Shown piece after piece: positions 1-64,000 of a stretch of DNA of 64,000 nucleotides. A model generated the notes under the pieces. It saw only the letters and a list, made by a program, of their open reading frames with translations, made no database searches and had not been told where the DNA came from. Every line of letters starts with the position of its first letter. Positions within the stretch are counted from its first letter, which is position 1. The position numbers were made by a program, and so were the translations under genes. This DNA is from Magallana gigas (taxonomy: Eukaryota): assembly GCF_963853765.1 (NCBI RefSeq), contig NC_088859.1, forward strand, positions 53,196,001-53,260,000. Direction: 5' to 3'.

Positions 1-12600: not shown

Positions 12601-15600
12601 TTGTTAAGGAAGGAGTTGAGAGTTGTAGATTGTATAAAAGTTGTCCCCTGCAGTCTGTGGGGTGGTTCTGACCGGAATCCTGGGTGAAGATGGCATGGCG
12701 GGCCTCCTCCAGAGAGGTCTGGGCAGACACCTCCTTCTTCTCCAGTAGTTTCTGGACCATGGCCTCAATGATTTGGGTGAGGCCAGTCTTCTGTAGGTCC
12801 AGCATCAGCAGAGTCCGGCTCAGGAAATCCTCCACGTCCTTGAAGGCTCGGATCTCAGCGTGGAAGTCCTTCAGAGGCACCTTCTGCTCAAAAATAGACA
12901 GGCTTTATCAGAGGTGGGTACAAGTAGGGTATTTACAATGCAGACATGTATAACACAGGTGTACCAACATGAATATATTCTTAGCCTGTTAAAGCCAGCA
13001 GATTAATTTGCTTTACAGAAAAAAGTTTCTGAACAAAAACTTTTTAATCAATATATTCAAAAAGTAAAAATCTGTTGATATTTATATGTGAAAAATCATG
13101 CTTTTTTACTCAAAGTTTAGGGTTAAAAACTTTGAAAATTAAATTCCTCTGAACAACTCTTAAATGTAATTATAACTCAACATTTTGGACTTTACAGTAA
13201 ATCATACTTTCATAACTTACCTCAAATCTTCCATGAAGCAAAGCAAAGTCATCCTCATCTGTGAGTGATAAAATGAAGGAGGAATAGTCACAATACTATT
13301 GAAAGTCTGACTATAAACTGTATTCATTTTAAAATTCTATTAGTTCAAATCAATCAATAACAGTCAGGCATTTTAACAAACTTATTTCTACCTGCAGAGG
13401 AATGTCTTCTTCTCCGCTCTGGGTCCAAATGAAATAAAAAAGACAAATAAATAAGAATCATCAATGATTAACGTTTCCTAAAACTTGTTTTGTTCTAATC
13501 ACACAATAAAAAACTTTTGCTTAATTACATGTCATTATATTGCATCTTTTATACTTGCACTTTAAGATTTTTTTTAAAGGAAAAAAAAAGTTTCTAGCAA
13601 ATCGAAACATGAAAAAGTAACTAATAAAAAAACCAATTCAGGCAATCTAAATCACCTTAAATAAGATCAAAAAAAAAAATAAAAAAAAAAACCATGTAAA
13701 CAAAGTTAAGAAATGCTCAACACACAAAGTAAAAAAAGAGAGCCAAGTCCAAACCAGTCCGGGGGTGAACCTCCCCAAAGTTACCTTGTCTGTAAAGGTC
13801 ATTGCTCTCTACCGTCTCTAATCGGTTCTTTAAGATACCTTTCAGCAGCCCTGTGCAAGTTATAGCAGTTAAAACTCATAATTCAAGTTCATTGGAAACT
13901 CACATTATATGAAAAATAAACATCTGAATAAAGATAACAAAATAACTAAATGATTTGAAGAAACTACACAAGTTGTTGATGAACTAAACTGAAACAAAAT
14001 CAGTAAATTCTGTAACCTTTCTTGAAGAGGTATTTAATGAGGAATTGCACAAATGAAGGCATCCATTTCATTATATATTATTCATGCTGCATTCACAATT
14101 GTGTGCCGAAAGACTAGGTCTATCACAGGGTTTCTTGTACGTTGATAATTGTTAAATATCTTGTATGGAAATCATGCCTTGCACAATTTGATCATTATTG
14201 GAGAACTTAGCAGAGTAATTTTTACAATTTGATCATTGTTAGAGAATTTGCCAAACTTGTGCATTGTAAATTGTTCAATAACTTGTATGAACAGATTGTC
14301 TTGTACATTGATCATTGCTAGAGAACTTGTCTGTAACAGAATGACTTGTACATTGATCATTGGTAGAGAACATGTCTGTAACAGAATGACTTGTACATTG
14401 ATCATCGCTAGAGAACTTGTCTGTAACAGAATGGTTTGTATATTAATCATTAGTAGGGAACTTGTCTGTAATAGAATGACTAGTACATTGACCATTGTTA
14501 GAGAACTTGTCTGTAACAGAATGACTTGTACATTGACCATCGGTACAGAACTTGTCTGTAACAGAATGACTTGTACATTTATCATTAGTAGAGAACTTGT
14601 CTGTGACAGAATAACTTGTACATTGATCATTGGTAGAGAACTTGTCTGTAACAGAGTGACTTGTACATTGTTCACTGGTAGAGAACTTATCTGTAACAGA
14701 ATGACTTGTACATTAATCATTAGTAGAGAACTTGTCTGTAACAGAATGACTAGTACATTGACCATTGGTAGAGAACTTGTCTGTAACAGCATGACTTGTA
14801 CATTAAAGAAGAACTTGTCTGTAACAGAGTAACTTGTACATTGATCAGTGGTAGAGAACTTGTCTGTAACAGAGTGATTTGTACATTGATCATTGGTAGA
14901 GAACTTATCTGTAACAGAATGACTTGTACATTTATCATTGGTAGAGAACTTGTCTGTAACAGAATGATTTGTACATGGATCATTGTAAGAGAACTTAACA
15001 GAGTGACTTTAACAACTTGTATGTAACATATTGATTTGTCATTGTTAAGATAACTTGTCTGAACTTGTGCATTGTTAGTTATTAGATACCTTGTCTGCAA
15101 CAGAGTGACATGTACCGGTACATTGATTATTGTGAAAAGAACTTGTCTGTAACAGTGTGACTTGTACAATGTACATAGATCAATAATAAAGAAATGGTCT
15201 GTAACAGTGTGACTAATGTACAATGTACATAGATCAATATTAAAGAAATGGTCTGTAACAGGGTGACTTGTACAATGTACATAGATCAATATCAAAGAAA
15301 TGGTCTGTAACAGGGTGACTTGTACAATGTACATAGATCAATATCAAAGAAATGGTCTGTAACAGGGTGACTTGTATAAAGATCAATTTTAGACTTGTTT
15401 ACAGACAATAATTAGAGAACTTCTACATAAAAGATGATTTGTACATTGATAATTGTCAGTACCAGAGGAGTCTTGTATACAATCATTAGAGAAACGGTCT
15501 ACAGTTTATCAACAGTTTATGAATGAAGTTCAAAGATTATGAATGGAGTGAGAAATGAACCCTTCATTTGTCCTAGGGGACTGTGTGGGACAAGATTGAT

Positions 15601-18600
15601 AACAAAGCACCGAGGGCCTTACAGCCAGCATAGCATTGACTGTGACTTAATTTCAGTGTTAGCCTGTGTGACAACTTTGTCCATTAGACCCATGTAATTG
15701 TTTCACAATCAGAAGCATTTAGCAGCTATGATGAGGTCGTGTAAGTTATGACTGCTGGCTACTATGGCAAAGACCAGAGGCAGGAACCAATATATATCCT
15801 GTGTGGGAGTGCTAATCTGCATAACTACCAGGCTAGACTTCACACCGCAATTACAATCTCAGAGATCAGTCAGCTCAGGATTAAAGGCTTTCCAACCACA
15901 TCACCAAAAAAGCACTTATTTCACATGCACAACCTTACAGAAAACCTCTAGGGTCAACTGAGTGACATGTCATAAAAGCTCAAAATTTCTGTTTGATCTT
16001 AATCAATATAATCTCTTGTATTTTGTTTTATATCAATATCTTTCCAATATTTATGTGCTCAAGTACAATTTAGCAATTTTTTCATAACATGGAATTTGGA
16101 CTCACTTGACCTGCATTTTTCAAAACAGATCAAGCTAAAGGAAAAGGGAAAATGAGGATGGAAAAAAATTAAACTGATGCAAGTGAACCAATCTTGATAA
16201 TTATGCATTGATCCAGAAGAATTGATTAAACCATGAGATAATGTGTAAAATATCTTACCCTCCAACGTATGACATTTTTTATTGTAACTAAATAACTAAC
16301 TAATTATACAACTCAACTGGGGTGGGAAAGGATCCAGCTGTGTACAGAAAGAACAAACTTATAAGCTCACAAACATCCCTCCATGTCACTGAAAATGAAA
16401 AATACAGATCCAATTCCATCCCCAGACCACTTAGTCACTTATATGACTACTTTGGGTTTTGGCACAGGCTGTATAATTAGCGATTAATCAGGAAGCAAAT
16501 AGAATTCCTATATATCTGCTTGCTTGGTATTAATCAATTTCAAGAACTATACACTTTTTAAATATGTCTATGGATCTCTATATTTGTATTAAAGATTTAT
16601 AAGATATCTGTACTTACAAAAATGTATATGTAAGTTGTTATACTTGTAAAGAGCTTTTAGATCTTTCTACTTGTTTTGAGTCTAATGATCTCCATAATTG
16701 TAATGAATCTCTATTATCTTTCGGTAGACTTTATAATTGTTATGACAAAAGACATTCTATACACGTAATGAGTCTGTATATCTAAACTTGTTATTATTTC
16801 AAGTATATTTATTGCTATACTAGCTACAAATGAGTTTTTAGATTACTATACACCGTAAGAGTATATGAGATCTCTTTACTAGTTATGAGTTTGCAGTTCA
16901 GAGACTGTTATGAATCTTTACATCTCTATACTTGTTAAATTTTACACCGAAGCTTAATTTATATATTTATATTAAATGTAAAACGTGATTCTTGCAAAAA
17001 GTAATTCATTCTGTTCTTTAAATCACTATGTAGTTTGCACTTTTAAAAAATCTTCAAGTAAGCAGTTGTAATTATTTAATCATCTCTGCACTGAATGTAA
17101 TTAATCATCTCTGTAATTGTAATTATTTATCCCTTCATTGTAACAAGTCTATCTTTAGTACTTGTAATGGGTCAATATTTCTGACAGAAATTGAGTTATG
17201 TCTGTTACTTGTAATGAGTTTGATTCTGTTACTTGTAAGAAGTCTGTTTCCATTTCTTGTAATTATGGCCTGTCTTTGGTACATGTAATAAGTCTGTTTA
17301 AATTCCTTGTAATGAGTTTTTCTATTACTTGAAATGAGTCGGTTTTTGTTACTTGTAATGAGTCTGTTTTGGTTTCTTGTAATTATAGTCTGTCTTTGTA
17401 ACATGTAATAAGTATGTTTCAGTTACTTGTAATAAGTTTGTATTTAATAGTTGTAATGAGTTTGTTTCTGTTACTTATTGTGAGTCTGTCTGTATAACTT
17501 GTAATGATTCTAATTCAGGTACTTGTAAGTAATCTGTTTCAGTTACTTGTAATGAGTATGCTTCAGTTACTTGTAATGAATATGCTTCAGTTACTTGTAA
17601 TTATTTTGCTTCAGAAACTTGTAATGAGTCTGTCTTTATTACTTGGAATGAGTCTGCCTCTATTACTTGTAATGAGTCTGATTCTGTTAAATGTAATAAG
17701 TCTATTTCTGTTTCTTGTAATTACAGTCTGTCTTTGTTACTGCAAATGAGTCTGTTTCAGTAACTTGTAATAAGTCTGCTTTAAATTCTTGTAATGAGTC
17801 TGCCTCTATTACTTGTAATGAGTTGGTTTCCTTGTTTCAGTTACTTGTTACAAGTCTACTTCAGTTAGTTTTAATGATTCTGCCTCTATTACTTGCAAAG
17901 AGACTGTCACTAATTTTTGTAAGAGTCTGCTTTAGTAACTTGTAATACATCTGTTTCTGCTACATGTAATGAGTCTGCAGGGCATAATATCCCCTGCTTG
18001 TGGGTCCTGTAAAAGGACCCATTTTCAATTGTAAATTGACTGTTTTTCCTAAAATCTAATGAAAAATTCCTAATTAAGATAACTGTCTCATATTGTGTTA
18101 TAAAAGATAAAATGGTGATTTTGTAACTGTGCTGAGTGAGACATCCCTATATTATATGTCAATTAAATTGTCTGAGTGCAATTGTTCTGTTAAGTATGGT
18201 TTATTATGATGAAAGTGTTAATTTAATGATTATTCATGTATGTGCTATATGCCAATGAAAACCAAGAGAACTGTATTGAATTTTTGTTTTTTACTTACTA
18301 ATTGCATTGAGCTAAATCATTTTTTAAACTATTTTCCCCAAAAGAGCAATTTTTAATGAAAAATTTGAGTCTGTTTCTGTTGTACCTATTATGAGTCTGT
18401 TTCTATTACTTGATATGCTTATGTTTCTATACTTGTAATGAATCTCGTTAGTCTATTAATTTATGTTCTTTATATAATGAGTTTATTTACCATAAATAAA
18501 TGAGTCTTATTTAAAATATGTGTCTATTTTGTACTTTAAGTGGGTCGATCTGTCTATATAGCTGTAAACAGTGTGTATGTCCCTGGCCTTTTATCACAAG

Positions 18601-19643
18601 AACTCTGCATTGAGGCTGGCCGACCTTGACAAGTGTTAATTGATGCTCCAAAGTGTACAGGTCATCAATTAAATCAGTCTCTCAGACTGAATCCTCAGCC
18701 AAGCCCAGTAAGAAGCTTAAGTATACAGTCACACACCCTGCACAATTCAGCAATCAATAGTTAAGGCAGTTTGGCTGATACAGAAGTCAATGGTTTAGAT
18801 GTGGTAATTAATTCTTGTAAATACCGTGATCAAAATTCTCACATCTATCACAAAGAATAGTTCAATGACATATGAATGAGGAACAGGAAGATTTCTTCAT
18901 AAGACAGTCAGCTAATATATTATATTTTGTGAATTGCACATGGCACCTTTAAAATAATAATATCATTACTTCTAGTACCCTGCAAAATGTAATATCAATT
19001 GATCATGATAGATTGACATTTTAAAGTATTTATTTCATTTGACATGTTTTCCAGGAAATCAATATACTAGAGTTTGTTTTAGATTCAAGGAATTCATAAA
19101 TGATTCCCTGATGATTTCAACACTCAAAACAATTAAAGTCCAAACATAATTTTAAAATGTCAACAGAACATATATATAATATTATTCCCATCAAATTTCA
19201 AAACTGAAAAAAAACCTCAACATTAAGTAAACATAAAAAGTTGAAGGCTTTGAATTTTGTTGACTTATTGATCAGAAATTGTTCACCTCAGTAAATATAG
19301 CAATTCCTGCTTGTATATTACCTGGGGGAGTACTCGGAGAACTGGATTCTTAATAAAGAACAGAAGTTTTATAATTTAACCACTAAAACTTAATAAATTC
19401 CAGCATATATTGCTAAAGATGTTAATTTAATAGATAAACTTCACTGTGTTAGATAGTTGATTCTATCGCTTTGAGAAAGGTCTTACCACTGCTTGTCAGG
19501 AGGCTACTGCTGTTCCCTGAAGGTCCCCCGTGACTTCCGTTGGGGACCTCCAGAAGCTGAACATCCTCTGGCCCCACCGCCTCCTCCTCATGATTCCCAG
19601 AGTGCCAGGTTGGGTCATCCCCAGAAGTTTCAGCATCACTCAT
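32..19643 (-). CDS. SLC4A11: Sodium bicarbonate transporter-like protein 11 (SLC4A11/BTR1-like); 19 coding exons in the window, 3' end beyond position 1
   Basis: Exons (high to low): 19487-19643, 13785-13850, 13392-13418, 13221-13258, 12673-12883, 10482-10566, 10256-10379, 9857-10069, 9052-9139, 7429-7551, 7152-7265, 6495-6627, 5823-5896, 4616-4907, 4103-4209, 2312-2480, 1922-2095, 1289-1484, 32-201. All GT-AG, phases continuous (~850 aa). Diagnostic peptides: [91 protein letters not shown]. The start Met at 19643 and the short N-terminal exons are less certain than the membrane-domain exons. Confidence 0.93.
166..608. repeat. Six copies of a ~76-bp unit containing an SLC4A11 3' splice site plus exon start
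   Basis: Unit starts at 166, 245, 321, 397, 473, 548. Confidence 0.9.
609..850 (-). mobile_element. Truncated HINE 3' end
   Basis: AACAAGAGGCCCATGGGCCACATCGCTCACCTGAG is the reverse complement of the 38782-38816 terminus; similarity continues inward. Inner boundary approximate. Confidence 0.75.
2590..4117. repeat. 32-bp minisatellite (~45 copies) derived from an SLC4A11 exon end plus 5' splice site
   Basis: Minus-strand unit TCAGAGAAGTCCACA|GTAAGTATCTGTGTGGA. Confidence 0.92.
4944..5551. mobile_element. MITE with hAT-like termini
   Basis: TAGGGATGGCAAT ... ATTGCCATCCTCA imperfect TIRs; no clean 8-bp TSD. Confidence 0.5.
6620..7040. repeat. Degenerate ~27-bp repeat containing an SLC4A11 acceptor
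   Basis: Recurrent AGATAACTGAAAATGTAATCAA. Confidence 0.7.
7604..7806. mobile_element. TA-flanked MITE (TIR ~CTGTAGATTCC), same family as 34960-35178
   Basis: TA|TTGTAGATTCC ... GAAATCTACAG|TA; interior homologous to the inverted copy near 35 kb. Confidence 0.75.
7850..7958. mobile_element. Terminal fragment of the PIF/Harbinger-like MITE family seen at 10676-12510
   Basis: TAAAGCCCCTTTTACAATTGGCGCACGAGCACTTTACAACACTTTG matches the reverse complement of the right end near 12400-12510. Confidence 0.7.
7957..9051. repeat. 43/44-bp minisatellite (~25 copies) starting at an SLC4A11 donor
   Basis: Unit GTACATCACAGAGAGGATAAGGAATGACCTTGTACTTATATTG. Confidence 0.92.
9140..9620. repeat. Degenerate ~55-60-bp tandem repeat adjoining an SLC4A11 acceptor
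   Basis: Recurrent CAACTCACAGAGCAAA...TACACTCAAACA. Confidence 0.7.
10676..12510. mobile_element. Non-autonomous TIR element (PIF/Harbinger-like) with a nested MITE
   Basis: Left TIR GCCCCTTTCACAATTGGCGCATGAGCA after TAA; right TIR TGCTCATGCGCCAATTGTGGAGGG (degenerate tip). Confidence 0.65.
11416..12158. mobile_element. Nested TA-flanked Tc1/mariner(pogo)-like MITE
   Basis: TA|CAGGTGACAC ... GATTCACCTG|TA with repeated CTCTCGAA motifs near both ends. Confidence 0.75.
14170..15400. repeat. 45-bp minisatellite
   Basis: Unit GTAGAGAACTTGTCTGTAACAGAATGACTTGTACATTGATCATTG. Confidence 0.9.
17100..17960. repeat. Degenerate short-period repeat
   Basis: Recurrent TTACTTGTAATGAGTCTG. Confidence 0.8.
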
Positions 19644-20769
19644 ATCACTGTCCAAAAAAATCAGATCAATCAATCAGTGCTGGTGCTTACTCCTGACATC
19701 TATGTGACAAGAAATACTGACGGATCAGGGACACAGGTTTAGGATGTTTGTGCTGGGATTCCGTGAGATTTGATATTTTACCATTCCTTATAATCTTGAC
19801 TCAGCTGAGCTGGCCTATCATGGCAATACTGGAATCCTTGAGACAACAGATATATTTATATACAGTGTGTCACAGCACAAGGAAATTTCCAATAACTGCA
19901 GAGCATGACTGGCATGCAGAAACTGGGGACATTTGTTTTTGCTTAAGCAAACAGAACTGTCAGAAAAATATCCAAAGGTGATAATGAATTTTACTAATTA
20001 GCTAAAAAAAAAACAATTTGTACATATACATCACCTGCTCCAATCAGTTTAACTAAATCACTAAATCACACGAATTTTTTTAAAAACTATATGCATAGAA
20101 TAAGTTATACAATATGCACTATAGGATATCTATATATAATCAGAGATATTTGCAATGTCAGCCTCCCCAGACTTCATCCTTCCCCAACAGCTGATAAGTT
20201 TTCTTAAGTAGATTTTATATATTTTGGGGTTTTGTTCACGTGAAAAGGTTCCATGTTCAGGGCAACATTTTACTAAAGAACTTAGTTATATGATTTACAA
20301 CCAAATTATGAATGCTTAATAATCACAAAGTAATCAATGTTTTATTCTATTGGCAGTAAGATTAAATACTGGAAATCGAAAAAGTGGTAAATTAATGGTT
20401 TTATGAAAAAAACATTGTCAAAGATCATTCAATGAGACTGAAAATATTTACAACCTTGTCATAAGTTATTTTGTAATACGCAGTCCTCCAGACTTTTACC
20501 CCTGTCAGCCCCATTAACTGAACTATAAACTATATTAAATGGTTAAAAAAATAACCTAATTAACTTAAGAAGCAAACAATAGTATTTGATCCAGGTGACT
20601 GCAGTCCAGGACCACAAATAAATTCTTCTAATGCCTTAATACCGTATTTAGTAGCGACCTCAGTCGCTGAAAGACACAACGTTTGTTGTAGCTTACTATA
20701 GAATTAGAAAGAGTTGTAGCCAAAATCCGAGTACAACCAAACAATATTCTGGAACAAGGATGTTGCAAA

Positions 20770-22340
20770 GCTGAGTTGCTAAAGAACACCAACTATAACC
20801 TTAGTCTCTCTTTGACAGCAAAAGGATATAGCAATGCTATGTAGCTGAAGAACATCTACTATAACCTTAGTCTCTCTTTGACAGCAAAAAGGATATAGCA
20901 ATGCTGTGTAGCTGAAGAACACTAACTATAACCTTAGTCTCTCTTTGACAGCAAAAAGGATATAGCAATGCTGTGTAGCTGATGGAGAAGGACATATTTT
21001 ATAACCTTAGTCCCTCTTACAGCAACAATGATATAGCAATGCTGTGTAGCTGAAGAACATCTACTATAACCTTAGTCTCTTTAACAGCAAAAAGGATATA
21101 GCAATGCTGTGTAGCTGAAGAACATCTACTATAACCTTAGTCTCTCTTTGACAGCAAAAAGGATATAGCAATGCTGTGTAGCTGATGAAGAAGGACATAT
21201 TTTATACCCTTATACTTCCTTGGACATCAACAAGAATGTAGCAATGCTGTGAAGATGAAGAACATCTACTATAACCTTAGTCTCTCTTTAACAGCAAAAA
21301 GGATGTAGCAATGCTATGTAGCTGAAGAACATCTACTATAACCTTAGTCTCTCTTTGACAGCAAAAAGGATATAGCAATGCTGTGTAGCTGATGAAGAAG
21401 GACATATTTTACACCCTTATACTTCCTTGGACATCAACAAGAATGTAGCAATGCTGTGAAGATGAAGAACATATTTTATGACCTTGGTCCCTCTGACAGC
21501 AATAAAAATGTAGCAAAGCTTTGTAGGTGATAAAGAAGGGCATATTTTATACCCTTATACTTCCTTTGACAGCAGTAGGGATGTAGCAAAGCTGTGTAGC
21601 TGATGGAGAAAGGCATATTTTATAACCTTATACTTCCTCTGACAGCAGTAGGGATGTAGCAAAGCTGTGTAGCTGATGGAGAAAGGCATATTTTATAACC
21701 TTATACTTCCTCTGACAGCAGTAGGGATGTAGCAAAGCTGTGTAGCTGATGGAGAAAGGCATATTTTATAACCTTATACTTCCTCTGACAGCAGTAGGGA
21801 TGTAGCAAAGCTGTGTAGCTGATGGAGAAAGGCATATTTTATAACCTTAGTCCCTCTTACAGCAACAATGATGTAGCAAACCTGTGTAGCTGATAAAGAA
21901 GGACATATTTTATAACTTTATACTTTCTCTGACAGCAACAAGAATGTAGCAAAGCTGTATAGTTGTGACTAGAGAAGGGCATATTTTATACCCTTATACT
22001 TCCTTTGACAGCAGTAAGGATGTAGCAAAGCTGTGTAGCTGATGAAGAAGGGCATATTTTATACCCTTATACTTTCTCTGACATCAACAAGAATGTAGCA
22101 AAGCTGTATAGTTGTGACTAGAGAAGGGCATATTTTATACCCTTATACTTTCTCTGACATCAACAAGAATGTAGCAAAGCTGTATAGTTGTGACTAGAGA
22201 AGGGCATATTTTATACCCTTATACTTCCTTTGACGTCAACAAGAATGTAGCAAAGCTGTGAAGCTGATGAAGAAGAACAAATTTTATAACCTTAGTCCCT
22301 CTTACAGCAGGGATGTAGCAGAGCTATTTAGCTGATGAAG
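20770..22340. repeat. ~59-65-bp minisatellite with two subtypes
   Basis: Recurrent GTAGCAAAGCTGTGTAGCTGATG...TATACCCTTATACTTCC...GACAGCA. Confidence 0.9.
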
Positions 22341-24329
22341 AATGATGTATTTTATGACTATAACTCTATACCACAGCATGCCTTACATCGCCATATCTGA
22401 TAGAATAACATACAATACAGTATCAGACCATTTTATTACCATAATAATCAGCAGGACCAGATACACTTTCCTTTAGACACTTCAGTTTTGACCATTTTAA
22501 AGGAAATTACGAAACAACAGTACCTCTAAAACCATTTAGAAATTCTCAATGGTTTCGAAATTTTTCAAATGGTTATATATAATAATATTAATCTTATTCT
22601 TTCTGTTTTTTAAATTAAGTAACACTGTTTGTGATAATCTAGAACTCAATATTTCAAATCAAAATATTACAAAATATATATATATATAGTTTGTTATTTA
22701 AATTAATCTCTTTTTTATCAGTTCTGATGAATATCAGCTATATGACTCCATTACCTCTTACAGTTTAGAATTTGTATATATTAAACCCAATTATGTACAC
22801 AGGAACAAGATAAGGAAAAAACTTTCTACTCACAAATGTAAACAACTCAACAATGTAATCTCCTGATTTTGATCAGAATGCCATCTTAATTAATGCTTGG
22901 TTTAGTCATATCAAGATAAAAAAATATGAAACTATTTGTAACTTTTAAAGGAACTTTAAAGTTTGTGATGAATGATAATCCATTTCTCCTAAGGTATATT
23001 GCACAAAAGAATACTCATATTTTTCTAATGCAGTACTGGCTACAATTTTTTCTTCCATAACTTTTTTTATTAGCAAAATTTTGGTACATATATTTATTTA
23101 TTTTTGACAGTCAGTATGGGAAGATTTTGTAAAGTTATGAAATATGAGTAGGATTTTTTATAAAAAAAACTAGTTAAAAAAAACCCAGCATACAATCAAC
23201 ATATTCAAAACTCTAAAGTGAATTAACGACCATGTCTATATGATTCAGAAGACTTTGAAATTCATGTCATTTTTATCCAAATTATACCAAAAAATATATA
23301 ACATTCCATATTGCATCAGCTCTTTTTCCAGTAGTGATATGTTTCTTTATTTAGAAACTCTTTGAATAATTCTCCTCCCTATTTATTAATGTAAATTATC
23401 TGAAACTTTTTTATGACATTTGATTGATATTATTAAGGTCATTAAAAATATAGATTTTTTTTTTTAAAAAACCTTGTTAACAGAGATTTTAATGAAACTT
23501 AACAAAATATTCCCAATCACTGATCTAACAACTTGAATCATTTTCAATTCCTTTAAAAATTATTAAAATTAAAGAAAAGAAATTGATGGCAGCAAGAAAT
23601 TTAAAAGACTGAAAATCCCGAGGGATAATATAAAGATTAAAATACAAGAAAATGGCAAACAAGGTACTACGATGTGAAGGTAAACATTTACCTACTCTAG
23701 ATCAATGGCAAAGCGAACTCTCTTTTTGGGGCGCAGTTTCATTTTAACCCTTTGCAGCGGCATCTTGTAATCCAAAAAATAAAGGTTTTAAGCTGTCCTG
23801 TTACATAATCAACAAGTAATAGCAAAGTGTGAACAATTCGAGTAAGGCGGCCTGATAAGTCCTGATGCAGTTGTGATTTTATCAAACTCGCTGAACTGTG
23901 AATTAGCACATTAGTAGGTTGGTGTGTTTAGATGCCACCTCTGTTTGCCTGTGTTATCTGTAGTAAAATGTATTCAAACATAATCTAGTCTCCGTTTTCA
24001 AGGACTGCTGTGTATTACAAAAGTCCTCTGATGCCTTTTAGGAATGTCTTCCCTCCCTCTCAGGCCATTCATTCATTCATTATGAAGATTCTGATAAGAA
24101 TCAAGGACAGGTGTTTCATAAGATCATCATAACTGAGATCACAAGAAACACAGCTTGCTCTCTTGTTGAGAACCTGCAGTGAGCAATCAGTAAGCATAGG
24201 ACGGAGTAGTGATCCTTACTAGAAGTAGAAAGGGATGCTTTAATGAGCACCGCAGAACAGAAGGAATGGTTGGTTCAATCAATTTATGCATACTCATATT
24301 GAAAAAAGAATATAGTTTGAATGAGCATA

Positions 24330-25500
24330 ATAGAACAGAGTACCTCACAATTGTAGGTCTGGATCCATGGGAATTGCAAAACAGTATAACTGGATCAATT
24401 AAAATCATAAAACAGACTAGGCATGGATTAATAGTATGTAATACCTGGGGTCAATAAAAACCACAGAACAGTAGGAGTGTAGGACCTGATCCATGGGAAC
24501 CATACAACAGTAGGACTGGATCCATAGAAACCACAGAACATCAGGACTGGATCACTCAGGGAACCACACAGCAGTAGGACTTGTTCCATGGGAACCACAC
24601 AGCAGTAGGACTTGTTCCATGGGAACCATACAATTGTAAAGCTGGATCAATTAAAATAACAAAACAGTAGGACAGGATTAGGGGAAAGTACATAACTTAT
24701 ACCAAGTTAATGAGAACCACAGAACAGTAGGAGTGTAGGACTTAATCCATGGGAACCATACAACAGTAGGATGTTGGACTTAATCCATGGGAGTAACACG
24801 ACAGTAGGATGTTGGACTTGAACTATGGTGACCACAAAGCAGTAGGACTAGATTACTTGGAAACACACATCAGGACTGGGTCACTTTGAACCACACAACA
24901 GTATAGGTGTAGGGCTTGAACCATGGTAACCACACACCAGAAGGACTGGATCACTGGAAACCACACAACAGTAGGACTGGATCCATGGAAACCACACAAC
25001 ATCAGGACTAGATCACTCAGGGAACCACACAGCAGTAGGACTTGGTCACAGGGAACCACACAACACAGTGTTGTAGGACTGGTCCACAGGGAACCTCACA
25101 ACAGTAGGACTGGATCAAGTAAAATAACAAAACAGTATGAAGGATAAGAAGAAAGCACAAAACAGTTATACCACGTCAATGAGAATGTAGGATGTATAAA
25201 GATCACTTGAAACCACACAACAGAAGGGGTACGGCTTGAACCATGATAATCAAACACCAGACGGACTAGAAACCACAAAACAGTAGGAGTGTAGGACTTG
25301 AACCATATGGCAACCACACAACAGTAGGACTAAATCCCTTGGAACCACACAGCAGTAGGACTGTATCCATGGAAACCACACAACAGTAGGACTGGATTAA
25401 ACAGAACTACAAAATCCTATAATTAACTTATAAACAATAGAAAATTGGACCAAGGAGAACTGAAGAACAGTAGGACTGGATCCAAGAAAATCCATAGAAC
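24330..25500. repeat. ~26-31-bp degenerate minisatellite
   Basis: Recurrent GAACCACACAACAGTAGGACTGGATCCATGG. Confidence 0.85.
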
Positions 25501-27289
25501 AGAAGGGCATATACTTGATCAGCTAGAACAACAAAACAGTCTGACTTATGGGAGGTGATCATAAAATGACTGAACCTTTTTTAAACTCATAGAGATGTGT
25601 GAGGAAATCAATGAGAAGCCCAACATATATGAAAAGTTTTGACCAAGCTAGTAAGGCACCTGTCATAAAATCAGTTGCCAGTGAGTTCAAAACCTAGTCA
25701 TCTCTTCTCCATCATCCCTAAATTCTCTATAAGTTCCCATTATACATACATATTCTTTATCCTTGAATTGATTTATCTTTGGTTTTGAATGTATCTTTTA
25801 CCACTGAAAATTAGTGCAAAAATCATAATCTGGCCACAAACTCACTCAATAATGCTTTCTATTAAATCAAAAGAGCACGAGAGGCTGCAGATGAATTAGG
25901 GAACTGACTTCTGATGTGTTTACTAAATCTAAGTGTACTGAGCCAACGTGTCAATATAAAGTCTCCTATATCAAACACTTGTCTTTTATCTGTAAATATT
26001 AACAGAGTAACAGATCCTTGTATATGTACAAGTCATTAGACAACCACTATGTTCAATGCTTGTCAATGCAGCCCACGTACTGTATAATCTGATTAGAATA
26101 AAAACAAAAACAATGGAATAGTTTAAGATCTGACAACCGGTCAAAGTCTTCACATAAAGGTAACACATCACGTGGCTGGCTTAATTAATCCTATTATTTG
26201 TGTGTGTTTTTAAAAATTAAATGGTTCCAGAGAGGTTGACAAACACCAGATGTTTCGATCTCCAAGACTTGGGGGGGAGATATCTAGGTTATCTGTCCCT
26301 CCTGCATTAGGATCTCTCGGTCTTGAAGCATGAGAGTAGTCCCCGGTCCCTCCCCAAAGAAGAGATTACAGTGTGACCTCATTTATCAAACTTAAGCCAA
26401 ACAATTCACTTTTGTACAACTCTTCATAGATAAAAATCTCAAAATGACATGATGTTAATATCACACAGACAAGTTGAGACAACACATACAGATCATGAAA
26501 TTCCACACATGTAAATTGATAAAAATAAAATTTATATAGATGATTATATATTTGTTATAATCTTGTAAAATGATATAAATTGCTTTCATATTCATATAAG
26601 TAATCAATAAATACTATGCATTATTTGATACAAAACTGTAGACTATATTCATTCGGTCATACTTAATCTTTTATTTTTTGAAATAATTGTAAATATTCTC
26701 TATTCGCAAAATTGAACATCTTTCTATTACCTGCATGTCATTATTTTTTAAAAATTGTTGTAATAATCTTACAAAGACAAGAATGACAAGAATCTCAATG
26801 AAAGATCTAATATGAATAAAAAACTAAATGCACTAAGTATTTTTTTTAATGAAATTTTAGTCAGTAACAAAATAGAAAACTAGCTATTTTCTAAATTAAT
26901 ATATTATAATGCAATGACTTACCTTTAAAAAATTGTTGCTGTATATCAAAAAGGCAAAACACTTTAAATTAATAGTAAGTTCGACATGCATAAAACAATT
27001 TTTAAATTTTGAAACTTCAGCAATTTAACATTCCTGCTTAAAGGGAGACTACTCTCTGTAACTAACTGCCTTACAGAGTTCAGCTTATTCTGGGTCATTA
27101 GATGAAATCATATATCAAAAAAGTTCTTATTATATCATATTATATATTGTAGTTATGAAAATTCAATTTTTAAGTAAATAAAGAAAACTGTGTGTGTAAA
27201 TAAAATGGAAATAATTAAATTTACATGTATATTAAGATGTGTTAGGAGGAAAATGTAAATGCTTCATCAGAAATCATTACTTCAGACCA

Positions 27290-27720
27290 CAGGGACAGAT
27301 CCAGGATTTTTTTCCAGTTGGGATTTACCCCTTCCTTCCCACTCCTGATTTTTTTCCAGTTGGGATCTACCTTTTCCTTTTTACTCCTGCTTTGTTTTCC
27401 TGTTGAAATCTACACTTTCCTTTGCCCTTCTGATTTTTTTTCCATCTGGGAACTACCCTTTCCTTTTCACTCCTGATTTGTTTTCCTGTTGAAATCTACA
27501 CTTTCCTTCCCACTTATAAATTTCTTTTCCCTTTCCTTCCCACTCCTAATTTGTTTAACCATCTGGGAACTATACCCTTTCCTTCCCACTCCTGATTTTT
27601 TTTTTTTCATCTGGGAACTACTGGGTACCTTCATTCCCACTCCTGATATTTTTTCCATCTGGGAACTACCCTTTCCTTCCCAATCCTGATTTTTTTTCCA
27701 GTTGAGATTTACCCTTTCCT
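27290..27720. repeat. ~42-bp pyrimidine-rich tandem repeat
   Basis: Recurrent TGGGAACTACCCTTTCCTTCCCACTCCTGATTTTTTTCCATC. Confidence 0.8.
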
Positions 27721-28297
27721 TCCTCCTCCTTCAGCAATATTCTTTTCATTCACCTTGAAAATATTTCTGGATGCACACAAATACCAAAATAAAAGTCTTA
27801 AAGCATTTCATCTCATGAAGGAGCAAATGGTAATCCATGATGCGAGTCTTTAATATACTAATAAACTTACTTTGTCTCAATTACTAAATATTAAGGTCTT
27901 TAGGTTAAGATCTACTAAATTAAAGTTCCCTACAGGTTTGTGAAATTCAAGACATGAGTTCTTTCAATGATGCTTCATAACAATACCTTTGTTTGATTTG
28001 TTAATGATGATCGAGATATATATTAATTAGAAAGCCTTTTTAAAAAGGAAGTCTATAGCTTTAATCTATCATACACTTAAAACAATTTGAATGTATGAGC
28101 TATAAATTTTGACATTTTTCTATTTTTTTGATACAGAATTCTTCCTCTCAAGGAAATAAAATAGTCTTTATTTGACCAAAACCATCCAGCCTCTCTTTAT
28201 TAAAGATATACAATGTACATTTACCTATATCTATATACCATTATTATTGTATGACTCTGCTGGGGTTTGAAATTCATCACTCCACAATCATGTTTAA

Positions 28298-28639
28298 GGT
28301 GGCTCATTACACCTAGAAATAATTTCTCAAATCAGCAGAAAATTACTTGATTATGATAGATATCATAATGGATAAGACTAGTATTCAAATCAAATAGGCA
28401 AAGAAATGTGCAATTTTAGATGAAAAATTTCGAAAATTTAATTCAGTAAACATGAACAAAAGCTCAAGGCGGATTCGAACTCATGATCTGCGGTTCCGAA
28501 GCCCAATACTTTAACCACTGAGCTACGACAATATACAATACAACTCAATCAAACGATATAAACAATTTAACGAAACATTTAAATTGCCATCTTGTGACGT
28601 AGTGTCTTAAAAGTGCAAGTCTAGGTGTAGTGAGGTACC
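28298..28639. mobile_element. TTAA-flanked MITE (Kolobok-like, purine termini) carrying a tRNA-like cassette
   Basis: TTAA|GGTGGCTCATTACACCTAGA ... TCTAGGTGTAGTGAGGTACC|TTAA; minus-strand A box TAGCTCAGTGG and B box GAGTTCGAATC within ~28462-28530. Confidence 0.75.
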
Positions 28640-29877
28640 TTAAGTGGCAACCCTGCACTACCATAACTAGAAAGAAATCTCACAAAGCTGAAGAACTCCA
28701 TCACATGAAATTAACATGCATTGAAATCACTTTTCTTGCAAGGAAAACACAAGGACCATGACTCATAAACTAGTTTCTTAAGCTTTAATGTTTTTTTTTA
28801 ATTAACTTTTTTTTCTTTTTTCTTTTTTTATATACACTGCTACAAAACCACAACCTTCACTGCCATCTAATCCATATAACCCCAGCACTGACCAAACAAG
28901 AGCATTACACATGTCAGAAAAAAATTTACACTGTGTTCAAGTGAATAAAATCTAATCAAACATACCTATACATCAATCAATCTAATGCATACACTTCAAA
29001 AAGCACATTCTAAGACCTAAAGGTCGAGAGATAACATTTGGTCAGAAAACTACCAAACATCTTTTTATAATGAGGTAGAAGTTTCATTAACATTCTATCA
29101 CATTTATACATACCAAGAGGGTATATAGAACGATTCTGGTCCAATAGTACTCTGTTTGTATACAGCTGTTTGATAAGGTTCAGTAACTTTATCAACGAGC
29201 TTGTGAGTGACTTAAGATAAAGTAAACTCTCGTCTAGATCTACTTCTAACTTAGAGGTAACCTATACGCTAAGATCAATGGAAAATTGGCGCACACTGAA
29301 TTATCATTACATCATGGTATGTCCTAATCAATGCGCTCAACATTTAATCACTGAAAATTAATAGAGGATAATATCTATGAATTTTCTTTATCATTAATGA
29401 ACAATGCCTACATATTATGACTACATGTTTATTTTACAGGTAATTAACAATTAATGATTATGTGTGTTAGTTTGCATCTGCACATCATTGTTATCTGCTG
29501 GTAGATCTATGCTGTGGAGCACTGATCTCAAGAAGGAGAGTAATATACAGCTGTACTAGCAGGTACAGTTAATGTTTCATTTGCGGGACACCTAAATACT
29601 GCTAGTGGACTATTTGAGACTTTAGATCATATCACAAGTATGGGAGCATAGACTTAGAGTAAAGAGTTTTACCATTTAGAACAGCATCTGAAACTGTGGT
29701 TTCAGATCAAGTGCTGAAACTTGTTAAAGGATAGCTTAAGGAAAATAACTTAAATTGGGAATGAAAATTGTTTTTTATTTGATTTATATCTTTTAATAGT
29801 CATTATTTTTTCCAATCATTTAGAAATGTAGGTAACATTTAAGAAAAATCAATGTCCGTTGCCTGAACCCACATCTA

Positions 29878-30978
29878 TGGTGTTCCGATGGGGCCACTTC
29901 TACCTTCGCACTTTCACCTTTAGGTCGAGGTGCGAGAATGCGAAGTTGCGACGGCGAAAGTGCGAAGGTGAAGGACCGAAAGTGCAACAGTGAAGCGGGA
30001 AGATGTGACGACGAAATCGAGAAGTTGCGAAGGCGAAGGAGCGATACTACTATCGCTCCTTTGCCATCGCAACTTCGCACTCTTGCCTTTGCATCTTCGC
30101 GCTGTCGCCTTCGCCTTTTTATTATTGTGGAGCTCTCTATCGCTTAGCTGTATAAAAGGACATCTGAGGCAGACGGTGAACTTTTTGAGAATATATTTAC
30201 AACAGCCTACGCAGATCCTACTTTTTTTAGGGGGGGGGGGGGGATAACTATATATTTGTCGGGGGGGGGGGGGGGGGGGGGGGTTCGTGGGGTTCTGAGA
30301 CATATTTTTGGGATTTCATTACATATAATTAATAAAATTAAATTTTCCGGACCCTCTCTCCCCCTTTACTGCATGTGTGAAGTCATTAATATTGAATTTT
30401 CCGGTGGGGCGACCCCCCCCTCTAGATCCATACATGAGCAAGGAGTGTTGCATAATGAAATTAGAATGTTACTGTGTTTGATCCACGGTAAACGGACAGC
30501 TGGTAAGTGACAGGAGTCTGGAAGTGCATATGTGTACATTATGGCGGACATTACATTTAATGTGGAGTATATAATGATTAGGCATAGCCAGCACTGGTAC
30601 ACATATTTGTCAAATATATATACATATTTATAAACCTTCATAGTCAGCACAATGGCCTAGCGCATGCGTACCAATAATATCATGGATTAATCAGAAAACC
30701 TTGGCGAGTACGGTGCCTGCATCAAATGTTATCGACCGAGACCTTCTGAATGCTATAAAAAAAAAAAGGCGAATGTGCGAAGTTGCGAAGGCGAGAGTGT
30801 AAAGTTGTGATAGTAGTATCGCTTCTTCGCCTTCACATTTTCGCCATCTCATCTTCGCGCTTTACCGTTGCATCTTTGCAGTTTCGCTTTCGCACTTTCA
30901 CCTTCTCAACTTCGCACTCTCGCATCTTTGACCTAAAGGCGAAAGTGCGAAGGTCGAAGTGGCCCCATCGGAACACCA
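29878..30978. mobile_element. TA-flanked element with ~200-bp imperfect TIRs and an unrelated interior
   Basis: TA|TGGTGTTCCGATGGGGCCACTTC ... GAAGTGGCCCCATCGGAACACCA|TA; arms rich in TTCGC/GCGAA repeats. Confidence 0.75.
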
Positions 30979-31529
30979 TACACATCACACGTAAGCGTTA
31001 CACTTGTAATTGGTCTCTGACCCACCTCACAAGTTGTGGTATGATGCCAAACAAGGTGCACTTTAAAATAAACAATTTACGGGTGCAGGATAAAAACAGC
31101 ATTAGCTTGGATGTTTTTATTGTTAAAACGATGTCCATGGCTAGATTATGCTTCTTATACTGATGCATTAAATACAAGAGTCACTTCTGTTATACTTCAA
31201 ACAAGCAAAAGGGCTAATGTGATAATCTGTAAATAAATTCAACCAAGTAAGCAGTGGAAAGCTTGGTTTGGGACTCTAGAAAACTTTTCACATTAGAGAC
31301 AATAGTTTACACCTCATATTAATTATAAAGACGCTATTTTTCAACCAGTCAACGTCAAACATAAATCATGAGTTAAAGAATTTTTTTATGAAACATATAT
31401 CAAGAAGTTGGATCATAAATCACTTTTCTTTCCCCACAAAAAAGTGTTTAATTTACCTGCATTTAAATCTTTCGTACTCACAACTTTCAACTTTATTCTG
31501 CAGATGCTTGAAAAACGTTTGAGTGTACC

Positions 31530-31609
31530 TGATGAACAATTTTGCGCATGCGTTGTAAATCATAATAATCGCCATTTTCCTGGACACCTCTATTCGAGTT
31601 CGCAGAAAA
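31530..31609 (+). promoter_or_regulatory. Probable FCHO promoter/5' UTR
   Basis: NRF1-like GCGCATGCGT near 31545 and local CpG enrichment directly upstream of the ATG. Confidence 0.45.
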
Positions 31610-34600
31610 ATGACAGCATTTGCCGATCATTTTTGGGTAAGATTGTCGATGCAAAAGTGTAAAGTTAGAGAAAAGTAATTGTCAAGATATTTTATATTCA
31701 GGCTCTTCGTTTTATGATTTTGTTTACACAAAGGACAATAGGACATGCAGGAGATAAAGGGGGTGTAGCAGCTGCGTGCACTGTATATCATGTGTATTCT
31801 AAATATACTGTAATGATTAAAGCAACGTGACCCCAACTATTTATTGACAAGTCAAAAAATCGATTCTATCCTGCTATAGACTGATTTAGATCGACAATGA
31901 TATTCAGTGATGCTAATAAATTTAACACCAAACATTTTGTTTACGAATTTGAATATACTGAAAAAGCATCTTTTTACACTCGAAAGACATTGATAATAAT
32001 ACAGAGAAATTTTGTCAGTTTAAATTGGATAGCTTTATGTTGTTTGCAACATTTATAGTCACTGTAACTTTAATGTCAAATTGCATTTTCCAGGAACTGT
32101 TTCATGTCTAAAGAATGATGAATAATTTATAAAAGTATAATGTCATATAAAATATCAATAGCTATCAAACAAATTTTGAAATGTTGTGGAATTCTAATTG
32201 TAGGGGGAGAAAAACAATGGATTTTTTGTTTTGAACCATAATATGAAACAAGGGCAGATATCATCTAAAGAGTTTATAGAATTTCTCAGAGACAGGTAAG
32301 TGTATAGAGTTTATAGAATTTCTCAGAGACAGGTAAGTGTATTGATATGTTTTTAGAATGTACAGTATCATGCAATATGATGCAAATCTTATACATATTA
32401 CAGTCAAACCTCGTTATCGAGAACTAGATGGGACTGGTTAAAACCTACGAGATATCCGAGTATTCGAGATATCAAGGGTAAAATACTTAAAGTTTAGGCG
32501 TTTGGGACTTAAAAATCACTGACATATCCATTGTATTCGAGATATCGGTGTTCAAGATACCGAAGTTCAACTGTATTTTGCACAAATAGGTAAATAGGGT
32601 ATATGTAGGCAGCTTGTAGATCAATGTTTTAATTTTAGTCTCCATTTACATTTGAAATGGTAGTGAGTTAGCACCAAAAAACTTAGTTTATTTCATGTTT
32701 TTGCCTTTAATCTTAGGTATGTATGCAATTTTACAAACAACATTAATATGACATTTAGTTATGAGTTTCTTTTTGCATCAGATATGCTAATAGCATATTT
32801 TCTCTGAACCCGCAGGTTTGGACCCACAAGAAATATTTTCAATGAAGCAGTGGTTTATTTGTAGATTAAGATGTAAACTGTAAAAATTTTGAATTTTTTA
32901 AAATTATAGTCTTTTCAATTTAAGAGAGGATGTGTAATCTAATCTTAAAGTAAGGAGAAGGATTTATTTTTGGGATGTACAAACCTCTGAACCCAATGTC
33001 TTACTTATCAGTATAAAGAATAGCAGCTGGAATATGTAAATAATTTCAAACTAGTTCTTGATTCTTTGCCTACTAAGGAAATATTTTCATTAGTGATGAC
33101 TTGGAAAAATCAGATTAAAATAATCAGTATATTTTTTATTGTTATAATTTTTCATTTTCTTGGGTTTTTTTGCTTACAGTTGTTCGGTAGAAGAAGCTTA
33201 CAGTAAATTGTTGACCAAGTTATCAAAATCTGTCTCCAACAACACACATACAGGGTAAGTACCAGTGATAGCCTGACTTTGTTAGTGATGACAACGACCT
33301 GATTTACCTGACAGGTGAGCGATCAAGTTATGTGACCTATACTGCTGACTGGTGGAATGTATTTAGGTGTTTATAAATTTCATATGGTCCAACTCTTACA
33401 AACATGAATATAAGAATTAAATCAAAGTACTGAGGGGAGTTGATTTTATCAATTATCATTTATTTTAAAATCAACTAATCTTGCATGGCAATTAGTTTCT
33501 AGTCTGTATTTTTTTATTATATGAATTTTTAGACTTTTCCGACAAGAAAAGCGAGAAATCCCATATGAATCATGATGTGTAGTATTTAAAGATAGATTTC
33601 AAACTATGTATTAGTAATCGAAACAATTCTAAAAATCGTACGGATCCAAGCACTATTGATATCGAACTCTAGTCTTGTTCAACCAGACGCTTAGCTGTCT
33701 CCGTTAATCTCCGACAAGCAAGAGCCTCTCTGCTTGTCGGAGATTTACAGAGACAGCCGAGCGTCTGGTTGAACGAAACTTTATTACACTCTGGTGTAGG
33801 AACACATGAGACTATAAAATATCTAAATTGTTTGTATTATATAAAATCTGACTATTTTCAAAGTGTTTTTAGATAAGTTTCCTTGAAAAACAATGCTTCA
33901 GCATACATTACATTGAATTTTTATATTATTTTCAAGAACTAAGTCTTGTAAGCGGTGATGATTTGTGCTTAGGTCCAAACACTGTTTCACTTTCGGTTTG
34001 CCAGAGTAACTGCATAGGAGAGTTGATTAAAATCAACTCCCAAAAATAGATTTTATTTATGCAGATTCATGAGGTAATGAACTACATTGGTTTAAACTGG
34101 CATATATTTCATGGAATGCTAGCACCAGTATAAAAGCAATGAAAGTTGTTCATCACTTCATGAATTTGCAAACATTAAATTAAATTAACATTATATTTTT
34201 ATCATACACAATAATGCATCATTCAGGCATAGCCTCGTGATGGTCATTGTGACATCACTAATACGACCTCTTGTCCTGATCAAAAAATTATTCAGATATG
34301 CCTTCGTTCTTCAGTAAGTTCCTAAAAGGACATATATTTGCATGCAATGTAAAGATTTCACATGATGCTGAATATCTTTTCTTTTTCAGCACATTTGCTC
34401 CCTTTTGGAATGTGTTGAAGACACTTGCTGAAAAGATTTCTATGCTGCATCTTCAACTGGTGCACTCGTTGAACGACCTGATAAAGGATGTGGGTCGATA
34501 TAATGACGAACAAAGCAAAAAGAATAAAACGGTATGTAGCTGTGAGCTAGAGGTGAACAGGTCAGTTTAAGCGAAAAGATAATTTGAAACGTAGTAATCT

Positions 34601-35687
34601 GTTATTGTTAATAAATATTGATTATTGTTAATAAATATTGATAAGTAATGTTCGGTTAAATCCACATGCTGCAGAAGGGAGTATTAAATAATATAAGTAA
34701 GGGTGTCATGTTAAAGAAAGCCAAGAAATGCTACATGTATATTTTGTGATGCTATAGAAAGGAGGGTTGCAAAAAAAATATGTGGTTATTATCTATAGAT
34801 ATAACAAGCTAGTTGTGAGTTCTGTGTTGTCATTTCTGATTGATTGTTTCCAGGTAAAAGAAAAAGAAGCTAGTACCCTGGAGACAGTGAACAGTATTCA
34901 GCACACAACAACTGCCCTCCACAAGGTAGGTTAATTTACTGGGCTATGGGAAACAGCTACTGTAAATTCATAATTAAACACGAGGAATTAATATCCGGGT
35001 AAAATAGCGAGAAGCCCGTCTCACGAATTTTCAAATCTCGCTTTTAATTTTCAAACATATGTAAACTACATAAAACCATGATAAAATTTTCGACATTCGC
35101 GATTTTATGTTCTCGCCATTTGATGGAAAACCGTTGAATCGCTGAAATAAGTACTCGCGTAAATTAAGGAATCTACAGTATTTCTTGCATTATCACCACT
35201 GTGAGATCCATTTGTCCCGTGTGAGATTTTTCTGTAAACAAGTATTGTATGCTTTAAGAAAATGATAAATTATGGAATAAGCTAATCCATTAAGTAATTG
35301 TTTTGCTAAGTTGATTACAATTTTTGCTTATTTTCATTATAAAAAATGTTTATGTGCTCTCTTCTTGACTTGCACTATATGTAATGCGTGGAATAATAAA
35401 TAGAAAGTAAACTTTGAATGTCAGAACAGAAAGTTGTTAGACATTGTTTTTTAATGTGAAATAATGTGATAAAAATAATCATTCATTATATACTCATGTT
35501 AGATAGTGAAATTCCACCTAGAGGTCAAGATTCCAGGTCTAAAAATTCCACCTCTGGGCCAAGATTGACGGTCTAGGACTACTGTGAATCTTGTCCCCTT
35601 AGTGGAATTTCACTATCCTGAATGATTCTATTAGTACCAGGTCATGGGAGACAACTGGTCCAAGCTTAATTGCACTGGACCATGTAA

Positions 35688-35723
<36 letters not shown>

Positions 35724-35853
35724 ATTCTGATCACTTTTTGTCCGTCGTCCGTCTGTCCGTCCGTCCGTCCGTCCGTCCGTCTGTCCGTCTGTCCGTCTGT
35801 CTGTCCGTCTGTAAACTTTTTACATTTTGAACTTCTTCTCTAAAACCGCTTAT

Positions 35854-35885
<32 letters not shown>

Positions 35886-38781
35886 TTATGGGAGGGCGAA
35901 TATAAATTGCAGAAATAAAAGTCCGATCTGTATTCAAAGCGGAGAAAACCTTGAAACTGTAGAAAAAGGGGGGTGCATTTTTTAAAATCTTCTTCTCAAG
36001 AACTACTGATTCCAATTCAACGTAGTTTAGCATAAATTATCCTTATGGGAAGGAAAATATAAATTGCAAAAATTAAGGTCTAATACTGTTTCAAATCTGA
36101 GTTATTACGAAAATAATAATAAAGGAAAAGTTTAATAGCCTCGGATTCGGCATCCGGTAAAATGGGTAGACAAGACTTGGCCTGGGCAAAACAAAAGAAA
36201 AGCAGTTATTAATCTGCCAATCTCATTAAAATTTCAGGATATTTGATGGACCAGTATATTTGTATTTGCTGTAAATATTGCTGCAAAATAATGCGTATTT
36301 GGAATTGACGATTGCCGATCTGCCCCGGCTTTTATTTTGCCACGGCCCGGTTTTGCTTACCCATTTTACCAAGACTCGTATTCCATACTTCTAAAACGAG
36401 GTTCTTTGTTTAAAGCAGCCATGACATTATACGAAAAAGGGTCGATCTGACTATGATGAATTTGCTTGTTGTGCAACAGTTCGCGTATGAAGGGAAATTT
36501 TTGAAACATGAAAAATATATTGGTGCCGATTTTGTGAAGTAAATTGAGGCTAAATATTTCAATGCGTTGACAGTTTTCACACATGACGTTGATGTTAGCT
36601 TGTTCTGATTTTCGTTTCGTTTTCATTATTTATGCTTTGTAACCTGGAAACTGTCGTCTGTATTTCGTGATTTTTACGTATCAAATCAAACAGAGACTTC
36701 GGTAAATCAAACAGTTACGTTAACTGTTTACCTGCGCAAATTAAGCAAAATCTGATGTAGGAGTACTGAAATACAATTCATTCTATCGGTAATTCGGCAT
36801 TATTTTTTGCGTAATGGTAGATTAATGCAATAGGTTTTTGTTAAGATGCTCGGCATTTTTTCTAGTTTATTCAGTTTAAATAGAGTTTGATATCGCTTAC
36901 GGAAATATGTAGGTATATACATGTATATATATGATTCATTTCGAAAAAATAAATTGTGTTCTTTATTTGTTATACATGTAGTGCATGTTTCTTGTGTTTA
37001 ATTGTTAACAATTTCTATTTACTAACCATTTTTGAGTGTTTGCTTCGAATTATAAGCAAGATACAGAGAATTGCTAGCAATTCTATGTTTGTACACAGAT
37101 CTTAAAAGCTAAAGATTAAATCAAAGTACTGATAGTACTGAAAAGCGCTAACCCAGCTTCTGTATGTATATAACAGATATATGTATATAGCATTTCAGCT
37201 TCTGTATACGCACTATATTTCCTCATCACTGCATGACAGTCCCTGCAATGATGTATGTAAGCCCCGTACATTAATTTCACAATAACCCGTAAATTAGATT
37301 CACAATAGCCGGTGCAGTTATGTGCATAAACCTCTGAAACTGGTTCCCTAACCAGTTTAAATGATGTATACTTTTGCTTAGAGGGGGCGGTTATTCGATG
37401 CAGCGGAAGTTGAAGTCTAACGACAATAAAGGGCTGAGCTATGCTTAGCGCTTTAAAAAGTAAAATAATTGTCAATATTTATTACGAAAATTTTCAAAAT
37501 CTGTTCTTCCAGAAACCAACTTATTGAATTGTAAACTTAACCTTTTTGTGAGAATGGGGCCACAATGGGGGGTCGAAGTTTAACACATTAATATATAGAG
37601 TAAATCTTTAGAAATCCTCTTCTCAGAAACTAATCGGCCAGGAAAGCTGAAACTTGTGTGGAAGCATCCTCAGGTAGTGTAGATTCAAAGATGTGAAAAT
37701 CATGACCCCTGGGGATAGGGTGGGGCCACAATGGAGGGTCGAAGTTTAACATATGAATATAAAAAGTAAATCTTTAAAAATCTTCTTCTCAGAAACTAAT
37801 TGGCCAGGAAAGCTGACACTTGTGTGGATGCATCCTTATGTAGTGAAGATTCAAATTTGTGAAAATCATGACCCCCGGGGGTAGGTTTGGGCCACAATGG
37901 GAGATCGACGTTTTACATAGGAATATACACAGTTAATCTTTAAAAATCTTCTTCTCAGAAACTAATCAGCCAGGAAAGCTGACACTTGTGTGGATGCATC
38001 CTCAGGTAGTGGAGATTCAAAGTTGTGAAAATCATGACCCCTGGGGGTAGGTTGGGGCCACAATGGGGGATTGAAGTTAAACATATGATTATATACAGTA
38101 AATCTTTAAAAATCTTCTTCTCAGAAACTAATTAGCCAGGAAAGCTAAAACTTGTGTGGAAGCATCCTCAGTTAGTGTAGATTCAAATTTGTGAAAAGCA
38201 TGACCCCTGGGGGTAGGTTTGGGCCACGATGGGAGGTCGATGTTTTACATAGGAATAAACAGAGTCATCTTTAAAAATCTTCTTCTTAGAAACTTATCAG
38301 CCAGGAAAGCTGGAACTTGTGTGAAAGCATCCTCAGGTAGTGTAGATTCAAAGTTGTGAAAATAATGATCCCCAGGGGTAGGGTGGGGCCACAATGGGGG
38401 GGGGTCAAAGTTTAACAAAGGAATTTATAGGGTAAATCTTTAAAAATCTTCTCAGAAACTAATCAGCCAGATGATTCTTTATAATTGTTAAGACTTTGGC
38501 CTCAGGACAATTCTTTGGCCTCACGAGAAGGTTGAGAGTTTACTGTACGTTTATATCCCATATATAAACTATTGTTAGGGATCTTTTTGAGAACTGCAAT
38601 ACTCAACACATGATATGACTATAAAATCATCCTGTTAGAAAAGGGACTAATGATTATAAACATTAGAATATCCAGGGGAAAATGGATTTTATTTATACAG
38701 GATTTACATGAATTATTGTATGATTGTCCAGATAGTTTGTATTATGACTCCATTGAGCTGATTTTATCATACCTATTGTTC

Positions 38782-38819
<38 letters not shown>

Positions 38820-52416: not shown

Positions 52417-52560
52417 AGGGGCATGGTCACAATTTTGGTCAACAATTATTTTTCCGATTTTAATATTTACAATGCTTCAGTATGGCATTTTTATAATGCA
52501 ACAAAGTTTGAGTGTCATTAGTTGAGTAATAAGCAAGCTACAAAAGCTTTTGAATAGAAA
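52417..52560. mobile_element. Left end of a TTAA-flanked Kolobok-like MITE
   Basis: TTAA|AGGGGCATGGTCACAATTTTGGTC terminus; no right end found. Confidence 0.5.
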
Positions 52561-53127
52561 AATCAGCTTGAAAAATATTTTTTTTCTGGTATATTTAACT
52601 TTTGTAAACAAAAACTGGGCACGAGCTTTGTTTACACAAGTAATATAATGTTATAAACAGGTCTGATACACTTATATTTAGCTACATAACTTGAAATACC
52701 TCACTAACTTCATTTACCTATCTAAAGTAGCTGTATTCAGAGACATTTAATATACACATACCTGTAAAAGAAGTACAATTGACCTTGTAGGGATAGTGGC
52801 AGTGAAAGAGAAATATGGATGACAGTGCCTTTTACAAATAGTATTCAGCCTTTAGTTTGCATTTTTCTGAAAGTGTACACTGTATGAACAAACGTAACCA
52901 ATAATAATCTTCAACTTTGATCAATCCATGAATATGTCATTCTTGAAGATGGGTTTCCTTCAGCATAATTCTGATCAAAGTTTTAAAAGTTTTGGACTAT
53001 GTACAACTGTTAATTTATTACCAAACAGCTACTTAAAGGAAATACAAATGTAACAAGGAAGAATGGTTATTGTTAGTATGTATCAGAGATGTTGCATGAA
53101 ATTGCAGTAAAGAATATTCCTATATAT

Positions 53128-53290
53128 GTGATAGGGTATGGCGGTCGCCCGCTTGGACACGTGGGTTCTCTCCGGGTACTCCGGCTTCTTCCCACACCAA
53201 TGACCCCCTCGCGCTAACATCCGTGCCAACGAGAGATATTAATATAAGTTGTAGAACTTGCTTATCAATCGTTGTAAAATAAATAAAGTT
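53128..53290 (+). mobile_element. 5'-truncated SINE (V-domain-like motif)
   Basis: GTGGGTTCTCTCCGGGTACTCCGGCTTCTTCCCAC motif followed by an A/T-rich tail; no tRNA head. Confidence 0.6.
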
Positions 53291-53333
53291 TAGTTTAATA
53301 TTCCTAAGATAAATGTTTACACTACAGGTAACC

Positions 53334-56188
53334 ATGGCAGGCTTGGTGAAGATGTACAATGACCTGATGGAAAAAGCAGGCAAGTATTGACAATCAGAAA
53401 ATTCTTATATAATATTGAATTTCAGAGAATTCATCTGTTGTAGAATTAATTGTTGTAGAATTCTTCTTTTCTGTAATATTAGCTGTAACATAAATTAAAT
53501 TTTACTTTGCTGTTTGCTATTGATTGTTGACTCTTGACTTTTTTCATTATGGTAAGTTTTGAATTTGAGTCTAAAAGTTAACTCGATACGTATCTGTAAA
53601 ACAATGTGTTGGTTACTTTGAATGCATTTACCTAAGTGTTCTATAATGTCCTGGGTAGAGCTCTATAAGTTTGCAGTATAACTTGATCGTACTTTGGTAG
53701 ATCCACGCGTGGAGGGATGGTTTATGATGTCATCACCGTGGCCCAGCCTTGTCATCTGTGTGGCCTACTTTGTATTTGTCAAGATGGGTCCCACCATCAT
53801 GGCCAACAGAGAGCCGTTTGAGTTGAAGAAAGTTCTGATAGTGTACAACTTCTGTATGGTTCTTCTGTCTACTTATTGCTTTGTAGAGGTAAGTACATGC
53901 CGGCTTCTGTCTACTTATTGCTTTGTAGAGGTAAGTACATGCCGGCTTCTGTCTACTTATTGCTTTGTAGAGGTAAGTACATGCCAGTCTCCTAATTCTG
54001 AATTATTATGGGTAACTCCTAACGTGCGAATATCATGTTAATGTACCGGTACTCACAAGTTTACAAATAGACTCTATGGATTCCTTCTCAGTCAGTCTCT
54101 CTCCAGTCTTTCTCTTCAATTAACTCTATATAAAAGTATCATATTTAGAGCAGCTCATGCTTTGTTGTTTCAGTTCCTGCTGGCAGGCTGGTTGACTGGA
54201 TATTCTCTCCGATGTCAACCCGTGGATTACTCGGAGGGTGGAACACGGGTCAGTGCTTCTTATTATCAGAGCTTTAACTTTGAAGTATTAGACGAAACCT
54301 TAAATGAAGATATAAAATTTATTTACTCTCATCAGAGCTAAAACATTGAAATATTAGACAAAACCTTAATTGAAGATATAAAATCTATTCACTCTCATCA
54401 GGGCTAAAGCATTGAAATATTAGACAGAACCTTTAATCAAATCCCATTGAATACTTGACCCTAGTGGTCATTGTTTAGTGTTGTAGATCCAAATGACTTG
54501 AAAAAGCAAATCAAATGATTTTATTGAATTAAAAGAAACTTTTTCCCATGCCAATTGATTGACTAAAAATGCATATTCATTTATTTGAATTGAAGATGCC
54601 TTTTCATTGAAAATGTGTCTTGCTTCTGATATTTTCCTTTCCTTAGATAATAGTTTGTTTGAAATACGTTTGCATTTAATATTTCTGAATGCATAGAATC
54701 TTGGTGTGTATTTCTAGTATTTTAATTGATTCAATTTTTCAGATGCTTAAAGTCTGCTGGATGTTTTACTTTTCCAAATTCATAGAACTTTTAGATACAG
54801 TGAGTACAATGTAATGCACAGCTGCATACAGTTTGTAAATGCATAACCGTTTTCTCAATACAATGTAATTGCCATGTTCTAGCATGTTTTGATTATTTCC
54901 AGGTTTTCTTTGTGATGAGGAAGAAGTTTAATCAGGCCTCTTTTTTACACGTGTTTCACCATGGTATAATGCCCTTCTCGTGGTGGTTTGGGGTCAAATT
55001 TGTCGGAGGTAAGACTGTTTGTTGTCAGTAGACTTGTGTTTTGATAACCTAAAATTGAAATTGAGTTCACAGGAATCCAAATTAGAATGGATTTAGTCAT
55101 ATCATTCATAATAACAAGCCAAGACCATTCACTGCTCCCTTGTTCCACATGAGTGTAACAGGGAGTGAATCTTACTGACAGATCTAGGATTCTAGGATAT
55201 AGTAGATTACTAGGCACTTTGTACCCCTCCAGAATTGCAAACACCTGAGGACATTTTAAAACTACCTACCTAATTTTGTTCCCTATCTCTCAGTTTACAT
55301 GTACAAGGCGTCAATTGTTCATCTAGTGCCTTCATGTTGTAGGTGGGTTTGGAACGTTTCACTCCATGCTGAACTCCTTCATACACTTAGTGATGTACAC
55401 ATACTATGGAATGGCAGCTTTAGGACCAAAATACCAAAAATATCTGTGGTGGAAGAAGTACATGACTTCTATGCAGATTGTAAGTGTAGAGGAATTTATT
55501 TCTCATATTATTTTGTACGTTGTCGGAAACTCACAGTCGGTCTTGCTTCTTTTACCTAGGTAAAAGAAGCGAGACTGACAGTGGGTTTCCAACAATGTAT
55601 TTTGTACAATGCCCATGAAATTCCCATAAAAATTCATCAGATAACGTTGAAACCTCAGTCAGTTTCACCTATGCTTACTGACTGCAGACCTCTCAGTTCT
55701 TGATGTTTTCTGGCGTTCATGAAAATTTGTTGTATCTTTTAAACCTTGGGAAAGCAAATGTTTTAAGGGTAAGATGGTAAAAAGGTAAAGCTCATATATC
55801 ATTTATTCTGTTAATCAGAAAGAGAGTATTCATGTATCTTCCTTTAGTTAACATGAGACACAAAGAAAACTTGGGTTAGCATATGCAGGTCTGGCTCTGG
55901 ATTATTTTACTGCAACAATTGCCCTGTTATAGTTATCCATGCAACAGTACCTTGCTCTTGTGTTTGAGTCATTAGTTGTTTGTATTTCAGACCCAGTTTC
56001 TGCTGGTGACCGTTCACTCTATACAACTGTTGTTCATGGACTGTGACTATCCCACGCTCTTTGTGTATTGGATTCTGGCTTATGCTGTCATATTTCTGGT
56101 TATGTTTGCTGATTTTTATCGTAATGCATACAAAAAACCAAATACTAACGGAGCTGTTACCAATGGAGTCAAAGCCAAAGCTAATTAA
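53334..56188 (+). CDS. ELOVL7: Very-long-chain fatty acid elongase, ELOVL1/7-like, 268 aa
   Basis: Exons 53334-53379 (GC donor), 53701-53888, 54174-54248, 54743-54799, 54903-55008, 55343-55479, 55991-56188. ELO motifs [22 protein letters not shown] histidine box, [31 protein letters not shown], and C-terminal KAKAN (KxKxx ER retrieval). Subfamily assignment rests on [16 protein letters not shown] resembling ELOVL7. Confidence 0.92.
53380..53700 (+). other. GC-AG intron in ELOVL
   Basis: GCAG|gcaagt donor; splicing to ggtag|AT restores MEKADPRV in frame. Confidence 0.8.
53862..53985 (+). repeat. Three copies of a 42-bp exon-end/5' splice-site unit in ELOVL
   Basis: CTTCTGTCTACTTATTGCTTTGTAGAG|GTAAGTACATGCCGG; donors after 53888, 53930, 53972. 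Confidence 0.95.
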
Positions 56189-57639
56189 CACAAAACTGAA
56201 TTAGGAATCATTTACATATGTATAGAACAAAAAGTATTTCTTATTTATACCATGTTTGTTATGGCTTTTTAAAATTTGTTTTTCATCATTTTATATTATT
56301 GTACCAAAAACTATGAACCTCCATATCTAAATCCATGTATCGATTATCTTAAATGCATGTTTTTTGATGGTATTTATGTTGCATATAAGTGCATGTTTTG
56401 TACATGTTTATAATACCATTGCACATCTATACATTTTCCTGTTTGGTCAATTACTACATACTGGTGGAGAAGTAGGCTGTATTGTGTATGGTATTGTGAA
56501 AATTCATGCAACTTGGTGTGAATTATATTTTGTTTACCGGGTACCCTAATTCCAGCATGTTTAGGGATAAATCGTCACATTTCAAATAGGTTAAATGGAA
56601 TTTGCAAATATATTAAAGAGAGAAAGATACAATGCTATGTAATCTGAAAGACTAGTTATTTTATTTTCCTCTTGTGTGTGTGTGTACATTTACTATTGAT
56701 ACACTTCATGAATATGGACAAGTTGAGTTCACTTTGACCTGTCTTCTCACTAAAGTTGTAAGTGAAAACCCACGCCTTAAGTTGTGGGAAAATTTTATGA
56801 CAAAGTAATGAAAACAGCATTCTTTAACTTTGAACAAAGATATTGCATAATACGTACAGTTTTGTTAGTTGATGCTTTTACTTCAACCTGTATTTTTTGA
56901 GACATTATTGATTTACAATGAAACCTTAGCACAGATATTCATCTAGTATGTGTTGTAAGACCTTGGCAAAAAGGTCTATTCAGGGTACATATTGTTCTGT
57001 ACATATTGAACATCTGTTATATTTACACTGATTGATAATCATGGCTGTCTTTCTGAAATGTGCCATTCTTTAACCAAATTCAGCACTTGCTTAATTTGAC
57101 ATTTGTAACACCATGTAAGAAATTATAGTGAGATGTCTATAGTACATACACTCTTCTAATAAATTTTGATATTCTTATATACTAGGTTTTGTAATTTTTA
57201 TTTTGCTATATTGCTATACCCGTAAATAGATTTGTTGCAAAGAATTTTTTGTGTTGTTCTTGTTGTATAAATTATCATTTGTTCGACAGCCATCATGTTA
57301 TAGGCTTGATATACAGGTACACATACTCAGACAGTTATAAGATGAGCTTTCATATATATATACAGGTACACACCCTTGGAGAAAAGAACTGGCTTTTTCC
57401 ATTGAAATTCCATTGAACTTTCATTGATTTTCCAGTTATCATTGAAATACCATTGATAGTGCATTTATTTTTCTTGTGTCTTCAACAGACCAGTTTTATA
57501 CCTACCAGTTAAAAAGCAGTTTTCAGAATGCTGCATTTTTAATGGCCTACAACTTTCAGTGAAACACCAGTTTTCCAATTCACTTAAACTTCAATGTTAC
57601 TGTTTCCCAGTAAAATACCATTTATTTTCAGGAACAGTT

Positions 57640-58090
57640 AAATGGAATTCCTATAAACATTTCTAGATTTAGTCATTGCATATACATGTACGTTGTTCAC
57701 ATATTCCGTTTTCCATTCCACATTTAAGCAACACTTTATATAAATAGTGCCTGTTTGGGAGCGTAACAGTTGAAATTGACACCCCTCGAAAACCATTGTC
57801 AACCTCCGCTTCACGTCGGTTGACAATGGTTTTCGAGGGGTGTCAATTTCAACTGTTATCCTCCCAAACGGGCACTATTTATTTTATTATACTGAATGTC
57901 TTAATTTTTAAGAAAATTTTACTGCTTTTATATAGGAATAACGTGAACCGTACGCGCATAATTTTCGCGCATGTAACAATTTGTAATGTTACCCATTGCT
58001 AAGTGCGTTGCTAACGCTGAGGGTAATAGAAAGGATTATGAACTGCGTCTTAACCAATCAGATTTCAGTATTTAACATTAAAGTATAACA
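57640..58090. mobile_element. Interspersed repeat with a central 65-bp-arm palindrome (possibly Crypton-like non-autonomous element)
   Basis: Arms 57740-57804 and 57818-57882 with 3 mismatches; AACCAATCAGAT near the right end. Outer boundaries and family are approximate. Confidence 0.5.
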
Positions 58091-58204
58091 ATAAATAATA
58101 TCACATGTTATACCATCTTTCCAATTTGTTTGTTTTAGAAAGGAAATAATGACTTAGATACAATCATCAAAAGGCATTTGTTCTTTATTATTTCCCACAA
58201 CATA

Positions 58205-58502
58205 TACTCATTACTATATAATAATGAATAAGAAGTATGTAGGTCAAGGAGATGAAACGTGCAATTTTGGATAAAAAAATGATATTTAATAAAATAGAAT
58301 TCAGTAAACATAATTAAACAAAATTAATCCCTAGTCGGATTCCAACTGGTGATCTGTGGTTCACAAGCCCGTTACTTTAACCACTTTGCTATGAGGATAT
58401 ACAACCAACTCAATTGATACAGTTTTATACAACAAAACTTTATATCGTCATCTTGTGATGTAATCTTACAGAAATAAGTCTGCATGGATGTAGTGAGGAA
58501 CC
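58205..58502. mobile_element. Diverged, 5'-truncated copy of the 28298-28639 family
   Basis: Colinear similarity including the decayed tRNA-like part and the GTAGTGAGGAACC|TTAA end. Confidence 0.65.
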
Positions 58503-59133
58503 TTAAGGCTCAGATTTTGCATCCAAGTTGGTCTTGTCTTTCAGTATCCCCCGATACATCATCCAAGCAAGTTACATGTATTTAGCAAGTTTAGAACTAG
58601 TAACAATTTAGATATGGGCAAATTTTAACAGGATGTCAAGTCCAAGGGTAAAGCATGAATTACCAGAATGAGGTAAGTCTTCCATAATATGCTATTGCAT
58701 GTGTACTGTAAACAGATTTTATTAAGCTTGTGCAATATGAAGCAAAATTTGATTTTTCAGTAGGTTAGCATAGATTTGCTTTCTAAATTTACCTAAATTT
58801 TTTTTTACAAACATGTATTTTGGTGATGTGATTTAGCTGAAACTCTTTTCCATAAAAACGCAACATAAAATTACACAGCTATTAATTTAAAAAATGTAAT
58901 AGCCTTTACAGTAACATGGGCATTAAAATGTGTACAGGTCAACTTTGTGCTATATACATCTATCAGAATATCGAAAAAAAATAAGGTATGTGCAATGGGA
59001 ATATCCCACCTAAGACAGGTTAAGAAAGAAACTCAACATGTGTAAGCATGTGTAAGCATATTTTAATTAAATTCATTATCAACAAATCTACAAGAGTCAA
59101 TCTGTCCATGTCCTTGTCACTTGTAACATTTCC

Positions 59134-60878
59134 TCACATTTCACCTCGGGCCATTTTACTTTTAATTCTCGCCTCCCGAACCATCAGTCTTCTTTCTCTT
59201 TCATATTCTTTCATTCTTAGCACAAAACTGAAAATAATCATTGAATGTCATTTTTAAGAGTGAAAAGAAAAGACAATTCATTATGATATAGTATAAAAAA
59301 ATCCAAAGATTCATCTTTTGAAATGCCAACTCTAGCTTGTCAGGTTTCAATAATGGCTAAAATTAAAAATCTACTGGGATTTTACATGTCAAATGACATG
59401 AAAGTACTCCGTGTGACAACACTAAAGAATTTTTTGAGGTGTTCTGAGTATATTTCCAAAGATTTTTAGGATAATCTAATTTTCGCTTTTTTGCTACCAC
59501 TTTTACATTGCAAAACATTCAATACGGAGAAATTATATAAGGTATTGTTAACTATAAGAAACTTTTAAATTGCAAAAAATATCTGAGGCAAATAAAAAAT
59601 TACACATTTTCTCCATTTTTGCAAATTTTGTGACACATGAAAATAACCGGATATACTGGTACTGTACCAGTTATAGGTTAAAAGCAATTATCAGCTAAAC
59701 TGAGAGTTCAAGTTTAAAGCATACATGCATATGGGACTGACATTTTTTTTACATCAGTTGTCTGTCACAAATAAAGGAAAGTAAGTTTCCTTTAAAACAT
59801 TCTTGAATAGTTTTAAACATGAGCCTAAACATTCATTGTTTACCTGCTAAATAAATTTACATTTTGGCACTTTTAGCAGTGGGGGAAGTGAAAAATAAGT
59901 TAATTTAATCTCTCTTTGTGATATGTCATTATATACCTTCTTTGATTGGACATATAATAGCAACACATAAACAAAAGGAATTCACTAAATTCTGAGAGGT
60001 TCATAAAATAGTTGAACGCATGATTGCACAATTACGTATTGAATAGTCAACTTACTCTTCTATTTGGTTTATAAGTGTATGATAACAAAGGGATAATTTT
60101 ATGAGTTTTCAACTTTCGCGTATGCATCATACCCCCTTCAACCTTTAGTCTGACCCCACGAGGGGCATAATTCAAGTAACGTTTGCAGAGTATTAATTCA
60201 ACATGACTGATGTACATTGATTTTAATTTGTTATCATCACAAAGCTGATAACTGGTGTAGTTAATTGTAAAACTTGGCAAATTCTGGGCGAGTTAAAAGC
60301 ACAAAAAACAAGATGTTGTTGACTCAAATAATGATATAACCTAACAAATGGATAAAAAGGTTAATTAATATTAGCACCAATAAGCCACAAAAAGTGTTGA
60401 AAGAAAAAATGTTTTTATTATATTTTCATAATTTCTCTGCTGAAAATATGACTTTTAAACTTACTCTTCATGTTCACACGCCTGAAAATCCTGAAATACA
60501 AGATCACAAGGCAGATATGGCCATTTATTATCTTTCTTGCAGTCCAAAAATTTTATGTACATGTATGCACAATAATCCCTTCTTCTCAATGGGAGAAGGT
60601 GAGCATCCATCTCTTCGAGTGTTACTTTTGGATCTTGAAGGGAAAAAAAACGAGTATTAATCATGCAATCATGTACATAAATTGTTTAGCTTAGTAAACA
60701 TTAATTTAGAAAAGTGTTGTTTCGAATTTCCTCTATACATTCAAGCATACATACCTCTAATTTTCCTTCCATTGGGAAAGCCAACGAAGGGATCAAACGT
60801 GGGCTCTTTTTTCCAGTCTGGTCGTAACTCAGGACCATACCATAAGTCCCTAACGGGTGCACAATTAGCCTGTCCCAT
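59134..60878 (-). CDS. NDUFB7: NADH dehydrogenase (ubiquinone) 1 beta subcomplex subunit 7, 128 aa
   Basis: Exons 60755-60878, 60465-60633, 59134-59227. MG start, PTFDPFVGFPNGRK, LPLRRRDYCAY, twin CX9C motifs, FVLRMKEYERERRL. Confidence 0.93.
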
Positions 60879-61428
60879 ATTCAGGGCTCTCTCCTTTCGT
60901 TGACCGAGAGCACAGAGACGGTTCTTTGTCTATTCGCGAATAAAGTGTTTGAACACTGTTATCGGGATTCTCACTGCCCAGTCAGTTTTTGGCAAACAAG
61001 TAAATTTTAGAAATGTATACTTTTAGGCCCACATGTTTATGGTTTATACGACTTAAATATTGATCGCATATATTTGGATATCGTCAGTTCAATGACACAC
61101 AAGGCTATGCCGACTAACATACCAATGAGCCCCTTTCATATTTTTAAAATATCTTTAGATCTTTTAAAAAAAAACCTGCAGCTTTGCAGGTCTGAGTGAT
61201 GAAAAGACGCATTAGTTCTGTACTTGAATACGTAGTTTGCACACAAAACAACTTGTAAAACCTTTAAAATTTTGCTTATATAAAACAAAGATTACTCCTT
61301 TTTTATAGTAATTGGGGTGAAACTTCTAGGGAACGAGACGGAAGACACCCCTTATATTTTGGAACAAGTTAACAAATTACATTGGCCTTTTCTTACTTCC
61401 GGTCTCATGGTCGACACACACTAACAGT
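60879..61428. promoter_or_regulatory. Probable bidirectional promoter region of NDUFB7 and EIF3I
   Basis: 550 bp between divergent start codons; ETS-like CTTCCGGT near 61396 inside a pyrimidine tract. Confidence 0.6.
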
Positions 61429-63531
61429 ATGGTGAGCATAATTGATAGAAAAACGCCATTTTTATTCAATTGTACTTCATTATTAGCTTATATGGATAGT
61501 CTTCATCTCAATAGTTGCAATAGATATAACGTTATACATGAGGCCATGAGGCTTATGTTGATTATCTATGATTCATAGATAATTTTATTGGGGGGGGGGG
61601 GGGATGTTTTCCTTGTTCTAGACAGTGATACATTTAAATATACAATGGTTTCCATGTCTCAGTTTTATCAAACTGTAAGTAGTCTTGACATAAAATTCAA
61701 AAGTAAAATTTTATCACGTTAACCCATTTAGAATTAGAGGCACATTATCTGGGTAATTGCTCGCTTAAACAATCTCGTCAAGCTGGAGGTTTTGGCGAAA
61801 CGGGTCATTTGACTCTGATCTCTTATTCACTCTGATTAGATTTGCCCCAAGTACTCAGACACTGATTGTCGGGTGCTCATCTGATCAATAACGATGAGCA
61901 GTTTAATTAAACTCAATGATAAGAGGGAGAGACCGATCCTTTGGAAAGTTTTTCCGAAAGTATTGTAGTAGTTGGGGCTATATGGACCATGGATATCGGC
62001 CTGGGTAGCTCAGTGGTAGAGCTCCTGACTAGAGTTGCAGGTGTCTCGGGTTCGATTCCCGGTCCAGCCATTCGTTGTATTTATATACTCATTCCTCCTT
62101 TCCTACTACAGATGGTGCCGTGGCCTTCCTTGTTCAGGCATATATATATATATATATGTCCTGACAAGGTGAACTTGTGTTGGGTCTTCGGGGTCAAAGA
62201 CTATTTAAGGAGGGAGGAAAATGTAGTAGTTGGGGCTATATGGACCGTGGATATCGGCCTGGGTAGCTCAGTGGTAGAGCTCCTGATTAGAGTTGCAGGG
62301 GTTCCGGGTTCGATTCTCGGTCCAGCCATATGTTTTCGTTGTATTTATATACTCATTCCTCCTTTCCTACTACAGTATCATTTTACTTAAATATTTTGTT
62401 ATGGCAAGTTGTATTCATTGGGGTAATTAAAACTGTAAGTATTTTTAAAAGTGTCATTTTATTAATGACTGATACAAATATGAAATAAGGCATCATTAAA
62501 ATTTAACATACAGTTCTAACTTGGTGCAGAACTCTCTGTATTTCTTATTTTAATTTCATAATAATTTTATCCGTAAGTTAACTGAAATGCAGCGTAAAAT
62601 TTTACAGCTCTGGAAATAATTAAGAAATCATTTAGTAATGTGAAAAATTAACTTTAAATTAACAATTCTCTATAACTAGTAAATCATTTACAGTTTTACA
62701 TTGTTTTATACATAATTAAGTGTAAACTCAGAAAATTGGTTAAAAATGCCTTCCCTTCAAACAGAACAAATGTTTATAACATTTAATAGTTGTTTCATAA
62801 AACACAATGTTATCAAACATTTGAGGTATGTTTAGTGTGATGGATACAAGTGTTAGAGCTTCAGCCATTATGCCACCTGTATTGAAAGTTTGAAACAAGG
62901 AGAAACCAATTGGTACGAAACCTCTTGGTGCAAACTCGTGTTTGGGGTGAACCCACCTGTTACCATCTATTTAATTTGATATCAGACATTTCTTCGATGC
63001 AACCAAACAAGTGAAGATAAAAAAGGCTTTACTTAAAGTCAATGTGAATCTTAATTTTAATTGAAATTTTTTATTTTATTCATACATTTCAGAAACCAAT
63101 TCTCTTGCATGGACACGAGCGGTCCATCACTCAAATCAAGTATAATAGGGAAGGAGATCTGATATTTTCCTGTGCTAAAGACTCGCAGCCCAATGTCTGG
63201 TACTCTCTGAATGGAGAAAGACTGGGTTCTTTCAGAGGCCATAATGGCGCTGTGTGGAACATTGATGTCAACTGTATCCTTTGTTACTATAAAATCATTA
63301 TGATCCTATAAAGCAGTTTTTATATAAAAAAAAAAATTTTAAAATATGAAGGAGTTCAAATTGAATATGGAAATATGGAAGTCCTAGATTATTAGATTCA
63401 AAGATTTTAACAATATTTTGTTAACATGATGAACACAAATTCTGGTTTTCCTGAACTGCTTCCAGGGGAGTCAACAAAAGTGCTGACAGCAAGTGCAGAC
63501 AACACCTGTAAACTGTGGGATTGTGAAACAG
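61429..63531 (+). CDS. EIF3I: Eukaryotic translation initiation factor 3 subunit I (WD40), 5' part; continues beyond the window
   Basis: ATG-only first coding exon (61429-61431, ATG|gtgagc, inferred), exon 63093-63273 ([26 protein letters not shown]), exon 63466-63531 ([23 protein letters not shown]). Confidence 0.92.
61998..62070 (+). pseudogene. tRNA-like Pol III promoter module (A and B boxes) in the 5' LTR
   Basis: TAGCTCAGTGGTAGAGC (A box/D arm), GGGTTCGATTCCC (B box/T arm); ends GGC(C)TGGG and TCCAGCCA partly pair; anticodon arm irregular. Confidence 0.75.
62256..62328 (+). pseudogene. tRNA-like Pol III promoter module in the 3' LTR
   Basis: Second copy of the same 73-nt module with a few substitutions. 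Confidence 0.75.
63274..63465 (+). other. U12-type (minor spliceosome) GT-AG intron in EIF3I
   Basis: 5' splice site GTATCCTTTG; U12-like branch point TTTTCCTGAAC at 63446-63456, about 10 nt before the terminal CAG. Confidence 0.88.
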
Positions 63532-63639
63532 GTAACTGAGAGTGTCAGTAGTCAGCAAGCACTGATTGTGTCAGGGGCAAGTAAGCATTGACATTTTCGG
63601 TAGTGAGGAAGATCTGGCAGTGTTGGTAATAATCAAGTA

Positions 63640-64000
63640 CTGACCGTGTCAACAGTGAGAAAGCATTGGCAGTGTCAGCAGTGAGAAAGCACTGACAGTG
63701 TCAGCAATGAGAAAGCACTAGCAGTGACAACAGTGAGAAAGCATTAGCAGTGTCAGCAGTGAGAAAGCACTGACAGTGTCAGCAATGAGAAAGCACTAGC
63801 AGTGACAACAGTGAGAAAGCATTGGCAGTGTCAACAGTGAGAAAGCACTGACAGTAAAGGCAGTGAGAAAGCACTGGCAGTGTCAGCAGTGAGAAATCAC
63901 TAGCAGTGAAAGCAGTAAGAAAGTACTGGCAGTGTCAGCAAGGAGAAAGCACTGACAGTGTCAACAGTGAGAAAGTACTGGCACTGAAGGCAGTGAGAAA
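63640..64000. repeat. 26-bp minisatellite in an EIF3I intron
   Basis: Unit CAGTGTCAGCAGTGAGAAAGCACTGA. Confidence 0.9.

What the first reader, a model, noticed from the sequence alone, without database searches (positions are those of the whole stretch)
61964..62374. Complete miniature LTR retroelement with a tRNA-derived Pol III promoter in each LTR (Helenus/Cassandra-type TRIM) in EIF3I intron 1
Seen: two ~150-bp direct repeats bounded by TG...CA, an exact 4-bp TSD (GTAT), a PBS (TGGTGCCGTG, complementary to the 3' end of tRNA-His), a polypurine tract and a 111-bp non-coding interior. Each LTR holds a 73-nt tRNA-like unit with A and B boxes. Established: plant Cassandra TRIMs carry 5S promoters in their LTRs, and a tRNA-carrying group (Helenus, 4-bp TSD in animals) has been described. 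Inference: a SINE/LTR hybrid transcribed by Pol III and mobilised by an autonomous LTR partner. The LTRs differ by only a handful of substitutions and one small indel, so the insertion is fairly young.
Basis: partly seen in the sequence, partly recalled or inferred. Interest (0 to 1): 0.8.

Follow-up and report, generated by a model that had tools for sequence, protein, structure and literature searches.

The report
Known oyster Helenus-2B miniature retroelement copy
This is a real, complete 411-bp miniature LTR retroelement carrying a tRNA-like unit in each LTR, but it is an ageing copy of Helenus-2B_CGi, an oyster family already published in 2024, so the finding is correct and ordinary.

Summary
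RNA reads place it in EIF3I intron 1.

It is not new. The consensus Helenus-2B_CGi (Crassostrea gigas; Kojima 2024, PMC10886601, Data S1) differs from the 3' LTR at 5 of 153 positions. The published LTR length (153 bp), PBS assignment (tRNA-His) and TSD length (4 bp) also match.

The genome holds at least 16 other LTR-interior-LTR copies, at least 10 with their own 4-bp TSDs. That excludes a local SINE duplication.

The window copy is mid-aged: its LTRs differ by 4.1% (other copies examined 0.7-14%). The missing T4 in its 5' LTR is a private 6-bp deletion.

Pol III transcription remains unshown. The reads gave no discrete start or end on the element.

Small additions: a gag-only His-primed LTR family shares its termini and PPT, and an autonomous Ty3/Gypsy shares the leader hairpin of sister family Helenus-2.

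The scan also noted a Helenus-like TRIM elsewhere in this genome (s1-366471).

The parts
61960..61963 (+). left copy of the 4-bp target-site duplication GTAT
61964..62110 (+). 5' LTR, 147 bp, TG...CA; lacks 6 bp (TATGTT) and therefore the T4 run
61999..62070 (+). tRNA-like unit of the 5' LTR (A box 62006-62016, B box 62049-62059)
62113..62122 (+). primer-binding site TGGTGCCGTG, complementary to ...CACGGCA+CCA of tRNA-His
62128..62169 (+). leader hairpin (arms 62128-62148 / 62149-62169) with an (AT)n loop; kept with one compensatory pair in Helenus-4_CVi
62183..62202 (+). second short hairpin just upstream of the PPT (one arm carries a G>A change in this copy)
62207..62221 (+). polypurine tract AAGGAGGGAGGAAAA
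62222..62374 (+). 3' LTR, 153 bp; 5 differences from the published Helenus-2B_CGi LTR consensus
62257..62328 (+). tRNA-like unit of the 3' LTR (A box 62264-62274; B box 62307-62317 with its last C changed to T)
62333..62336 (+). TTTT run 4 nt after the tRNA-like unit; candidate Pol III terminator and R/U5 border
62375..62378 (+). right copy of the TSD GTAT
61409..61431 (+). EIF3I exon 1 (5' UTR plus ATG), host-gene context
61432..63092 (+). EIF3I intron 1 (GT..AG, 1661 nt); it contains the element, which lies in sense orientation
63093..63273 (+). EIF3I exon 2 ([22 protein letters not shown]...)

Best explanation
The element is one fixed-looking, decaying copy of Helenus-2B_CGi. That is a published family of non-autonomous miniature LTR retrotransposons (TRIMs) of Crassostrea oysters. 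The copy sits in sense orientation in intron 1 of EIF3I.

Shown here:
- the full LTR-PBS-interior-PPT-LTR anatomy with a 4-bp TSD;
- near identity to the published consensus;
- many other copies at other loci with the same anatomy and their own TSDs;
- a host tRNA 3' end that is complementary to the PBS.

Inferred mode of action:
1. RNA polymerase III starts at the tRNA-like unit of the 5' LTR, using the A and B boxes.
2. It reads through the weak T4 that follows that unit.
3. It stops at the same T4 in the 3' LTR. The tRNA-like unit plus its short trailer (about 80 nt) would then be the terminal repeat R. About 35 nt upstream would be U3 and about 38 nt downstream U5.
4. The RNA is packaged, through the hairpin that follows the PBS, by proteins of an autonomous His-primed Ty3/Gypsy element.
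5. It is reverse-transcribed from tRNA-His and integrated by an integrase that makes 4-bp TSDs.

This particular copy is probably no longer competent. Its LTRs have diverged by 4.1%. The 3' B box and the second hairpin each carry a substitution, and the 5' LTR carries a 6-bp deletion.
For: - Anatomy.
- Family identity: Data S1, Fig. S2C and Tables S1/S3 of PMC10886601. Published values are LTR 153 bp, interior 114 bp, TSD 4 bp, His PBS. By eye, the 3' LTR differs from the consensus at 5 of 153 positions.
- Genome copies: 48 scored matches from 340 first-look candidates. Twenty distinct LTR-interior-LTR units were extracted from the loci. PBS and PPT are conserved, and exact 4-bp TSDs differ between loci: GATG, ATGT, CAAC, TGTA, GTAT, ATTG, TTAA, CATC, CAAG, CTAA.
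- Copy numbers: 224 LTR starts and 36 Helenus-2B-specific leaders in the genome, with 0 in the reversed-pattern controls.
- T4: it sits at LTR position ~112 in most LTRs of the copies, and 16 of 20 interiors have no T4. The same T4 is present in the Helenus-2, 2B, 3_CGi, 3_CVi, 4_CVi, 1_SaGl and 2_SaGl consensuses.
- Primer: the host tRNA-His 3' half occurs 15 times exactly, in clusters.
- Partner leads: the gag-only His-primed family L066 shares the LTR start, LTR end, PPT and 4-bp TSD. The autonomous Ty3/Gypsy L070 (PR-RT-RNaseH-IN, His PBS) has a leader that aligns with the Helenus-2 interior, including a hairpin with a compensatory change.
- Host context.
Against: - No transcript start at 61999 or 62257, and no end at the T4, was seen in poly(A) or random-primed RNA reads. 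Reads on the element lie on both strands and carry the variants of other copies. The test is weak, because such libraries under-sample short Pol III RNAs.
- The lack of other T4 runs is not significant for one element (shuffle P about 0.36).
- The tRNA-like units fold no better than shuffled sequence.
- Some Helenus families have no T4 after the tRNA-like unit, so the R model may not be general.
- No autonomous element sharing the Helenus-2B LTR termini was found. The LTR start of L070 could not be defined, and further genome sequence could not be fetched.
Confidence: 0.9

Rival explanations
1. The two repeats are a local tandem duplication of an ordinary tRNA-derived SINE, not an LTR element.
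For: Each repeat contains a tRNA-like head, as a SINE2 does.
Against: The same LTR-interior-LTR unit occurs at many unlinked loci, each with its own 4-bp TSD. The PBS and PPT are conserved across copies. There is no poly(A) or LINE-like tail. The element matches a published TRIM consensus.
Confidence: 0.01
2. It is a Helenus TRIM, but the genomic RNA is made by RNA polymerase II, either from a U3 promoter or by read-through from host genes. In that case the tRNA-like unit is a relic of a SINE insertion, or serves another role such as packaging or an insulator, and is not the promoter.
For: A T4 directly after the tRNA-like unit should stop much Pol III transcription after about 80 nt. RNA reads on the family are found in poly(A) libraries and on both strands, as expected for copies embedded in Pol II transcripts. 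Kojima states that promoter function is unvalidated.
Against: The A and B boxes are conserved across Helenus families, which otherwise differ in U3 and U5. U3 is only about 35 nt, short for a Pol II promoter. The plant analogue Cassandra is described as being transcribed from its 5S promoter. Element lengths fit the range expected for Pol III.
Confidence: 0.2
3. The window copy is a young, still active source copy whose loss of the 5' LTR T4 makes it a better template.
For: The 6-bp deletion removes the only T4 of the 5' LTR, which would favour full-length Pol III transcripts.
Against: Both LTRs are re-made from one RNA at each cycle, so an LTR asymmetry cannot be inherited. None of the other copies examined shows this deletion, whereas most keep the T4 in both LTRs. 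LTR divergence is 4.1%. The B box of the 3' LTR and the pre-PPT hairpin are mutated. Reads over the element carry the variants of other copies, not this one.
Confidence: 0.03

Closest known systems
Helenus-2B_CGi (Crassostrea gigas; Kojima 2024, Biology 13:119, PMC10886601, Data S1)
   Same: The LTR is 153 bp and begins and ends with the same sequence. The tRNA-like unit, the T4, the His PBS preceded by GA, the leader hairpin, the second hairpin, the PPT and the 4-bp TSD are all the same. The 3' LTR differs at 5 of 153 positions.
   Different: The differences are copy-level decay only: a 6-bp deletion in the 5' LTR, an (AT)n loop in place of the AT-rich consensus loop, two extra A at the end of the PPT, and a few substitutions. 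Two of those substitutions are shared by both LTRs and by copies L002 and L003, so they were inherited.
Helenus-2_CGi and Helenus-2C_CGi (same paper)
   Same: Helenus-2 has nearly the same LTR, the same PPT and the same His PBS. Helenus-2C has a homologous tRNA-like unit (85% over 60 nt).
   Different: Their interiors carry a different leader hairpin (CCCCTGGAACTGACAGG...). Helenus-2 looks like a mosaic of a 2B-type LTR and a 2C-type interior.
Helenus-4_CVi (Crassostrea virginica, same paper)
   Same: It is the counterpart family in another oyster. It has the same leader hairpin with one compensatory pair, the same T4 after the tRNA-like unit, and the same LTR end CTACTACA.
   Different: Its LTR is 161 bp, the LTR start is TGTGGTAGTTCGGG, and the PBS reads TGGTGCCATGG.
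Cassandra (plant TRIM with 5S rRNA in the LTRs; Kalendar et al. 2008, as summarised in PMC10886601)
   Same: The design is the same: a Pol III-type small-RNA gene inside each LTR of a TRIM, whose terminator would set the short R repeat.
   Different: Cassandra carries 5S rather than tRNA, occurs in plants, and is 565-860 bp long. It is an independent origin.
tRNA-derived SINEs (SINE2)
   Same: They have a tRNA-like head with A and B boxes, are short and are non-coding.
   Different: SINEs have no LTRs, PBS or PPT. They are mobilised by LINEs, end in a tail, and make TSDs of variable length.

Membership tests
Helenus (TRIM with tRNA-derived sequence in LTRs) | Short non-autonomous element with two LTRs (published range 311-1263 bp) | tested here: met
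   The element is 411 bp, with LTRs of 147 and 153 bp at 96% identity. The mechanical 149-aa ORF across it only reflects the LTR repeat. Interior lengths vary from 100 to 138 bp among copies.
Helenus (TRIM with tRNA-derived sequence in LTRs) | tRNA-derived sequence with A and B boxes in each LTR | tested here: met
   Rfam RF00005 scores 44.3 and 41.1 bits against a gathering score of 29. ARAGORN calls both units. The box motifs are present.
Helenus (TRIM with tRNA-derived sequence in LTRs) | PBS complementary to a tRNA just after the 5' LTR | tested here: met
   TGGTGCCGTG lies 2 nt after the LTR. The host tRNA-His 3' half ...CCTGGTCACGGCA is present 15 times exactly. The paper makes the same assignment.
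Helenus (TRIM with tRNA-derived sequence in LTRs) | Polypurine tract abutting the 3' LTR | tested here: met
   AAGGAGGGAGGAAAA at 62207-62221, conserved in the other copies.
Helenus (TRIM with tRNA-derived sequence in LTRs) | 4-bp TSD (animal Helenus) | tested here: met
   GTAT here. At least 10 other loci have exact, mutually different 4-bp TSDs.
Helenus-2B_CGi | Sequence identity to the published consensus | tested here: met
   I compared the element by eye with Data S1. The 3' LTR differs at 5 of 153 positions. The 5' LTR has 5 substitutions plus a 6-bp deletion. The interior is the same outside the AT-rich loop. I did not run an aligner, because the consensus could not be passed by reference.
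TRIMp3 (TRIM transcribed from its own Pol III promoter) | Transcription starts at the small-RNA unit of the 5' LTR and is carried out by Pol III | tested here: inconclusive
   No pile-up of starts or ends on the element in four runs, at a depth of 1-9 on both strands. The libraries are poorly suited to this question.
TRIMp3 (TRIM transcribed from its own Pol III promoter) | Mobilised in trans by an autonomous LTR retrotransposon (Ty3/Gypsy in animals) | tested here: inconclusive
   Candidates only. The gag-only family L066 shares termini, PPT, PBS and TSD length. The autonomous Gypsy L070 shares the PBS and the Helenus-2 leader. No partner was found with the Helenus-2B termini.
Cassandra | 5S rRNA-derived sequence in the LTRs | tested here: not met
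   Rfam finds tRNA and no 5S on the element.
SINE2 | No LTRs; LINE-type 3' tail; variable TSD | tested here: not met
   LTR, PBS and PPT are present, and the TSD is fixed at 4 bp.

The most novel reading that the evidence does not exclude
The oyster Helenus-2 group may be the bottom tier of a three-level parasitic set that shares one set of cis signals: tRNA-His PBS, TGT(A/G)GTAG...CT(A/G)CTACA termini, an AAGG(A/G)GGGAGGAA polypurine tract and a 4-bp TSD. The tiers would be an autonomous His-primed Ty3/Gypsy, a 3.8-kb gag-only derivative with identical LTRs that looks recently active, and the tRNA-bearing TRIMs. In these TRIMs the conserved T4 right after the tRNA-like unit would define R, so the terminal repeat of the genomic RNA would itself be the tRNA-like unit. 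Neither point is made in the 2024 paper.
Probability: 0.3. Interest if true: 0.4.

Novelty: already known. Interest (0 to 1): 0.15.

Why it matters

For the field, the open question is the one Kojima states: nobody has shown that Helenus LTRs are working Pol III promoters, or which element moves them. The oyster genome offers material for that test. It has intact-looking His-primed Gypsy elements, a gag-only family with the same termini, and Helenus copies with a T4 exactly where an R/U5 border would be expected.

Tried and rejected
- RNA evidence for a Pol III start: none found. Reads over the element come mostly from other copies and lie on both strands. This is a weak test, not evidence of absence.
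- T4 avoidance as a sign of Pol III transcription: not significant for a single element (P about 0.36). Copies are not independent, so I did not pool them.
- Cloverleaf stability: the tRNA-like units fold no better than shuffles (z +0.7 and +0.4). That fits a promoter relic rather than a working tRNA.
- Partner search by the Gypsy-39-type PBS string. It gave 127 His-PBS places in at least 10 LTR families.
  - L033 has an LTR end ...GAACTACA but no ORF and no second LTR.
  - L034/L054 is Helenus-2C.
  - L049/L065 has an LTR end CCTTACTACA but belongs to a low-copy, truncated family next to a DIRS-like element.
  - L071 is a Gypsy without a His PBS core.
- The mechanical 149-aa ORF across the element was rejected as coding. 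It is a by-product of the repeat, and indels among copies break the frame.
- The comparison with the published consensus was made by eye.
- No later paper on Helenus function was found.

Full report
**Observation**

- Two direct repeats of 147 bp (61964-62110) and 153 bp (62222-62374) start TGTAG and end CTACA. They differ by six substitutions and one 6-bp indel.
- They are flanked by GTAT on both sides (61960-61963 and 62375-62378).
- Between them lie 111 bp. This interior begins, after GA, with TGGTGCCGTG (62113-62122) and ends with AAGGAGGGAGGAAAA (62207-62221).
- Each repeat holds a 72-nt tRNA-like unit (61999-62070 and 62257-62328). Rfam's tRNA model scores them 44.3 and 41.1 bits against a gathering score of 29. 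ARAGORN calls both with an 8-nt anticodon loop and no isotype.
- The A box TAGCTCAGTGG and the B box GGTTCGATTC(C/T) are present in both.

**Host context**

RNA reads from three runs show a GT..AG joint from 61430 to 63092 and a pile of molecule ends at 61409. Exon 1 ends with ATG at 61429-61431. Exon 2 starts [22 protein letters not shown], the N-terminus of EIF3I. The element therefore lies in sense orientation in EIF3I intron 1 (61432-63092). No joint uses the element, so there is no sign of exonisation.

**It is a mobile family, not a local duplication**

A search of the window's own genome (564 Mb, 29 contigs) gave 48 scored matches out of 340 first-look candidates. From the fetched loci I extracted 20 distinct LTR-interior-LTR units.

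The PBS and PPT are conserved in them. Exact 4-bp TSDs differ from locus to locus: GATG, ATGT, CAAC, TGTA, GTAT, ATTG, TTAA, CATC and CAAG, plus CTAA around a three-LTR tandem. A few copies have 3 of 4 matching or no TSD. One apparent pair of copies (L008 and L010) is a duplicated segment, 99.1% identical over 2.2 kb.

Pattern counts give 224 places with the LTR start and 36 with the family-specific PBS-leader. The reversed-pattern controls gave none.

**It is already published**

Kojima (Biology 2024, 13:119; PMC10886601) defined Helenus as TRIMs with a tRNA-derived sequence in the LTRs. The paper reports 4-bp TSDs for the animal families and 51 families in pteriomorph bivalves, including Crassostrea gigas.

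Its Data S1 holds Helenus-2B_CGi. Tables S1 and S3 give an LTR of 153 bp, an interior of 114 bp, a 4-bp TSD, and 260 LTRs and 45 interiors in the oyster_v9 assembly. Fig. S2C assigns the PBS to tRNA-His.

Read against that consensus by eye:
- The window's 3' LTR differs at 5 of 153 positions.
- The 5' LTR differs at 5 positions plus the 6-bp deletion.
- Two of these differences are shared by both LTRs and by copies L002 and L003, so they were inherited.
- Three substitutions in each LTR are private, which accounts for the six differences between the LTRs.
- The interior matches except for the AT-rich loop, which is an (AT)n run here, and two extra A at the PPT.

The second group of copies I met (L023-L029) is Helenus-2_CGi. 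The sequencing runs that hold the locus are labelled as oyster metagenome or as one coded organism. The genome is therefore C. gigas or a very close relative. That is an inference.

**Age**

LTR-LTR divergence among the 20 units runs from 0.7% to 14%. The Helenus-2B copies range from 2.0% upward, and the window copy is at 4.1%. It is mid-aged, not young.

DNA contigs of an independent run enter the element from both flanks, and no empty-site joint was listed. Runs from at least eight studies hold the locus. The insertion looks widespread. The contigs reach only 8 and 26 nt into the element, so this is not formal proof.

**The T4 asymmetry**

In 17 of 20 5' LTRs and 18 of 20 3' LTRs a T4 is present, in nearly all of them about LTR position 112, four nt after the unit. 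Sixteen of 20 interiors have no T4. The published consensuses of Helenus-2, 2B, 3_CGi, 3_CVi, 4_CVi, 1_SaGl and 2_SaGl have it too, whereas 1_CGi, 2_CVi, 2C_CGi and the fish families do not.

The asymmetry in the window is therefore a private 6-bp deletion. It could not be inherited anyway, because both LTRs are rebuilt from one RNA at each cycle.

**How it most likely works**

By analogy with Cassandra, as summarised in the paper, the likely scheme has five steps:
1. Pol III starts at the tRNA-like unit of the 5' LTR.
2. It reads through the weak T4.
3. It stops at the T4 of the 3' LTR. This gives an RNA whose terminal repeat R is the tRNA-like unit plus a short trailer, with about 35 nt of U3 and about 38 nt of U5.
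4. tRNA-His primes minus-strand synthesis. The host carries 15 exact copies of the matching 3' half, in clusters.
5. The PPT primes the plus strand.

The paper does not discuss terminators in Helenus and states that promoter function is unvalidated. My test of this was weak and negative. In poly(A) and random-primed raw reads, and in RNA contigs, depth on the element is 1-9 on both strands against about 0-1 in the flanking intron. The reads carry the variants of other copies, and no start or end pile-up appears.

T4 avoidance is not significant for one element (P about 0.36). The tRNA-like units fold no better than shuffled sequence, which fits a promoter relic. The interior folds better than shuffles (z -2.5). 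Its main hairpin, directly after the PBS, is kept in the C. virginica counterpart Helenus-4_CVi with one compensatory pair: CCTTGTTCAGG/CCTGACAAGG against CCCTGTTCAGG/CCTGACAGGG. A role in packaging is plausible but is an inference.

**Partner**

The extended His PBS occurs at 127 places, in at least ten LTR families. Two of these are of interest.

The first is L066/L067, a 3.8-kb element.
- Its 582-bp LTRs are 100% identical, and it has a 4-bp TSD (CAAC).
- It has only a 555-aa ORF, for which gag is the only Pfam hit and a weak one (below the curated cut-off in L066, just above it in the 538-aa L067 ORF).
- All LTR pairs in the genome lie about 3.2 kb apart, so the family itself is gag-only.
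- Its cis signals resemble those of Helenus-2B: LTR start TGTGGTAGATCGGG against TGTAGTAGTTGGGG (Helenus-4_CVi has TGTGGTAGTTCGGG), LTR end CCTGCTACA against CCTACTACA, and PPT TTTAAGGGGGGAGGAA against TTTAAGGAGGGAGGAA.

The second is L070, an autonomous Ty3/Gypsy.
- It has a gag of 473 aa and a pol of 1296 aa with protease, RT, RNase H and integrase.
- It has a His PBS, and its LTRs are 100% identical over the 648 nt seen.
- Its leader aligns with the Helenus-2 interior over about 62 nt. The alignment includes a hairpin with a compensatory change: CTCTGG...CCAGAG against CCCCTGG...CCAGGGG.
- Its gag is 42% identical to that of L066.

These are leads to the mobilising lineage, not proof. No autonomous element with the Helenus-2B termini was found, and further genome sequence could not be fetched.

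**Verdict**

The novelty is nil at the level of the finding, because this is a copy of a published family in the species, or a sibling species, from which the family was described. The small additions are the T4 as a candidate R border, the shared cis signals with a gag-only family, and the leader homology with an autonomous Gypsy. They are modest and partly inferential.

Noticed in passing
window 57697-58090: A very high-copy repeat. Summed DNA contig word depth exceeds 1e6, and RNA depth is 60-200 on both strands, with many loose ends at its edges. It was not identified.
   Followed up: no
window 58826-60882 (minus strand): A spliced gene lies head to head with EIF3I. Its exons are 58826-59227, 60465-60633 and 60755-60882, joined by CT..AC joints. 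With the EIF3I start near 61409, this leaves a bidirectional promoter region of about 500 bp.
   Followed up: partly
L066:1473-5278 (G000:C1:46172472-46176277) and about 15 further paired copies: A gag-only LTR family of 3.8 kb with a His PBS, a 4-bp TSD and LTRs up to 100% identical. Its LTR termini and PPT resemble those of Helenus-2B.
   Followed up: partly
L070 (G000:C7:11865500-11875499): An intact-looking His-primed Ty3/Gypsy. A 39-bp tandem duplication doubles the LTR end plus PBS (PBS cores at L070:2172 and 2211). A second gag hit lies 8,050 bp further on, suggesting a tandem array.
   Followed up: partly
L008 (G000:C10:19819858) and L010 (G000:C6:15216824): The same Helenus-2B copy with the same flanks sits on two chromosomes, 99.1% identical over 2.2 kb. 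This is a segmental duplication or assembly redundancy.
   Followed up: partly
G000:C8:49928578-49929253 (L006/L012) and G000:C4:50687621-50688287 (L024/L026): Three-LTR tandem Helenus arrays (LTR-interior-LTR-interior-LTR). The first is flanked by the TSD CTAA.
   Followed up: partly
L065:4797-8692 (G000:C3:20689796-20693691): ORFs with reverse transcriptase, RNase H and a tyrosine recombinase, which indicates a DIRS-like element.
   Followed up: no
G000:C1:45203975, C8:40552211, C1:45647676, C6:37265786, C9:14767334: Five places share only the last ~77 nt (PPT region plus LTR start) with the gag-only family, at 88-94% identity. They may belong to an autonomous relative. They could not be fetched.
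   Followed up: no
published consensuses and loci L023-L029, L034: Helenus-2_CGi looks like a mosaic. Its LTR is almost that of Helenus-2B and its interior almost that of Helenus-2C, as if two co-packaged TRIM RNAs had recombined.
   Followed up: no
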